Shown piece after piece: positions 1 through 64,000 of a DNA stretch of 64,000 nucleotides; position 1 is the first letter of the stretch; each line of letters begins with the position of its first letter. Below the pieces are notes generated by a model. The model was not told the DNA's origin. It searched no databases and worked only from the letters and a program-made list of their open reading frames with translations. The position numbers and the translations under genes are program-made. The DNA is from a virus: positions 15,625-79,624 of the IMG/VR virus record IMGVR_UViG_3300009370_001778; one strand, given 5' to 3'.

Positions 1-1
1 A

Positions 2-562
2 GAATTTGAATTTCCCCATGCAAAGGAACTATCCTATCCTTTTGGTAAAATATGTAGAGTGTCAGGGGGCTATTTAAAGAACTTTCCCAATATCCTTGCC
101 TCATTTAACCATCCAGAATTGCACGAGCTAACAGATAACTATTTTAACAAGCCTCACCACAAGTTATTTCAGGTGTTTTTTAGCCATGAATATTTAACTC
201 CAGATCAGACCGATGGGGTGACAAGGAACTCTGTCTTGCATGTTGACCCATATCACGCCTTTAAGTTTATGATATACCTTACAGATTGTGACGAAAACAA
301 CGGTGCATTTAGGTATATTAAGGGCTCACATATAGACGGACAGAAGGCGAGAGAAGGGCATGCTATCGAAGGCCTAATGGGGGATAAATACAAACTTGAT
401 GAGAATCCAGATCTTTTTAATAAATACTCAGAGGATGACGTTGTATACGCATCTGGAAAATCTGGAGATTTACTAGTTTTTACCACTGATATTATTCATG
501 GTGGTGGTATAATTAAGAAAGAAGGATTAGAGCGAATAGGTATTATTTGCCATAATAGATAA
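2..562 (+). CDS. PhyH-family 2OG-Fe(II) dioxygenase (5' end outside window)
   Basis: HxD (LHVD), LTDCDENNGAFRYIKGSH, distal H (IIHGG) and terminal R; the frame is open back to the window edge. Confidence 0.75.
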   Translation, partial: EFEFPHAKELSYPFGKICRVSGGYLKNFPNILASFNHPELHELTDNYFNKPHHKLFQVFFSHEYLTPDQTDGVTRNSVLHVDPYHAFKFMIYLTDCDENNGAFRYIKGSHIDGQKAREGHAIEGLMGDKYKLDENPDLFNKYSEDDVVYASGKSGDLLVFTTDIIHGGGIIKKEGLERIGIICHNR

Positions 563-564
563 CA

Positions 565-1506
565 ATGATAAATTTATTCAACATAAATGATTACACAATA
601 GACACAGCGAGATTTTCAAATCTCCTGCACGACAATATCGTTACGGATTTTGAAAAATCTTTTGCAGAATATGTAGGTGCAAAATATGCCTGCTCCGCAA
701 ACAGCGCGTCTAGCCTGATCTACCTAGCTACCAAAAGCTGCGATGATATACTTTCAATACCCAGCTGTATACCTCCGGTTGTTCCCAACGCCCTTGAAAT
801 GGCGGGGGCTAGATATATATTTCAGGATGACGTTGATTGGGTAGGAAGCGCATATACCCTTATTGATAACCATGAGCGTACAATAGTTGACTCTGCTCAA
901 GAAGTTACGAGAGATCAGTTTAAGAATTTACAAAATCCAAATGCAGAGATGATCTTTAGCTTCTATCCCACTAAACCAGTAGGCGGGTGCGACGGAGGAA
1001 TGATCGTCTCTGACAACAAAGCTACCATAGATAAATATAAAGAACAAACCCTCAATGGAATGAGCTACTCGGAAAATAGCTGGGAAAGGAAATACAGCTC
1101 TGTTGGTTACAAGATGCACTGGAACTCTATATCTGCCTACATTGCAAATGAAAACTTAAAAAAGCTGGATGAAAAATACAAAAAACTTGACAGAATAAGA
1201 GAGATATATAATAAAGAGCTACACTGTAAAAATAAAAGCAGACATCTTTATAGAATAAGAGTAGAAAATAACAACGAGTTTATAAAAAGAGCTAAAGAGC
1301 TTGATATGGCGTGTGGTATACATTATAAACAGTGCCATAAAAAGCCATTTTATAAAAATATGGATATCTACATGCCATACTGTAGAAGCTACACAAAGTC
1401 TATGAAAGAGTCCAGAACAACAGTTAGCATACCATTTCATGAAAAGCTATCAGAAAATGAAATTGATAGGGTAATTAATAATGTCAAAAGACTGGCCAAT
1501 ATTTAA
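565..1506 (+). CDS. DegT/DnrJ/FdtB-family PLP-dependent NDP-sugar aminotransferase
   Basis: FAEYVGAKYA, IVDSAQ, FSFYPTKPVGGCDGG (PLP lysine), GIHY, SIPFH. Confidence 0.9.
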   Translation: MINLFNINDYTIDTARFSNLLHDNIVTDFEKSFAEYVGAKYACSANSASSLIYLATKSCDDILSIPSCIPPVVPNALEMAGARYIFQDDVDWVGSAYTLIDNHERTIVDSAQEVTRDQFKNLQNPNAEMIFSFYPTKPVGGCDGGMIVSDNKATIDKYKEQTLNGMSYSENSWERKYSSVGYKMHWNSISAYIANENLKKLDEKYKKLDRIREIYNKELHCKNKSRHLYRIRVENNNEFIKRAKELDMACGIHYKQCHKKPFYKNMDIYMPYCRSYTKSMKESRTTVSIPFHEKLSENEIDRVINNVKRLANI

Positions 1507-1864
1507 AGATGATGATGGAACGCTTGTTCCTATAGAGTTTTCAAAACTACCTTTTAAGCCCCGCAGGATATTTTATGTATGTGATGTGCCAAAGGGTGAA
1601 GAAAGAGGTATGCACGCCCATTATGAGACACAACAGATTTTGACATGCATAAAGGGAAAGATACTAGTTAAGCTGCACAATGGAATCTCTATGTCTGAAA
1701 CCGTCCTAGAGGAGAACGACACGGTCTTTATAGATAAAATGACATGGGACTCCCAAGTGTTTTTGACAGGGAATGATGTGTTATTATCTATATGTTCTAC
1801 TGAATATAATTTAGATGATTATATTGATGATTTTGATTTCTTTTTAAAATTAAATAAGGAATAG
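1481..1864 (+). CDS. FdtA/QdtA-like dTDP-4-keto-6-deoxyhexose 3,4-ketoisomerase (cupin)
   Basis: PFKPRRIFYV, RGMHAH, YxxDDYIxD motifs; sits next to the aminotransferase and rmlA. Confidence 0.88.
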   Translation: MSKDWPIFKDDDGTLVPIEFSKLPFKPRRIFYVCDVPKGEERGMHAHYETQQILTCIKGKILVKLHNGISMSETVLEENDTVFIDKMTWDSQVFLTGNDVLLSICSTEYNLDDYIDDFDFFLKLNKE

Positions 1865-1866
1865 TT

Positions 1867-2568
1867 ATGAAGGGGATAATCTTAGCAGGAGGAACTGGTA
1901 GCAGGCTCTACCCTCTAACTAAAGCCACCAATAAACATCTGCTTCCCATTGGTTCTTTTCCAATGATCCACTACCCCATAACCAGCCTAACAAATGCTGG
2001 AGTAAGGGACATTATGGTAATTACTGGAACTGAACACATGGGCGATATGATTACTTTCTTAGGTAGCGGAAGAGAATACGATTGCGAGTTCACCTTTAAA
2101 GTACAGGATCAGCCAGATGGAATCGCAGGAGCACTGAAGCTGTGTGAAAATTTTGTAGGGCACGACAGTTGTGTAACGATACTCGGAGACAATATATTTA
2201 AGCATGACCTATCAGAAGACTTAAAACAATTCAAAAATGGGTGTAAATTATTCTTCATCAAAGTTGACGACCCAGAAAGATATGGGGTTGGAGTCTTCGA
2301 TGGAGAAAAGCTGATTGCTGTAGAAGAGAAACCTAAAAAACCAAAAAGCAACTTAGCCTGTGTCGGAATATATGTCTATGACAATTCTGTCTTTAAGGTT
2401 ATAAACAATACAAAGAAATCCTTAAGGGGTGAGTACGAAATATCATCAGTTAATAATGCATATATAGACAAGGGGGACGCATCCTTTTCCGTTTTAGATG
2501 GAGGATGGGTTGACGCTGGGACTATGGATGCTTACCATAAAACCAATAGGGTTATATATGATGAATAA
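1867..2568 (+). CDS. rmlA: Glucose-1-phosphate thymidylyltransferase (short form)
   Basis: GIILAGGTGSRLYPLT, KHLLP, LGDN, EEKP, RGEYEI, WVDAGT. Confidence 0.93.
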   Translation: MKGIILAGGTGSRLYPLTKATNKHLLPIGSFPMIHYPITSLTNAGVRDIMVITGTEHMGDMITFLGSGREYDCEFTFKVQDQPDGIAGALKLCENFVGHDSCVTILGDNIFKHDLSEDLKQFKNGCKLFFIKVDDPERYGVGVFDGEKLIAVEEKPKKPKSNLACVGIYVYDNSVFKVINNTKKSLRGEYEISSVNNAYIDKGDASFSVLDGGWVDAGTMDAYHKTNRVIYDE

Positions 2569-3472
2569 TTTTTTAATCACTGGGTGTGCTGGCTTTATAG
2601 GAAGCCATGCCTGCGATGTCTTTTTAGAAAACAGTCACAATGTTATTGGGCTGGACAAGCTAACATATGCTGGAAAGGCCCAAAACATACCCTCTCACAT
2701 GAAGAGCTATACCGAAGATATATGCAGCACTGAAGCATTGACCGAGATATGTGAACGGCATGACATAGAGTGTATTATTAATTTTGCTGCAGAATCCCAT
2801 GTTGATAATTCAATAAAAGGATATGATTCTTTCATACAGTCTAACATACAGGGGGTTAAAAGTATCCTTGACGTGTGCAAAGAAAAGGATATCTTGTTAG
2901 TGCAAATATCCACCGATGAAGTCTATGGGCCAATTAAGGAAGGTTCTTTTCACGAAGGTTCTCCCATAAGACCAATGAATTACTACTCGGCAACTAAAGC
3001 AGCTGCTGAGCATTTGGTTTTTGCATACCATAATACTTTTAAGATCCCTTACAAGATGGTTAGAATGAGTAATAATTATGGCCCTCGACAGCACGATGAA
3101 AAATTTCTGCCCACAATATTAAGATCTATAGAGAACGGTAACAAGATACCTCTTTATGGAACTGGTGATAATGTAAGAGACTGGATTTATGTAGAAGACT
3201 CCGCAAGGGCAATATATAATATAGTTAATGGTGCTCCGCTGAATGAAACTTATAACATAAGTTTTAAGGATGAAAAAACAAATAAAGAGGTAATAAAAGT
3301 TGTCTTAGACAGAATAGATTTAAAATGGGATGACTATGTTATGCATGTGCCCGACAGACTAGGGCATGACTTTAGGTATAGTATAACAAATGATAAGATG
3401 TTAGAATATATTGACTTTGAACAGACTCCTTTTAGCACAGGACTTGAAAAAACAATTAAGGAAACCCTATGA
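2558..3472 (+). CDS. rmlB: dTDP-glucose 4,6-dehydratase
   Basis: TGCAGFIG, DKLTYAG, AAESHVDNS, STDEVYG, YSATK, NNYGP, DRLGHD; start moved to the ATG overlapping the rmlA end. Confidence 0.93.
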   Translation: MMNNFLITGCAGFIGSHACDVFLENSHNVIGLDKLTYAGKAQNIPSHMKSYTEDICSTEALTEICERHDIECIINFAAESHVDNSIKGYDSFIQSNIQGVKSILDVCKEKDILLVQISTDEVYGPIKEGSFHEGSPIRPMNYYSATKAAAEHLVFAYHNTFKIPYKMVRMSNNYGPRQHDEKFLPTILRSIENGNKIPLYGTGDNVRDWIYVEDSARAIYNIVNGAPLNETYNISFKDEKTNKEVIKVVLDRIDLKWDDYVMHVPDRLGHDFRYSITNDKMLEYIDFEQTPFSTGLEKTIKETL

Positions 3473-4380
3473 AAGTTTTGTTAACAGGAGCTACAGGCTT
3501 CTTAGGAAAGAATTTAAAAAAGAGGCTATCGCTATCACATGAACTAGTGGGGGTTGGGTCTGAATGGGACTTGAGAAGACAAGAGACATGTGAAAGACTA
3601 ATATCTAAATGTGAACCGGATGCGGTTATACATGCTGCAGGTAGTGTGGGTGGAATAGGAGCAAATCAAGACAATCCCGGAAAGTTTATATACGAAAACC
3701 TCATCATGGGTACAAATGTTATTCACGAATCCATGAGACAAGATATTAAAAAATTTATACTCTTGGGAACGGTGTGTGCATACCCTAAGCATACAGAAGT
3801 GCCCTTTAAAGAAGAGAACATCTGGAATGGTTATCCAGAAGAGACAAATGCTCCATACGGGATTGCCAAAAAAGCACTTATGCAAATGGTGCAATCATAC
3901 CATGAACAGTACGGTCTTAACGGTATCAACCTGATTCCTGTTAACATGTACGGGCCTCACGATCATTTTAACCTAACCAGCAGTCACGTAATACCCGCTT
4001 TAATACTAAAAATTCATAACGCAGTCATCAATAAACAGAATGAGATTGTTATATGGGGCACTGGTAATGCGTCTAGAGAGTTTCTATTCGCTGAAGATTG
4101 TGCAGAGGCTATTTCCCTAGCTCTAGAAAAAAATATTCCTCCCACTCCTATAAACATAGGGACTGGTTCTGAAATAAAAATCATAGATCTTGTTAAAACT
4201 ATAGCTGATATAATTGGCTTTCAGGGTATAATAAGGTGTGATGAAAGCAAGCCTGACGGACAGCCGAGGAGATGTTTGGATACTTCTAAAGCAAAAGAGT
4301 TGCTAGATTTTGAGGCTAGCACAGACTTACGAACTGGTCTTGCGAAAACAATAGATTGGTTTTTAAAAAATAGGGGGTGA
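3469..4380 (+). CDS. fcl: GDP-L-fucose synthase / NDP-4-keto-6-deoxyhexose epimerase-reductase
   Basis: HAAGSVGGIGAN, CAYPK, YGIAK, SHVIPALI, WGTGNASREF, KPDGQPRR. Confidence 0.92.
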   Translation: MKVLLTGATGFLGKNLKKRLSLSHELVGVGSEWDLRRQETCERLISKCEPDAVIHAAGSVGGIGANQDNPGKFIYENLIMGTNVIHESMRQDIKKFILLGTVCAYPKHTEVPFKEENIWNGYPEETNAPYGIAKKALMQMVQSYHEQYGLNGINLIPVNMYGPHDHFNLTSSHVIPALILKIHNAVINKQNEIVIWGTGNASREFLFAEDCAEAISLALEKNIPPTPINIGTGSEIKIIDLVKTIADIIGFQGIIRCDESKPDGQPRRCLDTSKAKELLDFEASTDLRTGLAKTIDWFLKNRG

Positions 4381-4713
4381 CACAGGCATCGACTGATGGT
4401 GAAAATATTAGTTGCATTGACTGGTTGATCGGATGGCCAGTATAAAAGCCGATTACAATTTTAATTGCTGAACCTAGTTTCGCAATCGCAGCCTAGCTGC
4501 TGAGGCTTACCGCGCCTTATCACCCAAGCGGTAACGGGCTAAGTCGTGCTTAGATAGAGGGTTCACTACTTGAGTTAAAAGTGAAATGATGGTATGTCCA
4601 TTTGACTCCGATAAGTCGGATAACTTTGTTCGCTGTGTGAATACAACGTACTAACAATGTAGATGCTACTATGGAAGCTAGACAGGACGCGGGTTCGATT
4701 CCCGCCGCCTCCA
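4373..4713 (+). ncRNA. ssrA: tmRNA (SsrA), tag peptide AEPSFAIAA; CCA not encoded
   Basis: 5' GGGGGTG pairs with 3' CGCCTCC with a G3-U wobble and discriminator A; T-arm GCGGG-TTCGATT-CCCGC at 4689-4705; tag ORF GCT..GCC TAG at 4467-4496. Confidence 0.93.
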
Positions 4714-4727
4714 CTTAAGGGTATAAT

Positions 4728-4964
4728 ATGAAAGAGTACAGAGTTATATATAGTGTTGATGGGATTGAGCATTTCAGGAACATAGATACCGCCTCATCGC
4801 CAAGCGAGGCTGGCAAAATGACAGAACTTGCAGCAAGGTGGAAAGATTTACATTCTGAAGTAAAAATAATCTCAGTAGAAATCGTAGATAAAGACTATAA
4901 AAATAGGGTTAATACGATAAAAAATAAGTCGCAACTTTTCCAGTATGGTGATCTAGAGCATTAA
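4728..4964 (+). CDS. Hypothetical phage protein
   Basis: ORF on the coding strand that fills the gap. Confidence 0.6.
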   Translation: MKEYRVIYSVDGIEHFRNIDTASSPSEAGKMTELAARWKDLHSEVKIISVEIVDKDYKNRVNTIKNKSQLFQYGDLEH

Positions 4965-5009
4965 ATACTGGTGTATGTGATTATATAACAAAAACATAAG
5001 GAGGGCGCT

Positions 5010-5291
5010 ATGCCTTTAAAAAAATGCTCTGAAAATGAGAAAAGCGGTTGGAAGTGGGGAGACTCTGGGAAGTGTTACACTGGCAGGGAAGCTAAGAAAA
5101 AAGCTATAAAGCAAGGTATAGTTATAGAGGGGCCAAAAAAGTTTCAACAGATGGCCTCATGCTTTGAAGAGCCATTATCTAAAAAAGATATGGAGTCTGT
5201 AGCCGAAGCCCTCATTGATGAAGGTTATAGAAATGTAACCATAGTTGCAACACTAGCACTGTTGAGAAATCTAAATGATAAAGAAAATTAA
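5010..5291 (+). CDS. Hypothetical phage protein (GWKWGDSGKCY motif)
   Basis: GGAGG SD upstream; compact Cys/Trp N-terminal motif. Confidence 0.75.
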   Translation: MPLKKCSENEKSGWKWGDSGKCYTGREAKKKAIKQGIVIEGPKKFQQMASCFEEPLSKKDMESVAEALIDEGYRNVTIVATLALLRNLNDKEN

Positions 5292-5442
5292 ATTGGCTGA
5301 AGATCTGATAGCAGCTATAACAAATTTGAATCCGGCGGTGGCGACACTACTGAACCACACAGGAAGCTATGAAGAGACTGTTGATGAGGTCGTAGACGTT
5401 CTTGATCAATACTTCCAACTAGAAGAATTAGATAAGAAATAA
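5275..5442 (+). CDS. Small hypothetical protein (55 aa, MIKKIKLAEDLI...), not in the ORF track
   Basis: ATG overlaps the previous gene; followed by a T-rich tract. Confidence 0.55.
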   Translation: MIKKIKLAEDLIAAITNLNPAVATLLNHTGSYEETVDEVVDVLDQYFQLEELDKK

Positions 5443-5612
5443 ATACCATCAGCTTTCTTTTTTTTGGTTTTTTCTATTTTATAATGGCCCTCTCGCCATT
5501 TTTCGACTATAATATCTTAGGAGACAAATATGTTATATATATTTATGTCCCGTGAGGAACCTGATGTGTTTGTCACTAATTTTATGTAGTTTTTTATTAG
5601 GAGTCTTAGGAT

Positions 5613-5849
5613 ATGAAAACTAAGGAAACAACAGACTGGGGGTTTTTACTCTCAACAGCTCGTAACCGAAAGGTTATGAAACAATTCGCTACAGGCAGCA
5701 TCTCAGCTTCTGCAGCAACACAAGTTTTTGCTCACAGCGACTACGCTGGGGAATTTCGAAAACTTCTCCGTGCTAACGGAACCCTTTACGCTAGACGACT
5801 TACACGCAAAGCATTGCGTTATCGTGGAATTATGAAAACAGCTAGCTAA
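5613..5849 (+). CDS. Small basic hypothetical protein
   Basis: AGGAG upstream; Arg/Lys-rich, possibly nucleic-acid binding. Confidence 0.7.
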   Translation: MKTKETTDWGFLLSTARNRKVMKQFATGSISASAATQVFAHSDYAGEFRKLLRANGTLYARRLTRKALRYRGIMKTAS

Positions 5850-5878
5850 TTCTATTTCTTAAGAAAGAAGGTAAACAA

Positions 5879-6286
5879 ATGAGTGATATTAACAAAGTTA
5901 TTATTACAGGTAGAGTAACAAGAGACAGCGAACTTCGCACGACCCCAAATGGAACGTCCGTAACAGACGTTAGTGTTGTTTCAAATCGAATTTGGAACAA
6001 GGCTGGAGATCGTCAGGAAGAGCCCACCTTTGTAGATGTAACCCTCTGGGGGAAACAGGCAGAATCTCTGTCTCAGTATCTCACAAAGGGCCGACACGTA
6101 ATGGTCGAAGCTCGCCTGAAGCTGAACTCTTGGGAAACAGATGAAGGCGTTAAACGTAACAAGCTAACTCTTGTTGCAGAAAATGTCAACTTGACTCCAA
6201 GCAACACTAATCCGAATGGTAACAACCAGCAACAAGCTCCAGCCGCTAGTGCTAGTTCAGAATCGGTAGAGGATACCCCTTTCTAG
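5879..6286 (+). CDS. ssb: Single-stranded DNA-binding protein
   Basis: NKVIITGR..ELRTTPNG, WGKQAE...YLTKG, acidic C-terminal tail ending DTPF. Confidence 0.95.
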   Translation: MSDINKVIITGRVTRDSELRTTPNGTSVTDVSVVSNRIWNKAGDRQEEPTFVDVTLWGKQAESLSQYLTKGRHVMVEARLKLNSWETDEGVKRNKLTLVAENVNLTPSNTNPNGNNQQQAPAASASSESVEDTPF

Positions 6287-6432
6287 GGTTTCTATTGTCG
6301 CCCATACAGTAAGTTAGCTGTTCTTAACTGTAGACAATGGCTACAACAAAACAGCCGAGCTTCATCTCTGCTCGAAAATGTAGGTTTATGACCCGTTCCT
6401 AACCTTAAAGAGTTGCTATCACAAAACGGGTC
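6286..6432 (+). ncRNA. Tandem pair (A1 6286-6355, A2 6356-6432) of an unrecognised double-pseudoknot RNA unit
   Basis: A1 helices: gggt/gccc, ctattgtc/gacaatgg, taag/ctta, gctgtt/aacagc. A2 helices: cgagc/gctcg, catctct/agagttg (1 mismatch), tagg/ccta, gacccgtt/aacgggtc. Same topology at 27768 and 29151. Confidence 0.8.
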
Positions 6433-6512
6433 TTTTTTATTCTAGGAAAAACAAATGGACATAATGGACATTCTCTTTTGGTTCGTTGTGATTGAGGAAG
6501 AAGACAGGTACT

Positions 6513-7601
6513 ATGAAGAACCTTAACTTGATGGCCCCTATTAACTCTCTAGGATATGGAGTAGCTTCTAAAAATATTTTAAGAGGTTTGTCAGAAAAGA
6601 CAAATCTTTCTTTATTTCCTATCGGGGGACCTCAAATAGAGAGCGAGCGAGAAAAGACCCTTGTAGAAGAGTGTATGTCAAGAAGCAGAATGTTTGATGT
6701 GACAGCGCCGTGTATCAAAATCTGGCATGAGTTCGACCTTGGAACCAGAGTCGGCAAAGGAGATATGATAGCCTTTCCATTTTTTGAATTGAATAAGTTT
6801 AACGAACTAAAGAAACATCATCTATCATCCTGTGATAAGATTTACACTCCCTCTAAATGGGCGAAAGAAGTAATAGAAAACGAAGTACCCAATTCAAGTG
6901 TAAAGGTGATTCCACTAGGTGTTGACACGAGTATCTTTTTTCCCACTTTAGCATCTGATAAGAGAAAGCAGCAACAAGAAGACCATAAGAAATTCGTTGT
7001 ATTTAATTGTGGTAAATGGGAAATAAGAAAAGGACATGACGCCATCTTAGATATTTTTAGAGAAGCGTTTCCCGACGAACAAGACGTAGAACTATGGATG
7101 ATGTGTTCTAACCCTGTGGCGAATCAAGAAGTAAACACACAGTGGTCTAACTTTTATAAGCAAGATCAAAGAGTACGGGTATTAGATAGGGTGCAAAGCC
7201 AGCAAGAACTTTCAAATGTAATAAACAATGTTGACTGTGGTCTCTTTCCAAGTAGGGCTGAAGGTTGGAACTTTGAGCTCCTTGAGCTTATGGCCTGCGG
7301 GAAGCAGGTTGTTGCTACTGAATATTCAGCACACACTGAGTATTGTAATAGCAAAAATAGCATCACAGTAAAGCCTAAAAAGATGGAGAAGGCATTTGAT
7401 GGACTTTATTTTAAAGAGGATGAGGTTGGAGACTGGGCCTCTCTAGATGGAATCAAGATTTCATTTTCTAACGCGATACGTTCTGTTTACGAAGACTGGA
7501 AAACAGGAAAGAGCATTGACAACGCGGCAGGCGTAGAGACAGCATTTAAGTTTGACTGGGAAAACACTAGAGATAAAATTTTAGAGGATTTAAATGACTA
7601 A
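6513..7601 (+). CDS. GT-B (family 4) glycosyltransferase
   Basis: VIPLGVD, GKWEIRKG, PSRAEGWNFELLELMACG (EX7E). Confidence 0.9.
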   Translation: MKNLNLMAPINSLGYGVASKNILRGLSEKTNLSLFPIGGPQIESEREKTLVEECMSRSRMFDVTAPCIKIWHEFDLGTRVGKGDMIAFPFFELNKFNELKKHHLSSCDKIYTPSKWAKEVIENEVPNSSVKVIPLGVDTSIFFPTLASDKRKQQQEDHKKFVVFNCGKWEIRKGHDAILDIFREAFPDEQDVELWMMCSNPVANQEVNTQWSNFYKQDQRVRVLDRVQSQQELSNVINNVDCGLFPSRAEGWNFELLELMACGKQVVATEYSAHTEYCNSKNSITVKPKKMEKAFDGLYFKEDEVGDWASLDGIKISFSNAIRSVYEDWKTGKSIDNAAGVETAFKFDWENTRDKILEDLND

Positions 7602-7627
7602 TGAGAAGGTCTTGGGAGCACATCTAG

Positions 7628-8167
7628 ATGAAACTAGCAGGCATGAGAACTTACCTAGCGGGAGCAATGGATAGAGTTCCCGACGGAGGGGTTGGTTGGA
7701 GAAATAGAATAACCCCCATCCTCAAAACAATGGGTGTTACCGTCCTGAACCCTTGTGATAAACCAGTAGATATTGCACTAGAAGATAAGGGTACTCGAAC
7801 TGATATAAATCTTTTAAAAAAAAGAAAACAGTTTGGCAGGATCAAAAAAGACTATGGAGTTATACGTACTTTAGATTTAAGATGTGTTGACATATCTGAC
7901 TTCATTATAGCGTCCATAGATATAGATGTTCATGCTTGCGGAACTTATGAAGAGATATCTGTAGCTAATAGTCAAAAAAAACCCGTGCTCATATGGTGTC
8001 AACAAGGCAAAGAACAGGCTCCAAACTGGCTATTCTTTATGCTACCTCACCAGCATATATTTGGATCTTTGGACGAACTGCTTAGATATCTTATAGATGT
8101 CGGCACTGGAAAAGATATAAAACACTACAAAAGATGGTTTTTCTTTGATCAAAAGAGAATGTCATAA
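7628..8167 (+). CDS. Nucleoside 2-deoxyribosyltransferase / dNMP N-hydrolase-like protein
   Basis: YLAGAM, W-R, VLNP, DLxxVDxSD, GTYEE, KKPV. Confidence 0.75.
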   Translation: MKLAGMRTYLAGAMDRVPDGGVGWRNRITPILKTMGVTVLNPCDKPVDIALEDKGTRTDINLLKKRKQFGRIKKDYGVIRTLDLRCVDISDFIIASIDIDVHACGTYEEISVANSQKKPVLIWCQQGKEQAPNWLFFMLPHQHIFGSLDELLRYLIDVGTGKDIKHYKRWFFFDQKRMS

Positions 8168-8328
8168 TGTATGCAATATGCGCTATAACAATAACTTCTA
8201 TATGTTACGCTATAGCCTCTATATCCTGTATAAAAGACAAGGACTATCCACATTCTTTAATGTGGTTTGCCTACGCACTAGCTAATATAGGTCTCCTCTG
8301 GTACGAGATACAAAAACAAAAGTCATAA
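8167..8328 (+). CDS. Small membrane protein (53 aa, 2 predicted TM), not in the ORF track
   Basis: TAATG coupling; MYAICAITITSICYAIASI...LMWFAYALANIGLLWY. Confidence 0.6.
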   Translation: MYAICAITITSICYAIASISCIKDKDYPHSLMWFAYALANIGLLWYEIQKQKS

Positions 8329-8352
8329 CTCCACTTTTTTGCCGTAATTTAT

Positions 8353-8362
8353 GGGGTATAAT
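8353..8362 (+). promoter_or_regulatory. Representative -10 promoter box GGGGTATAAT; similar boxes at 4719, 9883, 10961, 11460, 14141, 16676, 24907, 37595
   Basis: Recurrent (G/T)G-TATAAT-like motif at or near gene boundaries, no TTGACA. Confidence 0.5.
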
Positions 8363-8367
8363 ATAGT

Positions 8368-8778
8368 ATGAGAATGCTTAAGAGTATACTGTCGAAAATT
8401 TTTTATAGAAAAAATAAAGAAGAACCCAAGAATGAAGAAGAGGATGAACACCTTATTCCAGAAAACAGAATAGGGTCGAGCATAACAATCACCCTTGATC
8501 CAGAGTCAGCAGACTTCAATGTTATAGTAGATATAAATGACACCTCAGACTCGTGTGCTTTTACTCTTGGGAGTCTTCTGGGAATGTTAAATAATGGGCA
8601 AATGTCGCCATATTTTACACAAGCCTATCATAGCTGGTGTGATGGAGATTATCAAAAGGAGTTGTTTATAAGCAAGGTTCTTCTAAACTGGTTAGAGTCT
8701 AGAAACTCCTTTTCTTCAGAGTATGAAAACGTAGCAGTTAAGCCATCTCAAGTTTTTAATTTTCCACTGAAAGAATGA
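8368..8778 (+). CDS. Hypothetical protein
   Basis: ORF; GGGGTATAAT ends 5 nt before the ATG (possibly leaderless). Confidence 0.7.
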   Translation: MRMLKSILSKIFYRKNKEEPKNEEEDEHLIPENRIGSSITITLDPESADFNVIVDINDTSDSCAFTLGSLLGMLNNGQMSPYFTQAYHSWCDGDYQKELFISKVLLNWLESRNSFSSEYENVAVKPSQVFNFPLKE

Positions 8779-9227
8779 GAAAGGTAGAGTCCATGAACGA
8801 AAACTTTGAATATCCAAAAGATTTTGATGTTTACTGGGAGAAATGGATAGACGCTTATGAACAGGAACTTGAGGAAGAACAGCAGCTGTTTGAACAGTTA
8901 ACAGAAGAAGAACTATCTGAGCTAGACATTAGCTTTGAAGATCTACCCAAACAATATGACAAAGTAGCTCACGTAAGAAGCGTTATGACGCCTTTCGGCA
9001 TTATACCCCTAACAGAACAGTCATTAGCCAGCAGTCACTTTAAACTTTGGGTAGGACACAGCAACTTTAAAATACTCGAATCTCATGTCAAGGTCATAGG
9101 GGCCGTTTCTGGGGTCGAAAGCATAGATGTCCTAACTCCTTACAGGTTCAGAATATCTGTTGCAAAACTGTTTATAGATAGAGATGTAATGTCAGAGGTT
9201 AGAGAGGCTCTTCTTGGCACTCTATAA
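8775..9227 (+). CDS. Hypothetical acidic protein
   Basis: ATGA overlap with the previous gene. Confidence 0.7.
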   Translation: MRKVESMNENFEYPKDFDVYWEKWIDAYEQELEEEQQLFEQLTEEELSELDISFEDLPKQYDKVAHVRSVMTPFGIIPLTEQSLASSHFKLWVGHSNFKILESHVKVIGAVSGVESIDVLTPYRFRISVAKLFIDRDVMSEVREALLGTL

Positions 9228-9236
9228 TGAAAAAAA

Positions 9237-9869
9237 ATGTATCTAGAATTTTGCAATTACAACAAAAGCTATGTAAACGAGATAGCGGATCAAGTAAAAG
9301 AAATATTTGAAGCTATCAGTCTTGGGTTCGATGGTATTTCCCTACCTTCCTATTTAGCAAACAGGATGTCCGAAGACCTCTCCCCTTTGGATATGTCGGT
9401 GTCTTGTCCAGTGGACTATCCCACCGGAACAAGTAGCAAAAGGGTAAGAGCTCATGAGACCCTATCTATAGCTAAGACCTACGTTAACACTATAGACCTA
9501 GTATTAAATCCTATTTTAGTAAAAGAAGATAAGCTTCTTGATCTAAAAAAAGAAATCGAAACGCATCTTAATATCTGCAAGGATTATGGCTCAACCCTGC
9601 GTGTCGTCATACATCATAATCTCTACTCTTTAAGGAAAAATGTTAGCCTTGCTAGAGTAATAGAAGATGCAGGATGTGAATTTATAATTCCCTCAGCAGG
9701 ATTTCATAATGATGACATATACGACAATTTATTAACATCTAAAGTTATTGAAGATAAAACATCTGTGAAAAGCATTTGCAATGGATATATCTGGCTAAAA
9801 GATCAGTATCAGACGGTTATTGAGTCAAAAGTTCATGGGTTGAGAATATATTCTTTGAATATACTTTAA
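9237..9869 (+). CDS. DeoC (deoxyribose-phosphate aldolase)-like TIM barrel, catalytic Lys apparently absent
   Basis: VDYPTG, IDLVLN, LRVVI, GCEFIIPSAGF (canonical GADFVKTSTGF). Confidence 0.7.
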   Translation: MYLEFCNYNKSYVNEIADQVKEIFEAISLGFDGISLPSYLANRMSEDLSPLDMSVSCPVDYPTGTSSKRVRAHETLSIAKTYVNTIDLVLNPILVKEDKLLDLKKEIETHLNICKDYGSTLRVVIHHNLYSLRKNVSLARVIEDAGCEFIIPSAGFHNDDIYDNLLTSKVIEDKTSVKSICNGYIWLKDQYQTVIESKVHGLRIYSLNIL

Positions 9870-9964
9870 AAACTGTTTTTTAGTGTATAACAAAACAAGG
9901 AATGGATTTTATTTGTTAGGAATTATAGGATTTGTAATAACTCAATAATATAAGGTTATATAAA

Positions 9965-10576
9965 ATGGGTTTTATTACTGATATTACTAATGCCACTCCG
10001 ACGACCGGAACTTTTTACGATGGTCAACCTAGTGGTATGGACAATGATGGTGGATCTATCATGGGTCCAATTTGGGGTGGCGAAGTATTTGCTACAACCC
10101 CTTATGTCAATGCTGTTGCCTTTAGAGCAGCGGACGACATTATAACTGTAGTTTCTGGGGTTCACAATGCAGTATCTAATGCTGCGGGAACTTGGAATTT
10201 TGCAGGTGGAAGTGGCGTTATTGTAAAAGCTACTACATATCTGGGTGGAGTTGCAAATAATGCAGCTGTATTCGGAGCTAGCGATTCTGCTAATGGTGAT
10301 TCAATTCACCAATCTGTAGTACTTAGAAATCGCCTATATAAAACTGCAGTTAGAGCAGGGAACTGGAACGAGTACACAGGTGCTTGGTCTTCCGCTCCAA
10401 CCGTTGCAGATACTGGTGGTTACGACATCGCGGCAGGCTTGGACAATTCCCCAACGCTTAAAGCTAGTGGAACTGACCACGCAGCTAATCCGTCTTCGGC
10501 AAGTCCGGGCGCATTACAATATGATCTTGGTCAGGTTCCAGTACAAACTGGATATCAACCTAGATACTTGTGGTAA
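9965..10576 (+). CDS. Putative virion structural protein (Gly/Ala/Thr-rich)
   Basis: Composition; N-terminus shared with 21487..24222; terminator directly downstream. Confidence 0.55.
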   Translation: MGFITDITNATPTTGTFYDGQPSGMDNDGGSIMGPIWGGEVFATTPYVNAVAFRAADDIITVVSGVHNAVSNAAGTWNFAGGSGVIVKATTYLGGVANNAAVFGASDSANGDSIHQSVVLRNRLYKTAVRAGNWNEYTGAWSSAPTVADTGGYDIAAGLDNSPTLKASGTDHAANPSSASPGALQYDLGQVPVQTGYQPRYLW

Positions 10577-10589
10577 TGTCTTTTTAATT

Positions 10590-10622
10590 AGAGGGGCAAA
10601 GCAATTTGCCTCTCTTTTTTTT
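10590..10622 (+). terminator. Rho-independent terminator
   Basis: agaggggcaaa-gcaa-tttgcctctct followed by a T run. Confidence 0.85.
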
Positions 10623-10647
10623 CACCTAACAACAATGAGAAACAACT

Positions 10648-10953
10648 ATGAAAATTTTAGCCTTTTTGCCACCAGTGCTGGTAGCCGTCGGAGACGTAAT
10701 GCCCGGATTCGACTGGGGAACAATCTCCGCCACGGGACTATTGGGTTGGTATCTCTGGTACACGACAAAGGTTGTCTTTCCAAACCACCAAAAAAGAGTT
10801 GGAGAAATGCAGGAAAGTTTTACCGAGCAGTTTAATATACAAAGAGAACACTATGAGAACATCATTGAAGATGTTCAGGTCAGACAAGATAAAAGACACG
10901 AACAAATTGTAGAAACTCTAGAAAAAATTAATGATTCTTTAGACAAAGATTAA
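10648..10953 (+). CDS. Membrane protein with coiled-coil tail, holin-like
   Basis: Hydrophobic N-terminal segments followed by a heptad-rich helix. Confidence 0.5.
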   Translation: MKILAFLPPVLVAVGDVMPGFDWGTISATGLLGWYLWYTTKVVFPNHQKRVGEMQESFTEQFNIQREHYENIIEDVQVRQDKRHEQIVETLEKINDSLDKD

Positions 10954-11004
10954 TAAATGAGGTATAATATACTATGTCAATATTTTTTTTAAAGGAGACA
11001 TCGA

Positions 11005-11178
11005 ATGGTTGAAAAGCTAAAAGGCTTATTTAAATCACGCCGCTTTTGGACGGCCTTTGCTAGTGTAGTCGTAGTAGTTTTACACGACAGCTTTGGAATT
11101 CCAGAAGAAACAGCGAACACTATCGCCGCAATTGGCGTTAGTTGGATCGTTGGCGACTCGCTTAGAATTACAGAATAA
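11005..11178 (+). CDS. Putative holin (57 aa), not in the ORF track
   Basis: AAGGAG SD; MVEKLKGLFKSRRFWTAFASVVVVV...IAAIGVSWIVGDS has a KSRxFW motif and 2 hydrophobic segments. Confidence 0.6.
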   Translation: MVEKLKGLFKSRRFWTAFASVVVVVLHDSFGIPEETANTIAAIGVSWIVGDSLRITE

Positions 11179-11195
11179 AATGGATTTTGTTCCAC

Positions 11196-11227
11196 AAAGG
11201 GGGGTGATTTTTTCGCCCCCCTTTTTT
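11196..11227 (+). terminator. Rho-independent terminator
   Basis: aaaggggggtga-ttttt-tcgcccccc followed by a T run. Confidence 0.85.
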
Positions 11228-11256
11228 ATTACCCCACCTTTTTTCAGGAAATAGTT

Positions 11257-11445
11257 ATGGACATAGATAGAGGAGAAATTGCATTTACTAGAGATATATA
11301 TCCCGACATAGCAAAACTCTACGCCAGCAAAAAGTGTAAGACATGTTATGGAAGAGGACTTATATCAATAAGGTATCCCGGAGAAAATGCTAATAGAAAA
11401 AATTATTGCGGATGTGTTGACAAAAATATGAGTAAGGAACAGTAA
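11257..11445 (+). CDS. Small Zn-finger protein (CxxCxGxG...CxC)
   Basis: CKTCYGRG...YCGC. Confidence 0.6.
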   Translation: MDIDRGEIAFTRDIYPDIAKLYASKKCKTCYGRGLISIRYPGENANRKNYCGCVDKNMSKEQ

Positions 11446-11472
11446 CCACTTTTCTAGTGGTGTATAATCTTA

Positions 11473-11662
11473 TGTCTGGAGAAAACTGAGCGAATACAAA
11501 AACAATTTCGCTAAAGCGACACTTCTCTAGATAATGCACTAGTTTTTCATTTAGGTTCGAAACTTTTTTGGCTCCGTTCCCAGCGAACAGGATGTAAAAC
11601 CCTCCCCAAGTGTCGCTTTTTAAAACACCAATTCTCGCCCTCCCAAAAAGGGCGAGTTTTTT
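11473..11662 (+). ncRNA. Candidate structured RNA / attenuator upstream of nrdA
   Basis: GTGTATAAT just upstream; helices 11473-83/11523-33 and a perfect 12-bp 11513-24/11608-19; ends in a terminator. Confidence 0.45.
11634..11662 (+). terminator. Rho-independent terminator ~95 nt upstream of nrdA
   Basis: ctcgccct-cccaaaa-agggcgag-tttttt. Confidence 0.8.
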
Positions 11663-11755
11663 ATTATTATACAGAGTATTTTTCGCGAACCCAGCGTTTG
11701 TAGTGGTACTATTTAGTAGTGATATCAATAATAACGATCATGCTCAGGGTTTAAT

Positions 11756-14203
11756 ATGTCAGCAAAAAGTAAGCAAGTAAAAAAACGCAACGGGAGATTG
11801 GAAGAATTAAATTTAGATAAAATTAATGAGTGTGCGGAAAGAGCCTGTGAGGGGCTAGAAGAAGTTTCTGTTAGCGAAATAGTATTAGACGCTAGTCTTC
11901 AGCTCTATGACAAAATACCAACAAAAGATATAGACAAAGCGTTAATTCTATCGTCTCGGTCTAAGATTGAGAAAGAGCCAAGCTATGCATATGTCGCAGC
12001 AAGGTTACTCCTCAACAATTTATATAAAGAGGTTTTTGGAGAGGGTGTTGACAGTGAGGTATTTCAACAACAATATAAAAAATCATTTATTCAAAACATA
12101 AAGAGGCTTGTAAAAGCAGAAAGACTTAGCGAAGATCTACTATCTTATGATCTTGACCTTTTATCAGACCACATTTCTCCAGAAAGAGACGGTCTTTTTA
12201 AGTACTTGGGTATTCAAACCCTATATGATCGATACTTCATACACATAGACCAAAGAAGGATGGAGACTCCTCAGGGTTTCTATATGCGAGTAGCAATGGG
12301 GCTTTGTTTAAATGAAGAAAACAAAGAAGACAAGGCTATTGAAATATACAATATGATGTCTGAGTTTAGATACTCTCCGTCTACCCCCACTCTATTTAAT
12401 AGTGGAACACAGAGATCTCAGCTTTCATCATGTTATCTCAGCACTGTTGATGATTCGATAGACGGTATTTTTGGAACCATTCATGGACAGGCTAGACTTT
12501 CTAAGTACGCAGGAGGCCTTGGAGTTGACTGGACTCCTGTTAGATCCTCTGGATCGTATATACATGGAACCAATGGCAACTCATCAGGACTTGTTCCTTG
12601 GCTCAAAATATTCAATGACACCCTAGTAGGTGTGAATCAAGGGGGTAAACGCAAAGGCGCTGGCTGTGCCTATCTAGAAGTTTGGCATCTTGATGTTGAA
12701 GACTTCCTCGAATTAAGAAAAAACACGGGTGATGACAGGCGTAGATGTCATGACATGAATACAGCCCTGTGGGTTTGTGATGAGTTTATGGAACATGTTT
12801 CCAAAGAAAAAGATTGGTATCTTTTTGATCCCGCAGAATGTCCAGACCTGCACGAAACTTACGGCGAAAAATTTTCAAAGCTTTATGGGCATTATAAAAA
12901 AATGGCAGATGAGGGTGAGATCAAAAGCTTTATTAAGATACCAGCTAAAGACCTCTGGAAGAAGTGTCTTAAGTCCTTGTTTGAAACAGGACATCCTTGG
13001 ATTACTTTTAAAGACCCCTCTAATATACGGTACTCAAACAAACACGCTGGAGTAGTGCACTCGTCTAACTTGTGCACAGAGATACTTCTGCATACCAAGC
13101 CCACCACATATCACGAAGGGGAGGTAGTAGAGAGAGGAGAGACTGCTGTATGCAATCTGGCTAGTATAAATCTAGCCAATCACATTAAAGTAAGAACAGT
13201 TGATTGGAAAAAACTAAAAGAGACTATTGAGGTTGCAGTAAGAGGGCTCGACAACGTTATAGATATTAATTTTTATCCTACAGATGAAGCAAGAACCTCT
13301 AATATAAAAAATAGACCTATTGGTCTTGGCATTATGGGAACCCATGACCTTCTCCACAAACTGGGAATTTTCTATGACTCGAAAGAGGCAGTTGAGCTAT
13401 GTGACAAAGTGCAGGAATTTATCTCTCTTCACGCAATCAGAACCTCTGCGATTCTCGCTAAAGAGAGGGGGACATACCCTTCCTTTGGGGGGTCTGAATG
13501 GGATAAAGGAAACTTTCCTATTGACACCTTTTGTGAGTTAATGTCTGAAAGAAATCCCGGAGGGGTAGCGGATGACAAGGTGTCCTTTGAGACCCTAGAG
13601 GAATGGGATAACGTTAGAGAGCTGGTCTCACAATATGGAATGAGGAACTCAAACGTCATGGCTATTGCTCCAACAGCAACCATATCATATATACAGGGGT
13701 GCTCTCAATCAATCGAACCAGACTACTCAGTTCTTTTTGTGTACTCCACACTCAGTGGGGAATTTACAATGATAAACGAACATTTTGTTACTGCTGCGAA
13801 AAAAGAGGGAATCTGGTCACAGGCTCTGGTAGATGCACTTAAGAGCGTAGATGGAGATGTAACAGCCTTGGTTGATTTAGATGATGATCTAAAAGATAGA
13901 TTTAAAAATGCTTTTGACATGGATTTTCATACAATTATAGAAGCCGCTGCTGCAAGACAGAAATGGATTGACATGGGACAGTCCTTAAATCTTTATAATA
14001 AACATGAAAGTCTTAAATATCTGAACGATATGTACCTTTATGCGTGGGAAAAGGGGTTAAAAACAACCTATTACTTAAGAAGTAAGGCCGCAACTAGACT
14101 AGAAAAATCAACTATTTCTGACATAAACACTAAGAATGGGGGTATAATTAATGAGCCGAAGGCTTGTTCTATTCTAGATCCCGGATGTGAAAGCTGTCAA
14201 TGA
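11756..14203 (+). CDS. nrdA: Class I ribonucleotide reductase alpha subunit with ATP-cone
   Basis: VKKRNG ATP cone, TPTLFN, SSCY, SNLCTEI, APTATIS, KTTYYLR, C-terminal CESCQ. Confidence 0.97.
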   Translation: MSAKSKQVKKRNGRLEELNLDKINECAERACEGLEEVSVSEIVLDASLQLYDKIPTKDIDKALILSSRSKIEKEPSYAYVAARLLLNNLYKEVFGEGVDSEVFQQQYKKSFIQNIKRLVKAERLSEDLLSYDLDLLSDHISPERDGLFKYLGIQTLYDRYFIHIDQRRMETPQGFYMRVAMGLCLNEENKEDKAIEIYNMMSEFRYSPSTPTLFNSGTQRSQLSSCYLSTVDDSIDGIFGTIHGQARLSKYAGGLGVDWTPVRSSGSYIHGTNGNSSGLVPWLKIFNDTLVGVNQGGKRKGAGCAYLEVWHLDVEDFLELRKNTGDDRRRCHDMNTALWVCDEFMEHVSKEKDWYLFDPAECPDLHETYGEKFSKLYGHYKKMADEGEIKSFIKIPAKDLWKKCLKSLFETGHPWITFKDPSNIRYSNKHAGVVHSSNLCTEILLHTKPTTYHEGEVVERGETAVCNLASINLANHIKVRTVDWKKLKETIEVAVRGLDNVIDINFYPTDEARTSNIKNRPIGLGIMGTHDLLHKLGIFYDSKEAVELCDKVQEFISLHAIRTSAILAKERGTYPSFGGSEWDKGNFPIDTFCELMSERNPGGVADDKVSFETLEEWDNVRELVSQYGMRNSNVMAIAPTATISYIQGCSQSIEPDYSVLFVYSTLSGEFTMINEHFVTAAKKEGIWSQALVDALKSVDGDVTALVDLDDDLKDRFKNAFDMDFHTIIEAAAARQKWIDMGQSLNLYNKHESLKYLNDMYLYAWEKGLKTTYYLRSKAATRLEKSTISDINTKNGGIINEPKACSILDPGCESCQ

Positions 14204-14337
14204 TATTTCAAGAATACAGACAGTCACCTACTTCCCCATTGAAGTATGTAGTTGAATTGACTCCTGAGGAATTGGAAAAAGTGAAAGACTTAGTGTTTCA
14301 GATAATTAAAAGAATAAAAGAAGATGAAAAAAACTAA
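14200..14337 (+). CDS. Small hypothetical protein (45 aa) between nrdA and nrdB, not in the ORF track
   Basis: ATGA overlap with nrdA; its end overlaps the nrdB start. Confidence 0.5.
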   Translation: MIFQEYRQSPTSPLKYVVELTPEELEKVKDLVFQIIKRIKEDEKN

Positions 14338-15331
14338 AGAAATTATATCAGATAAGGTATCTGTTGTAAATCAGATCCTCCCCCATGTCAACAAATGGGC
14401 TTGGGACTTGTTTATTGATGGAGCAGCCAACAACTGGATGCCTACAGAAATTTCTATGGCAAAAGATATAGAGCAATGGAAGTCAAGTCTTCTTTCTGAA
14501 GACGAAAAGCTCGTAGTCAAGAGATGCCTAGGGTTCTTTGCTGGCTCAGAGTCCCTAGTGGCAAATAACTTGTTACTAAGCGTCTTTAAGTTTGTCACAG
14601 ATCCAGAATGTCGTCAGTATATACTCAGGCAGGCATATGAAGAAAGCCTTCACAACCTTACGGTGGTTTATATTTGTGATTCTCTCAATCTCGATATCAA
14701 TGAAGTATATGAGGCATACAACTCTATTCCAAGTATAAAAGCAAAAGACGACTTCTTAATGAATATCACAACTGATATCAATCGTCCAGACTTTAATATA
14801 AATACCATAGAAGGCAAAAGAGAATTTCTCCGTAACATTATTACATACTATGTTATCTGTGAAGGCATCTTCTTCTTCTCTGGATTTGCCATGTTGCTTT
14901 CTTTCAATAGACAAAACAAGCTTCCGGGAGTTGGAGAACAAATACAGTATACCCTAAGAGATGAAAGTTTGCACATCAAGTTTGGCACCGAGCTTATAAA
15001 GAGAATTAAAGAAGATAATCCAAAGGTGTGGACAAAAGCTTTTGAAAAAGAGACTTTGGCCCACATAGAAACTGCTATGGAGCTTGAGTTAGCATACGCA
15101 AGAGAGGTTCTTCCTACTGGTATATTGGGGCTTAATTCGGACATGTTTATTGATTATGTCCAGTATATTGCTGACAGAAGGCTTGTGAATCTTGGTCTAG
15201 ACTCCCCGTTCGGAGAAGCTAAAAACCCATTTCCTTGGATGAGTGAAATCATTGACTTAGAAAAGTGCAAGAACTTCTTTGAGACACGAGTAACGGAATA
15301 TTCCGTAGGCACGCTAGTTGACGACTTTTAG
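14324..15331 (+). CDS. nrdB: Ribonucleotide reductase beta subunit, class Ic (R2c-type)
   Basis: FFAGSESLV, EESLHNLTV, EGIFF, RDESLH, NFFETRVTEY. Confidence 0.95.
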   Translation: MKKTKEIISDKVSVVNQILPHVNKWAWDLFIDGAANNWMPTEISMAKDIEQWKSSLLSEDEKLVVKRCLGFFAGSESLVANNLLLSVFKFVTDPECRQYILRQAYEESLHNLTVVYICDSLNLDINEVYEAYNSIPSIKAKDDFLMNITTDINRPDFNINTIEGKREFLRNIITYYVICEGIFFFSGFAMLLSFNRQNKLPGVGEQIQYTLRDESLHIKFGTELIKRIKEDNPKVWTKAFEKETLAHIETAMELELAYAREVLPTGILGLNSDMFIDYVQYIADRRLVNLGLDSPFGEAKNPFPWMSEIIDLEKCKNFFETRVTEYSVGTLVDDF

Positions 15332-15375
15332 GTGTATATTTAGGTAGAACTCTACCTTTTATTCTGGAGCTAGCT

Positions 15376-16623
15376 ATGATTGATTTCGTTTTTGACAGAA
15401 GGAACTTATTAAGAATAGGATCTATAGGAGCTGGAATGTCTGCGATGGGACTTTCCGACTATACCTTTGCACAAGATGGAGCTGTTGCATATAAAGATAA
15501 GACAGTGGTCTGGCTATGGCTTGGAGGAGGCCCAACTCAATTTGAGACATTTCACGCCCCATTAGACAATACTCCTTCAGAATGGCAGCCAGTAAATGGA
15601 AGGATATATGATTCAAAAACTAACATCTCTCTTGGAGCTGATTGGCAAGAGCTTTCCAAGCATACGAGCAAACTGAACGTAGTAAATTCCTTCAGTCATA
15701 AAGACTCTTCCCATAGACAGGGGACGCACTTTATGATGACCGGACATTACAATCCAGACAGAACCACTACTTCTATGGCAAAGCATCCTTCTTTTGGGTC
15801 TGTTGTATCCGCTTGTTATGGAACTAATAATCCAGAAAATGGGGTGCCTACCTATGTCAAGCAGGGCAAAATAGAAGGGGATGAAGGCTCTTGGCTTGGA
15901 GGGGCATACAAACCCTTTGACCCATCAAACAAAGACAACCTTACACCCAGAATAGAAATAGATAGATTTACCAATAGAAAGAACCTACTAAACGCTATTG
16001 ATGCAACGAGAGTCTCTGGTAACGGAGCAGCATCCTCAGAGTTTTATAAGAGCCAAGCCTATGATGTAATCCTTGGGTCAGCTAAAGACGCTTTTAATCT
16101 AGATAAAGAAGACGAAAAAACAAAAGCTCTTTACGGATCTGACTCTATAGGAAATCAGCTGCTGCTCGCCAGAAGACTAGCTGAGTATGGGACTCGTTTC
16201 ATAACCCTTACTTATGGCGGATGGGATATGCATAGCAATATCTCTACAGCTATGAAAACTAAGGCTCCTCCAATTGATAAGGCTATAGCTGGATTCCTAC
16301 AAGACGTTTGGGATCGTGGACTAAGTGAAAAAATCATTCTTGTTGTTACTGGTGAGTTTGGAAGAACCAAATTCAACGCAAACTCGGGTAGAGATCACTG
16401 GCCTTCAATTACCCCAATGCTTATGGCTGGTGGAGAATACCAATCCGGTAGAACGATTGGCGCAGCAGACAGATCATATAGCCCAATAGAAAACCCTGTT
16501 GGCCCTCTTGATCTTCAAGCAACCCTGTTCGATCATTTTGGGATAGATAAAAATACACAAAGAGTAGACAATGGTGGACGACCAAGATATTTACTTGAAG
16601 GAGAAGCAAAGGTCATACTATAA
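15376..16623 (+). CDS. DUF1501 family protein, copy 1 (Tat-like RR motif)
   Basis: DRRNLL, WLGGGPTQFETF, LLARRLAEYG, GWDMH, GEFGRT, GRDHW. Confidence 0.92.
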   Translation: MIDFVFDRRNLLRIGSIGAGMSAMGLSDYTFAQDGAVAYKDKTVVWLWLGGGPTQFETFHAPLDNTPSEWQPVNGRIYDSKTNISLGADWQELSKHTSKLNVVNSFSHKDSSHRQGTHFMMTGHYNPDRTTTSMAKHPSFGSVVSACYGTNNPENGVPTYVKQGKIEGDEGSWLGGAYKPFDPSNKDNLTPRIEIDRFTNRKNLLNAIDATRVSGNGAASSEFYKSQAYDVILGSAKDAFNLDKEDEKTKALYGSDSIGNQLLLARRLAEYGTRFITLTYGGWDMHSNISTAMKTKAPPIDKAIAGFLQDVWDRGLSEKIILVVTGEFGRTKFNANSGRDHWPSITPMLMAGGEYQSGRTIGAADRSYSPIENPVGPLDLQATLFDHFGIDKNTQRVDNGGRPRYLLEGEAKVIL

Positions 16624-16634
16624 AGGGAGTTAAA

Positions 16635-16751
16635 ATGAAATTTTTAAAACCATTAATGGCCGCTTTTCATCTTTCGGGTATAATATTTTTTTTAGTCGCG
16701 TCGGCTATTTTTTTGTTAGCTTGGTTAAAACTGGGTTGGATTTTTGGTTAG
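16635..16751 (+). CDS. Small single-TM protein (38 aa), not in the ORF track
   Basis: GGGAG SD; hydrophobic stretch. Confidence 0.45.
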   Translation: MKFLKPLMAAFHLSGIIFFLVASAIFLLAWLKLGWIFG

Positions 16752-16778
16752 TACTAGAAGATAGGTAGAGGTAATTTT

Positions 16779-17195
16779 ATGATGCTTGAATATGTTAAAG
16801 AATATTTTAAGCTTAAGGCAAAGGCCAAAAAGGATATGTTCGATAATCCTGAAGAGGCTAAAAAACGAGGAAAAGAACTAGGAGTTGAAGGTGTGCATAC
16901 CCACAAGGATGATACCGGAAAGACTGTATATATGCCCGGGAAAAGCCATGAGGAGTACATGAAGGCTCTCAGGAAAAAAGAGGCCGAAGCTCTACATCCT
17001 GCCTTTAAAAAAATCATCGAGGGCGAGGAGGGGTCACGACCTGATCCTAGCTCAGCTGGTTATAAATATGAGGACCCAAGGACAGGAGAGATTTTTACCT
17101 TTAAAAGAAGAGGGGTCTACAAAAAGAATGGCAGAATTCTTATTTTTGTTTCTAAATCAGATAAGAATAAGGGCAGTTCAAAGGATACAAAATGA
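16779..17195 (+). CDS. Hypothetical phage protein with a GxHxH...YMP..H (DUF3721-like) motif
   Basis: EEAKKRGKELGVEGVHTH...YMPGKSH. Confidence 0.55.
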   Translation: MMLEYVKEYFKLKAKAKKDMFDNPEEAKKRGKELGVEGVHTHKDDTGKTVYMPGKSHEEYMKALRKKEAEALHPAFKKIIEGEEGSRPDPSSAGYKYEDPRTGEIFTFKRRGVYKKNGRILIFVSKSDKNKGSSKDTK

Positions 17196-18496
17196 GTTAT
17201 AAAAAAGATTTAGGTCGCCGCTCGTTTATGCAGGTGGGATTTTTAGGAGGGCTAGGACTTAGTTTATCGGACTATTTAAAAATAAAAGAAGCCCAAGCAG
17301 ATCAGAAGTTCTACGAAAGTAAAGAGGGGCCAGCCAAGTCCGTCATCTACATCTATCTTCCCGGTGGATGTGCTCATCAGGAAACATGGGACCCCAAGCC
17401 ATTTGCCCCTATTGAATATCGTGGCCCAATGGGTAGTATTGAAACCAATATTGTGGGCACTCGACTCAATGAGACTATGGTCAATACTGCAAAGGTAGCG
17501 GACAAGATTGCGATTTGCCGCAGTATGACCCATGGTGAAGCCGCCCACGAACGTGGCACTCACAACATGTTTACTGGGTATCGTCCTAGTCCAGCCCTAC
17601 AATACCCCTCTATAGGTTCTGTAGTTTCTCATGAGTTTGGGCCACGTCAAAATCTCCCTCCTTACGTATGCATTCCAGACCAGCCGAACGAATTTGCTGG
17701 TACGGGATATCTCAGCAGTTCATTCTCAGGATTCAGCTTAGGCTCAGACCCAGCTAGCGATAGTTTCCAAGTTAGAGATCTTAGACTGCCGGGAGGAGTA
17801 GACGATAGCCGCTTCAGTAAACGTCGGAATATGTTAAATACTGTTAATGATTATTTTGCCACCAAAGAAAAGTCCGACTCTCTAGATGCTGTAGATTCTT
17901 TCTATGATAGGGCTTACAGTCTTATAAGTAGCGAAAAAGCACGAAATGCATTTGATATAAACAAAGAAGATGGTGCCGTGCGAGATAAGTATGGTCGCAA
18001 CACGGCAGGCGCTCGCATGTTGCTTGCTCGTCGCCTCATAGAAGCAGGAACTCGTTTTGTATCTCTTACCTACGGTGGCTGGGACATGCATAACAATATT
18101 GAAAATTCAATGAAGGGTCAGCTTCCTGCATTTGATCAAGGGTTTGCTGCACTTATAGAAGACTTAGACCAAAGAGGATTATTAGATTCAACTCTGGTTT
18201 GTGTTGCTTCTGAATTTGGGAGAACCCCAAAGATTAACGCGACAGCAGGAAGAGACCATTGGCCAAAAGTCTTTAGCGTTGTGATGGCTGGAGGAGGAAT
18301 CAAAAAAGGTATTGTGCATGGGTCATCTAACGCAACAGCTAGTGAGCCAGAAGACAGTCCTCTAACAGTCAAAGACTGGGCCACCACCATATATGATAGG
18401 CTAGGTATCGTCTCTGATAAAGAGCTAATGGCTCCCGGAGATCGCCCTATTGAAATTGTTGATGGCGGAAAAACCGTACAAGAATTAATTATTTAA
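17192..18496 (+). CDS. DUF1501 family protein, copy 2 (Tat-like RR motif)
   Basis: GRRSFM, LPGGCAHQETWDPKP, RSMTH..AHERG, GWDMH, EFGRTPKIN, GRDHW. Confidence 0.95.
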   Translation: MSYKKDLGRRSFMQVGFLGGLGLSLSDYLKIKEAQADQKFYESKEGPAKSVIYIYLPGGCAHQETWDPKPFAPIEYRGPMGSIETNIVGTRLNETMVNTAKVADKIAICRSMTHGEAAHERGTHNMFTGYRPSPALQYPSIGSVVSHEFGPRQNLPPYVCIPDQPNEFAGTGYLSSSFSGFSLGSDPASDSFQVRDLRLPGGVDDSRFSKRRNMLNTVNDYFATKEKSDSLDAVDSFYDRAYSLISSEKARNAFDINKEDGAVRDKYGRNTAGARMLLARRLIEAGTRFVSLTYGGWDMHNNIENSMKGQLPAFDQGFAALIEDLDQRGLLDSTLVCVASEFGRTPKINATAGRDHWPKVFSVVMAGGGIKKGIVHGSSNATASEPEDSPLTVKDWATTIYDRLGIVSDKELMAPGDRPIEIVDGGKTVQELII

Positions 18497-18501
18497 CGTG
18501 A

Positions 18502-19041
18502 ATGGAGAAGAAAATGAATAGAAGAAATGTAATATCTATTGTTGCTGCAACACTCATGCTGCCAATGGGTCTAATCGCTGCACCTTCAAATGGTAGACCT
18601 TCAAGACCATCTTGCAAAGACTGCAAGAAATGCGGTCGCGCATGTAAATGTGAATGCAGTAAAGGCTGCAAGTGTAAGCCCGGATGCTGTAAACAGGGAG
18701 AGTCCAAGCCTAAAGCTCCTCAGAAACCTCGTGGTTTTGATGGAAGAGCCCCTAGCTTCCGACCTCCTAATAGCAGACCTCCGAGCGGTTTTGATAGAAG
18801 AACTCCCGGTTTTGGACCTCCATCACATGGTAGACCTCCACAAGGAAGACCTTATCATAACAAAGAAAGTCGCTTTGAGAAAGATGAAGCTCGTCACCTG
18901 CCCTCATCAAAACATAACCCTACTAATTATGAAATCATGATGCGTAGGTTTGATAAAAATAAAGACGGTAAAATTCAAGCAGAAGAGAAAAAAGCTGCTC
19001 AGAACTGGTTTCGAGAAAGAGCTTCCCTATGGCAAAAATAA
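18502..19041 (+). CDS. Secreted-type protein: Tat-like signal, Cys-rich cluster, Pro/Arg/Gly linker, EF-hand
   Basis: NRRNVI + hydrophobic core; CKDCKKCGRACKCECSKGCKCKPGCC; DKNKDGKIQAEE. Confidence 0.7.
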   Translation: MEKKMNRRNVISIVAATLMLPMGLIAAPSNGRPSRPSCKDCKKCGRACKCECSKGCKCKPGCCKQGESKPKAPQKPRGFDGRAPSFRPPNSRPPSGFDRRTPGFGPPSHGRPPQGRPYHNKESRFEKDEARHLPSSKHNPTNYEIMMRRFDKNKDGKIQAEEKKAAQNWFRERASLWQK

Positions 19042-19313
19042 ATGATTGGGTTCAAAGAACGAAGTTTCCACTTCCGGGGAAAGAACCGTTTGACTGACAC
19101 GAGTATTCTATCGCACAGGTTGTGCGTATTGATGAAGAGAGCGTAGAGGTAGATTTTGCGTGTAGCTGCATGACATTTGATGGAAGCAGCCGCAAGCTTT
19201 GGCATCATGGAGAGTATCTTCCTGTTGATGAAAAATCTTACGCAAAACATAAAGAGGCACATGATGCCTGTTGTTTATTTAATGAAGAATTAGAGGTAGA
19301 TTATGCAGCGTAG
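19029..19313 (+). CDS. 94-aa Cys-rich protein with an in-frame UGA at codon 23 (19095-97); candidate selenoprotein
   Basis: ATG 19029 overlaps the upstream gene and is in frame with the 19122 ORF; SECIS-like hairpin follows the UGA. Confidence 0.55.
19109..19128 (+). promoter_or_regulatory. Putative bacterial SECIS element
   Basis: UA-[U bulge]-CGCACA-GGU-UGUGCG-UA, starting 11 nt after the UGA. Confidence 0.55.
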
Positions 19314-20523
19314 AAATTTCTTAAAACACCTATCATTATTCCCTGCCATACCTTTAGTAGAATCTCTTAGAGCCAATCAGGAAGAGTTAAAGAAAAATGG
19401 AAAATCTGCTATCCTACTATGGATGGGAGGCGGCCCATCTACTATGGATATTTGGGATCTAAAGCCAGAGGCATCAACGGGAGGTCCGTTTAGACCAATA
19501 GGCACCTCGGGAGATGTCCAGATTTGCGAGCACATGCCATTGATGGCAAAGCAGATGCACAATATGGCCATTGTTAGGTCAATGAGTACTCGCGAGGCAG
19601 ACCATATGCGTGGACGATATTATATGCATACGGGCTATGTCCCTAATCCATCTATTGAGCACCCTAGCTATGGGTCTTTGCTGTCTCATCAGTTGCGACG
19701 AGACGACATTGAAATACCTCAGTTCGTTACTGTTGGAGGGGGTAGTATGGGAGCAGGTTTTCTTGGAGCTCAGTACAATCCCTTTTCTGTCAACAGTGAT
19801 GGTAGAATAAGAAATCTAGATATGAAGGTAGACGCAAGACTCATTCAAAGAGCTTATGCTCTTGACCTCATAGAAAGTAATTTCATCAACCAGAAAAGAG
19901 GCTCTCTTGCCAAGGATCACCAATCGGTATTAAAGCAAACGTTCAATCTTCTCACAAGTGAACAGATGGAGGCCTTTAAGATTGCAGGAGAACCTGAACC
20001 TGTTAAAGAAAGATATGGAGACAATGGGTTTGGTAAAGGATGTTTAATGGCAAGAAGACTTGTCGAAGTTGGAGTTCCCTTTATTGAAGTTAATTTAGGA
20101 GGGTGGGACAATCATCAGAATATTTTCCCAACACTAAAAGATAATAAACTACCTGTGCTTGACCAAGGAATGAGCGCACTAGTTGAAGATCTAGAGCAAC
20201 GAGAACTACTCAAGGATACAGCTATCATCTGGATGGGTGAATTTAGCCGCACTCCTCGCATCAATGGAAACGCTGGGCGTGATCACTGGGCTCGTAGTTG
20301 GAGCGTTGTAGTTGGTGGAGCAGGCATGAATGGTGGTATTGCGGTAGGGGAAACTAGTGATGATGGCACTAAGGTTATAACAGACCCTTATTCATCTCAG
20401 GATATTATGGCTTCTGTCTGCAAGGCATTAGGCATTTCTTTGAGCACGACCTTTACTAGTAACAGTGGACGGCCCATGAAGATTGCCAATTCTGGAAAAA
20501 TAATCAAGGAACTGTTTGCATAA
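19303..20523 (+). CDS. DUF1501 family protein, copy 3 (Tat-like RR motif)
   Basis: QRRNFL, WMGGGPSTMDIWDLKP, RSMST, GWDNH, GEFSRTPRIN, GRDHW. Confidence 0.95.
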   Translation: MQRRNFLKHLSLFPAIPLVESLRANQEELKKNGKSAILLWMGGGPSTMDIWDLKPEASTGGPFRPIGTSGDVQICEHMPLMAKQMHNMAIVRSMSTREADHMRGRYYMHTGYVPNPSIEHPSYGSLLSHQLRRDDIEIPQFVTVGGGSMGAGFLGAQYNPFSVNSDGRIRNLDMKVDARLIQRAYALDLIESNFINQKRGSLAKDHQSVLKQTFNLLTSEQMEAFKIAGEPEPVKERYGDNGFGKGCLMARRLVEVGVPFIEVNLGGWDNHQNIFPTLKDNKLPVLDQGMSALVEDLEQRELLKDTAIIWMGEFSRTPRINGNAGRDHWARSWSVVVGGAGMNGGIAVGETSDDGTKVITDPYSSQDIMASVCKALGISLSTTFTSNSGRPMKIANSGKIIKELFA

Positions 20524-21164
20524 TGAATATATTTAATAAGTCTTTAATTCTCTTGACAATGGTTTTGTTTTCGACCCCTCTGGTCGCACAAGAAACACAA
20601 AGCAAAGAACAGGTGCGAGTTTCTGTACAGTTAAAAATGGTGCAAGCTATTAGATTACAAAAGTTAGGCAATGAGGAGAAAGCTAAGTCTTTGGTTGATG
20701 AATGTATTTCAATTATTCTTACAGCAATCCGTAATGGAGAGCCTCAACCGTGGATGAAATCAGGCCTAAGATTGGCCATGCAGTCTAACCGCACCCCACC
20801 GGAAGAAATCGAACGAATAATGAGCGAGGTGGATAGATATATTCCTATTGCAGAGCAAAGAGCCCTCACTCTTAGGGAAAAGCTCAACAGTCTAGAGAAT
20901 ACCCCTGCAACGCGAGAGCTTGCTAGAGACAGAAAGGCTCTAATGTTTAACAGAACTCCAACATTAGGACAAAGAGGTGTCGGATATCACCCTATTATAT
21001 CAGTGCTTCCGCAGGGCCATTCTATGACAGCGGGACCAGTTATAGTTTCTCCAGACCGAAGATATGTTAGAGTAGGAATCTCCACCTATCAAATGAGCAT
21101 TGGAGCAGTTCACACCTTCAACTTTTCCACTGGTAAATACCAAAGTTTAGACAATAATAGGTGA
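20523..21164 (+). CDS. Secreted protein with C-terminal VGYxPxI..VSPDRRYVR motif
   Basis: Sec-type signal peptide (ends LVA-Q); motif recalled from planctomycete proteins. Confidence 0.65.
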   Translation: MNIFNKSLILLTMVLFSTPLVAQETQSKEQVRVSVQLKMVQAIRLQKLGNEEKAKSLVDECISIILTAIRNGEPQPWMKSGLRLAMQSNRTPPEEIERIMSEVDRYIPIAEQRALTLREKLNSLENTPATRELARDRKALMFNRTPTLGQRGVGYHPIISVLPQGHSMTAGPVIVSPDRRYVRVGISTYQMSIGAVHTFNFSTGKYQSLDNNR

Positions 21165-21209
21165 TAAGTGGTGTATTCTATAGTAACATAGTTTTTTTAG
21201 GAGACAAAA

Positions 21210-21485
21210 ATGGACAGGATCAAACCTATAGGCCACTTCCTGATGGTCCTATGCATGATCAATGTAGTTCTTTTGGTTCTCCTACATAAAGAAGTATCTA
21301 AAGAGAAACCTCTTCCAAAACTGAGCATTCCAGCCCTCGACAAGCTTGTTGAAGACTCTAAAGCTAGAGAGAGTATGATTATGCAAGTCATCTTACTGGG
21401 CCAACACAAAGAAGGACTTCATGATGGCGAAGCTATAGACCTATGTCCCGCGTGTCCAACCAATCTTCAAATAACCGAGTTATAA
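21210..21485 (+). CDS. Single-TM protein with C-terminal H..H..CPAC site
   Basis: AGGAG SD; TM segment followed by HKEGLH...CPAC. Confidence 0.65.
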   Translation: MDRIKPIGHFLMVLCMINVVLLVLLHKEVSKEKPLPKLSIPALDKLVEDSKARESMIMQVILLGQHKEGLHDGEAIDLCPACPTNLQITEL

Positions 21486-21486
21486 T

Positions 21487-24222
21487 ATGGGTTTTATTAC
21501 AAACATTACCAATCCACTTCCTACTACCGGAGAGTTTGGGCACGACAACATTCCTTCAGGTATGATTAATAATGGGGGTATCGAGGTGACTCCCCAAAAT
21601 GGGGGAAACGTTACTAATAATATATCAGAGTCAGGATTAAATAATGATGTGTCTATCTCTGGATCTGGCTATAATAGCATTGGAGGTACAGACGCACAGA
21701 AAATAGGGTCATCTGCTAGTAATCCCAATATGGGAAACAGAGCCAATCCTCAAGCTCAGAGACTGATACTTAGCCAACAAAGAAACACTGTTACCGACAG
21801 TCCTTTCGATGACCAACCCTATGCTTTAGACTCTTATGACTGGTATAAAAATGAGTCTCCAGCAGGAAGTTTAACCCCTGTATATGAAAGTGCTTTTAAC
21901 GTTCAGGGTGCTAGCGTCAATGAATCTGGAGAGCCTATTGGAAACTACCCTTACACCATTAATGCTGAGGGGAAAAACAGGGGTGGCAGCACCTTTACTG
22001 TTACATACACAATGGGTGGATCTACCGTCACCATGGGTGACATTGAAGTGGATGAATCGGACGTGGACGAACGTGGCAAGCGAAGACCGACAGAGCCGGA
22101 TGCAAGGGATATAAACGCTTGCCGGAATAACGGCCCCGGATTGATAGACGAACCTTGTGAAATTGTTAGTGGAACTTGTAACGGCACCAATTATCCACTA
22201 GGTAAGAAAATGAGAGTTTTTCAAGGAATAGGTGGTGAAAATTGTTCATTGTCCGGATACTGGCTACAAGCCCCCTTCAAAAGCACCGGCATCTCCGACA
22301 TGAGTGCTCATGCCCATGGACTAGACTGCGAGATTTTCAAAGGCATTGCTGTTAAAACACCTCTTGTCTCCATATACGACAACCCTAGGATAGATGGGTT
22401 TCCACAGAGAAGGAGAGACCCCAGTAAATATTGTAATTGCGAAACGGCAATTGCACTCTCAGGGGGAGTAAGTGGAGAGGCCCTTGGCGGTAAGACATTT
22501 GGTCATCTTCTTTATTATGTTGGAACAAGTCTTGCCGGTATAAAGAACAAAGAGTGGTGCAATTTAGATCATCCTCTTATAGATGTAGATATGTCAGGCC
22601 ATGCAGAGTGGTTCTGGGAAGGGGCTCGCTGCAATGCAGACGGCACTCGCAACGAAGTTTTCAATTCAGGAAAGTTATTTGGTTGCTGCTGTGATACGAT
22701 CAATTTAGATTCAGATGGAAACGCGACCACGCAGGTCAACGTATTAACAGAAGTGGATAGTATTGCAATAAATACATCAGATGATCCTTGTGATTGTCTT
22801 CGTCGCTACAAGAGAGGAGCACAATTCCTTACAGAGTGGAATGCTGCCGTAAATTTAGATGATGTCAACCACAAGGTTTTTGTATCCGGCTGCGTAGCAG
22901 AAGATGCTTTAGACCGACAGATTGCGTCTGGACTGGCCGAAGTAGGCTTAGCAATATGTTCAGGAAGTGAACCCTCTTGGAACGAAACAGAATGTGCATG
23001 GAATATCCCAGTAAAACGAATATCAAGATGTCCACAAGGTGATATCCCTTCAAAGCCTTGGCACCCCGATCCTTATGAGAGCTTGGCATGGTGTCCTTCA
23101 GGTGACGCTCTTACAATTACAGACAGAAATCTATTTTATTCCAACGCCACTTCCGTCCCCAATCTCAATATTTACGACCATGTTAACTATGCTTCCTGCA
23201 CTGGTGCATGTTCTTGCACCTCGGGAGATCCACTGTTTGATGTAGGAGACTATGTTTACGTCGCCCGCTATGTGAATGGATTGCCGCTCAATGGTAGCTC
23301 ATGGCTCGAATGGGAATTATATGACCTTGCACAATCTGGAGCTGCCAATGGTAGCGGATTCCAGTGGACTGACTCTCCAGTTTCAGGCTGCAACGCCAGC
23401 GGCAACAGCTGGAAAGTTACAAGGAGAGAATATGGTGATGCCTTTAGTTGGAGGGAGACCTACGATTGCACATGGGGATATCAAATCGAATTCACTGGCT
23501 GCGCACCATGCAGCGGAGGCAGCCCACATACGTGCTCTGCCACAGGAATGGCGCCTAACTTCAGTAGTCCATACGATCTCTTTATACCACAAATCTATTT
23601 ATCCTCAGGAACAGGCTGTACAAAAGATGCTAGCTGCTCAACAGGATGTTCCATTGGAGATTCACTGTTTGATGTAGGAGATTACGTCAATCTCACAGCC
23701 GCCGTAGTTAGTGGTTGTAGAAATACGCTCGGCGGTTTCTCAGGAGCCTTCGATATAGATTTTACCGCAAGTGGCGATGGTCGAGGCCACACCTCAACCG
23801 AACCATTCTCCACAGGGTGTGGTGGTATTGATTCCAGCATTTGTGAGTGGACGTTCAGTAAAACGGGAGGTGGTTTTGGCCCCGATCTTGGAAACTGGGT
23901 ATTGTCGAGTTCTGGCACATGCTGTGACTGCGAGGCAATGAAACCAACTGGAAATATAGAAGAAAACGGAGTTCAGAGACACTTTGATTGCGGTACCGCC
24001 ACGAGCGGTTGTGACATCCTCACCCTAGGTTGGAAAATTATGGATAAAATATCTGGTGACGCAACTAGTTCGCCAGACTCTCTCGACTGTACATGGGGAT
24101 ATGCTGTCAGCTTTACTGGCTGTCCACCTTTAACTGGGGATTGCGTAGCCACAGGATACGCGCCTGTCTTTGCCCAAGACTGGATACCAGAGATTTACTT
24201 TACTTCAGGATCAGGCTGTTAA
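21487..24222 (+). CDS. Large Cys/Ser-Gly-rich putative virion protein with a duplicated C-terminal domain
   Basis: GD(P/S)LFDVGDYV...DCTWGY..FTGC...IP(Q/E)IY..SG.GC occurs twice; N-terminus shared with 9965. Confidence 0.65.
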   Translation: MGFITNITNPLPTTGEFGHDNIPSGMINNGGIEVTPQNGGNVTNNISESGLNNDVSISGSGYNSIGGTDAQKIGSSASNPNMGNRANPQAQRLILSQQRNTVTDSPFDDQPYALDSYDWYKNESPAGSLTPVYESAFNVQGASVNESGEPIGNYPYTINAEGKNRGGSTFTVTYTMGGSTVTMGDIEVDESDVDERGKRRPTEPDARDINACRNNGPGLIDEPCEIVSGTCNGTNYPLGKKMRVFQGIGGENCSLSGYWLQAPFKSTGISDMSAHAHGLDCEIFKGIAVKTPLVSIYDNPRIDGFPQRRRDPSKYCNCETAIALSGGVSGEALGGKTFGHLLYYVGTSLAGIKNKEWCNLDHPLIDVDMSGHAEWFWEGARCNADGTRNEVFNSGKLFGCCCDTINLDSDGNATTQVNVLTEVDSIAINTSDDPCDCLRRYKRGAQFLTEWNAAVNLDDVNHKVFVSGCVAEDALDRQIASGLAEVGLAICSGSEPSWNETECAWNIPVKRISRCPQGDIPSKPWHPDPYESLAWCPSGDALTITDRNLFYSNATSVPNLNIYDHVNYASCTGACSCTSGDPLFDVGDYVYVARYVNGLPLNGSSWLEWELYDLAQSGAANGSGFQWTDSPVSGCNASGNSWKVTRREYGDAFSWRETYDCTWGYQIEFTGCAPCSGGSPHTCSATGMAPNFSSPYDLFIPQIYLSSGTGCTKDASCSTGCSIGDSLFDVGDYVNLTAAVVSGCRNTLGGFSGAFDIDFTASGDGRGHTSTEPFSTGCGGIDSSICEWTFSKTGGGFGPDLGNWVLSSSGTCCDCEAMKPTGNIEENGVQRHFDCGTATSGCDILTLGWKIMDKISGDATSSPDSLDCTWGYAVSFTGCPPLTGDCVATGYAPVFAQDWIPEIYFTSGSGC

Positions 24223-24893
24223 TGGCAAGAAAAAGAAAACGTCCCTCTAGCAATACCATAATTCAGAGAAGGAAAAAACTTAAGGCCAAAACAGATAATC
24301 AGGAATTATACATTGATTCAATGGAGGAGGCGGATGTTACCTTCTGTTCTGGTCCAGCAGGGTCAGGCAAAACTAGTGTTGCAGTTGGACTAGCATGCGA
24401 ATACCTGATGGAAGAAAAAGTAAAGAGGATTATTATAACTCGTCCGGTTGTTGAATCTGGAAGAGGTCTTGGTCATCTCCCCGGAACATTAGTAGAAAAG
24501 ATAAATCCATATCTCATTCCTATTCTAGAGGAGATGAATATGTATCTTACTAAAGCTAGAGTCGAGAACTTTAGAGAAGAAGGAATTATTGAACTCTGCC
24601 CTCTTGAATATATGAGAGGAAGGAACTTTCATGAATGTTTCATGATCTTAGATGAATCTCAAAACGCCACCTTTGAACAAATAAAAATGTTCATCACTCG
24701 TATAGGTAGAAATTCTAAAGCTGTGATCAACGGCGATCTAAAACAGTCCGATCTAGGAAGCCAAAGCGGGGGTCTCTTAACCTGCATGGACGAGCTATAT
24801 GATATCGACGGAGTTTCTGTCTGTGAGCTCGATTACTGTGACATTATTCGTAGTGATATTGTTGCAAAAATTCTTAAAAAATTACACTCTTAG
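24222..24893 (+). CDS. phoH: PhoH-family ATPase
   Basis: GPAGSGKT, ITRPVVE, LGHLPG, YMRGR, LDESQN, GDLKQSD. Confidence 0.95.
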   Translation: MARKRKRPSSNTIIQRRKKLKAKTDNQELYIDSMEEADVTFCSGPAGSGKTSVAVGLACEYLMEEKVKRIIITRPVVESGRGLGHLPGTLVEKINPYLIPILEEMNMYLTKARVENFREEGIIELCPLEYMRGRNFHECFMILDESQNATFEQIKMFITRIGRNSKAVINGDLKQSDLGSQSGGLLTCMDELYDIDGVSVCELDYCDIIRSDIVAKILKKLHS

Positions 24894-24948
24894 TCGCCGT
24901 TTTCAAGGTACAATAGTATAGAGCTTTATACTATAGTTAGGGTTGGAT

Positions 24949-25332
24949 ATGCCAGAATACAGCTACGCATGTGATAATTGTGAACACAGGTGGTCAATCT
25001 TTTGTGACCGATCAAAATATAAGGACAGACGTAAATGTCCTTCTTGTAAAAAGATAAAAACTGTCCATCGAGATTTTGAAGAAGATGATTTCTATAGCTC
25101 TATAAAGCTATCTCTTACAGAGGTAAAGACACTAGGTCACTACGCCGATAAACAAAGCAAGAAACTCGGAAAGAATAAAGTTGAGGAGATGATAAGGAAT
25201 CAGAAGACCAAGACGAGAGATACTCTATCCGAAAAACTTAATGAGAACATGTCCAAGATGGACAGACCAAAAGACCCTCCTAAGTGGACAAAAAATACAT
25301 CTAAAAAGAAAAAGAGAAAGAAAAATAGATAA
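24949..25332 (+). CDS. FmdB-family zinc-ribbon protein
   Basis: MPEYSYACDNC...CPSC. Confidence 0.8.
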   Translation: MPEYSYACDNCEHRWSIFCDRSKYKDRRKCPSCKKIKTVHRDFEEDDFYSSIKLSLTEVKTLGHYADKQSKKLGKNKVEEMIRNQKTKTRDTLSEKLNENMSKMDRPKDPPKWTKNTSKKKKRKKNR

Positions 25333-25709
25333 TGGAATTTAAAATAGATAAAAACAAATCCGATTCCAACCAAAGTGTTGCTGATGTTTTTACGATCAAA
25401 GGAAAGCAATCCTTCGTAGATGACGAGGGTTATCCCAGATTAGATGAAGACGATCAAGATAGCTATAAAGCTTTTGCTAAGAAAGTTACTGTAGGTCAAA
25501 GGTCTAAATACTATGTTAAAAGGGGTCGTCACGGCAAGCTTTTTAATCCAATAGGACTGTACTCAGAGGGTACTGCCAAGAAACAGCTTCGTCATGCAGG
25601 AAAGCCAGAGTGGGAATATAAAGAAACCACTCAAGAAGTATTTAATAAGTATATTAAATTTTTAAAAACTAGAAATGTTGCTTGGTTAAACAACGCAGAA
25701 AGAGAGTAA
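25332..25709 (+). CDS. Hypothetical protein
   Basis: TAATG coupling. Confidence 0.7.
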   Translation: MEFKIDKNKSDSNQSVADVFTIKGKQSFVDDEGYPRLDEDDQDSYKAFAKKVTVGQRSKYYVKRGRHGKLFNPIGLYSEGTAKKQLRHAGKPEWEYKETTQEVFNKYIKFLKTRNVAWLNNAERE

Positions 25710-25711
25710 TA

Positions 25712-26014
25712 ATGGGTAAGTTATCAAATGCCAAAAAGCTAACGGATGCAGAAAAGTATGCTATTCAGGGAATGTCTACTAATGGAATGTCTACTGGAGA
25801 TATCGCAAAGTCTTTATCAAGAGATATTTTATTGGTAGAATCTTACCTTGAAGAATATGAACAAGAATCAAAAGATACTAATATTACAAAGACAGCCAAT
25901 GGAAGAGAAGGCGTTGCTATAATGACAGAGGCTACATCTCAGAGAGTGGATGAGATGAGAAAGAAAGGTCAACAAGCACGAGAAAGAAACCCTGCATTAC
26001 ATAAGATTAAATAA
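25712..26014 (+). CDS. Hypothetical protein with possible HTH
   Basis: LTDAEKYAI...GMSTGDIAKSLSR. Confidence 0.6.
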   Translation: MGKLSNAKKLTDAEKYAIQGMSTNGMSTGDIAKSLSRDILLVESYLEEYEQESKDTNITKTANGREGVAIMTEATSQRVDEMRKKGQQARERNPALHKIK

Positions 26015-26448
26015 TGGCAAAAAATAGGACGGAAAAAAGTAGATACCCATCCCGATATTCACCTGAAGGATGGGTTTCTGCTTCTCAATATATAACAGAA
26101 TTGATCTGCGAGAAAAAAGCTCGTGTAGACAAGAAGGAGCTCCCGATAAAGTTTTGGGAGATTAAGGATTGGTGCAAATATTATAAGTACCAGATCACTC
26201 TTGCAAACAAGCTTATAAAATCACATGGTGAAGATGTTGTTATTGCAGCATTGAAAGATAATCGTTGTTGGTCTACCTATTCTTTAAGAGCTCCAAGGTT
26301 AAAGCAAGTTATTGAAGAAAAAGAAAAAGAAAAAGTTGAGAGAACACAAAACACAGAGTATAATATTAAAGACTCAGAAGAAGTCAAACATAAGACAAAC
26401 AATAACCAGAAATCAATTATTTCTAAGTTAAGGGATTTGGATGAATAA
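26014..26448 (+). CDS. Hypothetical protein
   Basis: Coupled ORF. Confidence 0.7.
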   Translation: MAKNRTEKSRYPSRYSPEGWVSASQYITELICEKKARVDKKELPIKFWEIKDWCKYYKYQITLANKLIKSHGEDVVIAALKDNRCWSTYSLRAPRLKQVIEEKEKEKVERTQNTEYNIKDSEEVKHKTNNNQKSIISKLRDLDE

Positions 26449-27430
26449 AGACATTGTCAAAGAATATGGTGATGTTCTTCATGACCCCTCTTCCATTATA
26501 GATAGACCTCTGGAAATTCTATCTGTTGGACCCAAATTAGATATAGCTCTGGGAGGAGGAGTGCCTGAGGGTTCGTTGTTTATAATGACCGGCCCTGAGA
26601 AGGTAGGGAAGACAGTAACTGCGCTCACGTTTTGTGCAAACGCGCAGAAGCACTATCAGCGTAAGGTTTACTACGCTAACATAGAGGGTCGCCTAAAAAG
26701 ACGAGACCTAGAAGGCATTATAGATTTAGATCTTGACTCAGAAAAGATGCAGATCATCGGCTCTACAGAAGGAAATATTCTGTCTGCTGAAAAATATCTT
26801 AGCATCATTGATAACATTGTCCACACACAACCCGGATCTTTAGCTGTGGTAGACTCTTTCTCAGCGCTGTCTAGTGAAGCAGAGCTCACAGGAGATCTTT
26901 CGGACATGCAGGTAATGAGTGTTCAAAAGGTTTTAGCAAAGTTTTGCAGACGAATCTCCAATGTTCTCCCAATCAATCGAGTAACCGTAATAGGTATCAC
27001 TCACCTGATGGCAAACTTACAAAGGTTCGGAAGAGGCAAGGCAAAAATTGAAAAATCAGGGAGTGCCTTGAAGTATCAGGTTGATGTGAAGCTACATGCG
27101 AGCCACTCGGTTCCTCTAATGCAGGGAGACACTCAGATTGGTCAGACAATACACTGGCAGATCACAACTTCCGCCATAGGTCCTCCGGGGCAAAAGGTAG
27201 AAAGCCACATTAGATATGGAAGAGGGATATGGAAGGAAATGGAGCTCGCTGACCTTATGATAGACTTTGGACTTGTTTCCAAAGCCGGAGCTTGGCTGAA
27301 GCTTCCCAATGGAGAAAAAATTCAAGGGAAGGCAAATCTAGCTAAGTATTTAGACGAACACCCAGAAGAGTATAAGATGTTTTTAAACGAAGTATTTTCT
27401 ATGGTAGGAATTGAGAATCATGAAGACTAA
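26441..27430 (+). CDS. recA: RecA/UvsX-like recombinase
   Basis: LDIALGGGVP, GPEKVGKT, VVDSFSAL, SGSALKY, GAW. Confidence 0.9.
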   Translation: MNKDIVKEYGDVLHDPSSIIDRPLEILSVGPKLDIALGGGVPEGSLFIMTGPEKVGKTVTALTFCANAQKHYQRKVYYANIEGRLKRRDLEGIIDLDLDSEKMQIIGSTEGNILSAEKYLSIIDNIVHTQPGSLAVVDSFSALSSEAELTGDLSDMQVMSVQKVLAKFCRRISNVLPINRVTVIGITHLMANLQRFGRGKAKIEKSGSALKYQVDVKLHASHSVPLMQGDTQIGQTIHWQITTSAIGPPGQKVESHIRYGRGIWKEMELADLMIDFGLVSKAGAWLKLPNGEKIQGKANLAKYLDEHPEEYKMFLNEVFSMVGIENHED

Positions 27431-27788
27431 AGTTCTTGGAACGTTTGAATGTAGACTATATATTGGATCTATCTACGAAGACTCTAAAGCTTTTATTTAT
27501 GAACCTAAACTATTCCAAGAAATCCACCGAGTACAGACAGCTTTTGGAAAGCCTGTGCCAGTCAGGGTCACAAAGACCACATTTGTTTGTGCCCCCAAGT
27601 ATATAGAAGATGGGTGGGAAATAGCAGTCATCAATTACCCAAGAGCCAAAACAGACCCAGAGATCATCGAAGAGTTCATGGAGATGCTAGCTGAGGATTT
27701 CATGGTTACACTTAAGCAGAAGAGAATAACTCTTGTAACGCCCAGTATATCAATTATGTACGAATCAGAGGCTTCATACATGCCTTAA
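27420..27788 (+). CDS. Hypothetical protein
   Basis: Overlaps the recA end; its last codons form part of RNA unit B1. Confidence 0.65.
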   Translation: MKTKVLGTFECRLYIGSIYEDSKAFIYEPKLFQEIHRVQTAFGKPVPVRVTKTTFVCAPKYIEDGWEIAVINYPRAKTDPEIIEEFMEMLAEDFMVTLKQKRITLVTPSISIMYESEASYMP

Positions 27789-27911
27789 GCAGTAAGTTAG
27801 ACTTCTTAGCTGCAAATGTATGAGAGAACAAAAGTCGGGGTTTCATTCGCACCTCATCCAGTAGGTTTCTAGTCCTTCCTATCTGCGAAGCGAGTGTTGA
27901 GACAAAAGGAC
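27768..27911 (+). ncRNA. Tandem pair (B1 27768-27836, B2 27837-27911) of the double-pseudoknot RNA unit, upstream of the tnpB-like gene
   Basis: B1 helices: gaggc/gcctt, catacat/atgtatg, taag/ctta, gactt/aagtc. B2 helices: ggggt/acctc, cattcgc/gcgagtg, tagg/ccta, gtcctt/aaggac. Confidence 0.85.
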
Positions 27912-27948
27912 CTTTTATTATTCAAAACTTATTTTAAGGAGTAGAAAG

Positions 27949-37605: not shown

Positions 37606-37800
37606 ATGAACGAACAAAGCTTTGAAGTTAGGTTTGAACCATCAATTGGAGAACACTGTTATGTCTACCAAAGAAATGATGGTTCTAGCTTTGGGTCTAT
37701 AGTAAAACCCCATGAGTGGGGGGAAAATTACCAATACAAGTTTTTATATAAAGCGACATATACCTCAGAAGGAAAGTGGAAAAAGAACAATGAACAATAG
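37606..37800 (+). CDS. Small protein, DUF2452-like
   Basis: FEPSIG..YVY.R.DG..F.S...P.EWG. Confidence 0.5.
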   Translation: MNEQSFEVRFEPSIGEHCYVYQRNDGSSFGSIVKPHEWGENYQYKFLYKATYTSEGKWKKNNEQ

Positions 37801-38470
37801 ATGGATAATTGTATTCGACTGGGAAACTGATAGCCCAAACCCAAACACATGCAACCCTGTTGAGCTTGCTGCCGTACCAGTGAATCCTCGCACGTTAGAA
37901 ATAAAAACAGATCAAGCATTTCGGGCAACTATTCGTCCAGACGATATTGATTCCGAAGAATATTTTACCAAAGAAAGACAAGGAACTATAGCTTGGCACG
38001 CGAAGCAGCGTGGAGTAGAAACAGAAGAGATTATAGCAGACTGGAAACAAGGTCAAAGTGAAAAAGTTGTCTGGAAAAACTTTTGCAACTACTGCGCTAA
38101 GTACGAAGTAGACAAAAAGCCGGGACAATGGTATACAGAACCCATCCCTTCAGGATATAATATTATTGGATTTGATCTTGTCATTGCCAATAGGATGGTT
38201 GAAAAACACAAAACAAAGTCTCCTTTCTCAAAGGTAACTAAGATTGACATGATGGACATCCTGTTTATGTGGTTCGAAAATTTAGATGAGCCTAGCAGTA
38301 TGAAGCTTGATGCTTTCCGAGACTTCTTCGGAATGGAAGCAGCACAAGCACATGAGGCACTATCAGATACTATTGACGAGGCTGAGCTGTTAGTGAAGTT
38401 CATGAAGTTTCATCGAAGACAATCGACAGTTGGAAAATTTAAGGATTCATTTGCTAATGCTAAAGTTTAA
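37790..38470 (+). CDS. DEDDh 3'-5' exonuclease (DnaQ/epsilon-like)
   Basis: VFDWETD, GYNIIGFD, AHEALSD. Confidence 0.88.
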   Translation: MNNRWIIVFDWETDSPNPNTCNPVELAAVPVNPRTLEIKTDQAFRATIRPDDIDSEEYFTKERQGTIAWHAKQRGVETEEIIADWKQGQSEKVVWKNFCNYCAKYEVDKKPGQWYTEPIPSGYNIIGFDLVIANRMVEKHKTKSPFSKVTKIDMMDILFMWFENLDEPSSMKLDAFRDFFGMEAAQAHEALSDTIDEAELLVKFMKFHRRQSTVGKFKDSFANAKV

Positions 38471-40094
38471 GTGTGGATGTGAATTTCACCAAGACGAAAA
38501 TGGAAAGACCATATTCGATCCTGATATCAGCAAACTAAACATGGACTGTGTTGCCACTTGGGATATGATCTGCGATGGAAACACCAAGGGGGTATTTCAG
38601 TTAGAGTCTCAACTAGGACGGTCTCTGTCCTCTCAAACAAAGCCTAGAGACATAGCAGAACTATCAGACTTGATCGCAATTATGCGGCCCGGATGTCTAG
38701 AGGCTATAGTTAATGGTAAAACTCTGACTATGCATTACATTGATAGAAAACACAAAAGAGACGCTGTAGAATATTTTCATGACTCCTTAGAGAGCATACT
38801 GGGCAGCACGTATGGTATTTTAGTGTACCAAGAACAGGCAATTCTAATTGCTACAGAAATAGCCGGATTTGATTTGCAAGAAGCTGACATTCTCAGAAAG
38901 GCTATCGGTAAGAAAAAGGCAGATGTAATGGCTGAGGTTAAAAAGTCTTTTATTGAAAAGGCTATAAAAAAAGAGATTGTTAATAGAGAACAGGCTGAAG
39001 AAATTTTTAGCTGGATCGAGAAATCTCAAAGATATTCTTTTAATAAATCTCACTCAGTAAGCTACGCCTACAATGCTTACCTAACAGCATACGCAAAAGC
39101 ACATTTTCCACATGAATTTTTTACCTCATATCTAAGAAATGCCGTTGGTAAACCAGACACCTTCATGGAAGTACAAGAGCTTGTCAATAACGCTAAAATA
39201 ATGGGAATCAATGTAATGCCTCCAAGTGTTACAAAAATGAATGAAGAATTTAAGCTAATGGGGGATAACCCTACTTATGGAATGACCAATGTAAAAGGGG
39301 TAGGCTCGTCTGTATTTGCAAAGATGAGTGCAGACATGGAGGAAAGAGGCATTGACCCAGAGAATTGCGATTGGGACTGCTTTCTGCTTTTAGTGTCTCC
39401 CCACGTTAACAAAAAGGCATTTTTAAACTTGATACTAGCTGGGTGCTTTGATTCTTTTAAAATATCTAGAAGTAAGATGCAGCACCAGTACAGCATTGTA
39501 AAAGAACTTTCGAAGAGAGAAATTACTTGGCTGTCGGAATACAAGACAGACAATCCTGAAGAGAAGGTTAAAGAATGTCTATTAAAAATGATAAGTGTAT
39601 CGGATTCCAAGGATAAAAAAAGACCAATTTTCAGAAAGGCTAGAATTCCAGTGGTTGTAGACCTAGTGGATGCTTATGAAAATCCGGGATATGACCTATA
39701 CGATTCTCCGTCTTGGCTCGCAAAACAAGAGGAGGAGCTTCTGGGAACAGCATTAACTTGCAGTAAAGTAGATGAGTATGACACAAGCAGGTCCAACTGT
39801 ACATGCAAAGAATTTTTAGACGGATTCCAAGGTCAGCAGGGTATATATTTAGCGGTACAAGTCAACGCTGTCCGGGAATGGGAGATTAAAAAAGGACGTT
39901 CAAAAGGTCAAAAGATGGGCTTTTTAACAGTGAGTGACACTAGCTGTTCTATAGATAATGTAACAGCTTTTTCTGAAGAATGGGATAAGTATAAAAAATT
40001 ACTCCATGAAGGCAATACGGTACTACTTAGAGGTATCAAAGACAAGAATAGAGGAAGTTTTTTGATTAAAAAGGTAGAACAATTAACAAGTTAG
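38457..40094 (+). CDS. dnaE: DNA polymerase III alpha, C-terminal part (fingers, HhH, OB)
   Basis: GVFQLES, RPG, TYGILVYQEQ, LRKAIGKK, YSFNKSHS, VKGVG, MGFLTVSD. Confidence 0.93.
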   Translation: MLKFKCGCEFHQDENGKTIFDPDISKLNMDCVATWDMICDGNTKGVFQLESQLGRSLSSQTKPRDIAELSDLIAIMRPGCLEAIVNGKTLTMHYIDRKHKRDAVEYFHDSLESILGSTYGILVYQEQAILIATEIAGFDLQEADILRKAIGKKKADVMAEVKKSFIEKAIKKEIVNREQAEEIFSWIEKSQRYSFNKSHSVSYAYNAYLTAYAKAHFPHEFFTSYLRNAVGKPDTFMEVQELVNNAKIMGINVMPPSVTKMNEEFKLMGDNPTYGMTNVKGVGSSVFAKMSADMEERGIDPENCDWDCFLLLVSPHVNKKAFLNLILAGCFDSFKISRSKMQHQYSIVKELSKREITWLSEYKTDNPEEKVKECLLKMISVSDSKDKKRPIFRKARIPVVVDLVDAYENPGYDLYDSPSWLAKQEEELLGTALTCSKVDEYDTSRSNCTCKEFLDGFQGQQGIYLAVQVNAVREWEIKKGRSKGQKMGFLTVSDTSCSIDNVTAFSEEWDKYKKLLHEGNTVLLRGIKDKNRGSFLIKKVEQLTS

Positions 40095-40125
40095 TTTGGA
40101 AGCTACGCTATAATAAGGTATAAGG

Positions 40126-40578
40126 ATGCAGGATTTAATTGAACAAAACATGGGGCTGGTAGTGTCTGTAGTAGAATCTTTCAGACCTAAGAGCTCCGAG
40201 GAAAGAGATAGTTTTATACAGGCTGGGAGAATAGGTCTATGGAAGGCTCTTCAAAAGTATGACTCTACTAAGGGTGCAGCTTTATCAACCTTTGCTTGGA
40301 ACCCTATTAGGTGGGAGATAATCAAAGAAATAAAGACAGTTTCTAAAAATAAATGTTATTCAATATCAGGAATGCCCAACATTTGTTATGAAAATAAGAA
40401 TGATTTCTCTGAATTATATCCTACAAATTTAACAGAAGAGGAAGCTTTTATTATAGACCTAAGAAGATGTGGATATAAACTAAGGGAAATATGCGACATT
40501 GTTGGTAGGGGAAGATCCTATATTAAAAAAACTGTATATAGAGCTATTTCAAAAATAAGGGATGCCAATGACGAATAA
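40126..40578 (+). CDS. Small sigma-70-family RNA polymerase sigma factor (regions 2 and 4)
   Basis: LIEQNMGLV, IQAGRIGLWKALQKYD...STFA, LT.EE...YKLREI. Confidence 0.85.
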   Translation: MQDLIEQNMGLVVSVVESFRPKSSEERDSFIQAGRIGLWKALQKYDSTKGAALSTFAWNPIRWEIIKEIKTVSKNKCYSISGMPNICYENKNDFSELYPTNLTEEEAFIIDLRRCGYKLREICDIVGRGRSYIKKTVYRAISKIRDANDE

Positions 40579-42202
40579 GAAGAGGGTTCTGTTTGTATCT
40601 GAATCACACAACCTAGCTTCGGGATTCGGTACATACGCTAAAGAGGTTTTAAGTAGGCTTCACGCTACAGGTAAGTATGATATCGCTGAGTTTGCTAGTT
40701 ACGGCAGTCCCGCGAGTGTAGGAAATGTCCCTTGGAATTACTACGGGAATATGCCAGACCCAGCAAACCAGCAGCAGTCTCAACATTATGAGTCCACTAG
40801 TTTGAATCACTTTGGTTTTTGGAGATTTACTCATGTTCTGTTAGACTTTAAACCAGACATTGTTCTAACATATAGAGATCCTTGGATGGACATGTGGATA
40901 AAGGATAGTCCGCTAAGAAGATTTTTTCACTGGGTATGGATGCCTACGGTTGATTCCGCTCCACAAAAACGAGAATGGTTGGAAACATTCAAAACCTGCG
41001 ATGCTGTTCTAGCGTATTCTGAGTTTGGTCAAAAGACACTAGACGAACAATCTAATGGGGCTATAAATACGATAGGCTGCGCCTCTCCAGCTATTGACCC
41101 TACGGTGCACTACCCCTTCTCAGACAAGAAGGCCCATAAGGAATCTCTAGGTATAGATGGAGATTCTTTTGTAGTTGGTACGGTGATGCGTAACCAAAAA
41201 AGGAAACTCTTTATAGAGCTAATGAGATCATTCAGAATGTTTCTCGATAATGCTCCCAAAGAAGTAAGCGAAAAAACTTTTCTGTATCTACACACTAGCT
41301 ATCCCGAAAAAGTCGGATGGGACATTCAGGCAGGTCTACTGGAGGAGGGAATAGGGGCAAACACGCTGTGCACATACATTTGTCGCTCATGCAACTATTG
41401 GAAGCCTATGAAGTTTAGAGGGGCAATAGCCACATGTCAATCTTGTGGAAATAGAACTGCGTTTATGCCTAATGTGGGAAACGGCTTAGACATACCTGAC
41501 CTAGTAAAAGTCTATAATAGTTTCGATTTGTACGTACAGTATGCTATATGTGAAGGCTTTGGGATGCCTCAAGTAGAAGCAGCAGGCTGTGGCGTACCTG
41601 TCGCCTCTACAAACTATAGTGCAATGGAGGACGTTGTAAGGAACACAAAAGGATTTCCAATAAAGATAGATAAGATGTATCGAGAAATGGAGACTGGCGC
41701 TGATAGGGCATACCCTAGTAATAAACATCTAAGTGAAATCATGTTAAAGTTTTTTACAAAAGATGAGGCATACAGAAAGAAAAAGTCTGCTCAAGCTAGA
41801 CAAGGGGTTCTAGATAGATATAGTTGGGACGATACTGCTAAGGTGTGGGAAAACTACATAGACACATACACTCCTATCGGAAGTCAGGGAAAGTGGAACT
41901 CCCCAAAAAGGCAAGTGCCCGTTCCATCTGAGGCACCATCAGTTCAGAGTCCAGAAGACCTAACAAGATGGTCATATGCTCAAATATCACAAAATGACAG
42001 GATGTTTTCTTATGATGCTGCTTTAACAACAACAAGCCTAAATTATGGATGTATGCTATATAATGGTCTCGAACCATTCAATAGAGACACGGTATTAAAT
42101 AAGACACAAGTGCTGGCGAAAGACGCGAACATCGTGGAGGAAATAAGGTGTGGAGAAAGACAAATGACACCTATAGATTTCTTCAAAAGGGGTACAGGTT
42201 AA
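40568..42202 (+). CDS. GT-B (family 4) glycosyltransferase with Zn-ribbon insertion
   Basis: SGFG, RNQKRK, CRSC..CQSC, EGFGMPQVEAAGCG. Confidence 0.88.
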   Translation: MTNKKRVLFVSESHNLASGFGTYAKEVLSRLHATGKYDIAEFASYGSPASVGNVPWNYYGNMPDPANQQQSQHYESTSLNHFGFWRFTHVLLDFKPDIVLTYRDPWMDMWIKDSPLRRFFHWVWMPTVDSAPQKREWLETFKTCDAVLAYSEFGQKTLDEQSNGAINTIGCASPAIDPTVHYPFSDKKAHKESLGIDGDSFVVGTVMRNQKRKLFIELMRSFRMFLDNAPKEVSEKTFLYLHTSYPEKVGWDIQAGLLEEGIGANTLCTYICRSCNYWKPMKFRGAIATCQSCGNRTAFMPNVGNGLDIPDLVKVYNSFDLYVQYAICEGFGMPQVEAAGCGVPVASTNYSAMEDVVRNTKGFPIKIDKMYREMETGADRAYPSNKHLSEIMLKFFTKDEAYRKKKSAQARQGVLDRYSWDDTAKVWENYIDTYTPIGSQGKWNSPKRQVPVPSEAPSVQSPEDLTRWSYAQISQNDRMFSYDAALTTTSLNYGCMLYNGLEPFNRDTVLNKTQVLAKDANIVEEIRCGERQMTPIDFFKRGTG

Positions 42203-43227
42203 TGACCAATATATTAACAATAAGTCCATACAAGGAATTCTCATCTATGGGTGAAAAATCTTTTAACTTTATATCTGCTTTAGATAGTCTGGACTCTGTA
42301 AATACCTTTAATGTACACTACAGCATGGAAAGGGAGTCTAACGAAAAAATAAATATCCCTTTTGATAACAAAGATCTAGATATAGACATTTGTGCGATAT
42401 ACTTGGCTCCAGAAAACTTTGCCAAGACAAAGTATCACACAGTGGGAATTTTTGAACCAAGCACGTCAGGTAATCATTCACAAAAATCATACACAGAGCA
42501 TTTGGACTCATTGATAGTTTATAGCAATAAGCAAAAAAATGCCTGCAAAAGCTTAAACGGAAATATAAATGTTTTAAAACCCTCTATAAACCTAAAGAGT
42601 GTCTTGAATCCCATGAAGTCTGTAGACAGATCTCTCAAGTTCTACATTCCGTCCCTTGAAAAAACAGCGAACATAGACCTTGTTGTCAAAGCATACTTCA
42701 ATACATTCTCTGCTTCTGATACTGTAGCGTTAGGTGTTCTGTCGCAAAACCCACAAGAGGACATTAAAAGATTCGACAGTATAAAAAAAGAATGTTCAAA
42801 CGCTCCAGATAATGAATACCCAGAAATAATACTCTTTACAGACGTTAAAGAAATGCACGAGCAATGCCATTGCTGCATTGATGTAGACAGTACTTACAAA
42901 ATAAATCTGGGTCCGCTAATAGGTTTAAGGTTTGGAAACCCTATCATATGCCTTGAGACATCTTCTATACAGGAGTGGCTCCCAGATGATGTGTGCTACA
43001 GAGTTAAATCTTATGAGGACTTTGTTATTGATTCAGGACAATCTTTTACATATCGCGGTGAGGTGTGGCAGATGTTTTCTATGTTGGAAATTTCTTTTAC
43101 AATGAGGTCTATATACGAGGAAAGATCCAATTTTCGCAAGAAACAACATAAAATCGTAACCGAACACCATAGTTTTTTTGATCCGGCTAATTCAACTTCC
43201 ACAATAGAGCAGGCAATATGTTTTTAG
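42202..43227 (+). CDS. Divergent GT-B-like protein
   Basis: LVVKAYFNTFSASDTVAL, G.PII pattern; cluster context. Confidence 0.55.
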   Translation: MTNILTISPYKEFSSMGEKSFNFISALDSLDSVNTFNVHYSMERESNEKINIPFDNKDLDIDICAIYLAPENFAKTKYHTVGIFEPSTSGNHSQKSYTEHLDSLIVYSNKQKNACKSLNGNINVLKPSINLKSVLNPMKSVDRSLKFYIPSLEKTANIDLVVKAYFNTFSASDTVALGVLSQNPQEDIKRFDSIKKECSNAPDNEYPEIILFTDVKEMHEQCHCCIDVDSTYKINLGPLIGLRFGNPIICLETSSIQEWLPDDVCYRVKSYEDFVIDSGQSFTYRGEVWQMFSMLEISFTMRSIYEERSNFRKKQHKIVTEHHSFFDPANSTSTIEQAICF

Positions 43228-44096
43228 TTAAAAATATAATTAACTCGGTCACTAACCAAGATATAGAAACAGCCCTAGTCATATGTGAGGGTAGGGAAAA
43301 TTATGCTATTGACTTGTGCAAGGTATTCAAAAAGGTTTTTTTCTATAATCGTTTTGTTGACCCGGGCCTGCCTAGTAATGGTCGAATTATCAATAACATT
43401 AATGCAGGGGTTCTTCAAACCTCCTTTGATATAGTTATATCCATAGGAGAGGGTGCAAATGTGGATGCGGGGTATGAGATATCAAATAAGCTGCACACCT
43501 CATTTTTACAGATAAAGACGGTTAGCGATTTTGTTGGAATTTCAAGACCATTTTCCACTCCCAAAACCGGGCCGAATCAACACAAGGGTGTCTCGCAGAT
43601 TTCTATGTACCCCTCTGTTGAGTCATCTTCTAATATATGCATACCTGATATAACTAACGATATTACAAACAATGAAAAAGACCTAAGCTATATAGGGATA
43701 GCTCCTGTTCCCGAAATTTTTATGAACATGTATTTAGGTCTTCTAAGCGAATATCCAATCAAAGTAATGCAGCAAACCGATCCTTCATGTGGTATAATGA
43801 TAGATACATGGCTCGGCAATAGCACACATCTTTTGGAATGTTTAAGAGCAGGAACGACCGTTATCTGCCCAAGAACTCCAGAGAGTGAAAGGCTTATCAC
43901 CGAAGGTCGTAACGGATTTCTGTATAAAGACTTTAGAGAGCTAGCCAAACTCGTTAATTATGTTTATTCCAATAAGGAATCTATAGTAAACGTAGGTAAG
44001 TCTGGACAAAAACTTTACTCAGAAGTAACAATAGATAAAAAAACATTCATTCGTAAGTGGAAAGATGTTATAAAAAATACAGTGAGGAAGATTTAA
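43218..44096 (+). CDS. Divergent GT-B-like protein
   Basis: LLECLRAGTTVI...LITEGRNGFLY...GKSGQ. Confidence 0.6.
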   Translation: MFLVKNIINSVTNQDIETALVICEGRENYAIDLCKVFKKVFFYNRFVDPGLPSNGRIINNINAGVLQTSFDIVISIGEGANVDAGYEISNKLHTSFLQIKTVSDFVGISRPFSTPKTGPNQHKGVSQISMYPSVESSSNICIPDITNDITNNEKDLSYIGIAPVPEIFMNMYLGLLSEYPIKVMQQTDPSCGIMIDTWLGNSTHLLECLRAGTTVICPRTPESERLITEGRNGFLYKDFRELAKLVNYVYSNKESIVNVGKSGQKLYSEVTIDKKTFIRKWKDVIKNTVRKI

Positions 44097-44512
44097 TGAA
44101 ATTACTTATTTATAGCGGAAAAGAACAGTTCGTTTCCTCAGGGGTTGATAGTAAATCACAAGTCATAGAGGGGACGGATCTTAGTCAAACAATAGAGGGG
44201 GCATATAATACCGTTGAAGCATTTGACTTTATTGAGTCTGCAGAATGTGAAGACCCACTAGATATGCTATTGTCTAGGTTAAGAAAAGGAGGAACTTTGT
44301 CTATACAGGGTGTTGATGCAACAAAGGCAGCTTCCTTGTTTATAGAAGGGAACATGGACTCCAAGTCATTTTCGGACCTTCTGGTTGTTAGTAACAAGAG
44401 AGTTGTTAAAGTAGGTGATATTATTAAACATGTAGAATCTAAGAGTGGTTATGAGATACAGTTCGCAGGGATTAGCGGATTACATTATATAGTAGAGGTG
44501 ACTAGAGGATGA
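44096..44512 (+). CDS. Hypothetical protein (methyltransferase-fold-like fragment)
   Basis: LRKGGTL motif. Confidence 0.45.
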   Translation: MKLLIYSGKEQFVSSGVDSKSQVIEGTDLSQTIEGAYNTVEAFDFIESAECEDPLDMLLSRLRKGGTLSIQGVDATKAASLFIEGNMDSKSFSDLLVVSNKRVVKVGDIIKHVESKSGYEIQFAGISGLHYIVEVTRG

Positions 44513-45312
44513 TAAATTCTATACATACAGCGTGTAAAGACTGTGCATTTGCGATATATAAAAATGGAACTCAGGAAGGTTGTGAATTCAACCGTATCGA
44601 GCTATACAGGGAGTCTGGAGCAGAAGTGATTCCTGTATATGACGATGAAAGTAATAATTTTTATGTCATAAATAACCGAATTTGCATTTATCATAGAGAC
44701 AAAAAATGGGTTGACAAATACCCGAAATCTGAAATAAAGAATATTGTCGAGGCTCAAACGAAATCACCCTACCACGCTATTTTGATTAGGGATGAAGACA
44801 AGACTGTAGAAGATGTTAAGAAAACAATAGACTCTCTGGCTAGTCAATACAACCCTCCTACCGTTGTCAGTATTATCAATATGGATATATCTGGCAGTAA
44901 TTATGAGTTTAGTATGCAGATGGAAAAGATATGTAAAGAACACAGTGAAAAGTTTTCTTGGCGTGTCCAGAATATTGTAAACTCTGATAGAACGTCTCGT
45001 GAATGTATTGACCTCGCAATAGATGCGACCTACTTCAGTAAGGCCTATACCTTTTATATCCTCTTTGAGGCTGGATTTGTAGTGCCCGACAGCTTTACTA
45101 AAGAACTGCATGATGCATTCTCAGTTAATCAGATAGTATTTGCGTTTCCTGTTGATAACATCAATGGTTTACTGTGTAATAAGCTCCTTCATAGAAAGCA
45201 TACAGGAAATGCATTCTATATTAATATAGAGGATAAGTTAAAAGAATTTGAACAAGGTGTAGAAAATCACTTATTCCAAATAGAAGAATTATGTCCAAGC
45301 TTGAAACAGTAA
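44509..45312 (+). CDS. Hypothetical protein with N-terminal Cys motif and GT-A-like segment
   Basis: CKDCAF...C...C; KKTIDSLASQ. Confidence 0.45.
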   Translation: MINSIHTACKDCAFAIYKNGTQEGCEFNRIELYRESGAEVIPVYDDESNNFYVINNRICIYHRDKKWVDKYPKSEIKNIVEAQTKSPYHAILIRDEDKTVEDVKKTIDSLASQYNPPTVVSIINMDISGSNYEFSMQMEKICKEHSEKFSWRVQNIVNSDRTSRECIDLAIDATYFSKAYTFYILFEAGFVVPDSFTKELHDAFSVNQIVFAFPVDNINGLLCNKLLHRKHTGNAFYINIEDKLKEFEQGVENHLFQIEELCPSLKQ

Positions 45313-45695
45313 TAATTGCAAGTGAAACCCCAAGTAAGCCCGGTCAAGATTATAAAAAGGTTATTACTTGGTTTAACATACCTCCTAGGCCAGACTTTTT
45401 TAATTGGGTATATCAAAAGCAAAAATATGATATCTTTGGAATAATATTTTATCCCTTTAAATTTACCGATAGAAACTCATTATCAAAAATAGTAGAGGCT
45501 TTTAATTTGCACTCAGATAAAATGCTTTGCATACATTCTGCTGAAGATATAGACGGTAAACAGTGTCTGTTTATAAATAAGCGACTAGTAGATATGGAAC
45601 ACATAGGTGGATTAGAATCTATTATAGAGTATGCTTCTGAAAAGAACTACAAAGTTTTTTCTGTAAAAGGTTTATTTAAAAATGGCAAATCATAA
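45291..45695 (+). CDS. Hypothetical protein
   Basis: Overlapping ORF within the operon. Confidence 0.6.
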   Translation: MSKLETVIIASETPSKPGQDYKKVITWFNIPPRPDFFNWVYQKQKYDIFGIIFYPFKFTDRNSLSKIVEAFNLHSDKMLCIHSAEDIDGKQCLFINKRLVDMEHIGGLESIIEYASEKNYKVFSVKGLFKNGKS

Positions 45696-46383
45696 AATCA
45701 GAAGCGAAGAAGAAGACCCTATTACAGTTATAATAGCCGCTGCTGGAGCTGGCAGAAGGATGAGATCTTATGGGCCAAAACCTTTATTGACAATAAAAGG
45801 AAAAACAATATTATCTAGGCAACTAGAGGAAATACAAACAAAATTCCCAACGGCTAACATAATATTGGTGTGTGGGTTCGAGGCTGATAAGGTTATGGAT
45901 CGAGTACGGGGTAATATAATTACTCTAGAAAATGAAAACTATCAAGATACGAATATAACAAGAAGTGTGTCAATAGCATTGCGGGCGATAAGCACCGATA
46001 GGGCTTTAGTAATTTGTGGAGACCTTGTTTTTTCTAAGGGGACACTTAATCACCTTAATTATGACATGTCTAGCATTCTGGCAAATAAAGATGATCGTCA
46101 ATCATCTGAAGTTGGTTGTATTGTAAACCAAGACGGGAATATAGAAAATATGATGTACGACCTAGACTTAAAGTGGTCACAAATAATATATCTTCAAGAT
46201 CGTGTTTTAGAGGCGTTTAAAAAATTAGTATTTGATAGAAGTAATAAAAAGTTGTTTTTGTTTGAAATAATAAATAAATTGATTGATAGTGGATGTAAAA
46301 TAAAATGTGTAGAAAACGATTCTATTCAAGTAGTTGATGTAGATGTGTCAAAGGATATCGTTATAGCAGAGGATATAGTATGA
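45682..46383 (+). CDS. NTP-transferase (LicC/GlmU-like cytidylyl/uridylyltransferase)
   Basis: IIAAAGAGRRM..GPKPLL, EN..Y..TN, GDLVF, DVD...D. Confidence 0.85.
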   Translation: MANHKIRSEEEDPITVIIAAAGAGRRMRSYGPKPLLTIKGKTILSRQLEEIQTKFPTANIILVCGFEADKVMDRVRGNIITLENENYQDTNITRSVSIALRAISTDRALVICGDLVFSKGTLNHLNYDMSSILANKDDRQSSEVGCIVNQDGNIENMMYDLDLKWSQIIYLQDRVLEAFKKLVFDRSNKKLFLFEIINKLIDSGCKIKCVENDSIQVVDVDVSKDIVIAEDIV

Positions 46384-47204
46384 AGATATTAATAGAGTCA
46401 AGTAATACAATCTCAACTAGTATTCACAACGCTTTAGTTAAAGGGGGTGTTCAATCATTCTTATGGGATAATACTAATGCGGGCATTATAGATGTTTACG
46501 ATGATATTAGACCTGATATCATTATCATAAATGACCAGTGTAATCCCATGCAATGTAAGGGGCTCGCAGCGCTGGAGAATAACATTAACTTCATTTTCAT
46601 TGGAAAGTGGAACGAAAATTTTCCCAAGCCCATCTTGTGTTTAAGTAACGAAACTTATGAACAATTCCCTTCAATACCATTGCCTCCATCAACTGTTGAT
46701 ATAGCTCAAATTGTAAGAGGTTTTTTCGATCCAAAAGTTGCATGCGAAATCGCCATATTTACCGACGGAATGACTGAAGATTTTATTAATGCTCATTTAG
46801 AGGTCATGAATTTACTGATAGTTAAACAGGCTAGATTTTTTGGAAGTTTACGACTCCCTATACCAAACTATCTAGGGGTGGTAGACTTTGATTTAAAATC
46901 AAAAATAATAGCATCCTCTGATATTTGTGTAGATGTGACGGGAAATCTATGGAAACCACTGGCGCTATCTGGAGCTGTCGTCTTGTCACAAGGGTCTCCT
47001 CTAGAAGAATTCTTATTTACAGATGCTAATAGCTTAGATGAAAAAATAGAACAATTCCTAGAGTCTCGGCCAAATACCTCTAGTCTTAAAGCAATAGCGA
47101 TGGAAGGATCTTCCGTTGACATATGTATTGATATATTTAGATTCCTGAAAATTCAGCAGTTGGTAGAACACTTTATTAAAATGAGGCAATCGCTTTTACA
47201 ATGA
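46380..47204 (+). CDS. Divergent GT-B/CgeB-like protein
   Basis: MKILI...RPDIII; IIASSDICV...SGAVVL. Confidence 0.45.
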   Translation: MKILIESSNTISTSIHNALVKGGVQSFLWDNTNAGIIDVYDDIRPDIIIINDQCNPMQCKGLAALENNINFIFIGKWNENFPKPILCLSNETYEQFPSIPLPPSTVDIAQIVRGFFDPKVACEIAIFTDGMTEDFINAHLEVMNLLIVKQARFFGSLRLPIPNYLGVVDFDLKSKIIASSDICVDVTGNLWKPLALSGAVVLSQGSPLEEFLFTDANSLDEKIEQFLESRPNTSSLKAIAMEGSSVDICIDIFRFLKIQQLVEHFIKMRQSLLQ

Positions 47205-47611
47205 TAGGTATAGTTTTAGAAAATCTTAAAAGTTTTAATCTTGACGCATTGAATGACTCCTGTGATAAAAACACTATTGTTTTTACAGACTGTGTGCTAC
47301 CACCCAAAGAGTATCGTAACCTTTCCTTTTTTACCACCTGTCTAGCGTATGACTTCAATGGCGATCTAGTATCAACCTGTATAAAAAGTTCAATGAATAT
47401 ATTGGATATGCCTCTAGCTAAAAGGAAATTTTTTATCGTGCCTCAAAGCTTTTGGGTAGATGAAGAAGTTACCTACAGCACCCTACTGGGTATATATGGT
47501 AATGACAAGTTAGAGCTCTTAGCGACCACAGAAGAGCAGGCGGATATTGTATCCAATTTTTTCAAAAGGCCTACTGTTATACAAAGTATATTAGATATTA
47601 AGGAAATATAA
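47201..47611 (+). CDS. Hypothetical protein
   Basis: Coupled ORF. Confidence 0.6.
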   Translation: MIGIVLENLKSFNLDALNDSCDKNTIVFTDCVLPPKEYRNLSFFTTCLAYDFNGDLVSTCIKSSMNILDMPLAKRKFFIVPQSFWVDEEVTYSTLLGIYGNDKLELLATTEEQADIVSNFFKRPTVIQSILDIKEI

Positions 47612-47612
47612 G

Positions 47613-48395
47613 ATGTATGAAAATTATAGTGACGATAAGAAAAAGAAGTTCTTAGTTCGAGAGTATATTGATAACCAAAAAAGTTTTTCAGCAATAGCTA
47701 AACAGGTAGGCACATATGCTAACAAAATAAGAAGAGATGCAAAAAGGCTCGGTGTGGTGTCTAGAGATAGAAGTCAGGCTGCGAAAATAGCCCTTGAATT
47801 TGGGAGGTCAATTCATCCAACAAAAAATAAAAAAATGACCAACGAAGTTAAAAATAAAATCAGCGAAAGTCAAGGCAAGGTTTGGGACTCGCTGAGCGAA
47901 GAAGGTCGAGAAAAAAGAAGCGAGATAGGCAGGCGATCTTGGGAGAATAAGACCGAAAAAGAAAAAAGATATACCATACAAAAAGGTGCTGACGCAATTA
48001 GAGAAGCCGCCAGAACAGGGTCTAGGTTAGAAAAGTTTTTACTTTATGAGCTAACTAAGAAGAAATTCGAGGTACAATTTCATAAGGAACATTTACTTAA
48101 AAATCAAAAACTCCAGATAGACTTGTTCATTCCCAAATTACGTGTTGCCATAGAGATAGATGGCCCTTCTCACTTTAAACCCGTATGGGGTGAAGAGAAC
48201 TTAGAAAGAAACAAAAGGTCAGATCGTCAAAAGACAGGTCTGATACTCGGACAAGGATTTGTTTTAATTAGGATTAAACAAGACAAAAGAATCTCCCAAA
48301 GGTACTTTAGAGGAGTTGTTGATTCTTTGGTCGTGGAATTGGAGAAGATTAAAAAGTCTTTTCCGCAGGAAAGTAAAAGGTATATAGAGCTATGA
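47613..48395 (+). CDS. Vsr/DUF559-like endonuclease with N-terminal HTH and NUMOD3-like segments (free-standing homing-endonuclease-like)
   Basis: KSFSAIAKQVG; EVKNKISES; IDLFIP..VAIEIDGPSH...D..K. Confidence 0.75.
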   Translation: MYENYSDDKKKKFLVREYIDNQKSFSAIAKQVGTYANKIRRDAKRLGVVSRDRSQAAKIALEFGRSIHPTKNKKMTNEVKNKISESQGKVWDSLSEEGREKRSEIGRRSWENKTEKEKRYTIQKGADAIREAARTGSRLEKFLLYELTKKKFEVQFHKEHLLKNQKLQIDLFIPKLRVAIEIDGPSHFKPVWGEENLERNKRSDRQKTGLILGQGFVLIRIKQDKRISQRYFRGVVDSLVVELEKIKKSFPQESKRYIEL

Positions 48396-49138
48396 GTAAA
48401 ACTAAAAAACAAGAAGCTAGCTTCGAAGATATAGTTGAAGTTATGGAAGAAGAGAAAGTTAGTCAAGAAATTCGTGAAGACATTAAGACTCCGGCGGACG
48501 AAGAATGGAGTGAATATGTTCTAGATCAAATGCATGACAGCGAACTCAGAGATGGAAACCCTACAGTTGATGGACTAAGAAGAGTAACTGAGCGTGTTTA
48601 TGGTGAAATTGTAGCATCTACAAGTCATATCATCAACCATAATGATATCAATGGCAATTGCACTATTAAGCATACTTTATTAATCCAAAAATACTCCACA
48701 GGAACTATAATAACTGTAGATGGATGTGTGGATGTCAAACAAAAGAATGTCCCATACCCATTTAGCCAGCACATTGTGGCTACGGCTGATACTCGTGCAG
48801 AAGGCAAGGCTCTGAGACGTGCCCTTAAGCTTCGAGTTGTTACAGCTGAAGAAATGCAAAACACATCGGAAGATGACATTTTAGCTGCTGAAGAAAATAT
48901 TACCGACCAGCAGATACTAGCTATTAATCAGATGTGTAAGCGACTTGATGTAAGTTTGGTTGAAGCGGTTAAAGCCTCTTGTGCCAATGCTGAATCAATC
49001 CGAAACGTAAGCAACCTTCAAGGTAGGAACCTGTTGTCCTCTTTGTCAGAGTATCAGAGAAAGCCTAAGTCTATTCCTGATGATCTAAAAGGTTACAACA
49101 CAGAATGGCGTGAATCTTTTGATAAGGGAGATAAATAA
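48392..49138 (+). CDS. Putative Rad52/Sak-like single-strand annealing protein
   Basis: ATADTRAEGKALRRAL, TAEEM, C-terminal ITDQQ. Confidence 0.5.
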   Translation: MSKTKKQEASFEDIVEVMEEEKVSQEIREDIKTPADEEWSEYVLDQMHDSELRDGNPTVDGLRRVTERVYGEIVASTSHIINHNDINGNCTIKHTLLIQKYSTGTIITVDGCVDVKQKNVPYPFSQHIVATADTRAEGKALRRALKLRVVTAEEMQNTSEDDILAAEENITDQQILAINQMCKRLDVSLVEAVKASCANAESIRNVSNLQGRNLLSSLSEYQRKPKSIPDDLKGYNTEWRESFDKGDK

Positions 49139-49140
49139 AT

Positions 49141-49527
49141 ATGAAAGCAAGTGTCAAAGTAAATAACGAACTATCTTTCCAAGTAGAAGCTGAGACTGAA
49201 GAGAAGGTATTCAAGCAAGTTGCTAGAGTTCAGGAAATTTTTCAACATCAGTCATGTGGAAAGTGTAATTCACCCAATATTAAATTCGTGTGCCGTCACG
49301 ATAGTTCTGAAAATGATTGGTTAGAAGTAGTCTGTCAGGACTGTAGGGGAAAACTAATCTTCGGTAGAACTAAAAAAGGTGGCCAGATATACCCTAAGAT
49401 CAGATGGGATCAACTTTCTGAGAAGCAAAAAGAACAAAGGATAAATGAAAAGGGTTATGCTGATAACAATAGAGGTTATCTACCCGATAAAGGGTGGTTT
49501 ATTTATAAGCCTGTTAGCTCTTCATAG
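49141..49527 (+). CDS. Zn-ribbon hypothetical protein
   Basis: CGKC...CQDC. Confidence 0.65.
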   Translation: MKASVKVNNELSFQVEAETEEKVFKQVARVQEIFQHQSCGKCNSPNIKFVCRHDSSENDWLEVVCQDCRGKLIFGRTKKGGQIYPKIRWDQLSEKQKEQRINEKGYADNNRGYLPDKGWFIYKPVSSS

Positions 49528-49553
49528 AGCTGCTCCGGTTATCTTTTAAATAT

Positions 49554-49580
49554 AAGAGGGGGTTTATACCCCCTTTTTTT
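49554..49580. terminator. Probable bidirectional terminator at the convergence of the two transcription blocks
   Basis: aagaggggg-tttata-ccccc-tttttttt. Confidence 0.75.
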
Positions 49581-49866
49581 ATTCGCTCTCTTTTTCTTCA
49601 TGTTCTTTGAAGTAAGGCCATAGGCTATTAAGGAATTTCTTTCTTTTTCCGCAACCACACCCTTCAGAATCCACATCAAAAGCTCTTTGTATCTTTTCAG
49701 ATGTAATGCCCATCTTGTTAAGAACTCTTTCTATAGTGTCTCCCAATCCTCCTCTAGATGAAGCCGCATGCGGAACCGAAAGCTCATCTATATTTTCTTG
49801 TCTAAAATTATGAATAAGTTCGTCTGCTAGTTCTTCATCGGTAAGCTCTTCTTTTTCTTCACTCAT
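49579..49866 (-). CDS. Phage protein with GLGDTI...CGC..R...LN domain
   Basis: Motif shared with the neighbouring gene. Confidence 0.7.
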   Translation of the reverse strand: MSEEKEELTDEELADELIHNFRQENIDELSVPHAASSRGGLGDTIERVLNKMGITSEKIQRAFDVDSEGCGCGKRKKFLNSLWPYFKEHEEKESE

Positions 49867-50315
49867 TTTATATCCCCTTTAGAAAAGATTTTGTTAAGCC
49901 ATTCTTCTCTTCTGTCACACTTGCAGTCGTTTATTCCAGCAACTGTTGACATTACTTCTTTTGTTATACCAATCTTGGATAATATATTGGTTATTGTCGT
50001 TCCAAGTCCTTTCTTTTTATTTCCATCTATAGAATCTGGATTAATCCCTTCTTTATTCAACTCCTTTACAGCCTTATCAAACTTATTTTTAGAGGTCGCT
50101 CTTTTTTGAGCCTCCTCAAATCTTTTGCGACCTTCTTCACTATAGTCAGGTCTGAAAGTATGCCACCATTGATTTCTGGCAGACTGAAGAGTTTTACATT
50201 GATGTTGAATCCCCCTGTGAATAAACTGTTGATATATAGGGCAATGTCCAGCACCATCGCATATACACTCAGAAGGCCCTCCGTTTTTTTCAATCTCATC
50301 AAAATCTATTTCCAT
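49863..50315 (-). CDS. Phage protein with Cys-rich N-terminus and GLGTTI...CKC..R...LN domain
   Basis: Paralogous domain; AGGAG SD. Confidence 0.7.
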   Translation of the reverse strand: MEIDFDEIEKNGGPSECICDGAGHCPIYQQFIHRGIQHQCKTLQSARNQWWHTFRPDYSEEGRKRFEEAQKRATSKNKFDKAVKELNKEGINPDSIDGNKKKGLGTTITNILSKIGITKEVMSTVAGINDCKCDRREEWLNKIFSKGDIK

Positions 50316-50331
50316 AATATTCTCCTTTTAA

Positions 50332-51216
50332 TTAACAACATCCTCCCGGAGGTTCCGGTGTCACTATGGCCAGTACTGTAATAGGGGTTGACGTGTCAGG
50401 ATCTCCCCCTCCAGCACAGCAGTCGCAATTCCACAGAACGTCCGTTAAGTTGAACGTGACAGACCAACCCTCATTTCCTCCAAATGCTTCTGGGACACCT
50501 GATCCACATACTCCACTTTGCATAAACCAAGTTCCTATGTTCTCACTTCCGGGAGTCCCATCTTCGGGCGGAATAAAGTGCTGCTCAAAAAACCCTAGAG
50601 GTGGACATGTGCAATACTCATATGTTCCCGGCTGAGTTTGCCAGTTCCACGTAAATTGATATCTACATGCGTGGCAATCGTCGTGAAAGCCCGGAGCTTG
50701 CTTTGCTGCAGCAGGAGTGTCACAACAGCAGAGTGAAATGTTTACTACTTCTCCGTCGCATGAACCCGTTTGACATACAACTCCCTCATATGACCACTTT
50801 TCAAATTCCCAAGTGCTTAGACTCAATCTAAAATCTTCATTTGGATCTGGACAGGAAGGAGATTCAGGACATCCAGTATAAACATCAGGATGATAACAAG
50901 TTTCTCCACCTATCTCTCTCTCAGGACCATGCCCCCCTACGCCGGGACAGTAATCAGCATAGGTTGATGTATATTGATACGGGTTAACACCTGTAACTAC
51001 AGCGGGCCCCATAGTAAAACAGGTAGTCATCAGATTAGGGCAAAGCCCATGACCTGCTGGGTCTGCGAATTGAACACAAACATTACCTGTTGGAGGACAC
51101 GGGCAACAATGAGCCGGGCATCCGCCAATATCATTCTCAAGTGATGATGTACACTTACCACAACACTTGCAGCAATTGTTTCCACCTTTTGGTCCAATCT
51201 TTGTAGTTTTAACCAT
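50332..51216 (-). CDS. Very Cys-rich putative tail/fibre-associated protein
   Basis: Many CC/CxxC motifs; directly downstream of the giant repeat gene. Confidence 0.65.
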   Translation of the reverse strand: MVKTTKIGPKGGNNCCKCCGKCTSSLENDIGGCPAHCCPCPPTGNVCVQFADPAGHGLCPNLMTTCFTMGPAVVTGVNPYQYTSTYADYCPGVGGHGPEREIGGETCYHPDVYTGCPESPSCPDPNEDFRLSLSTWEFEKWSYEGVVCQTGSCDGEVVNISLCCCDTPAAAKQAPGFHDDCHACRYQFTWNWQTQPGTYEYCTCPPLGFFEQHFIPPEDGTPGSENIGTWFMQSGVCGSGVPEAFGGNEGWSVTFNLTDVLWNCDCCAGGGDPDTSTPITVLAIVTPEPPGGCC

Positions 51217-51237
51217 ATTCCTATATCCTGTTTTTAA

Positions 51238-54200
51238 TTAACAACCTTCACATTCACAGGGCCCATCATCGTCTGATACATGGGTAAACAATCCGCACGC
51301 GCTAAAGTTTAATGTTGAGTATCTAACCGTTAAGTCATCTCCTGTGCAACAAACGTCTCTTACTAACGTAACTCCAGAAGCCGCTCCTCCATGACACGGG
51401 TTCGCGGAAGATATTGTCCTTCCAGCATTAGGGTCGATGCTTATTTTAGCACCCTTTTTGTCACCACATAGCGTATCACTACTAGCTTCTAGTTTTAATC
51501 CACACCCTAACTCTATATTCTCTAAGTGGCTAAACGTCTCTGTAGACATGCTGCTAGAGGTTCCTTCACAGGTGCCACTTTGACCTTTCAATGTTAGATT
51601 GGTATAAACTATAGCATCACAGCCATTTTCTCTACCTGTAATATAAACTCCGGGACCAGCAAATATATCACAAACATTTGAAGGAGCATGAGTCCATCCA
51701 GCTAACGGCGTACAACTAGCAGTGCCTTCGCTGTTAAAATCAAAACGCTGAACCCCTGTCATGTCTATCTCTAAGAATATATCATGGGAACACATGTCCG
51801 GATAGTATTTTGAAGTTAGACCGCAGCCAAAGTTGAGTTCTGTAAAGCTTTCCCCGTCAGAGTCTGCGAGAGAGCTATAAGGAGAGACCCCTACGCAATG
51901 ACTTGAGTTCAGAACTTTCATCGGATTGGTGAGAACCTTTGTTCCACATCCAGACGATGTTAAGGAAAGACCTGTAGATACAATTAATTTACTGAACGGG
52001 GATTCAGTAACGTCCATTGGAAGACAGTCTCCGGGGCCTTCACAAGAGCCTCCATCACACCACTTTTCTCCAGATATTTTTGGACCGCTAATAAGGAAAC
52101 CGCAAGGATCACCCCCTCCGGTGCTCTCAATATTAATGCCTGTTGTAAATATAAGGTCATGGAAGAATGTTCTTGAGAAATCTAGTGCTCCATCACAACC
52201 AGAACCACTCACATACTGTGGAGCATGAATGACAGGATGACAATCTGTATTGGTTTTTTCAAATCCAGTTCCAAACGTTAGCTGTTGGAAAGGCTTGCCT
52301 CCCCAGTCTCCACCACCACCATCAAGACTACAAGAGCCAATCCCACTAACCCTAGGGCCAGAAATTATAAATGAGCAATTATCACCCTCGTTTGTGCTCT
52401 GGATAGTTGTACCAGTTGTAAAAATCAACTCATTAAAGAAAGATCTTGCAAACGTATTTTCGCAGTCACCTGATCCGCTAACATATTGAGGAGCGTGGAC
52501 GATAGGCTGGCAATCCGTTCCCCCTTCTTGAGAAAATCCTGAGCCAAAAATCAACGTATCAAAAGGAAGTCCTCCCCAATCTGAAGCTCCTGCTTGAGCA
52601 GTACAAGACTCTATACCGCTCACTTTAGGTCCAGATATTACGTATCTACAGTCATCTCCCGGAGCAGCATCTTGTATGTTAACTCCTGTTGTAAATATTA
52701 GCTCATTAAAGAATTTACGGGTAGTAAACGTATTGCAATCGCCTGAGCCGCTAACATACTGGGGTGCGTGGACGATAGGCTGGCAATCCGTTCCCCCTTC
52801 TTGATGAAGTCCTGAGCCAAACACTAGCATATTGAATGGGTTGCCGCCCCAGTTACCCGCTCCAGCTTGTGATGTGCATGATGCTAGACCGCTCACTTTA
52901 GGTCCTTCAATAAACCATGAATTGGCCTCAGCAGTATTTTCAGAAACTTTAAGCCCCGTGCTGAAAAGCATGTGGGAAGCTATTTGTTTTACTGGAGTAT
53001 TATTGGTACAGCCAGTATTGCTTATAAAGGTAGAACCTCCTCCTCCTCCAGAGCCTGATGACCAGATTTCATAACTGCAATCACCTAGCGATCTTACACC
53101 TAGCCCGCTTGTGAACGACAGGTTGTTGAAGAATGCACTACTTATCGATGTATCGCTCTCTAGTAAAGTAGTTCCCGTAGCAGATATAGTATGGTCTGCA
53201 TCAATTCCATATTCACAGTCAGCTCCAGTAACCTTTAAGCCCGATCCAAACTTCAAATGCTCATACGGCTTATCGGAAATAGAAGGAGAGTGATTACAAT
53301 AGGAATCATCAGTAATCTTGTGAGCGGATTTTATTATATAATCACAGTTAGCGCCAGTTTTCTCTACATCAATACCTGTTGAGAAGTATAACAGGTCAAA
53401 TGGAACACTATCTATTGATAAAGTATTATCACAAGTATTTTTAGATATCCTTCTTGATGAACCTATGGTAAATTCGCAATCACCATCATCTTTGACATCT
53501 ATACCAGTGCTAAAGGTTAAGAGTCTAAATAGCTGATCTGGTACGGCGGGTGAACCACAAACTTCCTCAGCCTTAATTCTATGGTCTGCATCAATAGTGA
53601 AGTCACAGCTTCCACCACTAACTTTAAGACCTGATCCAAAAATAAGAGTTTCAAAATATTGCTTATCAGATGCTACGGTTGGAGAATATGCACAATACCC
53701 AGTGTCTTTCACAAATCTTGAGACGTTAACCCCATAAGAGCAATCGGCTCCAGTAACTTGCAAGCCTGATCCAAAAGCTATGTTTGTAAAGAATGATTCT
53801 GCTGGAATCTCTGGACTATATTCACAATAGGCTATATCTGAGATGCTGTGATCCGCAACGATTCCAAATTCACATGCTGAACCTGTTGTCTTTAGGCCTG
53901 AACTGAAGTTAAGTTTTGTGTATGAGGTATAGTCTAGGAGTGTTCCTGTATGACCACAATACTCACCATCTTTAAGTTTATGTGCAGAGGATATTTTAAA
54001 TGCACAATCCCCTTCATCTGATACCTCCATACCAGTGCCGAATAGTAACTTCTTAAAGAATTGTTCAGGAATAGTCTCAGTGTCGCATTCTCCGCTGGTG
54101 GAGATATATCTTTCTACATCAATTGTAGGATTACAATCGGTTCCAGTCATCTTAAATCCAGAACCGAATATTAATGTGCCAAAGGACTTGCCTCCCCAAT

Positions 54201-57200
54201 TAGAGACTCCACAACTCCCAATACCGCTAAGTTTGGGACCTTCAATCAGCCAAGAGTTTGGAGAGTCTAGATTTTGAGTAACATCTAGGCCGGTGCTAAA
54301 TACCATATGTTGTGTTGGTTGGAAACTGGGCCCACTGGCATCACAACCACTATTTGATATATAAGAAATTGCACCTCCTGAACCGGAAGCAAACACCTCA
54401 TAAACACAGTCTCCTAAATCTTTCACCCCTAAGCCACTTGTAAAACTTAGATTCTTAAAGAATTGATTATTAACACTATCAGAGTCCGTCAAAGTAGAGC
54501 CGGTGCTACTTATAGTTATATCAGTACTTATAGAATAATTACAATCACCTGAAGAGTTTACATTAAGACCACTATTAAAGATAAGATTATTAAACAATGT
54601 TGGAGCTAGTACTTCATTCCCTACACAGCCCTCTACGTGAGAAATAGTTCTATTAGAGTCTATCTTAAACTCACAGTTAGCGCCCTCCTCTATCGTTAAA
54701 CCCGATCTTGCAGTAATCTTTTTAAAGGGCTTGTCAGTTACGGAAACCGATTCGTTACAAGTAGCCTCATCCTTCAGGAGAAGATTAACATCTAGCTTGT
54801 ATTCACAATTGCTAGCCTCTTCAATTTTCAATCCTGAACGTGCAGTGATCTTCTTAAAGTTCTTATCTGTAACTGTAACTGTGTCACCACATGTGGCCTC
54901 ATCGTTAACTTCTAGATTTACATCTAACTTGTATTCGCAGGCATCTGTAGTGATGAACCTTAAACCAGAACGAGCTGTAATCTTCTGAAATGGTTTATTA
55001 TGCATATTAACTACATCGCCACATGTAGCCTCGTCGTCCACTAGAAGATTAACATTTATATCGTATCCGCAATCATCGGATTCTTCTAAAGTCAATCCTG
55101 ACTTGAAGTTTAATTTACTAAATAATTCATAGTCTGCTACCGTAGATGTTGTAGAGCAAGTTGATTCATCTTTAACCTGAATGTCGGAACTTATAGTTCC
55201 CGTACAGCTTCCTGCACCTGCATACTTAAGGCCTGTTCCCATAACAAGAGTAGTAACATTCTCTGGGGCAACTTCGTCGTTTCCGCACACACCTGAAGAG
55301 CCAACCTTAAAGTCAGAGGAAATCTTATAGCCACAATTTCCCTCTGACCCTAAAGTAAGACCTGTTCCTATAATTAAGCTATCATAGAAACCCCCTTCTT
55401 GACCTGTATTACCACATGTAGCTGCTCCGGTAATTGTATTAGTGCTGCTAATTGTCCATTCACAACCCGTCCCAGTAACTTGCAGTCCGGAAGAGAAGTT
55501 GAGTCTATTGAAGAATGAATAGTTTGACGGCGCATCTTCTGCAGAGACTGAACCGCATGTAGGGGTAGATTTTATGCTATGATCAGCAGTAATCCTATAT
55601 GCACAACCCGAGGTTTCACCTCCTGTTCCGGTAACATCATCAACGTAAAGACCTGTTCCAAACTCTAAGTGCTGAAAAAAGGCACCTTCAAGTAATCCAG
55701 TTCCCGTATTGCCTGTATGACCACAGTATTTACCATCCGTAAGGGTCTGCTCGGCTGTAATTACGTAATTGCAACTGCCTTCACTTCGCTCGACGGCTAA
55801 CCCCTTTGAAAATAGCAAGTTTTCATAAGTTACACCTGTGAGGTCGTCCCCTGTTCCTGTTCCGCAACTTCTGTTGGAAAGGGTCTTGGTGCTAGATATG
55901 GAATACGTACATCCGCTCACGTTCTCAACAAACAATCCAGTTTTGACTAGAAGGTTATTAAAGAAGTTATAACCATAATCACCAGTTCCAGTTCCAGAAC
56001 AGATTGGATCGAAACCTATCTGATGATCGGCATGAATACTGAATGAACAGTCAGTATCACCAGTAATGACATTTAAGCCAGTCGCGAATGTAAGGTCTGT
56101 AAACCTTCGGTTTGTAATTGGTAGTCCTGTTCCAGTTTGGCAACCGCTAAGATTGGTTATCTTTATATCGGAAACTATTGCATACTTACAATCTCCTGAA
56201 CTCTCTACTCCAATTCCAGTGCTAAATAAAAGACCGCTATAGACGGCGTCTTGAATACTACCTGATTCACCACCACACTCAAAGAGACTTAGCCTTTGTA
56301 GGATAGGATCAACAGTAAAGTCACCATCACACCCAGAATTCTCCCCTGTGTTTTTAGATAAAATAAAACCCGAGCCAAAATTAAGACTCTCGAAAAATCC
56401 TCCAGTAGGCTGTGCTTCTCCCGAACAGAAGTTTCCCTGACCCGTAACTGATAAGTTAAGTTCAATTACAGCAGAATGAGTTCCACTAGGATCATTCATA
56501 AAGTTGCCTGAACCTAAACCTTCTGCGCATCCGCCAGTTCCAGTGTTGGTTCCCGACAAGCAGACAGTCGATAATGCAAGACCTTTTCCTAAGACTAAGT
56601 TTGTTACATCACATATAGATGGGAATTCATATCCTGTTCCATCAGCTGAATAGTCACCAGAACCGCTAGCCTCACAACCACTGGAAATGACGCATAGACT
56701 AGTTCCGCTAGAAGGGGAGGACAGTAAAGGATAATAGGTACACTCAACATTATCATAAAAGGCGAAGAAAGTATCCCCGCTTTCTGGAGGAGTCATTCCA
56801 GAAGGAACTGTGTATATGATACTTCCGCTTGTTAGCGGATTTCCACCGGAATCATACGTCTGAGTTAGATTTTTTATTGTAGCTCCAGCGCCGTTCTCGC
56901 CAGATCCAGTAGCTGTAGCAACACCTATTCTGAACTGGTTGGGAACAGTCCATACAGCTCTAGTCCTGTCAAACCTTAAGTCTATTGGTGCTACAGGCCA
57001 TGTCTCTTGATTTGTTAACCATCCCGTTAAAAATGTATCTTTTAATCCGGTATGTTGAAATGTGCCATCCCTAGCGTCGATTGGGTCGTCCACATAGTTA
57101 GGTATAGGTTTTCCTTCTGTATCATAACCCCACCCATGAAGTAACATAGGCCCTTTATGGGCAAGCATCCTAAAGTCTTCTGGAAAGGCATTTCCTGAAT

Positions 57201-60200
57201 GCTCATTTATGACCATGTCAATTATAGGTTTGTCTTCCGGTCTTCCGTGAGCTAAGACTCTGACATCAGTATGTAGCCCTGATGGGTCTTCTGTTGTATG
57301 TTTAGGATTGTTAGGAGAATAGAAAGGATCAAGGTAAGATATATTAGTTATAGGCTCTGTCCACTCTGCAACCGGAGGGTCCATCTGAGGGGTAGTTCCC
57401 GGAGTGCTCATACCTCCAGAACCACTGCACACTCCCACTGGAGCAGAGTATCTAGGCAGATCGGAATCACCCCCTTTAGATACAGGAACCCAGTATGCGT
57501 CCATACTAGCTGCAGCAACACCACTTTGCTTAGGAGAGTTTGTTAATTGTGATCCCTTGGCAGCTTGTGAACTAGCATTTTTCTTTCCAGCAAAGCCTCC
57601 TGAACCCGCATTTATACTGGCGGTCATAACCTCGTTTGCACCAGCCTGTATATTTTTTTTATGTTGCTGCTGGGCTTTTATACCAGCTAAAGCTCTATCC
57701 GCCTTACCTTCGGCAATTGCCATTTGCTTAGATAATTTAAGTCTATCTCTTTCTCTCCTCTGAATTTCCTGTCTGTTCTTCCCCAGTATTGACAGTCTAT
57801 TAGCGTTGTACTTAGCCATCTTACCAAAAGTGGGACTAAAGGTGCTAAGGGTATATGAAGTTGTTACCCCTTGTCCACCTATGCTAATGCTAATACTAGT
57901 AATGCTTGGGCCGAGATCACCTATCCATTGATACATTGGAAACTTTTGGAAGCTAAATGTATTACCAGCTACAGTAACACTAACAGTTTGTCCCGCTACA
58001 TTAGCAAAGGATTCAATGGAACTCTTTATTTCTTGACCAAGCCTGTGTCTAGGAGAGCCAACAAATGTTATTGAACCCTTTTCCCCTACTTGCATGTATG
58101 TAACGCCGTCTTGTGCTTGCTCTGCAGCAGCTGCATCCATCACGGTATAACCGCCAAAGTTCCAAGGAACGATGTTGTCTGCAGCTTGAAAGGCTACTGG
58201 GCCAGAAGGGCCTTGATAACCATAAGGTCCATATCTGTCCGTATTGCTTATCATCGGCACTGATGCAGCATCAGGAGTTCTTCTTTTGATACAAGCGGAA
58301 TATGCATTGTCGCCTATTTCACCGGCTTCGTTATTCTCGGCAAGAGCATTAACTACATCTTCGCCTCCGGCAACAACCTTATTTATTAAAACGAGATTGC
58401 CTTGTAAAATTGCTGGAGTTCCAGTCGCATCTTCGACTATAGAACTTAATGTAACCAATGCAGCAGGTATATCGTAATAATCAACAATCTTTTCATCAAC
58501 TGTAGCTTTTATAAATAGGTCATCATCGTATACAATAGTATCGTCGGGGCTCTTTGGGAAAGCTCCAGTAACTGCAGTGTCGAAATATGCAAATGGTAGA
58601 ACAAGCTGTTCTTTACTACTGAAGAAGTCCAGTCCTGTAGATGGGAATGGAAGAGTCAGTACATCTGCAATGCCTCTAGCAGGATAACCTCCATTAGAAG
58701 TGGGATTATCGGAGTATGTTATTTTGCCCGAGTCAGCGTCTGTTTGAAAACACACAAATGGTAATCTAACTAGAAACTGTTTACCATACAGTTCATTTGC
58801 AAAGTCGGTAATAAACTCATGAATTTTTGTTAAGTCCTTACTGGCGTCACTCGTAATATCGTTCGCTGGATCATCATTTGCAACAAGAGCATTCGGACGA
58901 ACAAAACCGTTGCCGACCGCTTGTACTGCTGGGCCATTGGGGGCTCCATTACCTTGGTTCGCTAAATGAGGATAAATTGCAATTATTAAATCGCCTAAGT
59001 CGGTTTCGGGGGCGCTCAAGGCATATTTTTTCCAAGTGTCAAATTCTCCTATTGCAGCTCTAAATTCTGTTTCAGTTATATCAACAGTGTTAGCCCCAAG
59101 AGCGTTTATGAGATTAATATTAAGAGGTCTGAGGTCTACGGTTACAGTCCACTCGTCTGTTGCCGCATCGTGAGTCGCCGCATTTAGCTTTCCTTCCGAA
59201 TCATAACCCCAGTGTTGTATGATATTGTTATTAGCTTGAGAGGTAGTATTAGGCTCACCCTGTTCATATACGGTCTGTAAATATCCACCGTACAAAAACG
59301 AAGAGGTGTTTTCGTTTCTTAGTTCTCTACCAATATCTCTTTGTGTAACATCAATGGTTGCGTTAGCAAGGTACTGATCTATAACGCCTAAGGTTGGCTG
59401 TTGTTTTCTTTTAGACGTTCTAACCTTAATAATCTTAGTTAGAGATGGTGTAATCAATAATTCTACATAATAATCACATCCGGCAATTGTGCAGACATTT
59501 GATATCATATTCATCAAAGTGTCTTGAGGGCCAGCTAATCTAAAATATTCAGGCGCAAATGGGATATCTGAAATATCTACATAATATGAAGATCCATAGC
59601 CATTTCCATTATAGTCTGCTATTACCTGAGCATCAAAATCATCTGCTGCAATAATTCCCATAGTAGGACTACCGTATATAGGGTTGTTACCTCTATATCT
59701 AGCAAAACCATAAGGAGAAAATTTGGGATTAGAAACCCCACAAAGTAACGCTTGCGTAGCGTCTCTCAGGAGATTGTATGGAGTGCCTTGATCATTATTA
59801 TTTGCACCTCCAAAAGCTCCTGCAGGAGACCCAAATGAAGCCCCATTAATAAACTGTTGGGCGCAGGGATACCCTAAACTTTCTAAGTATCCATAAGGAT
59901 TGATTAAGTTAGGTATGCTGCCGACATCATCAGCGTAGTCAGATATGATAACTGTCAGGTTTTCTAGGAGAAGCCTAGGATCAGCTATAGATACGGTATA
60001 AATTTGACCAGAAGGACTTTCTTTCAAATCCCAAGATTGTACTATGCCAGCAAACTCAAAGTCTTCAAACCTAAAGTAAACGGGAGCACCAATAGTTGGG
60101 GTTTGGAATCCGGGATCTTCTTTGGTCCAATAGGCTACAGATCCGGGTCTTGGGTAGTATACCTTTTTTGTTCCAGTAGCAGGCTTGCAGGTATCTCGTA

Positions 60201-64000: not shown

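Follow-up and report, generated by a model that had tools for sequence, protein, structure and literature searches.

The sequence examined here derives from the IMG/VR contig IMGVR_UViG_3300009370_001778, a 79.6-kb record that is estimated to be ~52% complete, and positions 15,625-79,624 of this record constitute the window, that is, the whole stretch of 64,000 nucleotides that was analysed. The genes of the window include those for a class I ribonucleotide reductase, a DnaB helicase, a primase, a UvsX-like recombinase and a family-A-type DNA polymerase that is split over two ORFs, and the window also encodes PhoH and a tmRNA (Rfam 94.5 bits). The gene of interest, a candidate for a selenocysteine (Sec)-containing product, is flanked by three DUF1501 genes, and in the window as in its relatives it is always located in an auxiliary-gene island bordered by the ribonucleotide reductase genes and phoH. 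The features of the locus are as follows.

17192-18496: DUF1501 gene, whose closest cellular homologues are planctomycete
18502-19041: upstream gene, overlapping the Sec candidate gene by 13 nt
19029..19313, plus strand: Sec candidate gene, with an ATG start, 94 codons and a TAG stop at 19311-19313
19029..19094, plus strand: codons 1-22, MAKINDWVQRTKFPLPGKEPFD, the predicted first strand and loop of a barrel
19095..19097, plus strand: in-frame TGA at codon 23, followed by 71 codons up to the TAG
19098..19108, plus strand: 11-nt spacer CACGAGTATTC that separates the UGA from the hairpin base
19109..19128, plus strand: SECIS-like hairpin UA-U-CGCACA-GGU-UGUGCG-UA, with covariation and with identity to the apex of the planctomycete selD SECIS
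19112-19117 paired with 19121-19126, plus strand: upper stem of the hairpin, with its GGU loop at 19118-19120
19161..19169, plus strand: C45-x-C47 motif, invariant in 19 sequences that include distant homologues
19260..19274, plus strand: H78-x3-C82, invariant, at the end of the predicted C-terminal helix
19303-20523: downstream DUF1501 gene, overlapping the Sec candidate gene by 11 nt

The first-pass annotation, which was made from the letters alone, had proposed a frame that opens at ATG 19029, meets a UGA at codon 23 and extends over 94 codons, overlapping both of its neighbours when it is read through. The sequence bears out this description, with the upstream gene ending at 19041 and the downstream gene starting at 19303, and the same gene architecture is seen in 71 related loci. 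The family to which the gene belongs is widespread among marine and deep-sea phage contigs.

Codon 23 is TGA in 71 of 71 phage or metagenome loci (the window included), which range over 48-87% protein identity, and at the DNA level none of these loci has TGY (Cys), TGG (Trp) or any other sense codon at this position. The set consists of the window, 18 plus 51 further loci and the distant locus L070, all collected from IMG/VR and from metagenome contigs of JGI, Tara and ENA. Contigs from two separate studies differ from the window at nearby positions and not at 19095-19097. TGA is also used as an ordinary terminator in this phage, where it ends 33 of the 96 long ORFs. When both strands of the whole record were scanned for hairpins with a GGU loop and a stem of 5 bp or more, located 8-32 nt after an in-frame TGA, the codon 23 site proved to be the sole in-frame TGA in 79.6 kb that combines such a hairpin with an open frame on both sides.

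The early matches at the protein level were to 63-residue forms starting 'RIDEE' and to a single form of 98 residues, P0002, in which Trp occupies codon 23. The occurrence of Trp or another residue in homologues had been named as an observation that would refute the selenoprotein reading, and none occurs where the DNA can be read; the W residues that could be checked are gene calls made with translation table 4. The Trp of P0002 was rejected as evidence for TGG, since P0002 also has W at the terminal TGA of the near-identical locus L007, which shows that it stems from a short contig whose genes were called with table 4, and the Trp residues of P0009 (compared with L055) and P0010 (compared with L070) are likewise table-4 calls of TGA. 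Two further proteins, P0014 and P0019, have W at the UGA column and come from contigs of 550-570 nt in which the codon (TGA or TGG) is unverified; by analogy with the other cases, these might be table-4 gene calls as well. Scans of viral contigs with P0014, P0019 and P0021 (the last of which is described below) as queries yielded no match.

The DNA on both sides of the UGA varies in the manner of coding sequence. Among 43 distinct gene sequences, the entropies at codon positions 1/2/3 are 0.48/0.29/1.18 for codons 1-22 and 0.54/0.45/1.17 for codons 34-86, and the bias of the variation in codons 1-22 towards third positions indicates that the part upstream of the UGA evolves as coding sequence in this very frame. 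The 22-residue upstream part, a lack of conservation of which would have spoken against the first-pass annotation, is thus conserved and varies as a coding sequence does. The upstream ATG is preceded at 7-10 nt by an AAGGAG Shine-Dalgarno sequence in nearly all relatives. In a deep-sea clade around L011-L017 there is no in-frame ATG, GTG or TTG from the TGA to codon 48, and in this clade the invariant residues C45 and C47 can therefore be reached only by passing the TGA.

Structure prediction for the 94-residue read-through product with AlphaFold2 (19 input sequences) gave a single compact domain (pLDDT 93.5, pTM 0.83) with five strands, the first of which is formed by residues 7-10, and a C-terminal helix at residues 68-81. 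The product is predicted from this model to be an SH3/Tudor-like beta-barrel that is packed by the C-terminal helix. Residues 1-22 lie inside the aligned barrel of the model, and the matches to other structures cover residues 1-66.

The claim that the protein belongs to an unrecognised family agrees with the absence of any match to Pfam or PHROG profiles at E <= 0.01 for the product of the Sec candidate gene. A pattern-limited scan in which the family alignment was run against 185,579 prokaryote genomes found no cellular homologues, which does not prove that they are absent. When 1.84 billion representative proteins were searched with the profile, only unnamed small proteins were returned, a few distant homologues among them, and a search of the ESM Atlas with the 71-residue part after the UGA returned only weak, unnamed clusters. 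Fold searches (Foldseek, E >= 0.02; VIA, Z <= 6.6) gave generic matches and no functional lead. One apparent homologue, the 2220-residue protein P0016 with its five "stretches" of similarity, was dismissed as a spurious match to a repeat protein.

The nucleotides downstream of the UGA were found to be as the first-pass annotation had described them, i.e. 11 nt followed by TA-T-CGCACA-GGT-TGTGCG-TA. The element CGCACA-GGU-UGUGCG begins at a distance of 14 nt from the UGA (11 nt if the weak lower pairs are counted) and is folded by ViennaRNA into a 6-bp stem with a GGU loop. Taken alone, the hairpin shows no excess of stability over shuffled sequence (z = 0.3). The length of the spacer is constant in 33-34 distinct variants, and the GGU loop, which starts 20 nt after the UGA, is invariant. 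The criterion used by bSECISearch is a distance of 16-37 nt from the UGA to the loop. In being situated shortly 3' of the UGA and in having GU in its apical loop, the hairpin fits the stem-loop criterion for a bacterial SECIS. A sensitive Rfam scan of positions 19000-19250 reported no SECIS family.

Evidence that the hairpin is maintained as an RNA structure comes from comparison of the variants. Over 33 distinct variants, about 98% of the upper-stem cells of the alignment are paired, and 92.8% of the cells when all of the pairs are taken together; in 500 shuffles, neither the fraction of paired cells nor the covariation score came up to the value observed, and the pairing collapses in shifted registers. 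Compensatory changes have occurred at two pairs of the upper stem. The pair of alignment columns 18-32 is C-G in 19 variants, U-A in 13 and unpaired in 1, and the pair of columns 21-29 is A-U in 26, G-C in 4 and G-U in 3. The changes in the 5' arm are synonymous (ATC to ATT at Ile28 and GCA to GCG at Ala29), whereas their partners in the 3' arm alter the protein (Arg33 to His or Gln, R33H/Q, and Val32 to Ala, V32A), from which we conclude that the pairing of the RNA dictates amino-acid replacements in the protein. The lower stem is less constant, as the pair of columns 16-33 is A-U in 15 variants, G-C in 5 and unpaired in 13. The bulged U at position 17, to which attention had been drawn as a feature resembling E. 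coli fdhF, is present in the window, but the lower pair that creates the bulge holds in only 20 of the 33 variants, so this feature is only partly conserved.

The nature of the bacterial host can be inferred from one of the auxiliary genes. The DUF1501 gene at 17192-18496 specifies a protein with 84-87% identity to the products of genes in metagenome-assembled genomes of marine Planctomycetaceae and Pirellulaceae, and because of this similarity of an auxiliary gene we consider that the host is probably a marine member of the Planctomycetota. Two of the planctomycete DUF1501 homologues reside in a syntenic cellular context, one of them on a 327-kb contig. Five Planctomycetota genomes (G003-G007), those in which the closest DUF1501 homologues occur, are referred to below as the host-like genomes.

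The Sec trait has been published for some planctomycetes (PMC4807772). In the host-like genomes, tRNA-Sec was detected above the Rfam threshold in all five (64-67 bits), SelA and SelB were likewise present in five of five, and selD, where it was assembled, was recovered from three. The expectation that selA, selB, selC and selD would exist in the host is met in the likely host clade, subject to the inference of the host itself. None of tRNA-Sec, SelA, SelB and SelD was detected in three phage records, which are 45-52% complete, so that their lack in the phage remains unproven; the sub-threshold matches to the tRNA-Sec model in the phage are ordinary tRNAs, and the possibility of a phage-encoded tRNA-Sec elsewhere in the genome found no support in these three partial records. 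In the absence of Sec machinery from the phage fragments, the decoding of the UGA as selenocysteine would depend entirely on the host.

A more specific connection to these bacteria is provided by their selD genes. In two host-like genomes (G003 and G005), selD has one in-frame TGA and downstream of it the sequence TGCACA-GGT-TGTGCA, which is base-for-base the hairpin of phage variants such as L045, L048, L053 and L070, and in two other genomes (G014 and G020) selD has CCGCACA-GGT-TGTGCGG, which is the version of the hairpin that exists in the window itself. The phage and selD hairpins encode the same peptide, [IV]AQVV. In a survey of 81 genomes of the class Planctomycetia, a hairpin with a CAGGUU apex was found at the same place in 15 of 15 selD genes of the TGA type and in none of 17 of the Cys type, which ties the hairpin to Sec decoding in this class. 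Within the 26.7 Mb of the five host-like genomes there are only six copies of the 13-nt core GCRCAGGTTGYGC, two of them in selD; the other four have no in-frame TGA upstream. A match to this core by chance in a gene of 285 nt is expected at about 1 in 50,000.

The phage and selD elements are not alike in every respect. The hairpin starts 14 nt after the UGA in the phage and 26 nt after it in planctomycete selD, i.e. the apex is 12 nt closer in the phage, and many selD genes of Planctomycetia have a shifted register, GCGCAG-GUU-CUGCGC. By informal comparison, there is no evident similarity between the product of the Sec candidate gene and the selD protein outside of the hairpin peptide. In a planctomycete glutathione peroxidase gene (G008), the TGA is followed 17 nt on by CCUGC-AGUU-GCAGG, so the spacing varies among selenoprotein genes of the class, as far as a single example can tell. 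The identity of its apex with that of Sec-type selD supports the view that the phage hairpin may be of the kind that is recognised by the SelB of the host, for which there are no binding data.

The glutathione peroxidases of Planctomycetia are of the Cys type in all of the searched genomes but one.

Homologues of the phage protein had been expected to have either Cys or a conserved UGA at codon 23, and both have now been encountered, the UGA as TGA in every one of the 71 loci and the Cys in the protein P0021. The alignment of this protein spans 80 columns (hhalign probability 97.4%, E 1e-11) and places Cys exactly at the UGA column, with PFS-C-KAH-SFGRV in P0021 opposite PFD-U-HEY-SIAQV in the phage. 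The Cys form is represented by one sequence alone, from a contig of 1 kb, the DNA of which is unread. To the extent that one aligned sequence can indicate it, an exchange of Sec and Cys at codon 23 would be the usual signature of a selenoprotein.

Eight residues are invariant over 19 aligned sequences: U/C23, C45, C47, M48, W58, E62, H78 and C82. Since U/C23, C45, C47, H78 and C82, which could act as five ligands within a small barrel, are the only invariant side chains of their kind, it is probable, as an inference from conserved residues, that they make up one metal-binding or redox centre. The function of the protein beyond this inference is unknown. The immediate neighbours of the gene differ between lineages. 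In the clade of the window, it is located between DUF1501 genes and 3' of a gene for an exported Cys-rich EF-hand protein. In the deep-sea clade (L014 and L018) it follows directly 3' of a gene for an Fe-S carrier of the IscA/HesB type, again after DUF1501, and in L070 there is RuvB upstream and no DUF1501 among the four neighbouring ORFs that were scanned. A role of the protein in the handling of Fe-S clusters or metals is a reasonable guess and no more.

Other ways of accounting for these observations have to be considered. The UGA might be a leaky codon that is read by a standard near-cognate tRNA (that for Trp, or those for Cys or Arg), as occurs in the expression of A1 in phage Q-beta, with the hairpin doing no more than slowing the ribosomes or stimulating the event, in which case the products would be a 94-residue protein without selenium and a 22-residue peptide. 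UGA-C is a leaky context in bacteria, and C follows the UGA in 33 of 34 variants; the W residues at this column of P0014 and P0019, whose DNA is unverified, and the absence of data on selenium are also compatible with such an explanation. We nevertheless regard it as unlikely. The distant locus L070 has UGA-U, TGG is seen in 0 of 71 loci even though one mutation would suffice to fix Trp, the lone homologue with a sense codon has Cys, and every W that can be checked against DNA has turned out to be a table-4 gene call. Moreover, the sequence of the hairpin marks only the Sec-type selD in the host clade, which would not be expected of a generic stimulator of read-through. It is more difficult still to sustain the notion that two products are made, i.e. 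a 22-residue leader that ends at the UGA and a 63-residue protein initiated at GTG 19122, with the hairpin coupling or gating re-initiation. This GTG lies inside the 3' arm of the hairpin, and it is the 63-residue form that most databases annotate; yet the GTG has no Shine-Dalgarno sequence, the L011 clade has no canonical start from the TGA to codon 48, residues 24-32 are conserved as protein, and the N-terminal part is in the same frame in distant homologues. According to the structural model, residues 1-22 would moreover contribute a strand that is integral to one domain, which is predicted with confidence.

A lone in-frame stop codon in an unannotated small gene looks, at first sight, as if it might belong to a pseudogene, an assembly error or a genetic code that assigns an amino acid to TGA. 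However, 71 assemblies made independently in many studies all have the TGA, the sequence on either side of it is under purifying selection, and a recoding according to table 4 or 25 is contradicted by the use of TGA to end 33 of 96 long ORFs and by the existence of only a single internal TGA of such kind in 79.6 kb. A pseudogene, a sequencing error and code 4 are excluded.

Overall, we put at about 0.85 the probability that the gene at 19029..19313 encodes a selenoprotein in which UGA codon 23 is read as selenocysteine, with the reservation that no data exist on the incorporation of selenium, or at the level of RNA or the proteome. The selenoprotein reading of the first-pass annotation gains the support of the conserved UGA, the coding character of both sides, the covarying hairpin, its match to selD of the likely host clade, the presence of the Sec trait in the host-like genomes and the one Cys homologue. 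The expression of the gene is envisaged to result in one 94-residue cytoplasmic protein that would be made through UGA codon 23, where Sec would be inserted by the SelB and Sec-tRNA-Sec of the host. The signal would be the hairpin within the coding sequence, with its 6-bp upper stem and GGU apex, an apex shared with the putative SelB-binding hairpin in the selD mRNA of the marine Planctomycetia that are the probable hosts. In the folded protein, Sec23, Cys45, Cys47, His78 and Cys82 may together form the metal-binding or redox centre. The actual insertion of Sec is an inference, and the same must be said of the planctomycete host and of the assignment of the conserved residues to one site.

One might go further and imagine that the phage carries a copy of the SelB-binding hairpin of host selD mRNA, so that during infection the transcript of the Sec gene competes for SelB with that of selD, whose product makes the selenium donor, and ties the synthesis of the phage protein to the selenium supply of the host, perhaps disturbing it, and that the protein with its Sec, three Cys and His works with the IscA-like and DUF1501 proteins as a selenium-dependent metal or redox cofactor protein that is unique to viruses. 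This extended scheme is speculative, and we consider it doubtful in its entirety.

Outside of cells, the decoding of selenocysteine is known only from a few poxviruses. If Sec is used here, it would mean that phages can exploit a rare translation pathway of their hosts and that selenium may limit some phage infections. SECIS elements that match those of a host could help to predict the hosts of uncultured phages. The case also exposes a systematic error of annotation, in which gene callers either cut the gene to 63 residues or call the UGA as Trp by table 4. In addition, a 94-residue protein with a 20-nt hairpin would be a compact system for the study of the specificity of planctomycete SelB.

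The predicted fold resembles the small barrels of the SH3/Tudor/KOW/PWWP type, such as PsaE, NdhS and the N-terminal domain of Hpy99I, in having five strands and a C-terminal helix, and VIA-align gave Z-scores of 5.2-6.6 with an rmsd of about 2 A over 54-61 residues for barrels of this kind. The PsaE, NdhS and Hpy99I barrels have no sequence relation to the phage protein, none of them has the pattern U/C...CxC...Hx3C, and the Z-scores are in the range of a common structural arrangement.

Selenoproteins had been said to be rarely described in phages, and a full-text search of the literature in fact found none, with no report of a selenoprotein encoded by a virus of bacteria. A survey of ocean metagenomes has noted that in selenoprotein families viral sequences are few or absent (PMC9402790), and the only viral selenoproteins named in a review of viral recoding are the glutathione peroxidases of the poxviruses molluscum contagiosum and fowlpox (PMC8310308). 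The phage gene is similar to these in that a virus would specify a UGA/Sec protein while needing the Sec machinery of its host. The poxvirus cases, however, concern eukaryotic viruses with a eukaryotic SECIS and a captured cellular enzyme of known family, whereas here the virus infects bacteria, its SECIS resembles those of bacteria and the genome scan yielded no cellular homologue of the protein family.

A close parallel can be drawn with genes of bacteria themselves. The fdhF gene of E. coli (Sec140) is the prototype for a SECIS that is situated inside the reading frame and read by SelB. Its element in the E. coli genome (NC_000913) is TGA CACGGCCCATC GG-T-TGCA-GGTC-TGCA-CC, and comparison with it upholds the likeness to fdhF that had been noticed initially, with UGA-CAC, an 11-nt spacer, U at position 17, a GGU loop and a stem that is 2 bp longer in the phage. 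Both the phage gene and fdhF have UGA-CAC, the 11-nt spacer and a loop starting with GGU, and the U17 beside a 2-bp lower stem is shared by the window and 20 of the 33 phage variants, in a hairpin that is located in coding sequence directly after the UGA, and the existence of a Cys homologue is a property that the phage gene shares with bacterial selenoprotein genes. The differences are that the upper stem has 6 bp in the phage as against 4 bp in fdhF, that the loop is GGU (or AGGUU) instead of GGUC, that the protein falls into none of the known selenoprotein families, and that the carrier is a phage rather than a cell. The mechanism would be the one that is already known from bacteria, and what is new is its carriage by a phage, the lack of known relatives of the protein family and the match of the SECIS to that of selD in the likely host.

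The homologues of the Sec gene (a 94-codon phage gene with an in-frame TGA at codon 23, at which selenocysteine insertion is inferred) are subject to systematic annotation artefacts. In the database proteins P0002, P0009 and P0010, all from short contigs, the UGA was rendered as Trp by table 4 gene calls, as was the terminal TGA of P0002, and elsewhere in the databases the gene has been cut to 63 residues by gene callers.

The phage features considered here, with the corresponding loci of two deep-sea relatives (L014 and L018), are as follows.

15376-16623, 17192-18496 and 19303-20523, + strand: three DUF1501 genes
18502-19041, + strand: gene directly upstream of the Sec gene
L014:3658-3981 and L018:3528-3950: IscA/HesB-type Fe-S carrier gene (PF01521)
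4373-4716, + strand: tmRNA (Rfam RF00023, 94.5 bits)
35742-37601 and 38430-40094, + strand: DNA polymerase (phrog_405) in two ORFs
37712-38470, + strand: intervening ORF of 252 residues

The middle DUF1501 gene exhibits 84-87% identity to chromosomal genes in marine Planctomycetaceae and Pirellulaceae genomes; it appears to be an auxiliary gene that was captured recently, and it serves as a host marker. Directly 5' of the Sec gene, both deep-sea relatives carry the IscA/HesB-type gene, and downstream a GAPDH-like gene and phoH. The product of 18502-19041 begins with a signal-like N-terminus and contains a stretch rich in Cys and Lys that resembles metallothionein (CKDCKKCGRACKCECSKGCKCKPGCC), as well as a part rich in Pro and Arg; it also matches the EF-hand weakly.

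The tag peptide of the phage tmRNA is AEPSFAIAA (ARAGORN). The two polymerase ORFs match the N- and C-terminal halves of phrog_405, respectively; the gene may be split, or an element may have been inserted into it.

In one planctomycete glutathione peroxidase (GPx) gene, a TGA lies in frame at the position of the active site (VNVASA-U-GLT), and the hairpin CCUGC-AGUU-GCAGG comes 17 nt downstream of it; no internal stop was found in any other GPx gene sampled in the class.

L227 (G008:C174:14200-15100): GPx gene with in-frame TGA

About half of the selenophosphate synthetase (selD) genes sampled in Planctomycetia have the selenoprotein form. A CAGGUU-apex hairpin is absent from all 17 Cys-form genes of this sample and lies 26 nt 3' of the UGA in all 15 UGA-form genes (the loci concerned are L165, L166 and L192-L204), where it occurs in two registers, GCACA-GGU-UGUGC and GCGCAG-GUU-CUGCGC.
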